A stretch of DNA of 64,000 nt from Thermodesulfobium acidiphilum (GCF_003057965.1 NZ_CP020921.1:1600916-1664915), one strand, 5' to 3'. Positions 1 through 64,000 are shown, counted from the first letter of the stretch. Program-made: numbers and translations. Notes: generated by a model from the letters alone, not told the origin.

Positions 1-1
1 C

Positions 2-862
2 TTCGGAGGAACAAACGTTAGGCTTGCAAAAAAATTAAGATCTATCGGGATAAAGTCACCATTTGTATATCTTTTCCCTCCTGGCCCATGGGGTAAGACT
101 CAAGAGGAAATGAATAATATTGCACAACCTTTCGACCTATTTCTTGTACCATATAAATTTTATCTCGATGTATACAAAAATACAGGAAAAAAAACTTTCT
201 TAGTAAAGAATCCTATCATAGATGATAATAATAAAATTTTTCCCGTCAGATCGCTTTCCTTTGGTAAAGGAAAAGTTAATATTGGCATATTTCCAGGAAG
301 TAGAGCTCAAGAAGTAGACTGGATTTTACCATTTGTCTTAGATGAATGCCTACAAAAACAAAACGATTTTACTTTCAATATAATTCCATTTGGACCTTTA
401 GAAAAAAACATATTTAAAATTCTAATTTCAAAAAGGATAAACGTAGAAGAAAGGACAATAAAAAGCATTGAAGCAGCAATTGTAACCTCTGGGACAATGG
501 TCTTAAGAATTTTAAAGGAAAGGATACCGTTCATAGGAGTATATAGAATACATCCATGGGACTTTTTCTTCTATAAGAAAAAACTTGAAAAATCAAATCA
601 AGTATTTATACCTCCAAAATACAACGAAAAGAGAATATGTTTTCTCTTACCAAACATTTTATTAGGAAAAAATATATTTCCTGAAGTTCTATTTCCCTAC
701 GAAAAGATGTGGGATAAAGTAGAATACGTTCTAAAAAATCAAAGTACACTTCTTAGCGCGGCTGAAAAAATTATGATTGAGCTAAGCGATGAATCATATC
801 AAAAAGATCTGGGTAATATTATTTTCACAAACATAAACATTAGACCTCAGCCATTATTTTAG
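2..862 (+). CDS. lpxB: Lipid-A-disaccharide synthase-like protein (5' end outside window)
   Basis: Frame is open from nt 2 (FGGTNVRLAKKLRSIGIKSPFVYLFPPGPWG) and has the LpxB-like motifs GIFPGSRxxE, AAIVTSGT and LPNILLG. Confidence 0.7.
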   Translation, partial: FGGTNVRLAKKLRSIGIKSPFVYLFPPGPWGKTQEEMNNIAQPFDLFLVPYKFYLDVYKNTGKKTFLVKNPIIDDNNKIFPVRSLSFGKGKVNIGIFPGSRAQEVDWILPFVLDECLQKQNDFTFNIIPFGPLEKNIFKILISKRINVEERTIKSIEAAIVTSGTMVLRILKERIPFIGVYRIHPWDFFFYKKKLEKSNQVFIPPKYNEKRICFLLPNILLGKNIFPEVLFPYEKMWDKVEYVLKNQSTLLSAAEKIMIELSDESYQKDLGNIIFTNINIRPQPLF

Positions 863-1526
863 AAAGTTTATCTGCAATTTTTAAGGGTTCGGGTATTCTT
901 GAAAACGAACACTTGAGAGTTATTTCTATTGCATTGGTCAAATTAATCATATTTCCAACAGAAACATAGACAGGAGATACATTATCTTGTGTTCTCAAAA
1001 CTGCTCCTATAGTTTCATTTTTGTCAACAAGTGCGACAAAGCTGCCCTTCTTGGGACCAAGCTCACCTAATTCTTTCCCAAAAAGCCTAGACTTAGCACA
1101 ACCGAAGGTTGGCTTTTTTAGAATATAGCCAATGTGACAGGCAAGACCTGCCCTTCTCGGATGTGCTATTCCCTGACCGTCAACCATTACAACATCAAAA
1201 TCAACTGTAATATCTCTCATAGCAGCAATCAACGGCTTCACTTCTCTGAAAGCAAGAAAACCCGGAATGTATGGAAATCTTACAGCACACCTTGAAACGC
1301 TTGTTTGAATAATTTCTTTATCCTTTAAACTAAAAACCACTGCGCTTGCTTTAGAAAGATTGTTTTTATAAGAAACGTCTAAACCAAGTATTTTTATATC
1401 ATTAGAGATATTAAAATCACAAAAACTTAACATCTTTCTTAAATTATTTTGAAATTCCTTTGCTTCAGAAACTGACATAAGTTCAAGCTTTATAGCTTCT
1501 TGATACAAAAGTTCATACTTTTCCAT
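840..1526 (-). CDS. nfi: Endonuclease V
   Basis: Motifs GLDVSY, FPYIPGFLAFRE, VDGQGIAHPRRAGLACH, GCAKSRL, PEPLKIAD. Confidence 0.95.
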   Translation of the reverse strand: MEKYELLYQEAIKLELMSVSEAKEFQNNLRKMLSFCDFNISNDIKILGLDVSYKNNLSKASAVVFSLKDKEIIQTSVSRCAVRFPYIPGFLAFREVKPLIAAMRDITVDFDVVMVDGQGIAHPRRAGLACHIGYILKKPTFGCAKSRLFGKELGELGPKKGSFVALVDKNETIGAVLRTQDNVSPVYVSVGNMINLTNAIEITLKCSFSRIPEPLKIADKLSKIMAEV

Positions 1527-1543
1527 CTTGAAATTATCAAGTT

Positions 1544-2182
1544 TTATATTCTAATTTTCAAATCAACAGACCTTATGTTCGGATCTATGTCATGCAATGT
1601 GCTTATCAAAGCAATATTAACTTCTTTTATAACTTTCTCGACAAAAGATCCTAACTCTACCTCTTCGCCATTTACCCAAAGAGCACATTCAACTCTTCTA
1701 AATTTAATAAATTTTTCTTCAATAAAATCAGCAATCGGGACAGGATCGTCAATGGGAAACTGTGGCACAGCCTCAGAAGTAAATTCATCAGTTACCAGTG
1801 CTACAATTTCGTTTGGTTTACACAGAGGTTCTATACCTTTTCTTCTTATTTCAATTCTCTTTTTGCCTTCTTTTTTATATCCTTCAGTAAATAAAATATC
1901 TACTCCTTCAAAAAATTTCGCAACTTCTTCAAGAGTAAGCTCTTTTGAGACTTTTTGAATAATTGCCATCTTTTCAGAATGAGAGATCCCAACCGACCAG
2001 GCCCCTGCCTTTGCCATCCTCCACGTATCTTTACCTTCTTTGTCCATTTCAAAGCCATGGACATCGTGTTTTAAAACTCCTACCTTATAACCTCTTTTTG
2101 TGATTTCAGAAATTAATTTTTCAAGAAAGGTAGTTTTTCCAGAATTGCTTTTTCCTACAAAGCTAATAATTTCAAACAGCAT
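1544..2182 (-). CDS. mobB: Molybdopterin-guanine dinucleotide biosynthesis protein B
   Basis: Walker A GKSNSGKTT, KHDVHGFEMDKEGKDT, EGYK. Confidence 0.9.
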   Translation of the reverse strand: MLFEIISFVGKSNSGKTTFLEKLISEITKRGYKVGVLKHDVHGFEMDKEGKDTWRMAKAGAWSVGISHSEKMAIIQKVSKELTLEEVAKFFEGVDILFTEGYKKEGKKRIEIRRKGIEPLCKPNEIVALVTDEFTSEAVPQFPIDDPVPIADFIEEKFIKFRRVECALWVNGEEVELGSFVEKVIKEVNIALISTLHDIDPNIRSVDLKIRI

Positions 2183-2199
2183 TTTACCTCCCTAATTAA

Positions 2200-3171
2200 C
2201 TAAATTATGTCAAAAACTAATCTGGAAGAAAGCTTAAAAGCCTCATTAAAAAGCTCAAATTGAGCACTTCTGTCAAGTCTTGAATCAAAAAATACAAAGA
2301 ATTTTGCTTCATTCTTCAACAAAAAAGCCATCACACTTATTTGATCATCAATTAAAAGCATATTTTGTAACTTCCCAAAATCTAGCCTTAAAAGAGAGTC
2401 TTTTACCATCTTTGATAAAGAATCTAAAATTAGTGCCTTCACCTGACTATTCTCAAAAAAGTTTCTTTCAGACAAAATCACACCATCCTTATCAACCAAA
2501 ATATATCCACACGAACCAACCAGACTATCCGCATAATGAGAAAAGCCAGAAATGCTTAAAGGAAGTTGTATATTTTCAAAAACTTCAGTCTTAGAAGTGT
2601 TAGATAAATCATATTTTAGATTATTCAATGGTTCATCAGGAATATCTATACTTTTGTCGATATCTAAAGTCGCAGGTTCTTTAATATTAGAGTTAACATT
2701 CTTTCTTTTATTAAAACTGCCCCCTAAAAGACCTGTAGCAAATGGTAACAAAACTGAGGAAATAATCATAAAGGGTCCAAATTCAATCTCAAATCCCTTA
2801 TACGGAAACACTCCTATTAAAGAAGAAAAATAAAATAATATAATGTCTAAAATTAACGATGATATAACTAATATCAGAATTTTATAAATTGGGCTTATTT
2901 TCAAAACTACTGAAAAAATTAAAGAATAAATTATATAAAATACAAAAAGCCATATAAAAACTGATGTTCTAAAGGGTAAAAGACCATAAAAAGAGTCAAA
3001 AAAAGCTGAAATTGTTACAAAAAAGAATAACAAAGATGCTTCAAAAATATTAAACCAAGAATCTTTAACCGAAAAAATTGAAAAAAATTTAGCTTTTAAT
3101 TTTTGTTTTCCTTTCAAATTATCATTTTTTCCATCTATATCATGATTGACTTCTATGAAATCATCATCCAA
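2200..3171 (-). CDS. Membrane protein with C-terminal roadblock/LC7-like domain
   Basis: About four hydrophobic helices, then YILVDKDGVILS...LDFGKLQNMLL, a pattern typical of roadblock/MglB folds. Confidence 0.5.
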   Translation of the reverse strand: MDDDFIEVNHDIDGKNDNLKGKQKLKAKFFSIFSVKDSWFNIFEASLLFFFVTISAFFDSFYGLLPFRTSVFIWLFVFYIIYSLIFSVVLKISPIYKILILVISSLILDIILFYFSSLIGVFPYKGFEIEFGPFMIISSVLLPFATGLLGGSFNKRKNVNSNIKEPATLDIDKSIDIPDEPLNNLKYDLSNTSKTEVFENIQLPLSISGFSHYADSLVGSCGYILVDKDGVILSERNFFENSQVKALILDSLSKMVKDSLLRLDFGKLQNMLLIDDQISVMAFLLKNEAKFFVFFDSRLDRSAQFELFNEAFKLSSRLVFDII

Positions 3172-3213
3172 TTTTATACCTCCAAAAAATATACTGAAAA
3201 TCCTCGACCTAAC

Positions 3214-4026
3214 CTATTTAGATCTGACCCTCTTCAACAATTCATCTTTCATATCCTCAATTGGGGGACTAACCTTAAAGATCAATTCAAATGCCTTAAC
3301 GCCTTGATATAAAAGCATATCAATCCCAGATATTACAAAAGCTCCAAACTTTCTTGCCTCTGTTAAAAAGGGGGTATATTCAGGTACATAAACCATATCA
3401 AAAAAAACTTTACCACTGATATCAAAATTCTTGGGAAAGGGAGGCATACCTATAGAATTCTTTCCTAAAGGTGTAGCATTGACCAATACATCAAAATATG
3501 GTAAATCCTCGCTCCAAATTAAGGTATCAACTCCATATAATTTTGATAGATCTTTTATTTTTTCAGGGCTTCTACCCATCACCCAAACACTTGCACCTTC
3601 CTTGAGGAAAAAATATATCGCAGCCTTTGCTACCCCCCCGCTCCCAAAAATTCCTACTACTTTATTTTTCAAATCATAATTAATGTTTTCAAAAGATTCC
3701 TTTATCCCATAAATATCAGTATTATAACCACACCACTTATTGTCAACCAGAACAATGGTATTAAGCGCTCTCGCTCCAATAGCATCGTTATCAACCCAAT
3801 CGATCAAATCCATGATTGTTTCTTTATATGGAATAGTTACGTTAAATCCTAAAGCCCCCACATCAATCATCACTTTTAAAAAATCGAACAAATTTTCCTT
3901 CTCAAGATCGAACAATAAATATACCGCATCAATGCCTAATTTTTCTAATGCTCTATTGTGCATTGCAGGGGATAGCGAGTAAGAAATATCTTTTCCTATT
4001 AGACCGCTAATTCTTTTCATATTCAA
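3214..4026 (-). CDS. aroE: Shikimate dehydrogenase
   Basis: SLSPAMHN, GFNVTIPYK, GYNTD, NATPLG, MLLYQG. Confidence 0.95.
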   Translation of the reverse strand: MNMKRISGLIGKDISYSLSPAMHNRALEKLGIDAVYLLFDLEKENLFDFLKVMIDVGALGFNVTIPYKETIMDLIDWVDNDAIGARALNTIVLVDNKWCGYNTDIYGIKESFENINYDLKNKVVGIFGSGGVAKAAIYFFLKEGASVWVMGRSPEKIKDLSKLYGVDTLIWSEDLPYFDVLVNATPLGKNSIGMPPFPKNFDISGKVFFDMVYVPEYTPFLTEARKFGAFVISGIDMLLYQGVKAFELIFKVSPPIEDMKDELLKRVRSK

Positions 4027-5071
4027 TCCACTTCAAAAGACAATTCTTTATTTGTGGAAAATCAGTGGTATATATAAAAACATCAGAAAAGTCTTTCATA
4101 ATAACAAATCTTATCTTTGAAGAGATATTTTTTTTATCTTTTAAAACATATTGTTCAATTGAGTCAACATCTAAATCAGTCGGATATGAAGTAGGCAAAT
4201 TATACTTACAGAACAAAGATTTAATCTCTTTATAGAGTTCTATATTGGCATATCCAAGACAATAAGAGAAAAATGCAGCAAAACAACTACCAATTGATAT
4301 AGCTTCTCCGTGAGTAAATCTGGAGTACAAAGTTCTAGCTTCTATGGCATGCCCAAGAGTGTGGCCAAGATTCAATAATGCCCTTTTCCCAGTTTTCTCT
4401 CTTTCATCTTCTTTTACATATCTAGACTTTATATCAATTGAAAGCTCAACCAACCTTCCTATATCAGGTCTCTCTTTTTTAATTTCATCAAGTATAAAGG
4501 AGTCATCAAGTATTGCATACTTAATAATTTCTGCCATCCCTGATGAAATTTCTCTTTCTGGCAGTGATTTCAAAAAATTTAAGTCTATAACTATATTTTT
4601 CGGATGATAAAAACTGCCTAAAAGATTTTTCCCAAAATCTAAATCAATGCCGTTTTTTCCGCCAATTGAACTGTCCACCATTGACAAAAGAGTGGTAGGA
4701 ACAAGAGAAAACGATATCCCTCTCATGTAAACAGAACACAAAAAACCACACAGATCTCCCAAAACTCCTCCACCCAGAACAATAACATGAGAATATCTAT
4801 CTAATGAGTGTTCAAAAAATATTTTTGAAAGCTCTATGAATTTCGACAAAGATTTTGTTTTTTCACCCTCCGGAAGCACAACTATATCAATATTTCTTCT
4901 TTTAAAGGTGTTTTTTAAATCGTAGATCTCCAACAATATATAGTGTGTAACGGCTAAAACTTTTGAATATCCATCTTCCAATATCTCATCCAGAGCCTCA
5001 TCAAGAGATTTGAAATATACGTTCACATCAGCTGAGCTAAAATTTAAAGTTTTTACCATAAACATCATCAC
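4007..5071 (-). CDS. aroB: 3-dehydroquinate synthase
   Basis: GGGVLGDLCGF, PTTLLSMVDSSIGGKNG, LNLGHTLGHAIE. Confidence 0.95.
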   Translation of the reverse strand: MMMFMVKTLNFSSADVNVYFKSLDEALDEILEDGYSKVLAVTHYILLEIYDLKNTFKRRNIDIVVLPEGEKTKSLSKFIELSKIFFEHSLDRYSHVIVLGGGVLGDLCGFLCSVYMRGISFSLVPTTLLSMVDSSIGGKNGIDLDFGKNLLGSFYHPKNIVIDLNFLKSLPEREISSGMAEIIKYAILDDSFILDEIKKERPDIGRLVELSIDIKSRYVKEDEREKTGKRALLNLGHTLGHAIEARTLYSRFTHGEAISIGSCFAAFFSYCLGYANIELYKEIKSLFCKYNLPTSYPTDLDVDSIEQYVLKDKKNISSKIRFVIMKDFSDVFIYTTDFPQIKNCLLKWIEYEKN

Positions 5072-5093
5072 CCAATTTTCAGTATCTTAAATT

Positions 5094-5618
5094 TTAAAAA
5101 ACAAGGTTATAAATTTGATCTATTATCTCGTCAACAAGTTCACATATTTCTTTAAAAGAGGTATCCAAAAGAAAATCTGACATAAAATAGTATTTCATCC
5201 TTTTTTCAAGCAAATCTCTTATTCGCTCTAGTATAAGATCTTCTCTGCCCAAATCTAAAAGTGGCCTGTCTCTATTTGAACAAATTCTTGAATAAATCAC
5301 TTCAGGTTGAGCCATAAAAGTGATTATAAGAGCATTTTTGCTTAAAATTTCCCTATTGAAAGGATTTACCAGAGTTCCTCCCCCTACCGATACAACGTAG
5401 TTTGATAGCTTAGAAACGTTAAAAACTATTAGGGTTTCAAATCTCCTAAATACGTCTTCGCCAAACTCAGAAAATATTTTTGATATCTTCATGCCAGATA
5501 ACAATTCTATTTGTTCATCAGTATCGACAAAACCCCATCCCAATCTTTGGGCAAGAGCTTTTCCTACAGTCGATTTTCCTGTACCCATAAAACCAGATAA
5601 AACTATATTTTTTTTCAA
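5094..5618 (-). CDS. aroK: Shikimate kinase
   Basis: GFMGTGKST, DTD, GEDVFR, GGG, RPLL. Confidence 0.95.
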   Translation of the reverse strand: MKKNIVLSGFMGTGKSTVGKALAQRLGWGFVDTDEQIELLSGMKISKIFSEFGEDVFRRFETLIVFNVSKLSNYVVSVGGGTLVNPFNREILSKNALIITFMAQPEVIYSRICSNRDRPLLDLGREDLILERIRDLLEKRMKYYFMSDFLLDTSFKEICELVDEIIDQIYNLVF

Positions 5619-6820
5619 GTTGAAAACCTCTTAAAAAGATATTCTTTATATCTAGCAAAATTATCTAAAGTTTCATTTATATTATCGCTACCGAATTTTT
5701 TGAGATAACAATCAGCAAGGGCTATAGAAAGTTGCATTGAAACTATTACTGAATAGGCAGCAATAGCCAATACATCTGATCTTTGATAAGATGCTTCTTC
5801 AATTTTCATTGATCTAATATTTAAGCCATTTAAAGGTTTTGCAGTAGACGGTATGGGTTTCATAAATGATTTTACTATTATTGGTTCACCATTAGAAATC
5901 CCCCCTTCAATTCCACCAGCAAAATTCGATCTTCTAAATATTCCCTTGGGCAAATATTGGTTTAGACCTCCATAAAGATTTTTAGAAGAGGGTTTTTGCT
6001 CTGTGGTAAACTCATCATGAAAGTTAGATCCCAACATCCTTGAAGATTGTGCACCTAAACCTATTTCTACAGCCTTTGTTGCAGGTATGGAAGAGATGTG
6101 AAAGGCTATAATAGCGGACAACCTTTCGTTATATGATGTATAGCTTCCAATACCTGGTACTACGTTCAACGCGAAAGCTAATACACTTCCCCCCAAAGTA
6201 TCGCCTTTGAGCTTTACTTCATCTACGTATAATTTTATTTTTTCATCCTCTTCAGGATATGGAGTAAAGAAGATAGATTCACGCGATCTTTTATAACCAT
6301 CTAAGAGATCGTCGGGAAGAGGAAAGGTATGCTCACCAATGCCTGTTACAAATGAACCAATTTTAACACCAAAGGTTTCGAGTAATATTTCTGCAACAGC
6401 CCCCGCAGCCACCCTTGAAGCAGTTTCTCTAGCAGAAGCCCGTTCCAAAACATTTCTCATGTCGTCAAAATTATACTTTAAGGCTCCAACAAAATCTGCA
6501 TGCCCAGGTCTTGCACTCAAGACTTCCTTACCATAACCTGTAATAGGATCCATGTATTCAGACCAATTTTTATAATCATTATTTTTAATCCAAAAAACCA
6601 GGGGAGAACCCAGGGTCTTAGAGCCTCTCAAACCTGCAACAACTTCTACTTGATCGCTTTCTATACTCATTCTTTTGCCCCTACCATATCCTAACATACG
6701 CTCTTTCAACCTTTTGTTTATTTTGTTTAGATCTATAGTTAGACCTGCTGGAATTCCCTTTATAAGTATTGTTAAACCTTTTCCGTGCGATTCTCCAGCG
6801 CTTTCAAACTGAAAACTCAA
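5615..6820 (-). CDS. aroC: Chorismate synthase
   Basis: AGESHG, RPGHAD, ERASARET, GGIEGGISNG, RSD. Confidence 0.95.
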   Translation of the reverse strand: MSFQFESAGESHGKGLTILIKGIPAGLTIDLNKINKRLKERMLGYGRGKRMSIESDQVEVVAGLRGSKTLGSPLVFWIKNNDYKNWSEYMDPITGYGKEVLSARPGHADFVGALKYNFDDMRNVLERASARETASRVAAGAVAEILLETFGVKIGSFVTGIGEHTFPLPDDLLDGYKRSRESIFFTPYPEEDEKIKLYVDEVKLKGDTLGGSVLAFALNVVPGIGSYTSYNERLSAIIAFHISSIPATKAVEIGLGAQSSRMLGSNFHDEFTTEQKPSSKNLYGGLNQYLPKGIFRRSNFAGGIEGGISNGEPIIVKSFMKPIPSTAKPLNGLNIRSMKIEEASYQRSDVLAIAAYSVIVSMQLSIALADCYLKKFGSDNINETLDNFARYKEYLFKRFST

Positions 6821-7823
6821 ATCCTATTCTCTCCTTGTTTTTTAATATTACATTATACACACTTTGTGGCAGTATTTCATCTAAACAGTGCAAACCCTTA
6901 GGACAGTTTTTTTTCATGCATGGGCTACAACTTATAGGGCTCTGGATAGCAAAATATGGACCTTCAGGGAGAGACCAATTCGGCCTTGTTGGACCATATA
7001 GCACTACTGCTGGAGTGCCAACGCTAAACGCCATGTGTAAAGGAGACGAATCATTTGTTACAAGAAGCTTTGATTTCTTTATTAAGAGAATTGAAGAAAA
7101 ATATGGCAGTTTTCCTATAAGGTTATAAATATTTTCGCCTTCAAAACCATATTTTTCTTCACCCTTCGCACCAATTAAAGCAATAGATACTTTATTTTTT
7201 GCAATAATAATCTTTGCTAATTCTTTGAAATGCTCAACGTTCCATCTTTTTAGAGCTTGACTAGCAGAAGTAGCAAATACAACAAGAGGCTCGCCTTTGT
7301 AACCTAGAGAATATAAATTCTCGTTCAATATTTCTTCATCCAAATCGTTAAAAAGTAAATGCGGCCTTTCTGGCATCATATCGATCCCAATAGATTTTAA
7401 GATTCTAGAGAAATGGCAATAGGCGTGATCATTACCTCTTTCTTCAAGAGATGGCATAGATTTTGTCCTTAATTTATATCTGAGCATTTTCAAAAGAAAC
7501 GCTGACCTTTTATTGTCTTGAATATCAACAACTATATCAAAAGTATGTTTTCTGAGAAATTTAGCCAAAAGGATCATAGAGATATAACCCTTTATCCCAA
7601 ATCTATTTATACCAATAACTCTGTCTGCAAGCACTCTATCCTGAAATACAGGAACAAATTCTTCTCCCATTATCCAGGTAATTTCTGAATTTCTATATAA
7701 ATTTTTTAAAAGAGATACTACACCAGAAGCCAAAATTATATCCCCAAAGGAACTAAATCTAATAAATAGAATCCTACTTTTAAACTCTTCATAAATCATT
7801 GAAGACTTTAGATCATTTTTCAT
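6804..7823 (-). CDS. GT9 family LPS heptosyltransferase
   Basis: RFSSFGDII, KRW, TNDSSPLHMA, LYGPT and C-terminal CSPC...CP...C. Confidence 0.85.
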   Translation of the reverse strand: MKNDLKSSMIYEEFKSRILFIRFSSFGDIILASGVVSLLKNLYRNSEITWIMGEEFVPVFQDRVLADRVIGINRFGIKGYISMILLAKFLRKHTFDIVVDIQDNKRSAFLLKMLRYKLRTKSMPSLEERGNDHAYCHFSRILKSIGIDMMPERPHLLFNDLDEEILNENLYSLGYKGEPLVVFATSASQALKRWNVEHFKELAKIIIAKNKVSIALIGAKGEEKYGFEGENIYNLIGKLPYFSSILLIKKSKLLVTNDSSPLHMAFSVGTPAVVLYGPTRPNWSLPEGPYFAIQSPISCSPCMKKNCPKGLHCLDEILPQSVYNVILKNKERIGFEFSV

Positions 7824-8838
7824 TTTTAATAACTTCTAAATAAATTTCCTCAACTCTTTTTGCTACATTTTTCCAGCTAAAGGTCTTACTTCTTTCAAGT
7901 GCCCTTTTTGATAAACTTTGTCTGCCTTCCTTATCCTCTATCAATCTCAAAAGGGACTTTACCCACAAATTTAGATCAGATTTTGGTAAGACAATAATTG
8001 AATTTTTCCCTATTTCAGAAATACATCCAACATCTGAAGCAACACATGCAAGACCTGAACTCATTGCTTCTAAAAGAACTAATGGATATACCTCTTTAAT
8101 AGAAGGTAGACAAAATATATCAAAAGTTGGATAAATACTTTCCATATCGTCTCTTTTCCCCATAAAGACCACTCTGGATGATATGTTAAGATTTATTGCT
8201 TCTTCCTCTAATGTCTCCCTTAGTTCTCCATCTCCTACTATCACAAGTTTTGTTTGAATAGGCAAATAGCTAAAAACTTTAAGAAAAAATGAAAAACCTT
8301 TTGCGCTAACCAATCTTCCTACTAAACCTATTACAATATCATCCTTTGCCTTTTCAACATTTTTTGGCTTAAATCTTTCTGTATCAACTCCATTTCCAAC
8401 TATTCTTATTTTCTCTGCATCTACGCCCAGTTCCTTGGTAACATAAATTTGATGGGTAAGACAAAGCGATATAACTACATTAGCCAATGAAATTAGCTTT
8501 GACAATCTGTGAGGGCTATAGTTTCCATGTGCTGTATACACTACAGGAATTTTGAGAGCTTTAGCCCATGGCAAAACAGCTAAAAATGGCATCCTTGAGT
8601 GCACATGAACAACGTCAGGAGAAAAATCTTTAAGAAGTCTTAATAATCCAAAAGAGGAAAGAAACAGCGAAACAGGATCTTTGCTATGTAATGGCAAACT
8701 TATATCATTAATTGCATTTGGAGTATGCCAAACAATTTTCACCTCATGTCCAAAATTTATAAGCTCACTGGAAAGTTTAACAACATGATGAGAAACTCCT
8801 CCAGCATCCTTCTCGTGAGCAACAAGCAATACCTTCAT
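7813..8838 (-). CDS. GT4 family glycosyltransferase
   Basis: GGVSHHV, NGVD, VGRL...KG, ExxxxxxxEAM motif. Confidence 0.85.
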   Translation of the reverse strand: MKVLLVAHEKDAGGVSHHVVKLSSELINFGHEVKIVWHTPNAINDISLPLHSKDPVSLFLSSFGLLRLLKDFSPDVVHVHSRMPFLAVLPWAKALKIPVVYTAHGNYSPHRLSKLISLANVVISLCLTHQIYVTKELGVDAEKIRIVGNGVDTERFKPKNVEKAKDDIVIGLVGRLVSAKGFSFFLKVFSYLPIQTKLVIVGDGELRETLEEEAINLNISSRVVFMGKRDDMESIYPTFDIFCLPSIKEVYPLVLLEAMSSGLACVASDVGCISEIGKNSIIVLPKSDLNLWVKSLLRLIEDKEGRQSLSKRALERSKTFSWKNVAKRVEEIYLEVIKNEK

Positions 8839-8982
8839 AATTAAAATGATATGCCAGAAATATTCTTTTTTATAATTTCAAAAAAAAACATAAAACAGAT
8901 CATAATTCCCCTCGTATGAAGTTTAATAAAATTAATATAATATTTTATACTATATTTCTCAATACCTATAAATAAAGTTCAG

Positions 8983-9954
8983 CTATTGATCACTTTTAAA
9001 TAGATTCTTCACTTTTTCATATAATAGATTGGCATTTTCGAACCTTATTCTTTCTTTTTTTGTTATATTAAGCAGTTCTTCGTAATTTATTAACTTAATA
9101 AAACCTTGTTTTTCTAACATTTTAAATGAATTGCTAAATTTTGACCTGCTCTTTTCAGGAATTTTAATACAATAGCAAAATAAACCACAATTAATAGCCT
9201 CAGTTATCATAGAAATAGAATCAGCAGTAATAATTGCAAAGTCAGATATCTCAAAAAAATACCTGAGAGGATTCGTTTTATCTTTATGGTAATAAACAGA
9301 AAAATCCAGCGGATAATTCTTTTTTTCAAGAAAGCTTTCAAAATCCTCAGGAGTTCGCCTCGAAGTAGATAACAAATATTTATAATTCTTAAGATTTTCA
9401 TTTTTAAACAGCAACTCCAAACCTTCAATTATCTTATTAGATTCGAATCTATGATGCTTGCTATTCCCACCAATCACAATCGATATCCATGGCCCATCTG
9501 ACCCAAGTTTGGCTTTAAATTCATTAATTTCCTCATTTTTTAGCTTTTCTTTAAAATAAATAGCCCCAAATATGCGGTGAATCTTTGGATTATCTGGCGC
9601 TCTATCATGATAAGGGACAATTACCATATCAAAGATATCTGGCAAAAATTTTGGATAAAAGATAGAAATTGTAGGCAAACCTGTAGCCTTTTTAAAAAGC
9701 GCTAAAAATGGGTGGACTCTATTGCCCGCACCAATAGCTCCTATATATTTTTCTGGTTTAGTATCTAGAAATTTTATAAATAGTTGTCTAGCAAGTTTTT
9801 TACTAATAAAATTATCAAAAATTCTTACTATTTCAGTTCTAAAGTCAACAAATGGTATATTTTTTATTTCGTAATCTAGCCCAATTGACTTTGCAAGAGA
9901 TATAGCTTGATTGTAGTGCCCTGGCCTGCCTTCTGAAAGAATAATAATTTTCAA
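8983..9954 (-). CDS. ELM1/GtrOC1-family putative glycosyltransferase
   Basis: N-terminal LSEGRPGHYNQ, VPYHD, IGGNSKH, STSRRTP, TADSISMITEA. Confidence 0.8.
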   Translation of the reverse strand: MKIIILSEGRPGHYNQAISLAKSIGLDYEIKNIPFVDFRTEIVRIFDNFISKKLARQLFIKFLDTKPEKYIGAIGAGNRVHPFLALFKKATGLPTISIFYPKFLPDIFDMVIVPYHDRAPDNPKIHRIFGAIYFKEKLKNEEINEFKAKLGSDGPWISIVIGGNSKHHRFESNKIIEGLELLFKNENLKNYKYLLSTSRRTPEDFESFLEKKNYPLDFSVYYHKDKTNPLRYFFEISDFAIITADSISMITEAINCGLFCYCIKIPEKSRSKFSNSFKMLEKQGFIKLINYEELLNITKKERIRFENANLLYEKVKNLFKSDQ

Positions 9955-9957
9955 AGT

Positions 9958-11586
9958 CTACCTTACTTCAAAAGTTTTTGTAGCAATGCCGTTTATTACC
10001 CAGGGTAAATCTATATATTTCTTAAAAATTGGTTCAGGTTTTTCCTGATCCAAAGAAACATGAGAAGAATAAATTTCTACGACTAACTGGTTATTTTTTG
10101 GCTTATTCGTAATAGATTTAACAAGCTCACCAAACGTTTCAACAACCTCTTCCTTCGGTTTATTTGAAGCATTCTCAGAAGCTTTTGTTCTTTGAGAACT
10201 TGACTCATTACTCCCAGTCACAATCATAGTATAACTTCCCTTAGGAAGACTTGGGTCAATTGAAATTTGTTCTTTGTAAAGTTCTTCTCTGTAAGGTCTT
10301 AAAGAAACGTCAAATTTAATAGGTCTGGATTTCTTTACAAAATTTTCCATATTGATTTTATCAATTTGAGCACTCTTTATTTTATTTGACATATTTATTT
10401 TAAAACCAATATATTCAGGGACCACCTTCTTTAAAGGATTGGTTAACAATTTATACAACATTTCGTCTAATTCAAGAACGCTTTTATATGATATGTCATC
10501 AGGATCAGAATACATGTTCTTCCTTTCTATACTAGTTCCATCAGAAAGCCTTAAGGTTATATCAACTGTGCTAGAACCGCCGTGTTGACTTAAAAGTGAA
10601 TCGTCTAAGCATTGTAATACGACTTTGGAAGCGTATTTTAAAAGCATATCCTCACTTTCTGGCAATTGAACAAAAAAACTATGCTCTCCATTTGAATTAA
10701 CGTTTACGTCAATAGTAGTAGTAGGAGGCAAAGTTCCAAGATAAGCCGCTATACCATAAGTTCTATCCTGCACAACTTTCCCTACAGGAGAAATTATAGA
10801 AGCAACTTTGAATGGCAAAACTTGACTTTTTATAGTATAGTACGTATAAGCTGAAGACAAGAAATAATCTACATTACCAGCATCTGTAGCAGGGTGACCA
10901 AAAGCCAAAATCTTATTGCCATCAATTTCAGTAAGAGTTCCTACAGCACCCAACTCTACCGAACCCCTCGCAAACTGAACTGCAATAGAAGCTCCTGGCT
11001 GGGCTGTCCACTCGTGAGATGTTTCAGATGAAACGTCTGAAACTAGAGGCATTTCCTTTTTAAGAAGAGATAGCACTCTCCCAGAGAAGCCTTTTTCATA
11101 ATACAAAACACAAGGTCGTTCAACCAGGACATTGCTTTCTTTCATCGGTACTCTGGAGACTGCAGTATAAATTTTGTTATCTATAATAAGTGGTTTTTCT
11201 AATTTACTTATTGTAGGAGAATTTTCTTCATAATTCCAAAGGGTTCTCATAGCTTCTATTGGTGTAACCAGTCCAATATGTGGATCTGCATTTTGAAATG
11301 TAGCAGAAATAGCGCCTATCAATTTCCCGTCGATATAAACAGGGCTTCCGCTCATACCTTCAGCAATACCACCAGTAGAATCAATAGCTTTCCCCCAAAC
11401 TTTTATTAAATAAGAAGGATATAAACCGGGATTGTTAACTATACCAATTATTTCTACATTAAAAGTTGAAATTTCAGAACCCCTAATGGTAGTCTTTGCG
11501 ATTCCAATATCACCAACCTGAATTGCATTAGCACATGAACCACTCAATAAAAATATTACAATAAAGAACCCAATTAACCTCCTCAA
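9958..11586 (-). CDS. Secreted SpoIVB-like peptidase S55 domain protein
   Basis: Signal peptide; GGIAEGMSGSPVYIDGKLIGAIS; AFGHP. Confidence 0.85.
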   Translation of the reverse strand: MRRLIGFFIVIFLLSGSCANAIQVGDIGIAKTTIRGSEISTFNVEIIGIVNNPGLYPSYLIKVWGKAIDSTGGIAEGMSGSPVYIDGKLIGAISATFQNADPHIGLVTPIEAMRTLWNYEENSPTISKLEKPLIIDNKIYTAVSRVPMKESNVLVERPCVLYYEKGFSGRVLSLLKKEMPLVSDVSSETSHEWTAQPGASIAVQFARGSVELGAVGTLTEIDGNKILAFGHPATDAGNVDYFLSSAYTYYTIKSQVLPFKVASIISPVGKVVQDRTYGIAAYLGTLPPTTTIDVNVNSNGEHSFFVQLPESEDMLLKYASKVVLQCLDDSLLSQHGGSSTVDITLRLSDGTSIERKNMYSDPDDISYKSVLELDEMLYKLLTNPLKKVVPEYIGFKINMSNKIKSAQIDKINMENFVKKSRPIKFDVSLRPYREELYKEQISIDPSLPKGSYTMIVTGSNESSSQRTKASENASNKPKEEVVETFGELVKSITNKPKNNQLVVEIYSSHVSLDQEKPEPIFKKYIDLPWVINGIATKTFEVR

Positions 11587-11879
11587 AATTACCTCCTAAA
11601 AGTTAGTCAACATCATAAGATTTTATTATAACCTAAATATATATTAACTAATCTTAATTTATAAATTAAAAAGTTATAAATAAATTAACTAAAATTTCTG
11701 TAATCAAAAAACTTACAAAAGGTAATATAAAATTCCATTACAAAATACCTGGAATTACCACTACAAAATACTTTATTTTGATGACCCCATAAATTTACTT
11801 ATTCCGACTTTTTTTAGGCTTATTGATAAGTCAGAATAATATCAAAGATAAAAATTATTAATGAAAGGTGGTAATTAAG

Positions 11880-12308
11880 ATGACGAAGAGCAAGAATGTT
11901 TTTGTAGTTCTTAAGGATAGAAAGCAAAATCAGACAAAACTAATCAAAGAAACAAGAGATTATGTCGCAACAAATAACGTCGAGAAGATCTATTTGTTGA
12001 AAATTATAGACAGATCTGAAGACCTTGGCGTATTTAATCCTGAAGCAGAAGAAATTATTGTCACAAGAGCTGAAAACGATATTTCAAAGTTTATAAGTGA
12101 ATTAGGCAAGGTCAATTGTCAGGTAGAAGGAATCATAAAGATTGGTTCATATCAAGACAGAATTGAAGAATTGTCAAAGCAGTTTAACCCAGAAGCAATA
12201 ATAGTCCAAAGCTCCAAGTTAAGCGGCATAAAGAAAATTTTCCTTGGGAACACAGCTTCGGACGTTATAAACAACGCACACTGTCCTGTAATTATTGTCG
12301 GGTCTTAG
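11880..12308 (+). CDS. Universal stress protein
   Basis: C-terminal FLGNTASDVINNAHCPVIIV USP signature; ATG at 11880 after AAGGTGG. Confidence 0.85.
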   Translation: MTKSKNVFVVLKDRKQNQTKLIKETRDYVATNNVEKIYLLKIIDRSEDLGVFNPEAEEIIVTRAENDISKFISELGKVNCQVEGIIKIGSYQDRIEELSKQFNPEAIIVQSSKLSGIKKIFLGNTASDVINNAHCPVIIVGS

Positions 12309-12354
12309 CGGGTTTAAAAATAAATTTATAAATAACTTTCAAGGAGGGAGAAAA

Positions 12355-12597
12355 ATGAAGAGGGAAAATAACAAAAAGATAATACCTCTAATGATATGGG
12401 GTAGTCTTTCACTAGGTTCTTATCTAATGATTTTCTTATTTCAAAATGAGTTGCTGTTTTATTCTACAAGGGGTGGTATATTTTCAATAGTCCCAATACT
12501 CTTTGCATTTTATTTCTCTTTTGTACATGGAGCTTTTGCAAGTTATTTATTACCGTTTATTGGCGTTGAAGCAATAATAAAGAAGGAGGCGCATTAA
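12355..12597 (+). CDS. Small two-TM membrane protein associated with TauE
   Basis: RBS AAGGAGGGAG before ATG 12355; two hydrophobic helices, FSFVHGAFAS. Confidence 0.75.
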   Translation: MKRENNKKIIPLMIWGSLSLGSYLMIFLFQNELLFYSTRGGIFSIVPILFAFYFSFVHGAFASYLLPFIGVEAIIKKEAH

Positions 12598-12598
12598 A

Positions 12599-13678
12599 AT
12601 GGTAGAAAATTCTATGGGAATTTTATCGAACTTTATTACTCTTGACCCAGCAAATATGCTGTTCTTGCTGTTTGTAGGTTTTGTTGGAGGACTGGTTAGC
12701 GGCTTTATAGGTTCTGGTGGTGCATTTGTTCTAACACCTGGAATGATGAGTATTGGAGTGCCAGGAACAATAGCAGTTGCAAGTAACATGTGTCACAAGT
12801 TTCCAAAGGCAATGGTCGGAGCTTACAAGAGATGGAAGTATGGCCAGGTAGATATAAAGTTAGGGCTTATTATGGCAATATCAGCTATACTTGGAGTTCA
12901 AGTAGGCATCCAGATTCAAGAAGCAATATTAAAGACCTGGGGGAATGCAGGATCAAATCTTTACGTAAGCACCATGTTTATAATCGTTTTAACAGTGGTT
13001 GGCTCATATGTATTTAAGGATGCACTAAATATGGCAAAATCAAAGAACACAAAGGAAGAGACTACTGCCCTTGCAAAGAGGATACAAAGCATAAATATAC
13101 CACCAATGATATACTTTGATAAGATTGGGACAAAAATATCCTTCTGGGTTACCTTCCCAATAGGATTTTGTACAGGACTTCTTGCGGCCACAATAGCAGT
13201 AGGAGGCTTCATCGGAGTTCCTGGAATGATCTATATATTGGGCGTAACAAGCACTGTAGGCACAGCAACAGAATTAGTAATAGCATTTGTGATGGGTCTT
13301 GTTGGGTCTGTAAAGTGGGCGATGAGCGGAATGATAGATATTAGATTGACTCTTATAATTCTTGCAGGATCTTTAATAGGAGTGCAAATTGGAGCTGCTG
13401 CTACTACATTTGTAAAGCCATATCTTATAAAGTTTGTAATGGGCTTCATAATGCTCTTAGTTGCTGGTTCAAGAATCCTTGCAGTTCCTCAATATCTAAA
13501 TGAACTAAACATAATCCATCTTGAGAAGCAGGCCTTGAACGCATTAGATCAAACTAGTTTTATGATAATGAGTCTAACGCTTCTTGCTGGAGCAATAATA
13601 ATAGTATTTAGCATGGTAAGAGGAAAAAGAGAATTCAAGAGTGCAAATGCTATTGCACAGGTTAAGGTAAATGATTAA
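12599..13678 (+). CDS. Sulfite exporter TauE/SafE (DUF81) family protein
   Basis: GLVSGFIGSGGAFVLTP and second-repeat AVGGFIGVP; multi-TM. Confidence 0.88.
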   Translation: MVENSMGILSNFITLDPANMLFLLFVGFVGGLVSGFIGSGGAFVLTPGMMSIGVPGTIAVASNMCHKFPKAMVGAYKRWKYGQVDIKLGLIMAISAILGVQVGIQIQEAILKTWGNAGSNLYVSTMFIIVLTVVGSYVFKDALNMAKSKNTKEETTALAKRIQSINIPPMIYFDKIGTKISFWVTFPIGFCTGLLAATIAVGGFIGVPGMIYILGVTSTVGTATELVIAFVMGLVGSVKWAMSGMIDIRLTLIILAGSLIGVQIGAAATTFVKPYLIKFVMGFIMLLVAGSRILAVPQYLNELNIIHLEKQALNALDQTSFMIMSLTLLAGAIIIVFSMVRGKREFKSANAIAQVKVND

Positions 13679-13687
13679 AATAAATAC

Positions 13688-14632
13688 ATGTACAAGAAAT
13701 TATTGGTTGCATATGACGGTTCATTAAGTAGCAAAAGCGCGCTGAAGGAGGCACTGGTAATAAGTGCCTCCTTTGATTCCTATATAACGATCATAAGCGT
13801 ATTTGACTTGCCCACAGAGATATTCGGCATTTCATCACTAGAATCAGAAAAAATAGAATCTGAATTATTTACAATGCTTTTAAATGCTTTTGAACAATCA
13901 AAAGAAGTAAATAAAAAAATAAACGCCTTCTTTGCTACAATTGCTGGAGACAACGCAACTTATACAAATATTGAATCAAACGAAAAAATTCAAATACCCA
14001 AAAAGGTAAATTCACCAGATCACGCAATAATATCCTTTGCAGAGTTTCTAAAACCTGATCTAATATTAATAGGCACGAAAGGATATAACAGAGTAATAAA
14101 TGTTGGAAGCGTAACAATAGGCGTTATTAGAAATGCCCCTTGTGATGTACTAACTATAAAAAATTATAAGGAAGGAAAGTTCGAAGAAAAATATAAAAAT
14201 ATACTTCTTGCATTTGATGGTTCTGAAACTTCAATTAACGCACTAAAAAGAACTATTAGCATAGCAAAAAAGTTTAAATGGGATATTACGGCAATTCACG
14301 TCTATCCTCTTCTTACAGAAATAAACCTCTTTTCAAGCGTTCACACAAAAGAAGTTTTGCTTCAAACTTCAAAACATATTCTAGAAAGAGCAAGAGAAAT
14401 TGCTTACAAAGAAAATTATCCTATTTATACGCACTCGGGGGGATTTGGTGATCCTGCACAATATATTGTTAATTATGCTATAGAAGAAAATTATGATCTG
14501 GTCGTTTTAGGAACACAAAATCCAAATACCGTAAAAAAGGTTCTTATAGGTAGCATTGCATATAGAATTATTTCGGAAGCTGATTTTCCTGTATATTGTA
14601 TTCCCACAAAAAGCTCAAAAAAAGTATTGTAA
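13688..14632 (+). CDS. Tandem universal stress protein
   Basis: Two USP repeats (LVAYDGS...GSV...APCDVL; LLAFDGS...GSIA...FPV). Confidence 0.9.
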   Translation: MYKKLLVAYDGSLSSKSALKEALVISASFDSYITIISVFDLPTEIFGISSLESEKIESELFTMLLNAFEQSKEVNKKINAFFATIAGDNATYTNIESNEKIQIPKKVNSPDHAIISFAEFLKPDLILIGTKGYNRVINVGSVTIGVIRNAPCDVLTIKNYKEGKFEEKYKNILLAFDGSETSINALKRTISIAKKFKWDITAIHVYPLLTEINLFSSVHTKEVLLQTSKHILERAREIAYKENYPIYTHSGGFGDPAQYIVNYAIEENYDLVVLGTQNPNTVKKVLIGSIAYRIISEADFPVYCIPTKSSKKVL

Positions 14633-14639
14633 TTAGGTT

Positions 14640-15605
14640 ATGGACTATAGAGGTACCATAAGAGAAAAATTTTTAAGTTACAAAGACATACTCTTTATGT
14701 TATTTTTCATAGTTTTATTGTTTATCGTTGGTGCTTTTTTTATTATTAACGTTAATTTTTTTCCTAGCCCCTCCTCAAATTTGGATCTAACTAAAAAGTC
14801 TCTTCCTATTTATACTGAAAATGAACCAAACACAATTGGTATAGTCGTATCTTCCACATTACCAATCGAGGAAATTACCTTAATTTACAAACCCCTTATA
14901 ACATATCTTTCAAAGGCAACAAATAAACATATTGTTCTTTTTACAAGAAAGACCTATTCTGAAGCGCTTGATTCTATTCTCGCAGGTGATGCACAAATTG
15001 GCATAATAGGTTCAGGTGCCTTTTATGTTGACAAAAACGAGTTAGATTTGCTCGCAGTACCCATGATAAACAATAAAACATATTACAAATCATATGTAAT
15101 AGCCCAAAAAAACAATATAAAAAATTTGTTTGACTTAAAAGGAAAAACAATTGCATTCACCGATCCACATTCCTTTGCCGGGTATATTGTATTAGAAAAT
15201 TATCTTAAAAAAAATGGTTTAAACCTTAACTTTTTCTCAAAACATTTTTTTACTTTTAGTGTCAGCTCTTCAATTGATGCTTTAAAGGAGGGCCTGGCTG
15301 ATGCGGCTACTATTGACAGCAATACATATGAACAATTAAAAGAAAAAAATCCAGAAATATCAAATACATTACATATAATATGGGAATCTCCAATTGAGAT
15401 TCCAAATCCTCCTGTAATAGTCATAAAAAATATGGATTACAGAACAAAAATTCAATTTCAAAAACTTTTTTTGGATATGGACAACAGCATAGAGGGGAAA
15501 AAGGTTCTCAATATTTTGGGTTACGATAAGTATGTTGAAGTAAATAGTAATTTTTTTGAACCAATTTCGGAATGGCTTGGCAAAAATAATGAAAATAAGT
15601 TTTAA
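14640..15605 (+). CDS. PhnD/PtxB-like (phosphonate-binding fold) substrate-binding protein, membrane anchored
   Basis: N-terminal TM; YKSYVIA, LKGKTIAFTDPHSFAGY, ADAATID, PNPPV. Confidence 0.85.
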   Translation: MDYRGTIREKFLSYKDILFMLFFIVLLFIVGAFFIINVNFFPSPSSNLDLTKKSLPIYTENEPNTIGIVVSSTLPIEEITLIYKPLITYLSKATNKHIVLFTRKTYSEALDSILAGDAQIGIIGSGAFYVDKNELDLLAVPMINNKTYYKSYVIAQKNNIKNLFDLKGKTIAFTDPHSFAGYIVLENYLKKNGLNLNFFSKHFFTFSVSSSIDALKEGLADAATIDSNTYEQLKEKNPEISNTLHIIWESPIEIPNPPVIVIKNMDYRTKIQFQKLFLDMDNSIEGKKVLNILGYDKYVEVNSNFFEPISEWLGKNNENKF

Positions 15606-16995
15606 AATTGCTATATCTGTCATTTTGCCATCTCTTATATGCACGCTCGCGCTTTTACTATTTATGAAATATACTCTAACCCAGAATCTTCTCGAAAATT
15701 TAAATAAAAGAATGCAAACCACTTGTTCAGATATTGAATATTCAATCATAGATAGCATCGCCACAAATAATAGTATCGAAGCCAACAGAATTCTAAAAAA
15801 CATAAAGCAACAAAACAAGGAGATTGTATACATCTATATTCAGAGACCATTTGGCAGAATTCTTGCATCAACATTTGATGACGGTTTCCCAACAGAATTA
15901 CTTAGTCTTAAGAATCCCAACGAAAAATTAGTAAGGATATTCAAGACTAAAGATAATACAATATACGATCTTAATTACCCGCTTTTAGGGGGCAGTTTTG
16001 GAACAATTCATATTGGATATACTCATAACTTAATAAAAGATAGAATCAACAATTTTATTCTTCAATCTCTATTGTTTAGTTTCATAGTGATTGTCATTTC
16101 TTTAATGTTCTTTCTCTTTTTAACCCGATCAATAGTTAGAAATATAAACAAGCTAATTTATCTTACAAAAAGAGTATCAGTTGGAGATTTTGATACAAGA
16201 GTTGATATAAGATCTAAAGATGAATTAGAGCTACTTGCTAAGTCTATGAATTCTATGGCAAACGACTTGAAAATTCATAGAATTGAAAGATTAAAGATGG
16301 AAGAAAGACTTAAGAAGGAAGAAGAAGAGAAGAAAAGGAAAGAACTTTTAAGAAGGGAGATTTCCTCTTTGGAAAAAGAAAGGAAAAGGATTTCTATGGA
16401 AATACACGATGGAGTTATGCAAACTCTAGCTTCAGGACAGATTAACCTCTTTCACGTTATAAATAGCGACAAAATTCCAGAAGATCTCAGAGATCGATTA
16501 AAAATTTCATATAACATTTTTAAGGATGCTACAAATGACCTGAGAAACCTGACAATAAATCTTAGGCCTCGTATATTAGAAGAAGTTGGTCTAAAAAGAT
16601 CTATAGAAACGCTCCTTGAAAGAGCAGAACAAAGCAATAATCTTGATGTAGAATTAATTTATGATATTAGATCAAAACTCCAGGATTACGTTGAATTGTC
16701 TTTGTTCAGGATAATCCAGGAAGCCATAAATAACGTAATAAAACACGCTAACGCTAGCTTCATAAGCGTCATTGTTAAAGAAAATAATGATAGAATAGAA
16801 TTAACAATAGAAGATAATGGTTCAGGATTCGAAATCAATTACGAAGACAAAAAATATACCAACAGTTTTGGTATTATAGATATGAAAGAAAGGGCAGAAA
16901 GCCTTGGGGGAACATTAAACATAGAAAAAAAGGAAGAAGGTGGCACAAAAATTTATGCAAGCATCCCATTCAAAAAAGAAGATTTTAATAGTTGA
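15589..16995 (+). CDS. HAMP sensor histidine kinase (HisKA_3/NarX type)
   Basis: Two TM, HAMP, EIHDGVMQTL H-box, QEAINNVIKHA, DNGSGF. Confidence 0.92.
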   Translation: MKISFKIAISVILPSLICTLALLLFMKYTLTQNLLENLNKRMQTTCSDIEYSIIDSIATNNSIEANRILKNIKQQNKEIVYIYIQRPFGRILASTFDDGFPTELLSLKNPNEKLVRIFKTKDNTIYDLNYPLLGGSFGTIHIGYTHNLIKDRINNFILQSLLFSFIVIVISLMFFLFLTRSIVRNINKLIYLTKRVSVGDFDTRVDIRSKDELELLAKSMNSMANDLKIHRIERLKMEERLKKEEEEKKRKELLRREISSLEKERKRISMEIHDGVMQTLASGQINLFHVINSDKIPEDLRDRLKISYNIFKDATNDLRNLTINLRPRILEEVGLKRSIETLLERAEQSNNLDVELIYDIRSKLQDYVELSLFRIIQEAINNVIKHANASFISVIVKENNDRIELTIEDNGSGFEINYEDKKYTNSFGIIDMKERAESLGGTLNIEKKEEGGTKIYASIPFKKEDFNS

Positions 16996-17650
16996 CGATC
17001 ATGCACTCTTAAGAGAGGGTTTGAAATTTTTGATAAGCCAATCCAAAGAAGATTTTGAAGTTATAGGCGAAACCCCCAGTGCAGTTGAAACCTTGAAATT
17101 AGTAAAAAGGTTAAGACCAGATATCGTAATATTAGATTTGTCTTTATCTGATGGAAGTGGACTTGATATAATCGAACCAATTAAGAAAATTTCTCAAAGC
17201 ACTAAAATTCTTGTTCTAAGCATGTATCAGGATGAGTCTGTGATAGTCCAGGCCTTAAAGGAGGGGGCTTCAGGTTTTATCCCAAAAAGCGAGGTATCGG
17301 AAGAGTGTATTCAGGCATTAAAAATTATTTCAAATAGCGATGATCTCTACGTACCCGCTTCATATTCCAGAGTAGTGTTGAAAGGACTCCTCTCAGATGA
17401 CGGCTCTAAAACTCTTAGTTCAAGAGAAGATCAGGTACTAAGGCTATTAGCGCTAGGGTATAGTGCCAAAGAAATAGCACAAACGCTTCAAATTAGTCCC
17501 AAAACAGTTCAGACCTATAGACAAAGAATAACTACCAAGCTTGATTTGAGAAGAAGATCAGATATTGTAAGATATGCTATTTCAAAGGGACTTCTAAAAG
17601 AGGAAGAAATAAAAGGAATAGTTTTACCAAAAGATGATGAACTAATCTAA
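16955..17650 (+). CDS. NarL/LuxR family response regulator
   Basis: ILIVDDH, LDLSL, LSSRE...GYSAKEIA...TVQTYR HTH. Confidence 0.93.
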   Translation: MQASHSKKKILIVDDHALLREGLKFLISQSKEDFEVIGETPSAVETLKLVKRLRPDIVILDLSLSDGSGLDIIEPIKKISQSTKILVLSMYQDESVIVQALKEGASGFIPKSEVSEECIQALKIISNSDDLYVPASYSRVVLKGLLSDDGSKTLSSREDQVLRLLALGYSAKEIAQTLQISPKTVQTYRQRITTKLDLRRRSDIVRYAISKGLLKEEEIKGIVLPKDDELI

Positions 17651-20370
17651 ATTTTTCTCAGACTTCCCAGAGCACCTTTAAAAACCTTACCTTCATATTT
17701 TGCGAATATTTTCATTTCGAATTTTATGTATTCATCTTTATCATTTCTGATATCAATCTCAAAAACAGCACTTTTTTTATCTCCTTTTAACATCGACATA
17801 AAAAAAAGAGTAAGCTTTTCTTTCTCGGCAGGGGATGAGAAGTCAACAAAAAATTTATTAAGAAAATCTTTTGGGTAAAGGTTAGTATAATTATATATTC
17901 TGTCACTTATAAAACTAAATCTCCCAGAATAGTCAAGTTCAAATATTACTTCATCTATTAGACTAATTATTTCAAAGTATTTTTCTTCAATATTCTTTAC
18001 CAGGTTATAAGCACTCTTTAGCTCGGTAATGTCGTAGCTTAAGCTTATTAGCCCTTGAAGGTTTCTATTCTCATCAAAAATTGGTACCTTTTGAGTAAGA
18101 ACGCTTATAGATTCGCCATTGGGTTTTCTAAGCACCTCCTCCTGAAAATGAACCATACCAAGTCTTACAGTCATTCTGTCTAATTCAAGATTCTTCTCTG
18201 CCTGTTCTTTACCAAATATTTCATAATCAGTGTGACCAATAATCTCTTTTCTATCCTTCCCCAACATTTTAGAAAAATTATTGTTTACAAAAACATATAT
18301 GCCTTCCTTATTTTTGTAATAAATATAACCCGGCAAACTATCAAGAAGGATGTTTAGCTCTCTTTGTTTTTGAATAAAAGCTTCTTCCGAACGTTTCTTT
18401 TCTGTTATATCTCTACAAACAACAAAAATCAATTTCTTAGAATTTTTGTATATAGTATTGGTCTTAATATCAAGGATTTTAATATGGTTTTTTGCATCAA
18501 CTGCTTTGATTTCAAAGGATAGACTTGTTATATTTTCTTTCTGAATTCTTTCAATTAGAGACTTTACATATCCTTTGTCTTCAGGATGTACAAAGTTTAT
18601 TATTTCTTTATTAATTACATCTTCAGGTTTATACCCAAAAGTTCTGTAAAGCTCATTATTTGACTTTATAATCCTATAATCCGAATCAACCACTAATACA
18701 ATGTCATTTATATTGTTAAACAATATATCATAGTCCTCTTCTCTTTCTCTAAGAGAGTTGTGAATTCTCTCCTTTTCTGTAACCTCAGAGATCGTTAGCA
18801 ATATAAAATCTTCTTCTTTAATAGAAACCTTCTTTGCTTTCCCTTCAAATACAATTTTTGCTCCACTTTTTGTACTAATATAAAATTTAAAGGGAAATAT
18901 AGAATCTTTTTCGGTAACTACAATTTTTTCAAACAATAATTTAAACCTTTCTCTCTCACCATTTTCTAAAAAGTTCAAGAAATTTTTGGCCTCAATGTCA
19001 TTAATATCAGAAAATAGCATTGCAATAGAATCGTTTTCAAAAAGTATTTCTCCGTCAGCATCTACAACCAGTATAATATCGCTTGAGTTTTCAAGAAGAA
19101 GTCTAAAATATTTCTCACTCTCAGAAAGCTTCCTGAATTCGCGCCTTTTTTGAATCAAAACAACCACAAGCAAGACGATGATTAATAGCAGCAAGAAAGC
19201 CACTACAGAAAAGTAAAGGATAGCCTTTGAATACCTTTCAAAAAGAGTTTCGTGATGATTTATTATCTTGCTATTGAGAGGTAACTGGCTTCTTTTTATA
19301 TTAAATTTTTTTAAGAAATTTTCGTCAAAGGCATAGTAGTTTGACTCAGAGCTATCCACAATTTTAGAATTCTCCCATCCTGTGCCATTATTAAAAAGAT
19401 ATTGGTAAACTAATTTTCCTACAATTTTGCCCTGATCAAACCCGCTGGTAATCATCCCACCCACTATTCCATTACCCAATTGATAATCAAACATCCCAAA
19501 AATTGGTATGTTTACACGCTTAGAAAGCTCTATTGTAGGAGTAGATCCGATTAAGTCGCTGCCGTATTTATCTATACTGTGAGTTATCAAATCTAGCACA
19601 AGGGTACCACTGGGCTCTGAATTAATTTTATTTATTATCCTTTCCAAATTATTTGAAACAAAATATTCGTTTAGTATGTCCTTGTGAGATACAAAAAAGT
19701 TATCAAATTGTTTTTTAAAATATGCTGCATCATTTGCATCAGCAATACCTAAAATCTTTTTTGTATTCGGAAAAAGCTTTAACATTAGGGAAAGAGTAGA
19801 TTCTAAGTCTTCTTCTTCTTTTACGCCGTAAATTCTATCAGGAACAAATCCTTTTATATCATCACTATAAGTATTTACCCCACAGAAAAATATTGGAGGA
19901 TTACCAAACTGTCCCCTCTCCTGAAGTGCAAAAATAAAAGCAGGGTCATCTGTAGCAATTATTGCATCAAACTTAAATCCTCTGTATTTCTTTATGAAGA
20001 GGTTAGAAAAATCTTCAAAATAGTTCTTTGTGTTAAATCTTTTAACGTCCATGTTTTCAATAAATATTTGAGGGGATGGAGATTTATCGCTTAATTCTTG
20101 TAAAATTCCCTTTTGTTCTTCCACAGCCCAAATATAATCAGGACTATAAGAGTTCAATATTAAAACCTTCTTAGATGATAAACCCTGAGAGTAAGCACGA
20201 AAATTAGACAAAACCATAAGAATAAACAAAAGTAGTAAAAACCATTTAAATATTTCTAGGCAGTGGATTGCCTTTTTACAAAACAAAATCTCACGAATAA
20301 GGCGCAAGAACATCATATCCACCGCTCCATTTCCTTTAGGATAAATAAACATATCATTACATAAACGCAC
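17647..20370 (-). CDS. Membrane sensor: substrate-binding-like periplasmic domain, TM and about four PAS domains, no output domain
   Basis: VLILNSY...W periplasmic pattern; TM at about aa 385-407; PAS repeats (VHPED, RDITEKK, YDITELK); ends GALGSLRKI*. True start may be slightly downstream. Confidence 0.8.
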   Translation of the reverse strand: MRLCNDMFIYPKGNGAVDMMFLRLIREILFCKKAIHCLEIFKWFLLLLFILMVLSNFRAYSQGLSSKKVLILNSYSPDYIWAVEEQKGILQELSDKSPSPQIFIENMDVKRFNTKNYFEDFSNLFIKKYRGFKFDAIIATDDPAFIFALQERGQFGNPPIFFCGVNTYSDDIKGFVPDRIYGVKEEEDLESTLSLMLKLFPNTKKILGIADANDAAYFKKQFDNFFVSHKDILNEYFVSNNLERIINKINSEPSGTLVLDLITHSIDKYGSDLIGSTPTIELSKRVNIPIFGMFDYQLGNGIVGGMITSGFDQGKIVGKLVYQYLFNNGTGWENSKIVDSSESNYYAFDENFLKKFNIKRSQLPLNSKIINHHETLFERYSKAILYFSVVAFLLLLIIVLLVVVLIQKRREFRKLSESEKYFRLLLENSSDIILVVDADGEILFENDSIAMLFSDINDIEAKNFLNFLENGERERFKLLFEKIVVTEKDSIFPFKFYISTKSGAKIVFEGKAKKVSIKEEDFILLTISEVTEKERIHNSLREREEDYDILFNNINDIVLVVDSDYRIIKSNNELYRTFGYKPEDVINKEIINFVHPEDKGYVKSLIERIQKENITSLSFEIKAVDAKNHIKILDIKTNTIYKNSKKLIFVVCRDITEKKRSEEAFIQKQRELNILLDSLPGYIYYKNKEGIYVFVNNNFSKMLGKDRKEIIGHTDYEIFGKEQAEKNLELDRMTVRLGMVHFQEEVLRKPNGESISVLTQKVPIFDENRNLQGLISLSYDITELKSAYNLVKNIEEKYFEIISLIDEVIFELDYSGRFSFISDRIYNYTNLYPKDFLNKFFVDFSSPAEKEKLTLFFMSMLKGDKKSAVFEIDIRNDKDEYIKFEMKIFAKYEGKVFKGALGSLRKI

Positions 20371-20373
20371 TAT

Positions 20374-20769
20374 TTATAAACTATTTTTTTTAGATCTCGC
20401 TTTTTCCATGAACCTATTGAAATTTACAATAAATCTCTCATGAGTTCCTCTTGCAACTAGCTCTCTTTCGTCTCTTGCAGAAACCTCAAACGTTAGCTTT
20501 CTGCCGTCTACTTTGACAAGTTTTGCTTTTGCCCAAACCTTCATTCCTACGGGCGTAGGAGCGATGTGTTCTATATTAATCAATGTCCCAACAGAAGTAT
20601 CACCTGTAGCTAGCTTGTTCTTAATAGCTTCTACTGCAGCACCCTCAAGAAGACTAACTATTCTTGGTGTAGACAAAACGTTAACCAGTCCGCTGCCATA
20701 AAATGCTGCTGTATCATTATCAGTAACTATCGTTTCAATTTCTGCACTTAATCCAACCTCTATCATCAA
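20374..20769 (-). CDS. Fluoroacetyl-CoA thioesterase (FlK)-like hotdog thioesterase
   Basis: VLSTP...LEGAA, SVGT...EHIAPTPVG, RGTHERFIV. Confidence 0.88.
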   Translation of the reverse strand: MMIEVGLSAEIETIVTDNDTAAFYGSGLVNVLSTPRIVSLLEGAAVEAIKNKLATGDTSVGTLINIEHIAPTPVGMKVWAKAKLVKVDGRKLTFEVSARDERELVARGTHERFIVNFNRFMEKARSKKNSL

Positions 20770-20835
20770 TTATTCTCCCTTTGACAAAGATTCTAAACAA
20801 ACTATATTAGCATTATATAATAATTATAATAAAAT

Positions 20836-22137
20836 CTAAGAAATCTTGTTCAGATGATACTCCAACCAGTTAAATATTACCCCCTGAGCATAACCAAGAG
20901 CTCCGACCTGAGATCCCTCTTCAGCCCCTTCGCTTGCAGTCATATTAATTATCTCTCTTGGACATTCAAGCAGATCGTAGAATTTTTTAGACTCACCTCT
21001 AAAGAAAAAGGTGTTTGTAGAGTTTATAACCAGAGTAGGGCAATTGATATTTGTTATAATATCTCTTAGGTTATATGGCTTTGTCTTTAAGAAAAAATCA
21101 GCAATAGTAGAAGCGTTAAAAGCCCACATGCCGTGGTGAATTGCCCACCTAAAGGTGGTATTGTTCCTTAGCGCTTCGGCCATGGCCTTGTTGAAAGCTG
21201 CCTTATCAGTCTCAAGAAGTTTTTTTGCGACGGGTGGAAGGAGCGAAATTAAAGAACTATAATAGTCAAAAACTCCACCATCAGCTACCAATAGAGCAAT
21301 CCTACTATCAAAAGCACATGCTCTTGGCGCAAAATACCCTCCTAAATCTACTCCAAACATAGCTATTTTTTTAAGATTTACATCCTTTCTGGTTACAATA
21401 TAATTTATTATAGGTTTACTAACCTTTTCAAAGTCAGGTCTAAAGTAAAGCCCCTGAAGAATAAGTGCTCTTCCTTGTCCAGGACCATCAAAGGTAGCAA
21501 AATTAAAGCCTCTTTTCACAGCACCAAAGCCCCAATCCATAACGAGCTCTTCTGCATTGGAGTCAAAACCGCCTACCATAACTACGGTTGGCCTGGGTGT
21601 TGAGTCGCTTGACGCCTTCACAAAGTAAAGCGGGATAGTAGTATTCTGGTATTGGATTTCTATAGATTCAATTTTTGGATCAAAGAGTGAGGCAGCTTTA
21701 ACGAAAGAAGTTCTACTCTTGGTATAATTATCGAAAATCCTTGGATCTTTCGGATTGGCACCAAGAAAAAAACCTGAAGTCCTTAGATAATTAGATGCTC
21801 TTAAATAGGTTTCTCTTGCACTTACCAGAAAACCTTGAGAATAATACTCTTCTGCAAGAGAGTATAATCTATCTCCTTGAGTCTTCCAGCCTTCGTACCA
21901 GCTATTTGTATCATTGTCTTTGATGTTTTTGATCGCTAAAAAGCACTCCTTTATGTCCGCACAAGAAGAAAAAGTCTTTGAAAGCGCTCTGAGAGCTTGA
22001 TAAGAAAATTCTTTATTTGCAAATAACTCGCTTCCTTCTGAAGAACCATTAACCTGTGCAAATGCAATGTTGTTGAATGGTTCAAGGTTAAGAAGTGTGC
22101 CTAAAGCCAGGATACCCAAGAATTCTCTCCTGTTCAA
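20836..22137 (-). CDS. Tat-exported alpha/beta-hydrolase-fold protein (2,6-dihydroxypseudooxynicotine hydrolase/FrsA-like) with a non-canonical triad
   Basis: MNRREFL twin-Arg signal; GGFDS, FDGPGQG, GVDLGGYFAPRA. Confidence 0.8.
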   Translation of the reverse strand: MNRREFLGILALGTLLNLEPFNNIAFAQVNGSSEGSELFANKEFSYQALRALSKTFSSCADIKECFLAIKNIKDNDTNSWYEGWKTQGDRLYSLAEEYYSQGFLVSARETYLRASNYLRTSGFFLGANPKDPRIFDNYTKSRTSFVKAASLFDPKIESIEIQYQNTTIPLYFVKASSDSTPRPTVVMVGGFDSNAEELVMDWGFGAVKRGFNFATFDGPGQGRALILQGLYFRPDFEKVSKPIINYIVTRKDVNLKKIAMFGVDLGGYFAPRACAFDSRIALLVADGGVFDYYSSLISLLPPVAKKLLETDKAAFNKAMAEALRNNTTFRWAIHHGMWAFNASTIADFFLKTKPYNLRDIITNINCPTLVINSTNTFFFRGESKKFYDLLECPREIINMTASEGAEEGSQVGALGYAQGVIFNWLEYHLNKIS

Positions 22138-22231
22138 GTCAACCTCCTTAAATGTAGTAAAATATTAAATTATTGCTTAATTATAATGTCAAACAAAGCT
22201 ATTTTACAAGTAGATTTTGGAGGTAATATAA

Positions 22232-22888
22232 ATGAGGTTTACAATAATGTGGGATTTTGACGGAACAATTGCCGACACTACCGATCTAATAATAGAATCT
22301 TATCAGCAAACCTTCAAACACTTTTTTGGATTCGAATACCCAAGAGAAAAGATATTAAGCGTTTTTTCTCTCCCTATGAGAGAGAGCTTTATAGCGCTTG
22401 GCTTCGAAGAGGATATCATAGACAGAATGTTAAATTACTATCGACAATACCATGAATCTGTATTCTCTTCCAGAATAAAGGCATATCCAGGAGCAAGAGA
22501 AATTATTGAAGAACTTTCAAAAGAGGGCGTCGTTCAGGCAATTGTAACTTCTAGAAGACGCCGTACCACATATGAAGGAATACAACATCTTAAAATTGCG
22601 GAATTTATTCAAGAAGTAGTATGTAGCGAAGACGTTATTCGAACAAAGCCTGACCCAGAACCAATCGAAAAAGTTTTGGAAAGAACTAACGCTGACAAAA
22701 AAACATCGTTCATGATTGGTGATAGCCAGTACGATCAAATGGCTGCAAAACAAGCTAATATAAAATTTCTTGGAGCCTTATGGGGACCAAGACCAGAAAG
22801 CTTATATCCTGACAAAAATTCTTTTTTGATAAGTGACTTTAAAGAGGTTAAAAATTATGTTTTTTGTTATAATGATAAAATTCTATAA
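22232..22888 (+). CDS. HAD-IA hydrolase (PpaX/Gph-like)
   Basis: WDFDGTIADT, KPDPEP, MIGDSQYD. Confidence 0.9.
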   Translation: MRFTIMWDFDGTIADTTDLIIESYQQTFKHFFGFEYPREKILSVFSLPMRESFIALGFEEDIIDRMLNYYRQYHESVFSSRIKAYPGAREIIEELSKEGVVQAIVTSRRRRTTYEGIQHLKIAEFIQEVVCSEDVIRTKPDPEPIEKVLERTNADKKTSFMIGDSQYDQMAAKQANIKFLGALWGPRPESLYPDKNSFLISDFKEVKNYVFCYNDKIL

Positions 22889-22912
22889 CTTAAAAAAATA
22901 AGGAGGTATGTA

Positions 22913-23701
22913 GTGGGTATATTAGATGGCAAAAAAGCTCTCATTTTTGGTCTTGCTAATGATAAGAGCATCGCATGGGGCATTTCGAAGGCATTTAAGG
23001 AAGAAGGGGCTGAGCTCGCTCTCACCTATCTCCCTGTCATGGAAAAAAGGGTTAAACCGCTCGCAGAAAACCTTAAGGCTAAAATTGTTCTTCCTTGTGA
23101 CGTAAATAAAAATGATGATCTAAAAGCAGTTCATGATTCAATAAAAAATGAATGGGGTTTAATCGACATATTAGTACACTCGGTAGCATATGCTCCAAAA
23201 GAAGAATTCGAAGAAGGCCTGCTACAAACAACAAGAGAAGGCTTTAAAATAGCAATGGAAACCAGTTGCTACTCGCTAATTGCTATGTGTAATGCTTTTT
23301 ACCCCCTTATGCAGGGGCGTGAGGCATCGGTTATAACAATGACATATTATGGGGCAGAAAAAGTTGTGCCTCACTATAATATAATGGCAGTTTGTAAAGC
23401 TGCTCTCGAAGCATCGGTCAGGTTTCTCGCATATGACCTCGGTCCAAAAAAGATTAGAATAAACGCAATTTCTGCAGGCCCGATTAAAACTCTTGCAGCC
23501 TTTGGCATAAAGGGTTTTAGTGAACTACTAAAACATAACGAGCAAAATTCTCCACTTATGAGAACAGTCACAATTGAAGATGTAGGAAATCTCGCTTCTT
23601 TTTTGGCATCAGATAGATCTAAAAATATTACAGGCGATATTATTTATGTAGATGCGGGTTATCATGTTATGGGAACTCCTAGGGCTCCAGAAGATTTATA
23701 A
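22913..23701 (+). CDS. fabI: Enoyl-ACP reductase
   Basis: GLANDKSIAWGI, YNIMAVCKAALE, ISAGPIKTLAA. Confidence 0.95.
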   Translation: MGILDGKKALIFGLANDKSIAWGISKAFKEEGAELALTYLPVMEKRVKPLAENLKAKIVLPCDVNKNDDLKAVHDSIKNEWGLIDILVHSVAYAPKEEFEEGLLQTTREGFKIAMETSCYSLIAMCNAFYPLMQGREASVITMTYYGAEKVVPHYNIMAVCKAALEASVRFLAYDLGPKKIRINAISAGPIKTLAAFGIKGFSELLKHNEQNSPLMRTVTIEDVGNLASFLASDRSKNITGDIIYVDAGYHVMGTPRAPEDL

Positions 23702-23708
23702 AAAATAA

Positions 23709-23752
23709 GCCTGTGATTTATGAATGTTTTTGTGTTTCATAGATCACAGGCC
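23709..23752. terminator. Hairpin between convergent fabI and amtB (probable bidirectional terminator)
   Basis: GCCTGTGATTTATGAA...TTCATAGATCACAGGC inverted repeat. Confidence 0.7.
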
Positions 23753-23781
23753 TTAAAACTATCTAATTTGAATACATGTTA

Positions 23782-25188
23782 TTAGAATTCATAAGCTGAT
23801 TCCTCGTGTTCGCTTTCATCGAGACCCTTTATCTCAAATTCTCTTGAAACCCTTAAGCCAAAAAATCTTTTAATAAATAACCCGATTAAGAGAGTTATCG
23901 TAAAACAATAAATTATAGCCACAGATACACCTATTATTTGAAAAATAATCTGATGCACACCACCAAAAAAAAGTCCTTTTGCACCGTTTATTATAGGATT
24001 TGCAAATAAACCCAACGCCAGGCTCCCCCATATACCTGAAATCCCGTGGATACCAAATACGTCAAGGCTGTCATCGTAGTTAAATTTTGGTTTGATATAT
24101 GAAATAGCAGTGTAGCAAAAACAAGATGATATCATCCCAATAACAAAAGCGCTCGAAATATTCACATAGCCCACAGCAGGGGTAATAGCACCAAGTCCTG
24201 CTATAGAACCCGATATTGCCCCTAAAACAGTTGCCTTCTTATCCTTTATGAGATCGATTGCCATCCATGTCAAAAGACCAACAGAGGCTGCCATATTTGT
24301 ATTTATAAAAGCATCAACTGCAAGTTGGCCCGAAGAAAGAGCGCTCCCTGCATTAAATCCAAACCAACCAAACCATAAAAGACCTGCACCAACAACTGAA
24401 TAACCCAACTGATGCGGCAAAATCCTCATATCCTTTCTCCTACCGAGAATCAAACACATTGCAAGAGCAGAAATTCCTGCGCTAATATGAACCACAATAC
24501 CGCCGGCAAAATCTAATACTCCTAATTTGGCAAGCCATCCACCGCCCCATACCCAGTGGACAAGAGGGATATAAACAAAGGTAATCCATAAAACTGTAAA
24601 TATTATCCAGCTCTTAAATTTTATTCTCTCTACAAGTGCGCCAGAAATAAGAGAAACAGTAATAGCTGCAAATGTCATCTGATAAACTGCAAAAAGAATT
24701 ATAGGTATAGAGCCAGAAAGAGACGTAATATGAGAGAAAAAGATGTCTGAAAAAGTACCTATTATACCAAAAACATCTTTGCCAAAAGCCAGTGGAAAAC
24801 CAAAAACAAACCACATAACAGAAACAATAGCATATGAAACGATAGACATCAGCATCGTGTTAAGGGCGCTTAATTTTTTAACCAATCCACTGTAAAAAAG
24901 AATTAGCCCAGGAAATGTCATAAACATTACAAGCGCCGTAGAAACCATCATCCAGGCAGTATCAGCGCCATTAAGTTCGGGAGTAGGTGTAGCATCGTCT
25001 GCATAGCTTACAGAACCAAAACTTTGAATGATAATTAGAGAAAAAAGAAAATAGCCAGTAAGTAAAATATATCTTAGATATGACGGAGGGGTTTTAAATA
25101 GGGGATTTGATTTTAAAGTAAAAATTCTGACTGCCAGCATTAAAGACATTATGAAAATAGTCGACAAGCCTTCAGGAACGCCAAACAT
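23782..25188 (-). CDS. amtB: Ammonium transporter
   Basis: DTAWM, DFAGGIVVH, WFGWFGFNAGS, DDSLDVFGIHG (both pore His retained). Confidence 0.96.
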   Translation of the reverse strand: MFGVPEGLSTIFIMSLMLAVRIFTLKSNPLFKTPPSYLRYILLTGYFLFSLIIIQSFGSVSYADDATPTPELNGADTAWMMVSTALVMFMTFPGLILFYSGLVKKLSALNTMLMSIVSYAIVSVMWFVFGFPLAFGKDVFGIIGTFSDIFFSHITSLSGSIPIILFAVYQMTFAAITVSLISGALVERIKFKSWIIFTVLWITFVYIPLVHWVWGGGWLAKLGVLDFAGGIVVHISAGISALAMCLILGRRKDMRILPHQLGYSVVGAGLLWFGWFGFNAGSALSSGQLAVDAFINTNMAASVGLLTWMAIDLIKDKKATVLGAISGSIAGLGAITPAVGYVNISSAFVIGMISSCFCYTAISYIKPKFNYDDSLDVFGIHGISGIWGSLALGLFANPIINGAKGLFFGGVHQIIFQIIGVSVAIIYCFTITLLIGLFIKRFFGLRVSREFEIKGLDESEHEESAYEF

Positions 25189-25212
25189 ATTTTTTCCTCC
25201 TTAAATTAAATT

Positions 25213-25572
<360 letters not shown>

Positions 25573-25767
25573 TCAAATTTTCTTGTAAAACCTGGATTTT
25601 GAATGCGAAAAAGATAGAATTAGTTAAGCGTTTTGTAATGTGGTCAAATAAACTGTGAGACCTCGCATACAAAAAAGAGCTAAAGGAAAAAGAAAAAATA
25701 GGAGATAGAAAAAGAATTTTAAACGCTTCCCTTTTTGAAAGAACGCCATTGTTCCTGAAGTATTTTT

Positions 25768-25796
25768 ATACTATCAACTTTATCTTATTTTGTCAA
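25768..25796 (-). promoter_or_regulatory. Sigma70-type promoter of glnK-amtB
   Basis: Minus strand TTGACA-N17-TAGTAT. Confidence 0.65.
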
Positions 25797-25822
25797 ATTT
25801 ATACAGGTTAACTAAAAAAACT

Positions 25823-27070
25823 TTATTTCTCAAGAAAAGCCAAGACTTCAGCATGAACAGTATTAGGAAAAAAATCAAAACCGTAAATCTTTTTCAGGGA
25901 GTACTTCTTTAATAGAAAAGATAGGTCTCTACCAAGAGTTACAGGGTTACATGAAAGATAAACAATCTTTTCCGGTAAAATTTTTAATAACTTATCCAAA
26001 ACTATTTTCTTGATTCCATCTCTTGGCGGATCAAGGATAACAACGTCAGATTCTTTCAAAATATCTTCACTAACGCGTTCAGAACTGGAAAAAATTGATA
26101 TTACATTATTTGCATTAAGCGATCTTATATTTTTAACTGAATACAGATAAGAGTTTTTAAAAGACTCTACTAAATAAACTTTACTTGCTGAATCCCTAAG
26201 GCTTAAACCAATAGAACCAACTCCCGAATATAAATCAACAATTTTCCCCACATTATTAATTTCGTTTCTAACAATTTCTAAGGCTTTAGAAAATAATTCA
26301 ATATTATTTTGAAAGAAACAGTCATAACCATACTTTATCTTAGTTCCCAAAAGATCTTGTTCTATGAAGTCTCGGCCATATACTTTTTTATTATTATCTG
26401 CAATCACAATAAGGCCAGCTAAATCTTCAATTTCAGGCACCATGACTATATCAATATCAATTTTATTTTTTAAATAAATTATTCCTAATACTTGACCATT
26501 CGTACTCTTTCTAAAAACAATTTTTTCTAAAGCTTCTTTGCCAACATCCAAAGAGTTCAAATAATCTAAAAAACTATATGCAATATAATTTACCTTATCA
26601 TCTACCAGTTTGCAGCCATTTTCAAGAAGCACAAGATCCTTTGTTCCTCTTTTGTAAAAAGCATATTTAAGTTTAGAACAAGTATTTTCCAATCTATATT
26701 CAATCTTTGTTCTATAACCATATATATTATAAGCCTTATAAAACGAATCAAGTTTAATATCCTTTCTGACTGTTTGGAATATTCCCTCCTCAATAATATC
26801 TGCTTTTAGTCTTATCTGATATTTATAATCTATAGTCTGCCAAGGCGAGCAACTTAGGTAGTGAGATTCTTTTGGAAGAATTCTAAATCTAGATGGCTCA
26901 ATCACATTTACAAGCTCTGCTTCAATATAGTCTTTCTTTTCCCTTACAAACTTAACTTCAGCAACCTCGCCTGGTAAAACCCCATAACAAAACACCACTT
27001 TTCCACAATTTTTTCCTAGAGCTCTACCAGAGCTGACAATCTTTTCAAATTTTATCGGCCACAATCGCAC
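25823..27070 (-). CDS. RlmD/TrmA-family RNA m5U methyltransferase
   Basis: TRAM-like N-terminus, FFQNN, DLYSGVG, LDPPRDG, YLSCNPVT, DFFPNTVHAE. Confidence 0.88.
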   Translation of the reverse strand: MRLWPIKFEKIVSSGRALGKNCGKVVFCYGVLPGEVAEVKFVREKKDYIEAELVNVIEPSRFRILPKESHYLSCSPWQTIDYKYQIRLKADIIEEGIFQTVRKDIKLDSFYKAYNIYGYRTKIEYRLENTCSKLKYAFYKRGTKDLVLLENGCKLVDDKVNYIAYSFLDYLNSLDVGKEALEKIVFRKSTNGQVLGIIYLKNKIDIDIVMVPEIEDLAGLIVIADNNKKVYGRDFIEQDLLGTKIKYGYDCFFQNNIELFSKALEIVRNEINNVGKIVDLYSGVGSIGLSLRDSASKVYLVESFKNSYLYSVKNIRSLNANNVISIFSSSERVSEDILKESDVVILDPPRDGIKKIVLDKLLKILPEKIVYLSCNPVTLGRDLSFLLKKYSLKKIYGFDFFPNTVHAEVLAFLEK

Positions 27071-29097
27071 TATTTCCTGATCGTCCCAATAACTTTAAGT
27101 TTTACACCTGGATCAAGTTCCTCAAAAGACATTATTGGTATCCTTGGCAGCGCCCTAAGCGTAAGTGCTCTAATGTGAGGTCTTATTCTTGATGTTGTCA
27201 AAATTACAAACCTTTTACCCTGAGACAAAGCTTCTTGCGCTGATGAAGTGATATTGTTTACAACAGTTTGCGCCAATTGACTATCAAGAACTTTATTTTC
27301 AGCTAAATTAGAATAAATTTCACCTTCAAGATTGGCATCTATAACAATTGCGCTTATTTCTCCGGGAGAATCTTCATACATCTGAGTAATTGCCTTACCC
27401 AATCTCTTCCTAACAGCTTCAGTAAGTGAAGTTACATCCCTTAACTGTCTAGCATTATCAGCAAGAGCCTCAAAAATTGTAACCATATCTCTGATAGATA
27501 TTCCTTCACTCAACAGGGCGTGCAAAACCTTCTGAACGTCTCCAATTGACAATAGTTCCGGAATTACCTCTTCAACAAGTACTGGGTGAGTAGACTTTAA
27601 ATTTTCAATAAGTACAGAGGTTTCCTGTCTTCCCAAAATTAAGACAGCATTAGCTTTTATAACTTCCGTCATATGAGTTACAATTACCGACGACGGATCT
27701 ACCACAGTGTATCCTGATAATTCAGCAACCTCTTTTTGTTCTAAGTCTATCCAAACTGCGTTAAGTCCAAAAACTGGCTCTTTAACCTTAATTCCACTTA
27801 TAGTAATTTCCTGACCAGCTGGGGGCATAGCAAGCAACTTATTCGGATAAGCATCTCCAAAAGCTACAATATTGCCCCTTATCTTAATCTGATACCTTGT
27901 AGAATTAAGTTGCAGATTATCCCTTACTCTAATTGGGGGAATAATGAATCCCATCTCTTCTGAAAGCCTTCTTCTAGTAAGAGCCAATCTGTGGAGTATA
28001 CCTTCTCCTCTACTTATGTCAGCCAGCTGAACCAGTGCGTAGCCCATTTCAAGTTCCAGCGCCTCAACTCTTAAAATTGAGGGGTCAATTTCTACAGGAG
28101 GGAGACTAACAGGTGCTTCTACCTGAGTTTCCTCTTCAACAATCTCTTCTTTTCTAGCCCTTTGAATAAAATAATATCCTATAAAGCCAAAGAAAAGTGC
28201 AAGTATGAAAAAAGGCAATTTTGGCAAACCTGGAATCATTCCCATTATTAACATTATCAAAGCAGCAAAGAGTATAGCTGAAGGCTGTGCCACCATCTGA
28301 GTAAACGTATCAGTTCCTAAACCATCTTTGCTTGATGCCCTCGTTATGATTATTCCCGTAGACGTAGATAAGAGAAGCGCTGGAATTTGAGAAACAAGAC
28401 CTTCCCCTACAGTCAAAAGTGTATATGTGCTCAATGCCTTACTAATACTCATATTATGTTGCACTATACCTATAATAAAACCACCTATAATATTGATAAA
28501 CATAATTACAATTGCAGATATAGCATCCCCTCTTACAAATTTTGATGCACCGTCCATACTACCATAGAAATCCGCCTCTCTCTGAATGTTTTTTCTTCTT
28601 TCTCTTGCTTGTTCTTCGTTTATCAGACCAGCATTCAGATCTGCGTCGATGCCCATCTGTTTTCCTGGCATAGAATCCAACGTAAACCTTGCTGCTACTT
28701 CTGCTGTACGAGTAGCACCGCTTGTAATAACCAGATATTGAATAACTATAAGAATTAAAAATATAATAAGACCAACAACATAATTTCCCCCAACTACAAA
28801 TGTCCCGAAAGAATTTATTACTTCACCTGCAAAAGCATGTAATAATATCAGTCTGGTAGCCGCTATCTCTAAAGAAATCCTGAATATTGTCATTATCAAA
28901 ATAAGCGTTGGAAAAACAGAAAAATCAAGAGGGGTTTTAACGCTTAGCGTTACCATAAGAGTAACGATCGAAAGTGAGATATTAAGGGAAAGCAAAATAT
29001 CCATTAAAGTGGGAGGTAATGGAATCATCATAATTCCCAAAATCAACATAATTAATCCTGCTAGAACAGTTTCAGTTCGCGAAAAGATTACGCTCAT
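27070..29097 (-). CDS. flhA: Flagellar export gate protein FlhA
   Basis: AEVAARFTLDSMPGKQMGIDADLNAG, DFYGSMDGASKFVRGD. Confidence 0.97.
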   Translation of the reverse strand: MSVIFSRTETVLAGLIMLILGIMMIPLPPTLMDILLSLNISLSIVTLMVTLSVKTPLDFSVFPTLILIMTIFRISLEIAATRLILLHAFAGEVINSFGTFVVGGNYVVGLIIFLILIVIQYLVITSGATRTAEVAARFTLDSMPGKQMGIDADLNAGLINEEQARERRKNIQREADFYGSMDGASKFVRGDAISAIVIMFINIIGGFIIGIVQHNMSISKALSTYTLLTVGEGLVSQIPALLLSTSTGIIITRASSKDGLGTDTFTQMVAQPSAILFAALIMLIMGMIPGLPKLPFFILALFFGFIGYYFIQRARKEEIVEEETQVEAPVSLPPVEIDPSILRVEALELEMGYALVQLADISRGEGILHRLALTRRRLSEEMGFIIPPIRVRDNLQLNSTRYQIKIRGNIVAFGDAYPNKLLAMPPAGQEITISGIKVKEPVFGLNAVWIDLEQKEVAELSGYTVVDPSSVIVTHMTEVIKANAVLILGRQETSVLIENLKSTHPVLVEEVIPELLSIGDVQKVLHALLSEGISIRDMVTIFEALADNARQLRDVTSLTEAVRKRLGKAITQMYEDSPGEISAIVIDANLEGEIYSNLAENKVLDSQLAQTVVNNITSSAQEALSQGKRFVILTTSRIRPHIRALTLRALPRIPIMSFEELDPGVKLKVIGTIRK

Positions 29098-29550
29098 TTA
29101 TATTAATTTCCGCTTTAACTCACGAATATTACTTGAAATTTCATCAATATGTGATTGATCTTCTTTAAAGAGTTGTTTTAGATATAGCCGAAGGTGTTGC
29201 TCTTTAATTTTCTCCATAACCTTTTTTTTCATGTCTTTAAGCAAAAAATCAGATTTATCCTCCTTTGCTTTCAAGTAAGCAAAATACAATTCATCTCTCT
29301 TAACCCTTAGAAGTTCTTCTAATATATATAGATTGTTCAACAAAGCATTTATATTGTCCACGGTTGAACCGCTTTCCAAAGCAAGATTTAATTCATTTCT
29401 CGCATTCAGAACCTTCTTAAAGATTAACTTATATTCATTTTCTTTGTCCATAAATTTTTTTAATGACTTTGAAAAAGCATTAAGTGAAAGATCTCTTTCT
29501 ATTTCTCTGAATTTTTTTATCCTTTCAAATCTAAAAGCAAATTTCTTCAT
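29098..29550 (-). CDS. fliJ: Flagellar export chaperone FliJ
   Basis: MKKFAFRFERI N-terminus, coiled coil, DQSHIDE C-terminus; context. Confidence 0.75.
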   Translation of the reverse strand: MKKFAFRFERIKKFREIERDLSLNAFSKSLKKFMDKENEYKLIFKKVLNARNELNLALESGSTVDNINALLNNLYILEELLRVKRDELYFAYLKAKEDKSDFLLKDMKKKVMEKIKEQHLRLYLKQLFKEDQSHIDEISSNIRELKRKLI

Positions 29551-30557
29551 TAGTAGACAATCTCGTCTTCTCCGCCACGCGAGATGACTATTGTGCCCGC
29601 TTCTTCAAGCCTTCTAATTATTGCTACAACTTTGCTTTGTGCCTCTTCTACTTGTTTTAGTCTAACAGGCCCCATATATTCCAATTCCTCTTTTAACATC
29701 TGCGCAGCTCTTTGTGAGAGATTTTTCAAAATCCTCTCTTTTACTTCTTCAGAGCTACCTTTCAAGGCAACACTAAGATCCTTAGAATCAACTTCTCTTA
29801 AAACAACCTGTATCGAACGGTCATCAAGATTTACAATATCATCAAAAGTAAACATCAATTTTCTTACGTTTTCAGCTAACTCTGGATCCTTTTCATCTAA
29901 TGCCTCCAGAACTGATTTCTCAACAGCCCTACCTGATCTTGACAAAATCTGAGCCAAAGTTTGAACTCCTCCAACTTCTGTAAAATCCTGACTAACAATG
30001 GTAGAGAGCTTCCTTTCAAGCACGCTCTCCACTTCACGTATGATATCAGGAGAAGTTCTATCCATTGTTGCTAATCTATAAGATACGTCGGATTGAATAG
30101 CAGGTGGTAATTCGCTTAAGATCGTTCCCGCTTGCTCTGGCTTTAAGTGAGCAAGAACAAGTGCAATAGTTTGCGGATGTTCATTTTGAAGAAAGTTCAA
30201 GAGTTGTCTTGCATCAGCTTTTCTAGCAATCTCAAAAGGTCTTACCTGAAGTGAAGAAGAAAGTCTGGTCAAAATTTCTTGGGCCTTTTCTGGGCCAAAT
30301 GCCTTTTCAAGAAGTTCTTTAGCATAACTTACTCCTCCTCTAGCAGCAATCTCTCTGGCATACATAGTCTGAAAAGCTTCTTCTAAAACTTCATCCACTT
30401 CACCAGTATCTATTTTTCCCAAACCAGCAATCTCAAGAGTTAAGAGTTCAACATCTTCATCAGAAAGGTGTTTCAGAACGTTGGCCGCCTCGTTTGGACC
30501 CAGTTGTAAAAGAAGCGCAGCAGCCTTTTGCCTATTTGTAAAACGTTGTCCTTTCAT
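29550..30557 (-). CDS. fliG: Flagellar motor switch protein FliG
   Basis: KAAALLL, EHPQTIA, MFTFDD, MGPVRLKQVEEAQ. Confidence 0.97.
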   Translation of the reverse strand: MKGQRFTNRQKAAALLLQLGPNEAANVLKHLSDEDVELLTLEIAGLGKIDTGEVDEVLEEAFQTMYAREIAARGGVSYAKELLEKAFGPEKAQEILTRLSSSLQVRPFEIARKADARQLLNFLQNEHPQTIALVLAHLKPEQAGTILSELPPAIQSDVSYRLATMDRTSPDIIREVESVLERKLSTIVSQDFTEVGGVQTLAQILSRSGRAVEKSVLEALDEKDPELAENVRKLMFTFDDIVNLDDRSIQVVLREVDSKDLSVALKGSSEEVKERILKNLSQRAAQMLKEELEYMGPVRLKQVEEAQSKVVAIIRRLEEAGTIVISRGGEDEIVY

Positions 30558-32105
30558 TTATTCCTCTCTCAACCACGTTTTTATGAGGTTGGCTACCTCT
30601 GATGGTTTCTCTTTCGCAAGTCTTTCAACCTCATCTCTTGCCTTTTTTCTTGCTAACTCTTCAGGAGTAAGAGGTTTTTCATGAATTATTCCTTCAGCAC
30701 CAACCGTCGCATCAAGAATTTGTGCGCCTCTTTGTTCTTGAGCCTTTCTTAAAGAAGCTATAGTTCTTCTTATGAATATGATAGCTATTATAGCAGCAAT
30801 AATTATCGCAACCCACATGACAATGCTTTTTATCGTATCAATCAACTGCGCCTGCTGCATTGCCTGAAGCTCTTTTTGTTGATATGTCCTATCGAAAGGC
30901 ATAGCCTGTACGTCTACGCTATCGCCTCTTTGAGGCAATATACCTGCGGCATTAGATACAGCAGCAGTTAGTGCCTGAAGGTTTACAGTTTGCGGTGTTC
31001 CGTCAACAATTACTGAAACAGTTAATCGCTTTATATCCCCTGAAGGATTCTTTATCATCTCTTCTTGCTTGTTTACGTCATAATTTGTAATCTCTTCCGT
31101 CTTCCTGCTCGAAGATGAAGAGGTTGGAGCTGGAGTTTGATAAGAAGGTATGCCTTGAGGAGCAGTTGTAGATGGTGTTTGAGGTGTAGTGTTCTGGCTT
31201 TTCGAAGTATCAGTAGTGACTTTGCTGGATATAACAATACCGCTTTGTCCCACTACAGGTGAATACGTTACTTTTTTAACTTCTGAAGAAGCCAGGTTTA
31301 GTTCAGCAGAAACCCTAACTACAGATTTTCCAGGGCCAAGCATTGTGTCCAACATTGTCTGTATCTTTCGCTGGATTTCGCTTTCATATTTTCTTTTTAC
31401 GTCAAGTTCTCTTTGAGAAAGTACGGATTTACTGAAGTTAAGATTTGCCGAAAGAAGTTCTCCTCTTGTATCCATAATAGTCACATTTTCTGGCTTTAAT
31501 CCTTCAACGGCTCTTGAGACTAAAAAAGCTATAGCTTCAGTCTCTTTTTCAGAAATGCTCTGACCTGGCTTTAAGTTTAGCATAACTGAAGCAGAAGCCG
31601 GTATATCTTGAGAAACAAAAACTCCTGTTTTAGGAAGTACAATATGAACTCTTGCCCCTTCTACCCCGTTTATTTGAGAAATAGTCCTTGCAAGCTCGCC
31701 TTGAAGTGCCCTAACGTAATCAACCTTTTGAGTAAAATCCGTAGTAAAAAGGTTGTTTCTATCAAATATCTCAAAGCCAACTCCCGAACCTTCTGGGAGA
31801 CCCTGCGCAGCCAAAGAGAGTCTTAGATCATAAACTTTATCCTTTGGTACTAAAATAGTTGTTCCAGAATCTTTTAATTCGTATGGAATTTTCTGCTCCT
31901 TAAGCTTTGTCACAATAGCTGCCGCATCGCTTGAGGAAAGATTAGTAAAAAGCGGCACCATCTGAGGTTTAAAAAAGAATAAAGAGGCAAATATAAGTAA
32001 AATAAAAACAAAAGAAGCTCCCGATAAGAGTAAAAAACGCTTCCCCGGTGACAACGCCAAAAATCTATCACGCAAGCTAAAAAAAAGCGCGCGAATTCTA
32101 TCCAT
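30558..32105 (-). CDS. fliF: Flagellar MS-ring protein FliF
   Basis: GVGFEIFD, RALQGELARTI, ARVHIVLP; two TM. Confidence 0.96.
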   Translation of the reverse strand: MDRIRALFFSLRDRFLALSPGKRFLLLSGASFVFILLIFASLFFFKPQMVPLFTNLSSSDAAAIVTKLKEQKIPYELKDSGTTILVPKDKVYDLRLSLAAQGLPEGSGVGFEIFDRNNLFTTDFTQKVDYVRALQGELARTISQINGVEGARVHIVLPKTGVFVSQDIPASASVMLNLKPGQSISEKETEAIAFLVSRAVEGLKPENVTIMDTRGELLSANLNFSKSVLSQRELDVKRKYESEIQRKIQTMLDTMLGPGKSVVRVSAELNLASSEVKKVTYSPVVGQSGIVISSKVTTDTSKSQNTTPQTPSTTAPQGIPSYQTPAPTSSSSSRKTEEITNYDVNKQEEMIKNPSGDIKRLTVSVIVDGTPQTVNLQALTAAVSNAAGILPQRGDSVDVQAMPFDRTYQQKELQAMQQAQLIDTIKSIVMWVAIIIAAIIAIIFIRRTIASLRKAQEQRGAQILDATVGAEGIIHEKPLTPEELARKKARDEVERLAKEKPSEVANLIKTWLREE

Positions 32106-32107
32106 AT

Positions 32108-32392
32108 TTATGTGATTATTCTAGACAGATCCTGATATGCTCCTATAAGCTCGCTTCTCACACTCATCAAAAGCTGCATGGAAAGAACTGCGTCCTCTTG
32201 TTTTATAAGAGCCGTGGGAAGATCGATCTGACCTGCTGCAAGCTGCTCTGCAGCGCGATCGCCTTCTTTAAGAGATGAATTCACGTTTCCCAAAAAATCC
32301 ATCAAAGCATCTTTGAAGTTTGAAGTAGGTTCAGACTTCCAACTTAAATTAATTGGCATTATATTTGGGTTAATAGGTTCTATAGGTTTCAT
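32108..32392 (-). CDS. fliE: Hook-basal body protein FliE
   Basis: FKDAL..., VRSELIGAYQDL; context. Confidence 0.88.
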   Translation of the reverse strand: MKPIEPINPNIMPINLSWKSEPTSNFKDALMDFLGNVNSSLKEGDRAAEQLAAGQIDLPTALIKQEDAVLSMQLLMSVRSELIGAYQDLSRIIT

Positions 32393-32793
32393 CTCAGCTG
32401 ATCCAGAGTTCGACCTATCATAGATTTCGTAGCGCTAATCACGTTAAGATCTGCCTCATAAGATCGGGAAGCGTTAATCAAAGATACCATTTCACGAATA
32501 GGATTAACATTTGGATATTCGACATAACCATCAGCGTTTGCCTCAGGATTTCCAGGATCATATACCATTCTAGGCGGTGAATTGTCGCTTACAATACCCG
32601 CTACCTTTACTCCAAGAAAACTGCCATCTTTACCCTTAGATTCCTCTAATTCTACAATATGTCTTTTAAATATTTGACCACTTTTGTCCTTAACGTTACT
32701 ATATGCATTTGCCAGGTTGTTTGCAGCCACGTCCATCTTTAACCTTTGAGCTGTCAAGCCTGATCCTGCAATCTCTAAAGTTCTTAAAAACAC
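32389..32793 (-). CDS. flgC: Basal-body rod protein FlgC
   Basis: SGLTAQR...ANNLANA, YDPGNPEA, PNVN, ASRSYEA; GTG start after GGAGTG. Confidence 0.94.
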   Translation of the reverse strand: MFLRTLEIAGSGLTAQRLKMDVAANNLANAYSNVKDKSGQIFKRHIVELEESKGKDGSFLGVKVAGIVSDNSPPRMVYDPGNPEANADGYVEYPNVNPIREMVSLINASRSYEADLNVISATKSMIGRTLDQLR

Positions 32794-32868
32794 AAAAATC
32801 ACTCCTTTTGACAGGATAAAACTCTTGTAAATATTATACACAAAAAAAGTTAATTTAATCGGCTAAAA

Positions 32869-33291
32869 TTATTTGTTGCATTTTGTCTCTAAAAATAGTG
32901 GCTCTTCAACAGAATAGGAAGATTTGTCCATTATAATCTGAATTCCAACTTTATTTTTCTTATTAATTACAAGCGGAGCTAATAGATTGACAGTAGAATC
33001 TTCCACAGGATTTTTCATATTTACTATGCAAAGAACTATAGCATCTTCTTCTTTTTCAAGATTTATTGCATCAGCATCATACTTCTCTATTACAACATCA
33101 TAATCTTTAAATACGCTAAAGGCATCGACAACTATAAATCTCAAATTAGAGGAGATCTCCTGCAAGTAAGCTAACGGTGTGGATTCGTCTGGAATCGAAA
33201 TTTTAAAACTTTTTTCCCCTTCAAAACCATACACCCCCCGTGGGAATTTTATAACTCCTGTTTCGTTATAAATCTCGTTTTCTTTTTGCAT
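32869..33291 (-). CDS. fliW: Flagellar assembly factor FliW
   Basis: IKFPRGVYGFE, TVNLLAPLVIN. Confidence 0.9.
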   Translation of the reverse strand: MQKENEIYNETGVIKFPRGVYGFEGEKSFKISIPDESTPLAYLQEISSNLRFIVVDAFSVFKDYDVVIEKYDADAINLEKEEDAIVLCIVNMKNPVEDSTVNLLAPLVINKKNKVGIQIIMDKSSYSVEEPLFLETKCNK

Positions 33292-33325
33292 TAAGTCCCC
33301 TTTTAAATGGTAAATTTTTATAAAA

Positions 33326-34201
33326 TTATTGCAAATAATTTACAAGCGATTGTGGCAATATCTGGGCTCCAACCTTTAATGCTGCTTGATATGCAGTCTG
33401 CCGAGTAGCATAATCTGTAACCACAGTTGGAAAATCTACATTCTGGTAGTTGGAAAGAATAGAGCTATAATTTGTAAGAGCATTAGAATAGTAATTGGAC
33501 AAATATTGCATCATATTTTGTCTAGAACCTACAATTGATTGGAGATCATTTACTGTCTTAATAGCATTTTGTATATCAGAAACGGTATTTGATATGGTTA
33601 CCTGATTTCCTGATTCAAGCGCCAGTTGAAGGTTATCGAGAGCTTTAAAAATAGGCAATAACTGAGTTCCATCTATATTCACTCTTGTAGTTACACCAGG
33701 TTCAACGGAATAATTTATAGAAGCTGAATCTCCAGAATAAACGACGTTGCCATTTGAATCGAGAGAAAAGGGAGCGCTGGAACTCTTAGAACCAGCAAAT
33801 ATATATGTATTGCCTATAGATGTGTTAGCTACAGAAAGAAGTGACTGCTTTAGCGCTTCCACGCTTTTCTCCAGAGAAGCTAAAGAATCCTGGTTCGTTA
33901 CATTTGCACCCTGAAGAGCAATAGTATTAGCATTATTAAGAATTGTAGAAATTGAAGTAAGGGCAGAATCAGTTGAATTCAAAATAGACTGACCTGCAGT
34001 AATGTTGTTTTGGTAGTTATTTATTCCATTAATCTTTTCCTTAAAGCTCATAATATAATTATTGGAAACGGGATTGTCTTGAGGAAGCTGAATTGCATTT
34101 CCAGAAGAAAGTTCATAAGAATCCTTTGCAATAGAAGTCAACTGATTGTTTAAATCAGAATTAAACTGATTGATCATTATATTCATAGTTACTCTAGACA
34201 T
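33326..34201 (-). CDS. flgL: Hook-associated protein FlgL
   Basis: SRVT, SSG...PQDNP, YIFAG, YQAAL...SLVNYL. Confidence 0.92.
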   Translation of the reverse strand: MSRVTMNIMINQFNSDLNNQLTSIAKDSYELSSGNAIQLPQDNPVSNNYIMSFKEKINGINNYQNNITAGQSILNSTDSALTSISTILNNANTIALQGANVTNQDSLASLEKSVEALKQSLLSVANTSIGNTYIFAGSKSSSAPFSLDSNGNVVYSGDSASINYSVEPGVTTRVNIDGTQLLPIFKALDNLQLALESGNQVTISNTVSDIQNAIKTVNDLQSIVGSRQNMMQYLSNYYSNALTNYSSILSNYQNVDFPTVVTDYATRQTAYQAALKVGAQILPQSLVNYLQ

Positions 34202-34216
34202 CTTTCACCCTCCAAT

Positions 34217-37027
34217 CTAACCTGTTGCGTTTATAAGTTTATCTAACATAGAATTAATTGCATTTATAACCCTCGCACTAGCTGAATAAGCCGTTTGGTA
34301 TTGGATAAGGTTGGTCATCTCTTCGTTCATACTCACACCTTGTATGCTTTGTTGTTGATTTTGCAAAAGGGTAACTACGTTGCTTTGGTTTGTATAATTT
34401 GTAGTTGCCTGCTGTCCCTGAGTACCAATATTGCTTGTCAAGCTAATATATGCGTTAGCTACTGTAAAAGATCCGTCATAATTTTTGAAACCTAATACAG
34501 AAGAATACTCACCAAGAACCCTTATCGATTGATTGGGGTTAGATGTGGTAAAAGTTAAGGATTCACCATCTGTTCCAACCGTAACTCCATATAAGGGCAT
34601 GCCGCTCGAACCGTAAATAGAATTTAATTCGTTCGCAATAGCAGCAGTATTAGGATAGTTGCCGGAAGGCAGATAAATGTTACTTGTAGTTACCTGTCCC
34701 GTCAAAGTATTCGTCAACATCACTGTCAAAGTTCTTGATCTTGGATCCACACCATTTGCAGTATTTCCGTACATCGCAAAATTATATAAATTACTATCAG
34801 CTTGAGCAAAGTTAGTAACTCCGGTAGAGTCAAAGCCTTGAGTACCATCACCAGTTACCTTTAGAGATGAGATGCCAAGATTTGGAGTATAAAAAGCAAG
34901 CATCCCATTAATATTTTCTGCATAAACTTGTCCATTTAGTGAAGATGAACTAAGAACACTATTCCACGCACTTACCAGACTATTTACGCTCGTATAGGTT
35001 CCTGTGGGTATACTTATAGTAGTAGGACTTGAAGCATTGTTAAGCGTAAAATTAAGCGTTGCGTTGCTTGTTGTAGCTACGTTGAGAGGAAAAGTTAGAG
35101 GACTCCCTATAGTAGTAGGAAAAGCTAGCGCTTGAAGTCCTGAAGCGATAAAAGATGAACCCTTAAAATTAGCATCCTGTATAGGGGTTGAACCTTGATA
35201 ATTGTCCACCAGTTTAAACGCTAAAAGATTTCCATCCTGATATGCCTGTATAAGGGGGGTAGAAGTTACATTTTGTACTCCAGTAGAGCTAAAGCCTAAC
35301 ATAGCACTCGTATCGCCCGAAACAGATAGCGATGATGTAGTAGAATCTATAACTTTAAAACCCAAAAGACCACTCTCGTTATAAGCCTGAACATGCCCAG
35401 AAAGAGAAGATGCAGCTATCTTAGTATTTATATCATTAATTAAATCGTTTATTGAATTATAATTGGCAGCATCAGCAGTTATATTAACACCATTTATAGT
35501 TAGTGTCCTTTGGGCTGTAGTCGCAGTCCCCAAAGCAAGGTTCAAAGTTGAAGGCGAATCTTCTATTGCATGAGGGGTCGATGTCAGAGCATTATTAGCC
35601 ATTATTTTAGAATTTATATCGTTGATTAGGTTTGTAAGACTGCCAAAATTATTTTGATCTATTATGATGCTCTGAGAAGCAAGTCCCCCTAATTGGATAG
35701 TAAGAGTCCTCTGAGCTGTAGTGGCTTTAGAAAAATCAAGATTATAAATTCCGCTTGAACCGATATCCATATTTGCGCTTGAGAGGTTATATCCTGTAGA
35801 GCTAAGATATTGAACTGGCAAAACAGAACCTTCAACACTTGTTCGATTAGCAGAGGAACCATAAATAGGCTCGTTTTGTAAATTTGCAATAGCTTGAGCT
35901 ATCTGACCGTCTCCGCTTCCTCCAGTAGAAGAGGCACCAATTAAAGCTGGGTTATTTATAATTCTTGAATCTATACCCATAGTTGTAATGCTATTTCCTG
36001 TAAAGAAGTTTAGCGTTGGACTTATATCGCTAACAAGATATGAAGAATTAAGTGGATATCCTTGAGAATTCAAATAATTTACAGCCGACATAAGTGATGT
36101 CGCCTGAGAATTAAGCTGGTTAAGATAGCTTACAAGGTTAATATCCCTCATATCTAAGGTGGCTCCTATCTGGCCACCAGAAACGTTAGCGTTCATTCCA
36201 TCACTCGACCACACTAGCTTATATAATGGCTGTGATGTGGAATCGTTTGGGTCTGATGGGTTTGAGGCATCAGGAATAACAGTAAGGGAATCATAACCTG
36301 CAGTCGAAACCAGAGAATGTCCTCCAATAGAAACCAGTAAATTTCCAGATTGATCGGTAGCATAATTAACGTTGACCAGTTTAGCAAGTTGATCAATCAA
36401 ATTGTCTCTTTGATCCATCAAGTCGTTTGGCTGCTGACCACTTGCGCTAACAACTGCAATTTGCTTGTTCAAGGTATAAATATTTTGAGCAATCGTGTTA
36501 ACGTTTGTAGCAAGAGTAGAAAGGCTGCTGTTGAGCTGATTTCTCAAATCTATGAGACCACGGTAAAGACTTTGATAAGAAAAGATAAGGTTCTGTGAAT
36601 CAGATATAACTAACTGTCTGGTAGACAAATCAGACGGATTATTTGCAAGAGACTGAAAGGCACTAAAAAAGTTTTGCAAACTAGTTTGAAGGCCGCTGTT
36701 ACTTGGCTCTGCAAGAGCAGTTTGAACTTGTTGAAGCAAGGTAGAAGAGGTGTCATAATACGATTGCAGACTACTCGCATTCCTAAGCTGTGCATCAATA
36801 AAGCTATCCCTGTATCTTTTTATAGTAGATATGTTAACTCCAGTACCAACTTCTCCCGACGTAGGATAACTTAAGGGAGTATTCTGTACAAAAACCGGTG
36901 ACTGGCGCGAGTAATTAGCAGTATTTGCGTTCGCTACGTTATGCCCCGTGACGTCCATTGCAAGCTGATTGGCACTAAGCGCACTCTCAGCAATCTTAAG
37001 CCCTAAAAAAGAAGAAATCGTACTCAT
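34217..37027 (-). CDS. flgK: Hook-associated protein FlgK with a large central insertion
   Basis: TGHNVANANT..YSRQ, NDLMDQRD, GVSMNEEMTNLIQYQTAYSASA. Confidence 0.93.
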   Translation of the reverse strand: MSTISSFLGLKIAESALSANQLAMDVTGHNVANANTANYSRQSPVFVQNTPLSYPTSGEVGTGVNISTIKRYRDSFIDAQLRNASSLQSYYDTSSTLLQQVQTALAEPSNSGLQTSLQNFFSAFQSLANNPSDLSTRQLVISDSQNLIFSYQSLYRGLIDLRNQLNSSLSTLATNVNTIAQNIYTLNKQIAVVSASGQQPNDLMDQRDNLIDQLAKLVNVNYATDQSGNLLVSIGGHSLVSTAGYDSLTVIPDASNPSDPNDSTSQPLYKLVWSSDGMNANVSGGQIGATLDMRDINLVSYLNQLNSQATSLMSAVNYLNSQGYPLNSSYLVSDISPTLNFFTGNSITTMGIDSRIINNPALIGASSTGGSGDGQIAQAIANLQNEPIYGSSANRTSVEGSVLPVQYLSSTGYNLSSANMDIGSSGIYNLDFSKATTAQRTLTIQLGGLASQSIIIDQNNFGSLTNLINDINSKIMANNALTSTPHAIEDSPSTLNLALGTATTAQRTLTINGVNITADAANYNSINDLINDINTKIAASSLSGHVQAYNESGLLGFKVIDSTTSSLSVSGDTSAMLGFSSTGVQNVTSTPLIQAYQDGNLLAFKLVDNYQGSTPIQDANFKGSSFIASGLQALAFPTTIGSPLTFPLNVATTSNATLNFTLNNASSPTTISIPTGTYTSVNSLVSAWNSVLSSSSLNGQVYAENINGMLAFYTPNLGISSLKVTGDGTQGFDSTGVTNFAQADSNLYNFAMYGNTANGVDPRSRTLTVMLTNTLTGQVTTSNIYLPSGNYPNTAAIANELNSIYGSSGMPLYGVTVGTDGESLTFTTSNPNQSIRVLGEYSSVLGFKNYDGSFTVANAYISLTSNIGTQGQQATTNYTNQSNVVTLLQNQQQSIQGVSMNEEMTNLIQYQTAYSASARVINAINSMLDKLINATG

Positions 37028-37353
37028 TATATCTTTGCCTCAAATGAAAAATTTTGAACAGGTTTTCCTTCTAACATTGGAATGCCACAAATTTTTAAAG
37101 TATATTCGTTTAAAGCCTTTGCAACACTCAAAAGATGCATATTTCTCTCATTTAATTTTCGAATTTCCTCTAAACGAGAGAGAACTTCCTTTTTTTCAGA
37201 TGGTAAAAAGCTTCTATTTTTTAATGCATTTTCTAATAGTTTAAAAACTCTTTCCTTTTTCTGAGTAATTTCAACAAGCCCCTTCACGTCATCAGCAATC
37301 AAGATATCCTTCTCCTGTTCTAAAATATCAACAGCATCATCTAAAAACTTCAT
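37027..37353 (-). CDS. flgN: FlgN-like export chaperone
   Basis: Position before flgK; helical, LNERN motif. Confidence 0.65.
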   Translation of the reverse strand: MKFLDDAVDILEQEKDILIADDVKGLVEITQKKERVFKLLENALKNRSFLPSEKKEVLSRLEEIRKLNERNMHLLSVAKALNEYTLKICGIPMLEGKPVQNFSFEAKI

Positions 37354-37616
37354 TGTTTCAAATTACCCAAATAAGAGTTTATAGCTTTAGATAACTCAAC
37401 ACTGGATTTTACTCCCATTGATTTGAGCCTTGAAGCTATAGATTCCAGCTCATAACTGCTTTTGGTAAGGGGCAGAACGTCGAGCGCCTTTTTCTGCAAA
37501 TCTACCACGCTTACGCTTTGAGTTAAATTATCGTTAAACGATTGGGTCTTCTCTGATTTTCCAGATTTTGTAATTGGAGTAGATGAACCAGATGGAAAGA
37601 CTCCATATATTTTCAT
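37350..37616 (-). CDS. Probable divergent anti-sigma28 factor FlgM
   Basis: Size, MKI start, position between yvyF-like and flgN, upstream sigma28-like promoter; sequence similarity is weak. Confidence 0.5.
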   Translation of the reverse strand: MKIYGVFPSGSSTPITKSGKSEKTQSFNDNLTQSVSVVDLQKKALDVLPLTKSSYELESIASRLKSMGVKSSVELSKAINSYLGNLKQ

Positions 37617-37649
37617 TTCACATTACCTCCTCAATTCTGTTATAAACAT

Positions 37650-37677
37650 TTATCGACAGGAGGACTTTATTTTTTGA
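37650..37677 (-). promoter_or_regulatory. Sigma28-like promoter
   Basis: Minus strand TCAA-N16-GTCGATAA upstream of the flgM-like gene. Confidence 0.6.
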
Positions 37678-38023
37678 ATCCCTCTTCAATATGAAATCCT
37701 TTTTTTCTCTCAGTTTCTTTCTTCAGTTCTTGAGCCACCCTTTCCAGGTCTTTGCCAAGCTTGTGTCTCAATAAAGTTTCCCTATCCACCTCACCCGAAG
37801 GAGAAACAGTCTTTATTCTTCCTTGTTTTATAAATCGAAGGATCCAGAACTCATCTACCTGGGCTCCTTCTGACACCTCATTCGGACTGGAATTGGGATG
37901 TTTTCTGAGGTATTCGTTAACCTTTTTTAACATTTCATCTTCTTCTTTTACGTGCTCAGGGCAAAGATCGTAGCCCAGGGAGTTGAACAGTCGATTGCAT
38001 CGCGCGCAGTTTATCAACGGCAC
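37667..38023 (-). CDS. YvyF-like flagellar operon zinc-ribbon protein
   Basis: NCARC...LCPEH, VNEYLRKHP, FIKQGRI; GTG start after GGAGGTGA. Confidence 0.8.
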   Translation of the reverse strand: MPLINCARCNRLFNSLGYDLCPEHVKEEDEMLKKVNEYLRKHPNSSPNEVSEGAQVDEFWILRFIKQGRIKTVSPSGEVDRETLLRHKLGKDLERVAQELKKETERKKGFHIEEGFKK

Positions 38024-38357
38024 TCTCATCACCTCCAACAAGTTTATCTTTAATATAATTAGCTATTCCTATTCCGCCACCTTTACTTACGCTGTCAGCA
38101 ATACTCTGAAACAACATGTCATATTCTATACTCTTATCCGGTTTCCACTCATCCTCTCCTGGAATAGTTCTTTTCATCTCCTTAAGAAGCTGATATATAA
38201 AAAGAGATTCAAATCCTTCTGCTACTTTTTGCAATTTTAGAGAGTTTTTAAAATTTTTTGCGTTAACACTATTCTTTGGATCGAGAGACTTTAAGACTAT
38301 TTTTGATGAATTATTTATATTATTATTATTTATATTAAAATTATCTATATTATTCAC
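37956..38357 (-). CDS. flgJ: FlgJ rod-binding domain protein (no muramidase domain)
   Basis: FESLFIYQLLKEMKRT, GGGIGIA; follows flgI. Confidence 0.75.
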   Translation of the reverse strand: MNNIDNFNINNNNINNSSKIVLKSLDPKNSVNAKNFKNSLKLQKVAEGFESLFIYQLLKEMKRTIPGEDEWKPDKSIEYDMLFQSIADSVSKGGGIGIANYIKDKLVGGDESAVDKLRAMQSTVQLPGLRSLP

Positions 38358-38397
38358 AACATATCACCTACCTAAAAAATTTTATCTCAATTTTTTA

Positions 38398-39501
38398 CTA
38401 CATTACAATCAGATCTGCTTCCAAAGATCCTGCTTCTTTAAGAGCTTGAAGTATTGCTATTATATCTCTTGGCGTCGCTCCTATACTATTTAGAGCCTTT
38501 ACCAAATCGTCAACTGTACCATTTACGATTACTAAAGAACCAGCGGATTCTGTAGCTGTAACCTGTGTATTTGGAACAGTTGTTGTAACGCCGCCAGAAA
38601 GCGGATTTGGTTGAGAAACAGTTGGGGTAGTCTTTATCTGAACTGTCAGGTTCCCGTGAGCAATAACTGCGCTCTTCAGAGTAACGTTAGCACCAATAAC
38701 TACTGTTCCAGTTCTTTCGTTAACCACTACTGTTGCCTTATTGTCAGGGTTTATAGGAAGTTGCTCTATGCTCGATATAAAAGCTACGCTGTTATTTGTA
38801 AACTCACTAGGAATAGATACTTCCACAGTTTTCGCATCAATAGCCCTTGCAATATCTCCATATGATGAGTTTATAGCCTTTGCAATCCTTTCGGCGGTAG
38901 TATAGTCCGCCTTTCTAAGGAAAAATCTAACTTCATTATTTGGCTGAAATATTGCAGGAATACTCTTAATCAAAACCAGGCCATTATTTAAATTGGCTAC
39001 TGTTGGAAAGTTCTTTACCGTTCTGGTTCCTCCCCCCCCAATAGAATATGCGCCTCCCTCCGATATTGGTCCCTGTGCAAAACCATATTGGATTCCATCA
39101 GGTCCGAACATAGGAGTCATCAAGAGCGTTCCGCCTGCTATAGAGGTTGCATCTCCCATACTCGATACCAGTGCATCGGTTCTTTCACCTGCAATGCTCT
39201 GGGTTGAAACGCTGGCGGTAACCATTACAGCAGCCACATTCTTAGCTTTTAATTGAGAATAATTAAAATTAACCCCAAATCTTTTTAGCATATTTGCATA
39301 AGAGTTGATCGTAGATTGAATTTTATCAGAATCTCCCGTTCCGTTTAGCCCAACAACCAAACCATATCCTACAAGCTGAAAAGAATTTGTGCCATCTGTA
39401 TAACAAATATCCTTTATTCTAGTTTCTGCACCTAAAGAGGGCACATTAGAAATTATAAGAGATAAGCATATTATCATTATTGATATCAAAAAATTTCTCA
39501 T
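38398..39501 (-). CDS. flgI: P-ring protein FlgI
   Basis: GYGLVVGLNGTGD, KNVAAVMVTA, GGTLLMTP, NERTGTVVIG. Confidence 0.96.
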   Translation of the reverse strand: MRNFLISIMIICLSLIISNVPSLGAETRIKDICYTDGTNSFQLVGYGLVVGLNGTGDSDKIQSTINSYANMLKRFGVNFNYSQLKAKNVAAVMVTASVSTQSIAGERTDALVSSMGDATSIAGGTLLMTPMFGPDGIQYGFAQGPISEGGAYSIGGGGTRTVKNFPTVANLNNGLVLIKSIPAIFQPNNEVRFFLRKADYTTAERIAKAINSSYGDIARAIDAKTVEVSIPSEFTNNSVAFISSIEQLPINPDNKATVVVNERTGTVVIGANVTLKSAVIAHGNLTVQIKTTPTVSQPNPLSGGVTTTVPNTQVTATESAGSLVIVNGTVDDLVKALNSIGATPRDIIAILQALKEAGSLEADLIVM

Positions 39502-39510
39502 AAGATCACC

Positions 39511-40110
39511 CTATGGAAAGACTATTCCTATTATGTTTCCAAAAAAATTTCCAATAGCCCCTAAAATCCCCTTTGCGCCCGTTGGAGACGTACCTTTAAT
39601 TGTAATCTGTGCATCCGATATCTGATATGAATAGATTGTATTGTTATTACTAATATCTTCAGGCCTTATAAGGCCGCTTATAATTATACTTTGTTTCTCC
39701 TTATTAACCTGGATATTCTTTTGTCCCTCAATTCTCAAAAGGCCGCTTGGCAATACTTCAACAATTCTTGCCTCAATATCTCCAGTAATAGTAGCTGTTC
39801 TTCCATTAGAGCCCTGATCGGAATACTGACCGCTTCCAGAAGCAGACATGTCTGTCTTTAAAGGATTTTTTACAAAGGGAAGTTTGGTAGGACTATTTGA
39901 ATTCGAATAACTTCCCTGTTTTTTTGTAGAAATTGAAGTTGAAGAATTAAGATTTTCTGACAAAAGAACCATTACCGTATCTCCTACCGAATGCGCCTTT
40001 ACATCGGAATAAAGATTTACATACGATGGATCCGGTTTAAACACGTCAGATGCGTTGGATACGCTGCTCATACAAACAAACAAAAATAAAGCCAGTAAAA
40101 TTTTTCCCAT
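39511..40110 (-). CDS. flgH: L-ring protein FlgH
   Basis: LYSDVKAHSVGD, VEVLPSGLLRIEG, SGLIRPEDI. Confidence 0.92.
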   Translation of the reverse strand: MGKILLALFLFVCMSSVSNASDVFKPDPSYVNLYSDVKAHSVGDTVMVLLSENLNSSTSISTKKQGSYSNSNSPTKLPFVKNPLKTDMSASGSGQYSDQGSNGRTATITGDIEARIVEVLPSGLLRIEGQKNIQVNKEKQSIIISGLIRPEDISNNNTIYSYQISDAQITIKGTSPTGAKGILGAIGNFFGNIIGIVFP

Positions 40111-40111
40111 T

Positions 40112-40789
40112 TTAACCACCCGTTTGAACCTCACTCGAGGATATTATTTTACCTGTGAAAACTTTATTATTCGTAATACACCTCACCTTTATGTCGTCAC
40201 CAATTGAACCTGAGTTAAGCGCCACAGCAGGTAATGAAAAAGTTGCGTTCCCAACCTTTCCTATTACCATTACTCTTTGACCTAATCTTACATCAATTCG
40301 CTTCGAAATCAAACTCAATCTTATTACCTGACCCGCCGTAAGGTTTGCGTTAATAATAGAACCATTTATGTTATTTTCTATTGCAAAATCTTTTGGCAAA
40401 GTTGAAAGCTCTCTTTCATCCATTACAACGTTATCGTTCACGTTTATTACACTGCCAGCTTTTAGTGGAACCTTAGCAACGTAAACGTTTAACCATATTC
40501 TAACTAGATAATCTGCCTCAATAAATCTTTGAACGCCGTCCTGATTATAAAATATTACAAATCTGTTAACCCCAGAACGAATTGCACCCATATTCATTGC
40601 TTTTGTATAATCCAGGTCCGGTAAAGCATAAATTGGTTCAATGGCAATCTTTGAGGGCTGAAAGGTAAGAGAATCCTTTATAGCAGAAAGAACTAAAGAA
40701 TCAGGGTTATTTGCTAAAGCTGTATAATCAATATTCAACGATAAGAAGATTAAAGAAACTATTAAGTATCTTATTAAAAATTTAAGCAT
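40112..40789 (-). CDS. flgA: P-ring assembly chaperone FlgA
   Basis: SAF-like domain, ALNSGSIGDDIKVR; context. Confidence 0.8.
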   Translation of the reverse strand: MLKFLIRYLIVSLIFLSLNIDYTALANNPDSLVLSAIKDSLTFQPSKIAIEPIYALPDLDYTKAMNMGAIRSGVNRFVIFYNQDGVQRFIEADYLVRIWLNVYVAKVPLKAGSVINVNDNVVMDERELSTLPKDFAIENNINGSIINANLTAGQVIRLSLISKRIDVRLGQRVMVIGKVGNATFSLPAVALNSGSIGDDIKVRCITNNKVFTGKIISSSEVQTGG

Positions 40790-40800
40790 AATTGTTTAGT

Positions 40801-41589
40801 TTATGGGAGTTGCTTGACGTTGTTTGCATCGCTAAGCATCTGATCGCAAACTGTCATCCCTTTTGCACAAGATTCATACGCTCTCTCAGCAGTTATAAGA
40901 TTTACCATCTCTTCTACAACCTGAACATTACTCATTTCCAGCATCCCTTGTTCCACCCAACCAATACCCTGTGTGCCAGGCGTGCCGAGTATAGCATCTC
41001 CTGAAGCGGGAGTACTCTGGTAAAGATTGGATCCAAGGGAAGTAAGTCCAGATGGATTAATAAATCTTGCTAGCTGAATTGTCCCAAGGTCTTGCACCGT
41101 TCCATCCTGCATCTTAGCAGATACAGAACCATCTTTGCCAACGCTTATTGAGACAGCATTCGTTGGAACCACAATAGAAGGTTGGAGCAAGTAACCTTCT
41201 GGAGTTACTATCTCTCCTGCAGAATCCAGTGAAAAATTGCCTGCTCTAGTATAAGCAGTAGAACCATCAGGTAGCGTTACCTGAAAGAAGCCATCTCCTT
41301 GAATTGCAAGATCTAATTGATTCCCGGTCTGCTGAAGTGGCCCTTCTGTAAAAATTCTAACAGTAGATACAGGTCTTGAACCCAAACCTATTTCCAAACC
41401 TGTAGGGAGCATGTTACCTGATGCACTGGTCGCTCCAGCAGGCCTGATTTCTTGGTACATTAGATCTTCAAATTCAGCTCTTGCCGTTTTAAACCCCGTA
41501 GTATTAACGTTAGCAAGATTATTCGTAATAACGTCAACATTAGTTGTCTGGCTTAACATACCAGACGCCGCAGTCCAAAGAGCTCTCAT
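40801..41589 (-). CDS. flgG: Distal rod protein FlgG
   Basis: NNLANVNTTGFK, FEDLMYQ, DLAIQGDGFF, LEMSNV. Confidence 0.96.
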   Translation of the reverse strand: MRALWTAASGMLSQTTNVDVITNNLANVNTTGFKTARAEFEDLMYQEIRPAGATSASGNMLPTGLEIGLGSRPVSTVRIFTEGPLQQTGNQLDLAIQGDGFFQVTLPDGSTAYTRAGNFSLDSAGEIVTPEGYLLQPSIVVPTNAVSISVGKDGSVSAKMQDGTVQDLGTIQLARFINPSGLTSLGSNLYQSTPASGDAILGTPGTQGIGWVEQGMLEMSNVQVVEEMVNLITAERAYESCAKGMTVCDQMLSDANNVKQLP

Positions 41590-41643
41590 TCAAACCTCCC
41601 GTTTTTAAGGGCCCCCGACAAGCGGTCCAGCCCAAAATATGTT

Positions 41644-42399
41644 CTAAATTCTAAATTGGCTTAACATTTGACCAGTTTCATTGTCTTCAATAACAATTGC
41701 CTTTTGCCCGCTCTCATAAGCTCTTTCTAAGGCTATCATATCAGCCATCTCTTTAACAGTATTTACATTAGAATTTTCAAGATATCCCTGTAATATTTTA
41801 AAACCAGTAGCATTTACAACCTGCCCGCTATAGCTATAAAGGTTAGATCCTTGAGGAACTATTAAAGATGGATTGTCAAGAGATACTATCCCAAGCGTGT
41901 CAGTTTGCTGACCGTCGACCTGGATAGATCCATCAGAGGATATGACGACATTTTGCCCATCAATAGTAATAGGTGCATTGGCACTAGAAAGAACAGGATA
42001 TCCATCTTGTGTAACCAATTCATCATTGTTATTTAGAGTAAAATTTCCAGCTCTTGTATATCTAATACCATTAGGGGTTTGAATCTGGAAAAATGCATTA
42101 TTGTTAAGCGAAATAGCTACGTCAAGTTTGGCAGAAGTGTGCTCAAGCCCACCAGCAGACAGATCTAGAGCCTGTGTAGAAAGTTCAGAACCGTTGCCAA
42201 GATATCCAATAAAGGGCGCTCTGTTGTCATCAGTTTGTAAAAAAACTCTATTTATAGGATAATTCTCGCTCTGTGAAATATTCTGGATTAAACGCTTAAA
42301 CGCTGGAGTAGAAATATTTGCAAGATCGTTTACCACGCTATCAAGTTTCTCAGAAAGTGCCACCATTCCTTTTGCTGCAGCCTCTATTCCTCTAACCAA
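41644..42399 (-). CDS. flgF: Rod protein FlgF (FlhO-like)
   Basis: NDLANIST, YTRAGNF, QGYLENSNVN; precedes flgG. Confidence 0.85.
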   Translation of the reverse strand: MVRGIEAAAKGMVALSEKLDSVVNDLANISTPAFKRLIQNISQSENYPINRVFLQTDDNRAPFIGYLGNGSELSTQALDLSAGGLEHTSAKLDVAISLNNNAFFQIQTPNGIRYTRAGNFTLNNNDELVTQDGYPVLSSANAPITIDGQNVVISSDGSIQVDGQQTDTLGIVSLDNPSLIVPQGSNLYSYSGQVVNATGFKILQGYLENSNVNTVKEMADMIALERAYESGQKAIVIEDNETGQMLSQFRI

Positions 42400-42451
42400 A
42401 ACCTCACCTCTTTTCTAACGTAAAGTTACTTTACTTACATACTATATAAGT

Positions 42452-42479
42452 TGATCGACAAAATTTACTAATTATTTTA
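42452..42479 (-). promoter_or_regulatory. Sigma28-like promoter of the flgF operon
   Basis: Minus strand TAAA-N16-GTCGATCA. Confidence 0.6.
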
Positions 42480-42670
42480 ATTTATCACCAGTTTCTTACA
42501 TCATAGTTTAACAAATACTTAACTATAGTCTTAAAAATTTCTACCCTCCTTTTCTATATATCCTTTTCATAATTAACATAATCAGCAAAAATATGTGGTA
42601 TAATACCGATTGCATCTTGATTAAACTTTAAGGAGTAAGTAAAGAACTGGAACAATTTGATTCTAATGTT

Positions 42671-44599
42671 ATGAAGAGCAATATGCTAAAGCTTATCGAA
42701 CAAGACGGCGAATGGTATCTTCACCTTTTGAACCTTTCTCCAAATTGTGTAGAAGTAATTGATTTAGAAGGAAAACTTTTCTTCTGCAACGAATCACACA
42801 AAAACGTTTTTGGCTATGAGCCTTTCGATCTTATTGGCAAATATTGGTATGAGCTGCTTCCAGAAGAGGACAGATTTCATGCAAAAAACCTTTTTGAAGA
42901 GATTGTTAAAAAGGGCAAAAGACCCCATTCAATCCCTATGAGAGGATTGAGATCAAATGGAGAAATAATAAATCTTTGGGTAAGATGGAATTATCTTAAG
43001 TTGGGAGATTCTTCGGTTTTTGGGATTTTTGCAGTAATTTCAGATATAAGCGAACTTCTTTCGAAAAAAGAACAGATTGTAAATCACAAACAAAGCATGG
43101 AACTAATATCTTCAAAAACTCCTTGTGCATTTTTCAGCTATAATTATAAATCAAAGAGATTTCACGCCTCAGGTAAGTGGAAAAAATTGCATTCAATCGA
43201 TAAAAGCGTTAAGCTTGACACCCTTGAAGCTCTTGAAAAAGTTATGAATAGTGATCTCTACAAAATCCTGATTACTTTCATAAATTCTTTTAAAAGCGAT
43301 GGAATAAAAGAAACTAGATACACTGTTGAAACACCTCATGGAAAGAAAGAATTAGTTAGTCTAGCTAAAACAAAGTCCACAAAGAAGAATGGATTAAATT
43401 ATTTATCCGGAGTAACTCTACAATTAGAAGATGAATCTTACTTTGAAGACGAGTATAAAAACTTATATACAGACCTTATTAAAAAAAATACTTCCGTAAT
43501 TTTTACTTTTGACCCAGACAATTTAAAAATACTTGACTTTAATAACTCCTTTCTAAAACTAACTGGCCTTAGTGAACTGGATTTAAAGGATAAAAGTCTT
43601 TTTGAACTATTTCCTGTAGAAAACCAGAAATTAGCTATTATTTCAAAGGAAATATGTTCTAAAGGTTCATGTATTTATAACACCCACTTAAGATGTAAAA
43701 ATTCTAGAATAAAAGACATATCAATGAACTGCTCTTTTCATAGATATGGTAAAAAAAATTTTATTTTGTGTATTTTAGAAGATCAAACTGAAAAAAACAT
43801 TTTTATGAGGAAGTTTCTTGAAAAAGAAAGGGAAAACATAAAGTTTAAAGAAAGCTTGCAGTCTATAATAAATCTTGAGTGCGAGAAAAAATTAAATTTA
43901 GAAAGAACCAAGCTAATTCGCACTGGTTACGAGGCATTAAAGTTTTCTACAGATTTTATATGTGAAAATGTAGAATCAAATTTAAAAAATATTTATCAAA
44001 CAATAAACAAAATTCAGAACACATTAAAGGAAAGAGGTTTTTTGGAAAATGAACTATCAAAAGCCTTTAAGGAATGCAGAACTTATTTTGAACTAATAAA
44101 TTTAAACATATCTGAATTCAAGGGTTTAAAATCGTTAGAGTCTCAAAATGGTAATGATGTTTTAAGTATTCTGAATAGTTGCAGTAATTTGTATAAACCA
44201 ATTTGGGAAAATAATAATATAAAGTTTGATTTCTCCATAAACGATGAAGTCAAAACATACCCAAAAAACAGGGAGATCTTAAGGGATGTTATATTCTCAA
44301 TATATTCTATAATTACCAAAAATATACTAAAACAGTCAAAGAAAGAGAAAGACAAAAATTTCAAAATAAAGGTTCTATTAACAAGAGGTGATAATTTTGT
44401 CAATATAGAATTCTTTGACAACGCAGTTTCTTTTGAAAAGGGAGATCCAGAATCTCAAGACAATATCAGTAAGGTTATTACAAATAGTTTACAAGCCATA
44501 TCTTCTTTGACAACGACATATCTTAACGGCATTTTGTTATATAAAAATAAACAAAACCAGAATACCTTTCATCTTAAAATTCCCATTGTTGTATTATAA
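42671..44599 (+). CDS. Cytoplasmic multi-PAS protein with degenerate histidine kinase-like C-terminus
   Basis: PAS domains (LLPEED, ILEDQTEK); C-terminal remnants IEFFDNAVSF and NTFHLKIP. Confidence 0.7.
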   Translation: MKSNMLKLIEQDGEWYLHLLNLSPNCVEVIDLEGKLFFCNESHKNVFGYEPFDLIGKYWYELLPEEDRFHAKNLFEEIVKKGKRPHSIPMRGLRSNGEIINLWVRWNYLKLGDSSVFGIFAVISDISELLSKKEQIVNHKQSMELISSKTPCAFFSYNYKSKRFHASGKWKKLHSIDKSVKLDTLEALEKVMNSDLYKILITFINSFKSDGIKETRYTVETPHGKKELVSLAKTKSTKKNGLNYLSGVTLQLEDESYFEDEYKNLYTDLIKKNTSVIFTFDPDNLKILDFNNSFLKLTGLSELDLKDKSLFELFPVENQKLAIISKEICSKGSCIYNTHLRCKNSRIKDISMNCSFHRYGKKNFILCILEDQTEKNIFMRKFLEKERENIKFKESLQSIINLECEKKLNLERTKLIRTGYEALKFSTDFICENVESNLKNIYQTINKIQNTLKERGFLENELSKAFKECRTYFELINLNISEFKGLKSLESQNGNDVLSILNSCSNLYKPIWENNNIKFDFSINDEVKTYPKNREILRDVIFSIYSIITKNILKQSKKEKDKNFKIKVLLTRGDNFVNIEFFDNAVSFEKGDPESQDNISKVITNSLQAISSLTTTYLNGILLYKNKQNQNTFHLKIPIVVL

Positions 44600-44635
44600 T
44601 AATAATCAAAATTAATAAAAACCTTAGGGGGCAAA

Positions 44636-45796
44636 ATGTCATTTATAACCAGGATTCCGATATTTAAAAAAAATCTTGAACTTTTTGGATACGAGATAAA
44701 AGGCTATTATGAAGGATCATTCATGTCATGTCTCGAAGAATGTCTTAACACAATTGGCTTAAATGTATTAAGTAAGGAGAAATATTTATTTTTAAGCGTT
44801 CCATCTGAAATATTCGAATACGATAACCTAAGAGACATGATCCCGCCGAAAAAGGCAATTTTTATAGTTAATCCATCTCAAATATCAAATAAAGAAATTT
44901 TTAAAAAGCTGAAAAATCAGGGAATAATGCTTTGTGCAAACGTTTCAGGCTTTTCAGATCTTGAAGACGTTAAGCACTTTGATTACGTAAAGATTTCTGT
45001 TTCAAGCTTTCAAGACGACTGGACCGGAATACCCAATCTCTTTAAAGGAGGAAAACTCCTTGTCGAGGTAAAAGAAAAGTCTATATTTAATAAAGCTGTA
45101 ACCTCCGGATACGAACTATTTGAAGGTGATTTCTTTATTCAACCTGAAATAATAGTAAGAAAAAAATTATCTCCTCAAAAAGCAATTATTTTAAGCATAC
45201 TTCAAGATGTAAGGCAAAAGGATTTTGATTTCTCAAAGATCGAAGAAAAAATAAAGAAAGATCCACATCTAACAATAAAACTATTAAAATTTATAAATTC
45301 TGCCTTTTTTAGTTTTAAAACTACGGTAACATCTATAAGGCAAGCTCTCGTAATACTGGGACAACAGGAATTTGTTAGATGGCTTACACTTGTGATCCTT
45401 GGAAAACTAAATGAAGGTAAACCTGAAGAAATAGTTTATAGGGCATCAGAAAGGGCAAAATTTATGGAATTGATATCCAATTATGTAGGGCTTTACGAAA
45501 GATCTCAAGAAGCTTTTTTGGTTGGACTTTTTTCTCTTGCACCTGCAATGACGGATATATCTATGGAAGAGTTTATTAAAGAAGTGCCTGTCACAGAAGA
45601 CGTTAAAGCTTCACTTCTTGGAAACGGGATATTTACAGATTTGTTTAATTTGAGATTATCAATAGAGAACGCTAATTGGGTAGAGATGAAAAGAATTTCA
45701 GAAAAATTAGGAATAAATCCTAACAAAATTGAAATAATAATTTACGAAAGCATAAAGTGGGCACATGAATCTTTGCTATACATAGAGAAACTATAA
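44636..45796 (+). CDS. EAL-like plus HDOD domain protein (YuxH/PdeH-type architecture)
   Basis: TRIPIF..FGYEI, LFEGDFF; HDOD DPHLTIKLLKFINSA, AFLVGLFS. Confidence 0.85.
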   Translation: MSFITRIPIFKKNLELFGYEIKGYYEGSFMSCLEECLNTIGLNVLSKEKYLFLSVPSEIFEYDNLRDMIPPKKAIFIVNPSQISNKEIFKKLKNQGIMLCANVSGFSDLEDVKHFDYVKISVSSFQDDWTGIPNLFKGGKLLVEVKEKSIFNKAVTSGYELFEGDFFIQPEIIVRKKLSPQKAIILSILQDVRQKDFDFSKIEEKIKKDPHLTIKLLKFINSAFFSFKTTVTSIRQALVILGQQEFVRWLTLVILGKLNEGKPEEIVYRASERAKFMELISNYVGLYERSQEAFLVGLFSLAPAMTDISMEEFIKEVPVTEDVKASLLGNGIFTDLFNLRLSIENANWVEMKRISEKLGINPNKIEIIIYESIKWAHESLLYIEKL

Positions 45797-45911
45797 AACA
45801 AATTAATAAAAATTTTTTTAAATAATTTAACTTATTTGCTTTTAAAAATGTTATAATGTATATTTAAATATATCTAGCAATTCAAAAAAAATTTATCCCT
45901 AAGGGGGGATT

Positions 45912-47648
45912 TTGATGAAATGGATTCGCGTTAACATGTCAGACCTTTCTGTAAAGGTCGAAGATGTACCAAAGAAGTATGAACAGATGGGAGGTAGATG
46001 GCTAACATCCTCTATAATAGCGGATGAGGTTCCAGCTACTTGTCACCCACTAGGCCCATTGAACAAAGTGGTAATTGCACCCGGTATCTTGAGTGGCACC
46101 ACAGCTCCGTCCTCAGGAAGAATTTCTGTAGGTACCAAATCACCTTTGACAGGTGGTATAAAAGAAGCAAACGCAGGAGCAAAATTCGGTCAATATCTCA
46201 AAAGAATGGGCTATAGTGCTATCATCATCGAAGGACAACCTAAGAACAAACAGTCCAGATATTTGTTAAATATCAGCAAGGAAAAGATAGAGTTAGTCGG
46301 TGCAGACGAGTACAAATTTATGAGACTTTACGAACTTAATGAAAAATTAGCAGCAAAATATGGCAAAGATGTCGGTATAGCATGTGTAGGCCCGGCAGCA
46401 GAACACCTTTTGGCTGGGACTGGCGTAGCCTTTAATGACGTTGAAAACAGACCAGCCAGATACGCAGGCAGAGGTGGTGTAGGAGCTGCATTTGCATCAA
46501 AGGGATTAAAAGCAATTGTAGTAGAAGCTGTAACGGGACAAGCAGCAATTTTAAATAATGAACTTTTTGAAATCGGCAGAAAAAAACTTCTAGCTGCTCT
46601 TCAAGAACATGCAGTAACCAAACCAAAAGGCGCATTAAATACCTATGGTACTGCAGTATTAGTAAATATATTAAATGAAGCAGGAGCGCTCCCCACCAGG
46701 AATTTTTCCAGTGGTACATTTGAAGGTGCAAAAAAGATATCCGGTGAAGCTATGGCAGAAGCAGCGGCCAAAAATCCTCAAGCTGGCATGATGGGTCACA
46801 GGTGTCATCCAGGTTGTGTAATAGGTTGTAGCGTAGTATATCCAGACGCACAAGGTAAGTCTCATACTTCAGTTGAATATGAAACTCTATGGGCAATAGG
46901 TGCAAACTGCGGAATAGATGACCTTGATGCCATAGCTCAGATGAACACCTTATGTAACGACATTGGGCTTGACACAATAGAATTCGGGGATGCAGTAGCG
47001 GTAGCAATGGAAGGGGGTTTGCTTCCCTTTGGAGATGCAAAGGGTGCAATAGCTCTACTTGAAGAAGTAAGAAAAGGAAGTCCACTTGGTAAGATCATAG
47101 GTTCTGGCTGCGGCACGGTAGGGAGAGTCTTCGGAGTAAGAAGAGTACCTGCAGTAAAGAATCAGGGCATGCCAGCTTATGAACCAAGAGTTATTAAGGG
47201 TATAGGTGTAACTTATATTACTACCCCAATGGGCGCAGACCACACAGCGGGATATTCAATTGCTCCAGAAATACTTGGAGTTGGCGGTAAGTTTGACCCG
47301 CACACAAATGAAGGTAAGGTAAAGCTTTCAAAAGACTTCCAGGCAACCACATGCTTTATCGATTCCACTGGATGTTGCGTGTTTACAGCCTTTGCCATAC
47401 TTGATATCCCTAGCGGTTTTGAAGGAATGGTAGAAGCCTGTAATGCAGTCACCGGAGCCAACTGGACCACTGGTGACGCATATGAAATAGGTTTAAACAT
47501 CTTAAAAACCGAACACCAGTTCAACTTATCCGCAGGATTTACTCAAAACGACGATAGACCACCTGAATTTATGAGACTTGAGCCAGTACCCCCACACAAC
47601 ATGATTTGGGATATGGCTGATTCTGAATTAGATTCTATCTGGAAGTAA
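45912..47648 (+). CDS. aor: Aldehyde:ferredoxin oxidoreductase (W/Mo-pterin)
   Basis: KSPLTGGIKEANAG, GRGGVGA..SKGLKAI, CHPGCVIGC, EYET, GLDTI, GADH. Confidence 0.93.
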   Translation: MMKWIRVNMSDLSVKVEDVPKKYEQMGGRWLTSSIIADEVPATCHPLGPLNKVVIAPGILSGTTAPSSGRISVGTKSPLTGGIKEANAGAKFGQYLKRMGYSAIIIEGQPKNKQSRYLLNISKEKIELVGADEYKFMRLYELNEKLAAKYGKDVGIACVGPAAEHLLAGTGVAFNDVENRPARYAGRGGVGAAFASKGLKAIVVEAVTGQAAILNNELFEIGRKKLLAALQEHAVTKPKGALNTYGTAVLVNILNEAGALPTRNFSSGTFEGAKKISGEAMAEAAAKNPQAGMMGHRCHPGCVIGCSVVYPDAQGKSHTSVEYETLWAIGANCGIDDLDAIAQMNTLCNDIGLDTIEFGDAVAVAMEGGLLPFGDAKGAIALLEEVRKGSPLGKIIGSGCGTVGRVFGVRRVPAVKNQGMPAYEPRVIKGIGVTYITTPMGADHTAGYSIAPEILGVGGKFDPHTNEGKVKLSKDFQATTCFIDSTGCCVFTAFAILDIPSGFEGMVEACNAVTGANWTTGDAYEIGLNILKTEHQFNLSAGFTQNDDRPPEFMRLEPVPPHNMIWDMADSELDSIWK

Positions 47649-47890
47649 TGCCGAAAATCACAGTTGCCCTTTATGCAGGCCTTAAAGCTCGCGCCCATGC
47701 TCCAGAGGGCGCGAGTGAATTTGACTTAGATATTCCAGAAGGATCTAAGATAGGAGATATAATAAAACTTTTGGACCTTCCTGATGACGAAGTTGCAAAT
47801 ATATTTGTAGACAGATCTCTAAAAGATAGAGAATATATAGTCAAAGATGGTCAAAGGATAGCGTTTTTTCCCCTAATAGCAGGCGGATAA
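47648..47890 (+). CDS. MoaD/ThiS sulfur carrier
   Basis: Beta-grasp size, C-terminal FPLIAGG; coupled to aor. Confidence 0.9.
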   Translation: MPKITVALYAGLKARAHAPEGASEFDLDIPEGSKIGDIIKLLDLPDDEVANIFVDRSLKDREYIVKDGQRIAFFPLIAGG

Positions 47891-49227
47891 AGAGGCAAAT
47901 ATACTGAAAAGGTACTACCTTCTTTGTATTTGCTTTTTACTTTTATATCTCCTCCGTGAAGTTGAATTATTTCTTTAGATAGAGAAAGTCCCAAGCCAAA
48001 CCCAGAGCTTTGTCTGGAAGAATCTACTCTATAAAACTTTTCAAATAATCTGGGAAGAGCTTCTTCCTTTATCCCTATTCCAGTATCAATTATGTCTATT
48101 ACTGCAAAATTCCCTTCTTTTCTTGAAAGTATCCCTACTTCTCCATTTTCCTTATTGTATTTTATAGCGTTATCAACCAACGCCCAAATAGCTCTCCTGA
48201 GATAATCTTCATCGGCATTGACATAAAGATCGCATGTTGAAAAGGTAACATTTATAGTTTGCGATAAGGCCTGTGCCTCTTTTGCAATTTCTTCAATAAG
48301 CTCTCTTATGTTAACCTTTACAAAGTTTATTCTTGGCTTTGACTCTACCCTCGCCAGAAATAACAAATCATTTACCAGTCTCTCCATTCTTTGTGTTGCT
48401 ATAGAAATAGTCTGAATAGACTCTTCAAGTATTTTTTTATCATCTTTGCCCCACCTCTTAAGAAGATCGTTGTAACTTTTTATTATAGAAAGAGGAGTTC
48501 TTAGATCATGTGACGCTGCAGCAACAAACTCCTGCTGACTTTTAAAACCTTTTTCCAGCCTTTCAAGCATTTCGTTAAAAGCTTGTGCAAGCAAGTATAA
48601 CTCGTCCTTTGGACCCGATAAAAGAATTCTCTCATCCAATTTACCAGTGTTAATCTCTTTCACCTTTCTGGTAAGTATGGCAAGAGGTTTAAGAGTATTC
48701 GTTACACTTATATAACCGCTTGTCATTGCAAACAAAGTAGCACCCATCATGAGAAATATCAACAAACCTGATAAAACAGCAAGAAAGTGTTTTTCCCTTT
48801 TTAATGGGTGTGCTACTTCCACAAATATTCCATTCCCAATATCCTTTCCCGAAATTAAGACCTCTTGGCCATTAATTAGGATGGACTTTACAGGGCCATC
48901 GTAAAAAGGTAGCTTAATATTGCCTAAATTTGGAGATTTACTGACAAGCTTATTATCTTTATATATCTGTATCCAGAGTTCCAGGCTTCCCGCCTGATCT
49001 ACTAATTCAGGGTCAGTTAGATCGGGATTTTTTTCATTCTGAAGCGAGTTTTGAATATTTGAAATCGCTACCTTTATCTTTGAATTTGCTTCTTTTGTAA
49101 GAGCAAAGTTCATGCCAAATATCACTACAAAACCACATAAAACTAATGTAGTAAGAAGTATAGCACAATAATATAGTGTAAGCCTTATACCTATTGAACT
49201 TTCAATATAGTTTTTAAGCTTTTTCAT
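47851..49227 (-). CDS. HAMP sensor histidine kinase (OmpR-partner type)
   Basis: ASHDLRTPL, NAIKY, DTGIGI, FYRVD, GFGLGL. Confidence 0.94.
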   Translation of the reverse strand: MKKLKNYIESSIGIRLTLYYCAILLTTLVLCGFVVIFGMNFALTKEANSKIKVAISNIQNSLQNEKNPDLTDPELVDQAGSLELWIQIYKDNKLVSKSPNLGNIKLPFYDGPVKSILINGQEVLISGKDIGNGIFVEVAHPLKREKHFLAVLSGLLIFLMMGATLFAMTSGYISVTNTLKPLAILTRKVKEINTGKLDERILLSGPKDELYLLAQAFNEMLERLEKGFKSQQEFVAAASHDLRTPLSIIKSYNDLLKRWGKDDKKILEESIQTISIATQRMERLVNDLLFLARVESKPRINFVKVNIRELIEEIAKEAQALSQTINVTFSTCDLYVNADEDYLRRAIWALVDNAIKYNKENGEVGILSRKEGNFAVIDIIDTGIGIKEEALPRLFEKFYRVDSSRQSSGFGLGLSLSKEIIQLHGGDIKVKSKYKEGSTFSVYLPLYPPAIRGKNAIL

Positions 49228-49906
49228 TCGACTCTACTTTTAGAGCGTAACCAACCCCTCTTACGGTATGTAAAATCTTGTTTTCAAACGGATCGTCTAT
49301 CTTTGCCCTAAGATACCTTATATACACATCAACTACATTTTCACTACCATAATAATCATAACCCCATACGTGATTTAAAATAGTATCCCTATTTAAGACT
49401 TTTCCTACATTTTCAGCAAGATACTTCAGCAAATCAAATTCCTTTTTTGAAAGACTTACTGATTTGTCTGCCCTTTTTACCTCTCTAGTCTGTGGCGATA
49501 TTACCAGATCACCAACTACTATTTGCTCTAAATCCTTTGTACCCTTCCTGAGCCTCGCCCTTATTCTGGCAATCAATTCTTCAATCACAAATGGCTTGGT
49601 TACGTAGTCATCTGCTCCCAGATCAAGCCCTTTAACTTTATCCTTTACAGCGTCTCTTGCGGTCAGAATTATTATTGCAACGTCTTTTTGCGACTTCATC
49701 CTCTTACAAACCTCAAACCCGTCTATACCCGGAATCATTAAATCCAGCAAAACTAAGTCAAAATCCTTTTCAGAAAACAAACCTATTGCTTCATAACCAT
49801 TATCAGCAGTGTCTACCAGATAGCCTTCATGCTCAAGTTCTAATTGTAGGTATCTTGCAAGATTATATTCATCTTCAACCACAAGGATTCTATACTCTTT
49901 TTCCAT
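49214..49906 (-). CDS. OmpR-family response regulator
   Basis: VVEDE, LDLMIP, GADDYVTKPF, NVVDVYIRYLR, TVRGVGY. Confidence 0.96.
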   Translation of the reverse strand: MEKEYRILVVEDEYNLARYLQLELEHEGYLVDTADNGYEAIGLFSEKDFDLVLLDLMIPGIDGFEVCKRMKSQKDVAIIILTARDAVKDKVKGLDLGADDYVTKPFVIEELIARIRARLRKGTKDLEQIVVGDLVISPQTREVKRADKSVSLSKKEFDLLKYLAENVGKVLNRDTILNHVWGYDYYGSENVVDVYIRYLRAKIDDPFENKILHTVRGVGYALKVESNEKA

Positions 49907-50148
49907 AAAACACCACCAATTTAAAATATTTTTAATAATTTTAATACAGCATAGATTAAAAACAAATTAAACTTAAGACTAAAACTTAAAACCTACTTTT
50001 TTATTTTAGAAAAACATTAAAACACTCTCTTCTTATATTAGCATTAAACAAATATTAAAAAACTCTAATTTTATTATAAAACTTTTAAAAGTTCAAAAGT
50101 ATATCCTTATATGAAAGTTAATCCGTCATAGGATATGAAGGAGGAAAA

Positions 50149-50250
50149 ATGAAAAAAGGGAAGGCAATTTTTAATATTATACTTCTAATATTATTTTTTT
50201 TAGGAACTAGTATAAGCATATTTGTAATAGTTGGGGGGAGAAGATTTTAA
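50149..50250 (+). CDS. Unannotated 33-aa single-TM small protein
   Basis: RBS AAGGAGG; MKKGKAIFNIILLILFFLGTSISIFVIVGGRRF*. Confidence 0.55.
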   Translation: MKKGKAIFNIILLILFFLGTSISIFVIVGGRRF

Positions 50251-50342
50251 GCAATTTCTAACTTTATAAATTTTTTAAACTAAATTTTAAAGTTGAAATT
50301 AACCATAAGCTACAAATATTTATAACGTAAAAGCGGAAAAAC

Positions 50343-50372
50343 TTGATCAGAATTATTCTTTTATACTATAAT
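50343..50372 (+). promoter_or_regulatory. Sigma70-type promoter upstream of the MCP
   Basis: TTGATC-N18-TATAAT. Confidence 0.5.
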
Positions 50373-50417
50373 TACTATTGTTTTTTATTTCATTTTATTT
50401 CATCATAGGGGGTAACA

Positions 50418-52580
50418 ATGCTCAAAAACATGTCTTTGCAAGCCAAGCTAATTTTAGTTTCCACGATCTCATTCGTAGCTATCGGCCTTTTAATTATTTG
50501 TATAGTATCCTTCCAGATAACTAGCTATAATCAAACTATGATGCAAAGGGTTGCGACTCTTTCTAACAAAGTGATAGACAAGGATGTAGGCGGAATTGAA
50601 AATTATGTAAGAGGAATAACCAAAGACCTTGCAAATACTCAAAGGATCAAAACAGATATACAGTCAAACAACATGAACGCCCTATCAGGGCTCGTCAATT
50701 CATTTTTAGATCTAAAAGAAAATCCAGATTATTTTTGTATAGTTACCGATCAAACTGGCAAAATAATATATACCACTCTTGGACAAAATTTTGTTGGAAC
50801 CGATCTTAGCGCTCAACCACCAATAAAGGCAGCCCTGTCAGGAAAGTCGGGAGTAGGCTTTGAAACTGCAAAACTAGTAAAGCTAGCAATAAGGGCTTAT
50901 GATCCTATTTACGACGACAGCGGAAAACTTATAGGAACAATACACATAGGCAGAAAGATTTCTGACTCTAATTTATTCGTAGACCAATTAAAAAAAGAGA
51001 CCGGTTCAGACGTTACCTGGTATCTAGAAAATGAAAGGGTAGCTACTACATTACCAGATGTAAAGGTAGGCACAAAGCAAGAAAATCAGAAGATAATAGA
51101 AGAAGTTTTGAAAAAGGGCGAAAGTCCTATTGTAAGAACTGAACATAGCGGCAAGAGCTACCTTACACGCTTTAAACCTATCAAGGATACAAGCGGCAAC
51201 ATAATAGGTATGGTTTCTACTTCAATAAACACTACAGAATACGATAATTACTTTAGAAATATAGTTCTGTCGTTACTTGGCACAATAATTTTAGTATGTA
51301 CCGTATTGATAGGTATTTTCTTAGTTTTCATAAAGAGATCCATAGCAAAGCCTATCAACTATCTTACCAAGGGCATAGAGGATCTTTCTGCGGGTGACTT
51401 TACGCTTAAGCTCCCTGAGATGAACAAAGACGAGTTGGGAAGGATAAGGGAAGCCGTAGAAAAACTAAGAAATTATCTAATTAATATACTTTCAAAGATA
51501 GACGGAATACAAAGCGAAATACATTCGTCCAGCAAGGATATGTTAGAGTCATCAAAAGCCTCCAGACTTGCAGCAGGAGAAAGCAAGAAGGCAAGCGAGA
51601 ATATGGCAGGTGCAGCTACAAGTCTTTCTCAAAGCGCGCAGGAAATATCAAATCAGGTTCAGCAGCTTCTTAACGCAATAGACTCTATCGCATCAGGTTC
51701 TGAGTCATTGGCAAAGAGCGCCTCAAATCTTTCAGAAAAGACAGCCGCTATAGCTGATAAATCAGTTCAAATTGCAACAGATGCAGGGGCAGTAGATGAA
51801 CTAACTAATAATGTAAACCAGGACGCAAGAGAGGGCACAAAGATAATCCAAGAGACACAAAACACTATGAACGCTATAGTCAATTCTGTAGAGAATCTCT
51901 CAAGCGTGATGAACAGCCTCAAAGAGAGGTCTCTTGAAATAGGCAAGATTGTGGACGTGATATCAGGAATAGCAGAACAGACAAATCTACTTGCCCTAAA
52001 CGCAGCAATTGAGGCAGCAAGAGCTGGAGATGCGGGAAGAGGCTTTGCTGTAGTTGCAGATGAAGTTAGAAAATTAGCTGAAGAGTCACAAAAAGCAGCA
52101 GTTGAGATTGGAAAAATGATAAATCAAACAATAAAGGAGACAGAAAACGCTGCAAACTCCATGAACGAAACAAGAAATGATGTTCTAAGAGGATCGTCAA
52201 TGAGCAACAGAACAAGCGAAGCATTTAAAAATATTTTAAGCGCAATAGAAAAACTTTCTGAAAAGATAGAGACAACAACTCACAACATAACCACTATTAC
52301 CAAAGAAGTTCAAGAAATTGAATCAGAGGTTTCAAATCTTGCAGCCCTTTCAGAAGAGAATAGTGCATCAAGTGAAGAGATGGCAGCATCTGCTAAAGAA
52401 ATATCCACAAATGTAGAAGGAATTGCGGCAACCAGTGAAGAGATGGCAGCATCTAGTGAAGAAGTAGCGGCTGCTGCTCAGGAAAGTGAAGCAATGGCAG
52501 AGAAGATAGACCTAGAAGCAAATAAACTAGCTGAAAGAGCAGATGAATTGAAAAACGAATTAAATAAATATAAGTTCTAA
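50418..52580 (+). CDS. Methyl-accepting chemotaxis protein with Cache sensor
   Basis: Two TM, Cache (ERVATT), [24 protein letters not shown]. Confidence 0.96.
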
Positions 52581-52593
52581 TTAAAGATACCTG

Positions 52594-52642
52594 ACACCAC
52601 GGGACAAACTTTCCTTAACATTTTGTCCCGTGGTGTTTTTTT
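52594..52642. terminator. Intrinsic terminator hairpin
   Basis: ACACCACGGGACAAA...TTTGTCCCGTGGTGT followed by a T run. Confidence 0.85.
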
Positions 52643-52835
52643 ATTTTGGAACAAATTCCTTACAAGCCTTTCTTGATGGAAGAAAAATTCTGTCATTCTT
52701 CATACAAAGTCCCGCATCTGCCCTAGTGCTGCCGTATGCAGAACTAAGCACGGTAAAACCCGGAAAGGTTTTCTCAAATTTCCCAGGATCGTTCATAAAA
52801 AAAGAACACTTGGAACAATTTTGCAAACTTTTCAT
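52641..52835 (-). CDS. Small Cys-rich protein coupled to the YeiH exporter
   Basis: ATG overlaps the yeiH stop (TAATG); 64 aa with CSKC...GLC...C. Confidence 0.7.
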   Translation of the reverse strand: MKSLQNCSKCSFFMNDPGKFEKTFPGFTVLSSAYGSTRADAGLCMKNDRIFLPSRKACKEFVPK

Positions 52836-54217
52836 TATTTTAAAGCGCTCCAAAAACCATAAAACACTTGTGTAGACATAAACCACCCAAGAAAGACGTT
52901 TACCAAAACGCCTATTGAAAACGCAGCCGTAGCAGCCCATCCAACCGATTTTAATTCCTTAAATCTGGTTGTCAAACCAATGCTTGCAAAACAGAATATA
53001 AAGGTCCATGTTCTAAGAGAAGAAATAGGCGCTATTAAGTTGGGGCTAACATTTTTGGTAAATTCTGCAGATGAATAACCTGATGTGATTATAGTCATTA
53101 TTATAGATGCCACAAAAAACCCTATTACGAACTTCGGGAAACGCCACCATATCTCCATTGGGGAAGGAGCTACTCCACATTCTTCCTTTTCCCACTTCAA
53201 ACATGCTATAAGCGCAAAAATAAATGACCATATTCCTATCCATATATCTCTGCCTATAACCTTCATTAATGTAAATGCATGAAGAGCAGCACTTTCATTC
53301 CCAACCATATGACCGTAAGAAACAGCTGCCGCAAAGCCTGCTGCATCGGCAAATTCAGAAGTTCCAATCCAGGCACCAGCAACGCCAGCAGGCAAACCAA
53401 GGGCCTTTGATACAAATGGGAGCACAATAATCATTATTAATGCAGCGATAACAACCAGGGTAACTGTAGAGTAAAGATGTTCTTTTTTAGCACCAACCGC
53501 ACTAGCACCAGCCATAGCAGCCGAAACACCGCATATCGCACCGCCCATACCTAAAATTGTTGCAAATCTCTTGTCGAGCTTAAAATACTTTGTGCCGACA
53601 AAGAATATAGTTAAACAGGTAATCACAGAAATTATTGTTGCTTGAGTAATAGCAACAGGGCCAGCAGAAATAATAAGAATAATTGGAAAGGTAGCACCAA
53701 GAAGAACTATACCTGTTTTAATGTAATACTCCACTCTAAATCCATCATCTAACCAAGAGGGGATAGGAAAAACATTTGCTATAATAAGCCCTAAAACAAG
53801 AGCAACTAACGGAGGTTCAAGATTAAAATATTGCGCATATTTCCAACCGCCAATAGCGAAAATTACAATAGAAAAGATATAAAGAAGAGTAAACGACGGT
53901 ATAAACCTAGAAGGTTTAACTCCCATAATTGCTGTAGAAATTGAGAAAAAAACCAACCAGAAAAGATATTGCATGATGTATTGTGGTGCATTTGCTCCGA
54001 GATGAGCGAAAACCTGTCCTATATTATCCCATTTTAGCGCCCCTGGATTGATAGAAATTGCTTTTATAAATGAACTTCCTGAAGCAAAGGCAAAATAGGC
54101 AGCTAAAACAATAAAGAGACCTAGCCAAATAGCCCACCAATCTTCTTTTAGATAAAGATCGGCCCATCTTGATTTTGGTGGAGCACTTTGTACTATTTCT
54201 TCATTCTCATTTGGCAT
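52835..54217 (-). CDS. YeiH/putative sulfate exporter family transporter
   Basis: EDWWAIWLG, IKTGIVLLG, GAICGVSAA, RFPKFVIGF, SIGLTT. Confidence 0.9.
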   Translation of the reverse strand: MPNENEEIVQSAPPKSRWADLYLKEDWWAIWLGLFIVLAAYFAFASGSSFIKAISINPGALKWDNIGQVFAHLGANAPQYIMQYLFWLVFFSISTAIMGVKPSRFIPSFTLLYIFSIVIFAIGGWKYAQYFNLEPPLVALVLGLIIANVFPIPSWLDDGFRVEYYIKTGIVLLGATFPIILIISAGPVAITQATIISVITCLTIFFVGTKYFKLDKRFATILGMGGAICGVSAAMAGASAVGAKKEHLYSTVTLVVIAALIMIIVLPFVSKALGLPAGVAGAWIGTSEFADAAGFAAAVSYGHMVGNESAALHAFTLMKVIGRDIWIGIWSFIFALIACLKWEKEECGVAPSPMEIWWRFPKFVIGFFVASIIMTIITSGYSSAEFTKNVSPNLIAPISSLRTWTFIFCFASIGLTTRFKELKSVGWAATAAFSIGVLVNVFLGWFMSTQVFYGFWSALK

Positions 54218-54573
54218 CTTACTCCTCCCTCCTCACATTTAGCGATAATTTTAAATTGCTAAGAATAAAAAACAAATCTTGATAATAATTGTATAAATTT
54301 AAAGGGCATAAACTAAGAATAGAATCAATAATCCACCACCTCCTAAATCACAAACATAAACCACATAAATGACTTTAATAAATTTATTGTATATTTTACT
54401 AATTATCGTGTCAAATATATTTATGCCTATATTTTTATATAGCTAATTTCATTTTAGACTTATACAATAATATTTGACCGTATATAAATAAAATTGATAT
54501 ACTCATAAAAAACTAATATGATAAAAATAAGATATAAAATATAAACTTAAGCTAGAGTAAACAATTCTAAGGG

Positions 54574-55734
54574 GTGAAGACTTTGCAAGAAGATATATCA
54601 GCTAATTCTTTGAGTACTAAATGGTATGATTTTTTTAACAAATACGCCGAAGATCTATACCCAGGAAGATATACCCATGAAATGTGTAAAAATCTTGCAA
54701 ATATCTATTTAGAAATAAAAAATCTTAAGCAAAAAAAGGATTCTATAATACTTTCTCACAATTATCTTTATCCTGAATTTCATGAAATTTCAGATAACAT
54801 AGGCGATTCTTTAGGTTTGAGTCTATTTGTTAGAGAAAAACAATGTAAGAGAGTCGATTTTCAGGGTGTCTATTTCATGGGGTCAAATAGCAAGATTATA
54901 GTTGGAAATGAAAAGAGACTGTTTATACCGGACAAGCCAGAAAAGCTTGGTTGTTCGCTTGTAGATTCGATAGACATTTCCTTTATAAAGGACTGGAAAG
55001 AAAAACATGATGGTGTAGTAATAAGCTATATCAATAGCGATATATATACAAAGTCTTTAAGCGATTATATATGCACATCTCGAAATGCTGATAAAGTAAT
55101 AATAAATGCCATCAAAAAATTTAAGGAAAAGAAAATATTAGTTCTTCCGGATAAAAACCTGGGGAGGATTATGAAGGCAAGAGCAGTAGATTTTTTAAAA
55201 GAAGAAGGAATAAACTTAAATCCAGATCTCATAGAAGTATATGAACAAAAAAAAGCCTACTGCCACGTACACGAGAAGATAAATTTAGACTATATTTTAT
55301 CTATGATAGACAAACACAAAGAAAGCGATCTTTTAATACATCCGGAGTGTAGTTGTAGTTTTCAGCTCTACGAAATTGCAAAAGAAGACAAAGAGCTCAA
55401 AAAGAAACTTTTTATTGTATCTACCGAACAGATGGTTTCTTCTGCAAAAAAATCTTCAGCAAAAAGTTTTATAGTAGGAACTGAAAAGGGCATGGTATAT
55501 AGGCTTAGAAAGGAAATCCCAGAAAAGGAATTCTTAGCAATAGATTTCGCTCAGTGCGAATATATGAAAGAAAATACTCTTGAAAAGCTCCTTAATTCCT
55601 TAAAAAACGATAAATATGAGATATTTATTTCTGACACAGAAAAAACAGAATCAAGAGAAGACGGTATCTATTTGCCTCGAAAAACTGCAGAATGGGCAAA
55701 AGTTGCAATAGAAAGAATGTTAGAAATCAGATGA
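54574..55734 (+). CDS. nadA: Quinolinate synthase
   Basis: ILSHNY, GDSL, GCSL, YINS, CTS, PDKNLG, CHVH, HPEC, CEYMK. Confidence 0.9.
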   Translation: MKTLQEDISANSLSTKWYDFFNKYAEDLYPGRYTHEMCKNLANIYLEIKNLKQKKDSIILSHNYLYPEFHEISDNIGDSLGLSLFVREKQCKRVDFQGVYFMGSNSKIIVGNEKRLFIPDKPEKLGCSLVDSIDISFIKDWKEKHDGVVISYINSDIYTKSLSDYICTSRNADKVIINAIKKFKEKKILVLPDKNLGRIMKARAVDFLKEEGINLNPDLIEVYEQKKAYCHVHEKINLDYILSMIDKHKESDLLIHPECSCSFQLYEIAKEDKELKKKLFIVSTEQMVSSAKKSSAKSFIVGTEKGMVYRLRKEIPEKEFLAIDFAQCEYMKENTLEKLLNSLKNDKYEIFISDTEKTESREDGIYLPRKTAEWAKVAIERMLEIR

Positions 55735-57290
55735 ACACAATTGATTGCGAAATTTTAATAATTGGAGCTGGAATTGCTGGTCTTACGTGTGCAATAAAGC
55801 TTGCAGACAGAGGTAAAGATGTAGTAGTAATAAATCGTTCAGAAGATCCAGAAGAATCCAATACCAAATATGCACAGGGTGGCATAGTTTGGTGGGGTGA
55901 AGATGACTCGACTGAACTAATCAAGACAGACATTGAAGAAGCTGGAGATGAGGTAGGAAGGGAAAGTGCAATAAAGATTATTGCTGAGGATGGTCCGGTA
56001 TTAGTTAAATCATTCTTGATCGACAGACTTGGCATAAATTTTGACAAAGATCCCTTTGGAAAACTTCACAAAACTCTTGAAGGGGGACATTCTAAAAACA
56101 GAATCATTCACGTAGCAGATCAAACAGGACTTGCTATTCAAAAAGCACTATTAAAGGAGGCAAAAAGGCATCCTAATATAAAAATACTTTCATCAACTAC
56201 TGCAATAGATCTTATAAGCACAACCCATCATTCCAAAAACAGAGATGCAATATATCAGGCAACAAAAATTCTTGGCGCATATGTCCTTGAAAGAAATTCA
56301 AACAGGATACAAAAGATCCTTTCTTCCTATACAGTTATTGCTAGCGGCGGAATTGGGGCTGTTTACGAGTATACCACCAACCCAGAAGGTGCAAGAGGCG
56401 ATGGTATTGCTATGGCAAAAAGAGCAGGCGCTCATGTAATAAATATGGAATACATTCAATTTCATCCAACTGCTTTTAAAAAGGATAACTGTAAATCCTT
56501 CCTTATATCAGAATCTGTCAGGGGGGAGGGCGCAATACTTCTAAACGATAAATTAGAAAGATTTGTAGAGTCTGAACTTTTGCCCAGAGATGAGCTAACA
56601 AGGCTGATATATAAAGAAATGAAAAAGAGTTTTAGCAAGAACGTCTGGCTTTCATGTAAACCAATTATAAAAAGAGGAATAAAGCTTGAAGAAAGATTCC
56701 CTAAGATATTCTCAGATTGCCTTGAATGTGGAATTGATATAAGAAAGGATCTCATACCAGTAGCTCCTGCAGCCCATTATCTCTGTGGCGGTATAAGGGT
56801 TGATGAGTGGGGCAAAACAAACCTTACAAGGCTTTATGCTATTGGTGAGGCATCATGTACGGGTCTTCACGGAGCAAATAGACTTGCTTCAACCTCACTT
56901 CTAGAAGGGCTTGTCTGGGGAGTAAGATCTGCTGAAAATATCATTGGAAATTTTTCAAAAGAAGATATAGAAAGTTTTCAAATATCTGATTGGGACGAAA
57001 GATTTGTACTACAAGAACCTGATAAAAATTTAATTAAAGATTATCTTTCCAGAATTAAAGTTATAATGTGGGAAAGAGTAGGTATTGTGCGTTCTGAGAA
57101 AGAACTTCTAAAGGCAATAAGAGAGCTAACAGAGCTTTCTATAGATATAATTGAAATGTATAGAACATCAAAACTATCAGACGAATTAATTGGTCTTAGA
57201 AATACCATTGAGATAGCCATAGAAATTGCTTCCTGTGCAAGGCGAAACAGAGTAAGCAAGGGATCCCATTATAGGGAGGATTATTTATGA
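55731..57290 (+). CDS. nadB: L-aspartate oxidase
   Basis: GAGIAG, AQGGI, EGGHS, QFHPT, HGANRLASTSLLE. Confidence 0.95.
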   Translation: MNTIDCEILIIGAGIAGLTCAIKLADRGKDVVVINRSEDPEESNTKYAQGGIVWWGEDDSTELIKTDIEEAGDEVGRESAIKIIAEDGPVLVKSFLIDRLGINFDKDPFGKLHKTLEGGHSKNRIIHVADQTGLAIQKALLKEAKRHPNIKILSSTTAIDLISTTHHSKNRDAIYQATKILGAYVLERNSNRIQKILSSYTVIASGGIGAVYEYTTNPEGARGDGIAMAKRAGAHVINMEYIQFHPTAFKKDNCKSFLISESVRGEGAILLNDKLERFVESELLPRDELTRLIYKEMKKSFSKNVWLSCKPIIKRGIKLEERFPKIFSDCLECGIDIRKDLIPVAPAAHYLCGGIRVDEWGKTNLTRLYAIGEASCTGLHGANRLASTSLLEGLVWGVRSAENIIGNFSKEDIESFQISDWDERFVLQEPDKNLIKDYLSRIKVIMWERVGIVRSEKELLKAIRELTELSIDIIEMYRTSKLSDELIGLRNTIEIAIEIASCARRNRVSKGSHYREDYL

Positions 57291-58144
57291 ACTTTAAAGA
57301 TATATTAAAAGAGAGAATCCATCACGATTTAGGCTTTGATTTTTACAGAAAGGATGGCTATCCCTATTCAAAATTTAAAATTATCTTTAAAGAAAACGCA
57401 ATAATTGCAGGAACAATATTTGTCCCTACAATTGTAAAAATTGTTGAAGAGGAGTTCTTCCTTGAAGAGTTTGAAGAATCAAAAAGGTATAAATTTGAGG
57501 TTTTAAAAAGAGATGGTGAACAGACATCTTCAAAAGAAACTATTATGTACATATATGCAAATGCAAACGTCTTACTAAAGGCAGAAAGAACAATTTGCAA
57601 TATTTTATCTGAATTGTCAGGAATTGCCACTCATGTAAAAGAAGTTTTGTCAAAAATAGATAGTAGCGTCTTTCTGTTAGATACTAGAAAAAATGATCCA
57701 CTATTTAGACCTGAACACAAATATGCCATAAGGCTTGCAGGTGGTAAAAATCATAGATCAGGGTTCTTTGATGGAGTGCTAATAAAAGATAACGACATAG
57801 CAATCTCTGGATCAATAAAATCTGCTATTGACAATTCACTAAAGACTTCAAAGTTTTTAACAAAAATTGAAATAGAAGTTGGCAACATTCAGGACTTAGA
57901 AGCAGTTCTTTTAGATGGCAGGGTTGATGCAATATTACTGGACAATATGCCAGTAAAAGAGCTAAGAAAGGCAATAGAAATCATATCACGGTCAAAAAAA
58001 CGCTATCTGGTAGAGGCATCAGGAGTAAGAGAAGAAGATATTAAAGATGTATCCAAAACTGGAGTGGAATTCATATCTATGTCATCACTTATAAGAAGAG
58101 CAAGGTATATAGACGTGTCCATGAAAGTTGATAAATTATTTTAA
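57287..58144 (+). CDS. nadC: Nicotinate-nucleotide pyrophosphorylase
   Basis: LSGIAT, DTRK, NHR, LIKDN, EIEV, LLDN, EASG. Confidence 0.9.
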   Translation: MNFKDILKERIHHDLGFDFYRKDGYPYSKFKIIFKENAIIAGTIFVPTIVKIVEEEFFLEEFEESKRYKFEVLKRDGEQTSSKETIMYIYANANVLLKAERTICNILSELSGIATHVKEVLSKIDSSVFLLDTRKNDPLFRPEHKYAIRLAGGKNHRSGFFDGVLIKDNDIAISGSIKSAIDNSLKTSKFLTKIEIEVGNIQDLEAVLLDGRVDAILLDNMPVKELRKAIEIISRSKKRYLVEASGVREEDIKDVSKTGVEFISMSSLIRRARYIDVSMKVDKLF

Positions 58145-58203
58145 ATATTTTAAGATGCTAAAATATAAGATAAATTCATATATACTTTTTAAGGAGGTGT
58201 TTT

Positions 58204-58770
58204 ATGAAAAAAGTTTTAATTTTAACAGGCGATTGCGCGGAGGATTATGAAGTAAAAGTTCCTCAACAAGCTTTGATGCTTTTGGGCTATGACGTAGAAA
58301 TCAGTGCTCCAAACAAAAAGGCTGGGGATATGCTTCAACTTGTCGTGCACGACTTTACAAACCTTGACACCTATATTGAATTGACTGGGCATAGAATTCC
58401 AATAGATATAGCTACAAAAGATGTAAGGGTAGAAGATTATATAGGGTTAGTAATCCCTGGTGGAAGAGCTCCTGAATACATTAGAAGATATAACGAAGTT
58501 GTAGAGGTTACAAAAAAATTCTTCGTTTTAAACAAACCTGTGGCAGCTATTTGTCACGGCTCACAGCTATTGGCTGCCTGTGGGATATTATCCGGCAGAA
58601 AGGTCACAAGCTATCCTGCCTGTGCTACTGAATGCATAATAGCAGGAGCAAATTGGGTTGATCAAGACGTAGTAGTAGATAGAAACCTCGTAACAGCCCA
58701 GGCCTGGCCAAACCATCCTTTATGGCTCAAAGAATTTGTAAAACTCCTTGGAGCAAAGATAGAAATATAA
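58204..58770 (+). CDS. DJ-1/PfpI family protein
   Basis: EDYE, IPGGRAPEY, AICHG nucleophile. Confidence 0.93.
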   Translation: MKKVLILTGDCAEDYEVKVPQQALMLLGYDVEISAPNKKAGDMLQLVVHDFTNLDTYIELTGHRIPIDIATKDVRVEDYIGLVIPGGRAPEYIRRYNEVVEVTKKFFVLNKPVAAICHGSQLLAACGILSGRKVTSYPACATECIIAGANWVDQDVVVDRNLVTAQAWPNHPLWLKEFVKLLGAKIEI

Positions 58771-58785
58771 TGTGATGTAACTTCC

Positions 58786-58818
58786 CTAGGGGACGCAAAC
58801 TACTTTTTGCGCCCCCTA
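58786..58818. terminator. Hairpin downstream of pfpI
   Basis: TAGGGGACGCAAA...TTTGCGCCCCCTA inverted repeat. Confidence 0.7.
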
Positions 58819-58919
58819 AACCAAAGTTTCAAACTAAAAAGACAAGTAATGGCAATCCATGCCATTTGAAAAGTAGAAGTAGCTCAGGTTGTACAAAATA
58901 AAGATCTAAGCCATTCCAT
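58800..58919 (-). CDS. Candidate 39-aa selenoprotein (CxxU) small membrane protein
   Basis: GGAG RBS, ATG 58919; MEWLRSLFCTT(TGA)ATSTFQMAWIAITCLFSLKLWFRGRKK*; 7-bp hairpin starting 17 nt after the TGA. Confidence 0.45.
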
Positions 58920-58980
58920 AATTTTTTCTCCAAGTATTTTAAGTCTAGCATTATTTTAACATATAAAAATTTAAAAATTA

Positions 58981-59310
58981 TTAAATACTCTTTATGCTTT
59001 TATATAATTCTTCGCGACCTTTAACCTGATCATTCAAAGTTTTTTTAGCATCGTTTACAAGATTTAACACAGATGGTAAATTTATTTTATAAAACATCTT
59101 CTGCCCATCTTTTCTTGAATCTATAATGCCCTGTTTTTTTAAAATTCTCAGGTGCTGAGATAAGTTTGACTGTTCAACGCCTATTTCATTCAAAAGTTCA
59201 CATACACATCTTTCCCTTTCACTCAACATCAACAAAATTTGAATCCTCAATGGGTGTGCAAGGGTTTTAAAAATTTCAGAAATTAATTGATATACCAAAA
59301 CCTTTTTCAT
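58981..59310 (-). CDS. ArsR/SmtB family transcriptional regulator
   Basis: FKTLAHPLRIQIL, ERCVCEL, QSNLSQHL; GGAGG RBS. Confidence 0.93.
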   Translation of the reverse strand: MKKVLVYQLISEIFKTLAHPLRIQILLMLSERERCVCELLNEIGVEQSNLSQHLRILKKQGIIDSRKDGQKMFYKINLPSVLNLVNDAKKTLNDQVKGREELYKSIKSI

Positions 59311-59416
59311 AAAATCCTCCTAAAATTTTAATTGGTACTTTTATAAGATAATAAAATTTTAACATTTATATTATTATATTATAAAATTTTAGAAACAAAA
59401 ATAGAAGTTTTAAATG

Positions 59417-59445
59417 TTTACACAGCAATTCAAATCTGTTAAACT
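59417..59445 (+). promoter_or_regulatory. Sigma70-type promoter for the Mg/NRAMP operon leader
   Basis: TTTACA-N17-TAAACT with extended TG. Confidence 0.6.
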
Positions 59446-59481
59446 TATGCGAAAATATACTTTCTCATGGAGGTGATTTGC

Positions 59482-59604
59482 ATGGATGATATACCCGATT
59501 TATGCTTTATAAGTTTTCCCTTCAATAAACTTTTTTGCAAATCACCAAAAAGTGAGGAGGTATATTGTGTCATTTACAGGCGCTATAACAGAATTCTACC
59601 TTAG
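59482..59604 (+). CDS. Candidate 40-aa leader ORF overlapping the downstream start
   Basis: RBS GGAGGTGA; MDDIPDLCFISFPFNKLFCKSPKSEEVYCVIYRRYNRILP*. Confidence 0.45.
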   Translation: MDDIPDLCFISFPFNKLFCKSPKSEEVYCVIYRRYNRILP

Positions 59605-60862
59605 CCAAGAATTAAACAAGCCAATTTTAGATCCTGAAAACAGAAAAGTCGCCAACCTAAGAGATATTGCTGTTTGTTGGGACAAGAAAATTCCAGTTGG
59701 TAGAGGTATAAAATTCCTAAAGGACTCTAATAAGCTAATAAATATAAATCACATAAAGGAATGGAAGAAGGATGCAATAGTTTTAACTACAAACCTTGAG
59801 AAAGCAGCTGATATCGTGGCAAGGGATGAAGACATTTATATAGTAAAGTGGCTTCTTGATAAACAGCTTATAGATCTTAAAGGCAAAAAGTTAGTTAGAG
59901 TAAACGACATAAAAATATCCTTCTATTCCAAAGACTTAGAAAAAAAGTTAATACTTCTTGCTATTGATGTAGGATTTTCTGGCATTCTTAGAAGGCTTGG
60001 TATTAAGTTTTTAGAAAGTAGAATTCAACCCCAGCTAATAAGTTGGAATTATCTTGCCCCAATAAAAAAGAGAACCTCAAACTTACAACTGGCAACAGAA
60101 TTTGAGGGTTTAAAAAATCTTCATCCAGCTGATATTGCAGATATTATAGAAGAGCTAAGCCAACCAGACAGGGAGAAAATAATAGAAAGCCTTGATATAG
60201 AAAGCGCTGCAGAGGTATTAGCAGAAGCAGATATAGAAACTCAGGTAAACGTCATTGATTCTCTTGATGCAGATAAAGCAGCTGACATTTTAGAAGAAAT
60301 GCCATCTGATGACGCCGCCGACATATTAAGCGAGTTAAATGAAGAAAAATCTCAAGAAATATTAGAGCGCATGGATCCAGAAGAGGCAAGTGAAGTAATA
60401 GAATTGATGAACTATGAAGATGAAGACGTAGGATCGTTAATGACAAAGGATTATATAACGCTTACTGGAAATGAAACTCAGGAAGAAGCTCTGAACAAAA
60501 TTAAAAAAATAGCTGAAGAAGTAGAGACTATTTACGTTTCATATATAGTTGATAGCGAAGAGAAACTAATAGGAGTAATATCTTTAAGGGAGCTATTAAT
60601 CGCTAAGCCTGACGAAAAAATAAAGGATATCATGCAAAAAGACGTTATAAGTCTAAATCATTTTGATCATCACGACAAGGCACTTGAAATGTTTGCCAAA
60701 TATAATCTCTTTACAATGCCTGTAGTAGACAACGAAAACAGACTTCTAGGAATAATTACAGTTGACGATATCTTAAGGCTTCTTATACCAGACAGAAGTG
60801 ACGCTGACACCTTCTCGAGATTTGACTCGCTGAAAAAGTTCTTGAGAGAAGGTGGTGAATAA
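59567..60862 (+). CDS. Soluble MgtE-N/CBS domain protein with PRC-like N-terminus (no MgtE TM domain)
   Basis: LLDKQLIDLKGKKLVRVNDI, LHPADIADI, MPSDDAAD, CBS pair; GTG after GAGGAGG. Confidence 0.88.
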   Translation: MSFTGAITEFYLSQELNKPILDPENRKVANLRDIAVCWDKKIPVGRGIKFLKDSNKLININHIKEWKKDAIVLTTNLEKAADIVARDEDIYIVKWLLDKQLIDLKGKKLVRVNDIKISFYSKDLEKKLILLAIDVGFSGILRRLGIKFLESRIQPQLISWNYLAPIKKRTSNLQLATEFEGLKNLHPADIADIIEELSQPDREKIIESLDIESAAEVLAEADIETQVNVIDSLDADKAADILEEMPSDDAADILSELNEEKSQEILERMDPEEASEVIELMNYEDEDVGSLMTKDYITLTGNETQEEALNKIKKIAEEVETIYVSYIVDSEEKLIGVISLRELLIAKPDEKIKDIMQKDVISLNHFDHHDKALEMFAKYNLFTMPVVDNENRLLGIITVDDILRLLIPDRSDADTFSRFDSLKKFLREGGE

Positions 60863-60863
60863 G

Positions 60864-62117
60864 ATGGAAAACAAACTCTCATTATTTAAAAGAATATTGC
60901 TATTTTTAACTATAATGGGCCCTGGAATAATTACAGCCAACGTAGACAACGACGCAGGCGGTATTACTACCTATTCCATAACTGGTGCAACAACAGGTTA
61001 TAAGCTCCTTTGGGTGCTGATTCCAATGACACTTGCACTTATAGTCGTACAGGAAATGGCTGCCAGAATGGGCGCAGTAACCAGAAAAGGTTTAGCCGAT
61101 TTGATTAGAGAAAATTTCGGAGTAAAAATGACCATTTTAATACTCTTAGGGATACTTATAGCTGACTTTGGAAATACCATATCTGAATTCGCAGGCATTG
61201 CTGCAAGTATGGAAATTTTTAATATAAGCAAATATATTTCGATTCCTATTTGTGCAATATTTGTATGGTGGACAGTTTTAAAAGGCTCATATAAATTCGT
61301 AGAGAGAGTGTTTTTATTTGCATGTCTTGTTTATCTTTGTTATATACCATCTGCCTTTATGGCAAATCCACCGTGGGGAGAAGTTGCAAAAAATATAGTT
61401 ATACCCCATTTAGAGTTTAGTCCTTCGTTCCTATCCATACTTATTGGTTTTATAGGAACTACCATTACTCCCTGGATGCAATTTTATATTCAGTCATCTA
61501 CTGTAGAAAAGGGATTAACAGAAAAGGAATATAAATATCTAAGATTAGACGTAATAATGGGGAACACAATGACAAACGTAATAACATTTTTCATTGTGGT
61601 TTGCTGTGCAGCAACTCTTTTTGTTCACAACGTCAACATAACTGACGCAAAGGATGCAGCACTTGCCCTTAAGCCATTTGCGGGAAATCTTGCAAGTACT
61701 CTATTTGCAATAGGACTCTTTAACGCCTCTATCTTTTCAGCCTGCGTACTTCCACTTGCTACCGCGTATTATGTATGTGAAGCACTGGGTTTTAATGCAG
61801 GGCTTAACTTTACCTGGAAAGAGGCACCCGTTTTCTATGCTCTAACAACTTTTCTAATCTTTTTTGGTGCAACAGTAATATTAATACCCAAAGCTCCTTT
61901 AATACCTATAATGTTCTGGTCACAGGTTATAAACGGAGTTATATTGCCATTCGTACTCTTATACATGCTAAAAATTATAAACAACAAAGATATAATGGGC
62001 GAATATACAAATTCAAGAACATTTAACATAGTAGCATGGCTCACAACTATTGTATTAATAGTCCTAACTTTACTCATGATAATCACCTCTATCTTTCCAG
62101 GCTTACTACCATCATAA
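60864..62117 (+). CDS. NRAMP-family divalent cation transporter (NrmT-like)
   Basis: GPGIITANVDNDAGG, QEMAARMG, GTTITPWMQF. Confidence 0.9.
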   Translation: MENKLSLFKRILLFLTIMGPGIITANVDNDAGGITTYSITGATTGYKLLWVLIPMTLALIVVQEMAARMGAVTRKGLADLIRENFGVKMTILILLGILIADFGNTISEFAGIAASMEIFNISKYISIPICAIFVWWTVLKGSYKFVERVFLFACLVYLCYIPSAFMANPPWGEVAKNIVIPHLEFSPSFLSILIGFIGTTITPWMQFYIQSSTVEKGLTEKEYKYLRLDVIMGNTMTNVITFFIVVCCAATLFVHNVNITDAKDAALALKPFAGNLASTLFAIGLFNASIFSACVLPLATAYYVCEALGFNAGLNFTWKEAPVFYALTTFLIFFGATVILIPKAPLIPIMFWSQVINGVILPFVLLYMLKIINNKDIMGEYTNSRTFNIVAWLTTIVLIVLTLLMIITSIFPGLLPS

Positions 62118-62121
62118 ATTT

Positions 62122-62156
62122 ATTGCCCAGAGTACAAGTGAGAGTTCTCTGGGCAA
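62122..62156. terminator. Bidirectional terminator hairpin
   Basis: ATTGCCCAGAG...CTCTGGGCAAT between convergent genes. Confidence 0.75.
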
Positions 62157-62168
62157 TTTACACTTTTT

Positions 62169-63113
62169 TTAAATTTTAATTGGGTCTAAACTTCTTATTA
62201 ACTCAAGATCCCTTTCTATATCCTCGCCTGGTCTGGTAAGATAACCACCTATCATTAAAGCATTAGCAGCTGAGTTTAGCGCTAATTTCTGATATTTTCC
62301 AAGAACGCTCTCTCTACCTGCACATAGTCTAATAGTAGCGTAAGGGAGAATAATTCTAAATATTGCAAGAGTTTTTAAGACTTCTGATTTATCGAGAACT
62401 CTAACATTTTCAAGGGGAGTCCCTTTTATAGGAATCAATATATTGAAGGGAACTGATCTTATCCCAAGATCTTTAAGGATAATGGCAAATTCTACTCTTT
62501 GTTCAAAAGTCTCACCTAAGCCTACTATGCCTCCAACACAAGGAATCAAACCCACCCTCTTTACAGCTTCAATAGTCTCAATCCTTTCATCATAAGAGTG
62601 AGTGCTGCAGATATTGCCAAAAAAACTCCTTGAACTCTCAAGGTTATGATGATATGTAGAAACTCCTACATCCTTCAATCTAATTAGATCTCTTTCTCTA
62701 ATTATTCCTAAAGACGCACACAGTTCAATATCTACCTCTTTTTTAAGCCTTTCAAAGATAGACAACAACTCATCCATATCAGCTTTGGACGGGCCTCTAC
62801 CACTTGAAACAAGAGAAAACCTCTTTGAACCATAATTTTTCATCAATTTTGCCTTGAAAATTACTTCCTCAACACTAACTTTTTTAAATTCTATACCTGT
62901 ATTAAAATGAGAAGATTGAGCACAAAAGGAACAATTTTCAGTACATCTACCAGTTTTATAACTTATTATTGAACACAATTCAAAAGATGAAGAATATTTA
63001 TCCTTTATTCTTTTTGCAATCATGAGTAAACGATCTGTATCAAGATTTAAGAGACCATATACAGCAGATTCGTTTAATCTATTTTCTGGGTTAAAACTTT
63101 CTAAATCGATCAT
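62169..63113 (-). CDS. bioB: Biotin synthase
   Basis: CTENCSFCAQS radical SAM motif, CASLG, YHHNLES, THSYDER, GGYLT. Confidence 0.93.
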   Translation of the reverse strand: MIDLESFNPENRLNESAVYGLLNLDTDRLLMIAKRIKDKYSSSFELCSIISYKTGRCTENCSFCAQSSHFNTGIEFKKVSVEEVIFKAKLMKNYGSKRFSLVSSGRGPSKADMDELLSIFERLKKEVDIELCASLGIIRERDLIRLKDVGVSTYHHNLESSRSFFGNICSTHSYDERIETIEAVKRVGLIPCVGGIVGLGETFEQRVEFAIILKDLGIRSVPFNILIPIKGTPLENVRVLDKSEVLKTLAIFRIILPYATIRLCAGRESVLGKYQKLALNSAANALMIGGYLTRPGEDIERDLELIRSLDPIKI

Positions 63114-63230
63114 CAAAAACCTCCAAAACATTCTTAAATAATCTCATAAATTTTATCAATAAATTTCAAGTAAGCAAAGTTTTTATGTTAGAATTAGATT
63201 AATTATTATTTAAAAAGGAGCAAAATAATT

Positions 63231-64000
63231 TTGGAAAGTTCTGAAAGCATAAAAAAAATTTACAATTTTAAAGAAACAGATAGAGATAATCTTAAGTCTC
63301 TATGTGCTGCAGCAAAGCAAAACGCTGATAATTTTATAGAGAACCTATATAACTTTCTTATTACTTTTCCAGATTATTATAAATTTTTGGGTAAGCTGGA
63401 AGTTAGAAAAAGACATGAAGAAAAGTTTAAAGTTTGGTTTACAGATCTATTCTGTGGGGAATATGACGAAAGCTACATTATAAGAATCCAAAAAATCGGA
63501 CAAGTTCACGCCGATATGGGGTTACCTACCCATTACGTCAGCGCTACAATAAGCTTTATAAGAAACTATATTCACAAAAGAATACTTCTCTCCTGTCCGA
63601 ACGAGGAAGAGAGGAGAAGTTGTAGAGAATCTGTTGACAAGATATTAGACATAAATCTTGATATCTTAACCAGTTCCTATGTAGACGAAAATAAGATTTA
63701 TATTGCTCAAACAAATATAGAAAGCAAGATAGTAAGAATAAGTTCAAAGATATCCTATTACTTTGACATTGCCCTTGTATTAGCTCTTGTATTTACAAGC
63801 TTTATGATATTTGTCTTGTTTTTATCAGATATTTATAACTTTTTAAGAAGCACTTCATCTTTTGAAAGCAGCGTAATAAACATACTTGGTGCTATGCTTA
63901 TAATCTGGACTATCAGAGAACTTTTAGAAGAAGAGTTAAAAAGATTAAAGGGCAAAAAGTTTGCACTAAACATATTTATAAGCCTTGCTATGGCAGCCAT
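63231..64000 (+). CDS. Protoglobin (globin-coupled sensor) fused to PsiE-like TM domain; 3' end outside window, absent from ORF track
   Basis: RBS AAGGAG, TTG start; WFTDLFCGEYDESY..RIQKIGQVHADMGL, DKILDINLDI, then hydrophobic helices. Confidence 0.8.
   Translation, partial: MESSESIKKIYNFKETDRDNLKSLCAAAKQNADNFIENLYNFLITFPDYYKFLGKLEVRKRHEEKFKVWFTDLFCGEYDESYIIRIQKIGQVHADMGLPTHYVSATISFIRNYIHKRILLSCPNEEERRSCRESVDKILDINLDILTSSYVDENKIYIAQTNIESKIVRISSKISYYFDIALVLALVFTSFMIFVLFLSDIYNFLRSTSSFESSVINILGAMLIIWTIRELLEEELKRLKGKKFALNIFISLAMAA

What the first reader, a model, noticed from the sequence alone, without database searches (positions are those of the whole stretch)
58800..59310. Hidden CxxU small membrane selenoprotein candidate with SECIS-like hairpin behind arsR
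Seen: on the minus strand 61 nt after the arsR stop, GGAG is followed by ATG (58919) and the frame reads MEWLRSLFCTT-TGA-ATSTFQMAWIAITCLFSLKLWFRGRKK-TAG. The TGA (58886-58884) sits exactly in a CxxU position. A perfect 7-bp hairpin (AATGGCA-TGGAT-TGCCATT, 58866-58848) starts 17 nt later, with G as the second loop base. Readthrough gives a hydrophobic helix with another Cys and a basic tail. Established: bacterial SECIS elements are hairpins just 3' of the UGA with a G early in the apical loop; CxxU is a typical selenoprotein redox/metal-binding motif; ArsR proteins with CVC sense thiophilic metal(loid)s. Inference: an unannotated ArsR-linked mini-selenoprotein for metal(loid) or redox handling. 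Caveat: the ORF's 3' end runs into the pfpI terminator hairpin.
Basis: partly seen in the sequence, partly recalled or inferred. Interest (0 to 1): 0.85.

Follow-up and report, generated by a model that had tools for sequence, protein, structure and literature searches.

The report
Hidden 39-residue selenoprotein gene behind arsR
A tiny unannotated gene just after a metal-sensing regulator gene is genuinely protein-coding straight through an apparent stop codon, which is most likely read as selenocysteine, so it would be a new and unusually small selenoprotein of unknown function.

Summary
The minus-strand ORF 58919-58800 reads MEWLRSLFCTT-TGA-ATSTFQMAWIAITCLFSLKLWFRGRKK. A GGAG lies 8 nt before the ATG, and a perfect 7-bp hairpin lies 17 nt after the TGA.

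The ORF, Shine-Dalgarno site, ATG, TGA, hairpin and stop are kept in all 4 genomes held for this phylum and in one further metagenome variant.

Substitutions follow codon periodicity. Variable columns by codon position are 6/0/22, and 4/0/16 after the TGA alone. Between G000 and G002, pS is 0.72 and pN is 0.065, matching the neighbours arsR and pfpI. The six codons between the TGA and the next ATG show only synonymous changes.

The genome has tRNA-Sec, SelA, SelB and a Sec-containing SelD. The SelD SECIS has nearly the same geometry as this hairpin.

No Pfam or NCBIfam family matches, no Cys-form homologue was found, and the 119-family table of a 2026 inventory lists nothing matching.

Verdict: a real, unlisted, lineage-restricted CxxU micro-selenoprotein (about 0.75 for Sec). 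Membrane location, ArsR control and a metal(loid) or redox role remain inference.

The parts
58800..58919 (-). 39-codon ORF plus TAG stop: MEWLRSLFCTTUATSTFQMAWIAITCLFSLKLWFRGRKK.
   Evidence: Translation. Kept in 4 of 4 genomes of the phylum with '1 TGA' inside, and in metagenome contigs L059 and L060 and the MAG locus L050. Variable columns by codon position are 6/0/22. NG86 pS/pN is 0.43/0 for G000-G001 and 0.72/0.065 for G000-G002.
58884..58886 (-). In-frame TGA at codon 12, the proposed Sec codon, in the motif C9-T-T-U12.
   Evidence: Invariant in the 4 genomes of A1 and in all 5 distinct sequences of A3. The adjacent synonymous sites vary. TGA is otherwise a normal stop in this genome: 174 of 827 long frames end in it.
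58848..58866 (-). SECIS-like hairpin: 7-bp stem and loop UGGAU. The stem starts 17 nt after the UGA and the loop 24 nt after it.
   Evidence: Folds. 35 of 35 cells are paired across 5 sequences, with one A-U/G-C compensatory pair and one G-C to G-U change. The geometry resembles the SelD SECIS of this genome: 19 nt, 7 bp, loop AGGUG.
58928..58931 (-). Shine-Dalgarno GGAG, 8 nt before the ATG.
   Evidence: GGAG and ATG are invariant in A1, while the spacer between them varies in sequence and length.
58953..58961 (-). Conserved TGTTAAAAT (TGTTAGAAT in G002 and G003), a possible extended -10 promoter serving the small gene alone.
   Evidence: The block ATATGTTAnAAT is conserved in A1, whereas the stretch from this block to the Shine-Dalgarno site is poorly conserved. 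This is my reading; the promoter scan did not list it.
58788..58817 (-). Strong 12-bp hairpin. Its 5' arm encodes RGRK, and codon 39 (K) and the stop lie in its loop. Probably a shared terminator or 3'-end stabiliser for the convergent arsR/small-ORF and pfpI transcripts.
   Evidence: Fold. Reading the rows, one arm position changes G-C to A-T between species, and G001 has one A.C mismatch. Neither strand has a U-tract after it, and one search did not call it a terminator.
58981..59310 (-). arsR, an ArsR/SmtB-family metalloregulator of 109 aa. Its only two cysteines form C35-V-C37. It lies 61 nt upstream of the small ORF on the same strand.
   Evidence: PF01022 at 63.9 bits. NF033788 at 93.7 bits against a cut-off of 55. 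Sequence. The same order is found in G001-G003 and L059.

Best explanation
This is a genuine, unannotated gene for a 39-residue selenoprotein.

Proposed mechanism:
- Ribosomes start at ATG 58919, behind a conserved GGAG.
- At UGA codon 12, the hairpin that starts 17 nt downstream recruits SelB with Sec-tRNA(Sec), so selenocysteine is inserted instead of terminating.
- Translation then continues 27 more codons to TAG 58802-58800.

The product carries a Cys9-x-x-Sec12 pair at the head of one moderately hydrophobic helix. That helix contains Cys26 and ends in a basic RGRKK tail, so the product is probably a small membrane-associated selenol/thiol peptide.

The gene sits 61 nt behind an ArsR/SmtB regulator with a CVC motif. 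It is either co-transcribed with arsR or driven by a conserved -10-like element in the spacer. It most plausibly binds or relays a thiophilic metal(loid), or acts as a selenol-thiol redox element.

Shown here: the coding frame runs through the UGA, the UGA and hairpin are conserved, and the Sec machinery is present.
Inferred: Sec rather than another residue at the UGA (about 0.75), membrane location (about 0.5), ArsR control and a metal(loid) or redox role (about 0.3).
For: 1. Anatomy is as described.
2. Conservation. The ORF with exactly one TGA is found in 4 of 4 genomes held for the phylum. One further variant is found on 2 metagenome contigs.
3. Coding signature across the TGA.
- Variable alignment columns by codon position are 6, 0 and 22 of 40 each. 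After the TGA alone they are 4, 0 and 16.
- The binomial probability for the third-position excess is 1.2e-6 overall and 2.5e-5 after the TGA.
4. Nei-Gojobori estimates.
- Small ORF: pS 0.43 and pN 0 for G000-G001; pS 0.72 and pN 0.065 for G000-G002.
- arsR: 0.44/0.03 and 0.84/0.09 for the same pairs.
- pfpI: 0.49/0.03 and 0.64/0.04.
- In the two other frames pN is 0.105-0.106 and 0.18-0.23, and pS does not exceed 0.23.
5. Codons 13-18 lie between the TGA and the only downstream in-frame ATG. Between the two clades they show 4-5 synonymous and 0 non-synonymous differences.
6. Sec trait in this genome.
- tRNA-Sec at 77.5 bits, anticodon tca.
- SelA and SelB.
- SelD with its own in-frame TGA.
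- An Fdh-like gene and a group-4 hydrogenase large subunit, each with one TGA.
- tRNA-Sec and SelB are also found in G001-G003, 3 of 3.
7. Hairpin.
- 35 of 35 cells are paired, with one compensatory A-U/G-C pair.
- Its layout is 17 nt, a 7-bp stem and loop UGGAU. SelD of the same genome has 19 nt, 7 bp and AGGUG.
- It fits the bSECIS description: a G followed by G or U in the first two loop positions, and a loop 16-37 nt from the UGA (PMC13188914, passage read).
8. Negative control. A threonine-dehydratase-like gene has a TGA in G000 only and in none of the 3 relatives. Accidental TGAs are therefore not conserved in this genus.
Against: - There is no direct evidence of transcription, translation or selenium incorporation.
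- Only 5 distinct sequences exist, from one genus and two sub-clades.
- No Cys-containing homologue or any other relative was found anywhere. The usual Cys/Sec alignment argument is therefore missing.
- Hairpin covariation is weak. It rests on one event, 48 of 500 shuffles reach the observed score, and 12 of 200 shuffles fold as well.
- The loop GG is fixed by a Trp codon, so its invariance cannot separate RNA constraint from protein constraint.
- The same hairpin, with its U-rich tail, was the only terminator-like site called by the simple scan.
- Codon-usage log-odds for the ORF are near zero: 0.78 bits before the TGA and 0.28 after it.
- Hydropathy is below the usual transmembrane threshold (maximum 1.39).
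- The functional part has no test at all. No comparable small Cys/Sec ORF lies beside the 16 ArsR homologues from other phyla that I inspected.
Confidence: 0.75

Rival explanations
1. The ORF is translated through the UGA but without selenocysteine. Near-cognate read-through inserts Trp, Cys or Arg, or Cys is inserted by the Sec pathway.
For: The coding signature shows translation through the UGA, not the identity of the inserted residue. The hairpin statistics are weak.
Against: - The genome has a complete and used Sec system.
- Only one tRNA-Sec-like gene was found. The three next-best Rfam hits that I checked are tRNA-Ser or tRNA-Leu.
- The hairpin matches the SelD SECIS geometry.
- A strongly selected protein that depended on inefficient read-through would be expected to swap the TGA for a sense codon at some point. 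With pS about 0.7 between clades, none of the 5 sequences has done so.
Confidence: 0.1
2. The UGA is a true stop. An 11-residue peptide is made, and the downstream conservation belongs to a separate 21-codon ORF starting at ATG codon 19.
For: An in-frame ATG exists at codon 19. TGA is a normal stop in this genome.
Against: - Codons 13-18 lie between the TGA and that ATG. Between clades they show 4-5 synonymous and 0 non-synonymous changes.
- There are five variable sites in these codons and all fall at third positions. The chance of that is 0.004.
- No Shine-Dalgarno-like sequence precedes ATG19 in the sequence.
- No other in-frame start lies between the TGA and ATG19.
Confidence: 0.05
3. The ORF is mainly a selenium-responsive regulatory device. 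Ribosomes that pass the UGA run into the 5' arm of the 58817-58788 hairpin and alter termination or 3'-end stability of the arsR transcript.
For: The last five codons and the stop overlap the 5' arm and loop of the strong hairpin. The overlap is kept in all species.
Against: - No gene lies downstream on this strand, since pfpI is convergent.
- The amino-acid sequence is under purifying selection as strong as that on arsR and pfpI, with dN/dS about 0.03. That points to a functional peptide rather than a mere act of translation.
Confidence: 0.05
4. The stretch is non-coding: a conserved 3' UTR, small RNA or terminator region of arsR.
For: It lies between a stop codon and a strong hairpin. The SECIS-like hairpin scores as terminator-like. 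The whole 215-nt spacer folds better than shuffles, with z = -2.72.
Against: - The three-nucleotide periodicity of substitutions, with 0 of 40 second positions variable.
- pS equals that of the neighbouring genes while pN is near zero.
- The Shine-Dalgarno site and ATG are conserved while the spacer between them varies.
- No Rfam family reaches its threshold. The best E-value is 1.
Confidence: 0.03

Closest known systems
Bacterial SelB/SECIS-dependent selenoprotein genes with a CxxU motif, such as SelW-like (PF10262), GrdA and the CC/Se-motif family NF041239, as listed in Table 1 of PMC13188914
   Same: An in-frame UGA in a Cys-x-x-Sec motif. An intragenic hairpin after the UGA with a G at loop position 2. 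A host with selA, selB, selC and selD.
   Different: There is no sequence similarity to any Pfam or NCBIfam model at E <= 10. At 39 residues it is far shorter than, for example, the 80-aa SelW homologue mentioned in bioRxiv 10.1101/2022.11.09.515450 (passage read). No Cys-form relatives were found. It has a single hydrophobic helix rather than a thioredoxin-like fold.
Sec-containing putative mercuric transport protein (MerT, PF02411, C/SxxU), listed in PMC13188914 Table 1
   Same: A membrane protein with a Cys/Sec pair, implicated in handling a thiophilic metal, in a locus with a metalloregulator.
   Different: There is no Pfam match to PF02411. From memory, MerT is about three times longer, with several membrane helices. 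Only the kind of role is shared, and that role is hypothetical here.
SECIS element of the selD gene in the same genome (G000:C1:1501981)
   Same: A 7-bp stem and a 5-nt loop with GG at positions 2-3. The stem starts 19 nt after the UGA in selD and 17 nt here. Stability is similar: the MFE of the 47-nt stretch is -10.3 kcal/mol in selD and -8.9 here.
   Different: The stem sequence differs. The selD element sits in a known selenoprotein family (TIGR00476 at 326 bits).
Other unlisted small membrane selenoprotein candidates noted earlier by this scan in other genomes (e1-4774110, divergent from arsR; e1-2103364, in an arsenic island)
   Same: Small membrane-type proteins with an in-frame TGA, a SECIS-like hairpin and an arsR or ars-gene neighbourhood.
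   Different: They are in different genomes and are described as different, widespread families. The sequence look-up found no look-alike of this ORF. I did not test those claims.

Membership tests
Bacterial SECIS/SelB-dependent selenoprotein gene | In-frame UGA conserved among orthologues | tested here: met
   TGA is invariant in 5 of 5 distinct sequences. All 4 genomes of the phylum show '1 TGA' inside the match.
Bacterial SECIS/SelB-dependent selenoprotein gene | Protein-coding constraint continues downstream of the UGA | tested here: met
   After the TGA, variable columns by codon position are 4/0/16. pS/pN is 0.47/0 and 0.68/0.06. Codons 13-18 show only synonymous changes.
Bacterial SECIS/SelB-dependent selenoprotein gene | Stem-loop after the UGA, with the apical loop 16-37 nt away and a G followed by G or U in the first two loop positions (bSECIS model as described in PMC13188914) | tested here: met
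   The loop starts 24 nt after the UGA and reads UGGAU. Pairing is kept in 35 of 35 cells. bSECISearch itself was not available.
Bacterial SECIS/SelB-dependent selenoprotein gene | Genome encodes tRNA-Sec, SelA, SelB and SelD | tested here: met
   for G000. tRNA-Sec and SelB are found in 3 of 3 relatives.
Bacterial SECIS/SelB-dependent selenoprotein gene | Cys-containing homologues that align Cys with Sec | tested here: not met
   No credible homologue was found.
- 1.84 billion representatives: 1 hit at E = 1.5e-4, a repeat protein and a chance match.
- 397 genomes of other lineages: 5 weak hits, unrelated on reading.
- Sensitivity for a 39-residue query is low.
This feature is usual but not obligatory.
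Bacterial SECIS/SelB-dependent selenoprotein gene | Selenium demonstrably incorporated at the UGA position | not testable with these tools
   Needs 75Se labelling or mass spectrometry.
Any selenoprotein family with a Pfam or NCBIfam model (most of the 119 families in PMC13188914 Table 1) | Match to the family's profile | tested here: not met
   0 families at E <= 10 in NCBIfam and in Pfam, with U read as C. Table 1 was read and contains no comparable entry.
MerT mercuric transport protein (PF02411) | Profile match to PF02411 | tested here: not met
   No Pfam hit.
ArsR/SmtB metalloregulator (the upstream gene) | HTH_5 / NF033788 profile above the cut-off, and a CVC metal-site motif in the helix before the recognition helix | tested here: met
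   PF01022 at 63.9 bits against a cut-off of 22. NF033788 at 93.7 bits against a cut-off of 55. C35-V-C37 is seen in the sequence. That this motif senses As(III)-type ligands is recalled knowledge, not tested here.

The most novel reading that the evidence does not exclude
An orphan 39-residue selenopeptide with no cysteine-form relatives, possibly the shortest natural ribosomally made selenoprotein. It would act as a membrane-anchored selenol ligand that captures or hands over As(III)/Sb(III)/Hg-type soft metal(loid)s, within a two-gene ArsR-controlled module. That would be a new type of metal(loid)-handling component, invisible to every homology-based selenoprotein search.
Probability: 0.2. 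Interest if true: 0.8.

Novelty: new member of a known kind. Interest (0 to 1): 0.62.

Why it matters
Selenoprotein discovery pipelines rely on Cys-containing homologues and on ORFs of reasonable length. A 39-codon orphan with no Cys form escapes them. It is absent from the 119-family table that I read.

If confirmed, it would:
- extend the known size range of selenoproteins downwards;
- show that lineage-specific micro-selenoproteins exist;
- add a fifth selenoprotein gene to a small selenoproteome, where I saw SelD, an Fdh-like gene and a group-4 hydrogenase subunit, and a deep-Sep table row for a MAG of the presumed genus lists 4.

Its position behind a CVC-type ArsR gives a concrete, testable lead for selenium-based handling of thiophilic metal(loid)s in a thermophilic anaerobe.

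Tried and rejected
- Pfam and NCBIfam scans of the peptide: 0 families at E <= 10.
- phmmer against 1.84 billion representatives: one hit, a 324-aa repeat protein, judged a chance match.
Not pursued.
No language-model or structure look-up was made, and I made no structure or complex prediction of the peptide afterwards.
- Genome-contig scan with alignment A2: 38 pattern matches and 1 confirmed locus, L050, from a MAG of the same genus. One of the two patterns spanned the U read as C, so it could not match Sec forms.
- Metagenome scan with a back-translated FQMAWIAITC pattern: 2 contigs, identical in the region. This pattern finds close relatives only.
- Profile search of 401 genomes: beyond the 4 genomes of the genus, 5 hits at E between 9.7e-4 and 9e-3, all unrelated on reading.
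- Rfam: nothing near threshold.
- RNA sequencing runs: no RNA holder was listed, so expression could not be examined.
- Codon-usage log-odds: uninformative for this short ORF.
- Overlapping 40-aa ORF 58829-58951 in another frame: rejected. Its ATG is absent in the relatives and pN exceeds pS in that frame for G000-G001.
- Scan of 16 ArsR-homologue loci from other phyla for a neighbouring small hydrophobic CxxC/CxxU ORF: nothing comparable. One was a thioredoxin-like 76-aa protein.
- Strict hairpin pattern genome-wide: 15 TGAs match, including SelD and this one. Three others (C1:218530, 1335331, 1750513) have 18-52 codons open on both sides and were not examined further.
- Supplementary tables of the cited papers were not seen. 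They could list further predicted selenoproteins.

Full report
**1. Observation**

- arsR (58981-59310) ends with TAA at 58983-58981.
- After a 61-nt spacer come GGAG (58931-58928), 8 nt, and ATG (58919).
- The frame reads MEWLRSLFCTT, then TGA (58886-58884), then ATSTFQMAWIAITCLFSLKLWFRGRKK, then TAG (58802-58800).
- The hairpin AATGGCA-TGGAT-TGCCATT occupies 58866-58848, starting 17 nt after the TGA.
- The last codons lie in the 5' arm of a strong hairpin at 58817-58788.
- pfpI (58204-58770, plus strand) is convergent.

On its own the hairpin is unremarkable.
- 12 of 200 shuffles fold as well.
- A strict version of the pattern occurs at 15 of 61,252 TGA triplets in the genome. That is roughly one per two windows of this size.

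**2. Is the organism able to read UGA as Sec?**

Yes.
- The 1.77-Mb genome has one tRNA-Sec (77.5 bits, anticodon tca). The next three Rfam hits that I checked with ARAGORN are tRNA-Ser or tRNA-Leu.
- It also has SelA and SelB beside the tRNA-Sec gene.
- SelD itself carries an in-frame TGA.
- An Fdh-like gene and a group-4 [NiFe] hydrogenase large subunit reading RVCGI-TGA also carry one TGA each.
- TGA is otherwise an ordinary stop: 174 of 827 frames of 300 codons or more end in it.

**3. Comparative evidence**

The collection holds only four genomes for the whole phylum, all in one genus.
- All four carry the ORF with exactly one TGA.
- A metagenome scan added one more variant, on two contigs that are identical in the region.
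- A genome-contig scan returned one MAG locus of the genus, whose peptide is identical to that of G002.

In the alignment from the end of arsR to the end of pfpI (A1):
- The GGAG, ATG, TGA, hairpin and stop are kept.
- The Shine-Dalgarno-to-ATG spacer, the stretch before the Shine-Dalgarno site and the stretch after the terminal hairpin are poorly conserved.

Within the ORF the substitutions are codon-periodic.
- 6, 0 and 22 of 40 columns vary at codon positions 1, 2 and 3.
- After the TGA alone the counts are 4, 0 and 16.
- The binomial probabilities are 1.2e-6 and 2.5e-5.

Nei-Gojobori estimates:

| Gene | pS/pN, G000-G001 | pS/pN, G000-G002 |
|---|---|---|
| Small ORF | 0.43 / 0 | 0.72 / 0.065 |
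| arsR | 0.44 / 0.03 | 0.84 / 0.09 |
| pfpI | 0.49 / 0.03 | 0.64 / 0.04 |

The small ORF is thus indistinguishable from its neighbours. In the two alternative frames pN is 0.105-0.106 and 0.18-0.23, and pS is 0.04-0.23.

The six codons between the TGA and the only later in-frame ATG (codon 19) have 4-5 synonymous and no non-synonymous differences between the two clades. That stretch is therefore translated in this frame, which requires decoding of the TGA.

As a negative control, a threonine-dehydratase-like gene has a TGA in this genome only and in 0 of 3 relatives.

**4. The hairpin as a SECIS**

- Across five sequences all 35 stem cells pair.
- One pair switches A-U to G-C through two synonymous changes (CAA to CAG, ATT to ATC).
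- One pair goes G-C to G-U.
- This is a single event on a small tree, and 48 of 500 shuffles do as well, so the support is weak.
- The loop GG belongs to a Trp codon, so its invariance says nothing by itself.

More telling is the likeness to bona fide elements in the same genome:

| Gene | Spacer after UGA | Stem | Loop |
|---|---|---|---|
| This ORF | 17 nt | 7 bp | UGGAU |
| selD | 19 nt | 7 bp | AGGUG |
| Hydrogenase gene | 18 nt | 5 bp | GGUC |
| Fdh-like gene | 14 nt | short, with a bulged U | AGUUUA |

All fit the published description: a G followed by G or U in the first two loop positions, and a loop 16-37 nt from the UGA (PMC13188914, passage read).

The thermodynamic z-scores of the true elements are no better than that of the candidate.

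**5. What the product looks like**

- It has 39 residues: Cys9-Thr-Thr-Sec12, then a moderately hydrophobic stretch, then RGRKK.
- The best Kyte-Doolittle 19-residue window is 1.39, at residues 12-30. This stretch contains Cys26.
- A single membrane-associated helix is plausible but not shown.
- No Pfam or NCBIfam model matches at E <= 10.
- phmmer over 1.84 billion representatives gave only a chance hit.
- 397 genomes of other lineages gave nothing credible.
- There is no paralogue in the four genomes.

**6. Context**

- The upstream gene is an ArsR/SmtB metalloregulator. Its only cysteines form C35-V-C37.
- Divergent from arsR lie an MgtE_N/CBS protein and an NRAMP transporter.
- The order is the same in all relatives.
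- The arsR-ORF spacer holds a conserved ATATGTTAnAAT block that reads like an extended -10 element (my reading, not called by the scan).
- The small gene may therefore be co-transcribed with arsR, have its own promoter, or both.
- None of the 16 ArsR homologue loci from other phyla that I inspected has a comparable small ORF.

**7. Comparison with what is known**

- I read Table 1 of the 2026 inventory (PMC13188914, section 7, parts 1 and 2). It lists 119 families or subfamilies and none resembles this one.
- Conceptually nearest are the CxxU families and the Sec-containing MerT-like transporter.
- If that is right, a passage of the deep-Sep paper (PMC12013277) has a row for a MAG of that genus reading '4 ... 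4 4 0'. I take this to mean four known selenoprotein genes and none extra, but I did not see the column headings.
- PMC13582414 (passages read) already reports Sec-type group-4 hydrogenases in Thermodesulfobium isolates. That covers the hydrogenase I noticed.
- Literature searches returned nothing on a selenoprotein of this size or context.
- Earlier notes of this scan report other unlisted small membrane selenoprotein candidates near arsR or ars genes in other genomes. The sequence look-up found no look-alike of this ORF.

**8. Verdict**

- That the ORF is translated through the TGA I hold at about 0.9. That the residue is Sec I hold at about 0.75.
- The function (a selenol/thiol peptide for thiophilic metal(loid) or redox chemistry at the membrane, tied to ArsR) is a reasoned guess, at about 0.3.
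- It is a new family within a known kind of system. It is notable for its size, for lacking Cys relatives, and for being confined, as far as searched, to one deep-branching genus.

Noticed in passing
G000:C1:1227281-1228486 (minus strand; L066 82-1287), outside the window: A threonine-dehydratase-like gene (PALP plus ACT domains) has one in-frame TGA, in the stretch SSA-TGA-NHAQG. The TGA is in this genome only; the three relatives have an open frame. It is probably a nonsense mutation or a sequencing error. I used it here as a negative control.
   Followed up: partly
G000:C1:574902 (minus strand; L067 125-1219), outside the window: A group-4 [NiFe] hydrogenase large subunit (Complex1_49kDa plus the NiFeSe_Hases N-terminus) has a TGA in the N-terminal motif RVCGI-TGA. 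A 5-bp hairpin with loop GGUC follows 18 nt later. This matches the Sec-type group-4 hydrogenases reported for Thermodesulfobium isolates in PMC13582414.
   Followed up: partly
window 59552-62117 (+): Divergent from arsR is a 436-aa MgtE_N plus CBS protein that lacks the MgtE membrane domain. It overlaps by 11 nt the start of a 421-aa NRAMP-family transporter, which suggests a coupled pair. The pair may share regulation with arsR.
   Followed up: no
window 59364-59385 (-): A 22-nt AT-rich block, TTTATAATATAATAATATAAAT, lies upstream of arsR and is invariant in all five sequences. It contains the inverted heptamers ATTTATA and TATAAAT. It is a candidate promoter or ArsR operator.
   Followed up: no
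L059 2793-3806: In the metagenome variant, about 1 kb with no ORF of 90 aa or more separates arsR from the MgtE_N/CBS gene, where the window has 240 nt. The arsR, small-ORF and pfpI side is unchanged.
   Followed up: no
G000:C1:218530, 1335331 and 1750513: Three further TGAs are followed by a 7-bp hairpin with an NGGNN loop and have 18-52 open codons on both sides. I did not check them for conservation.
   Followed up: no
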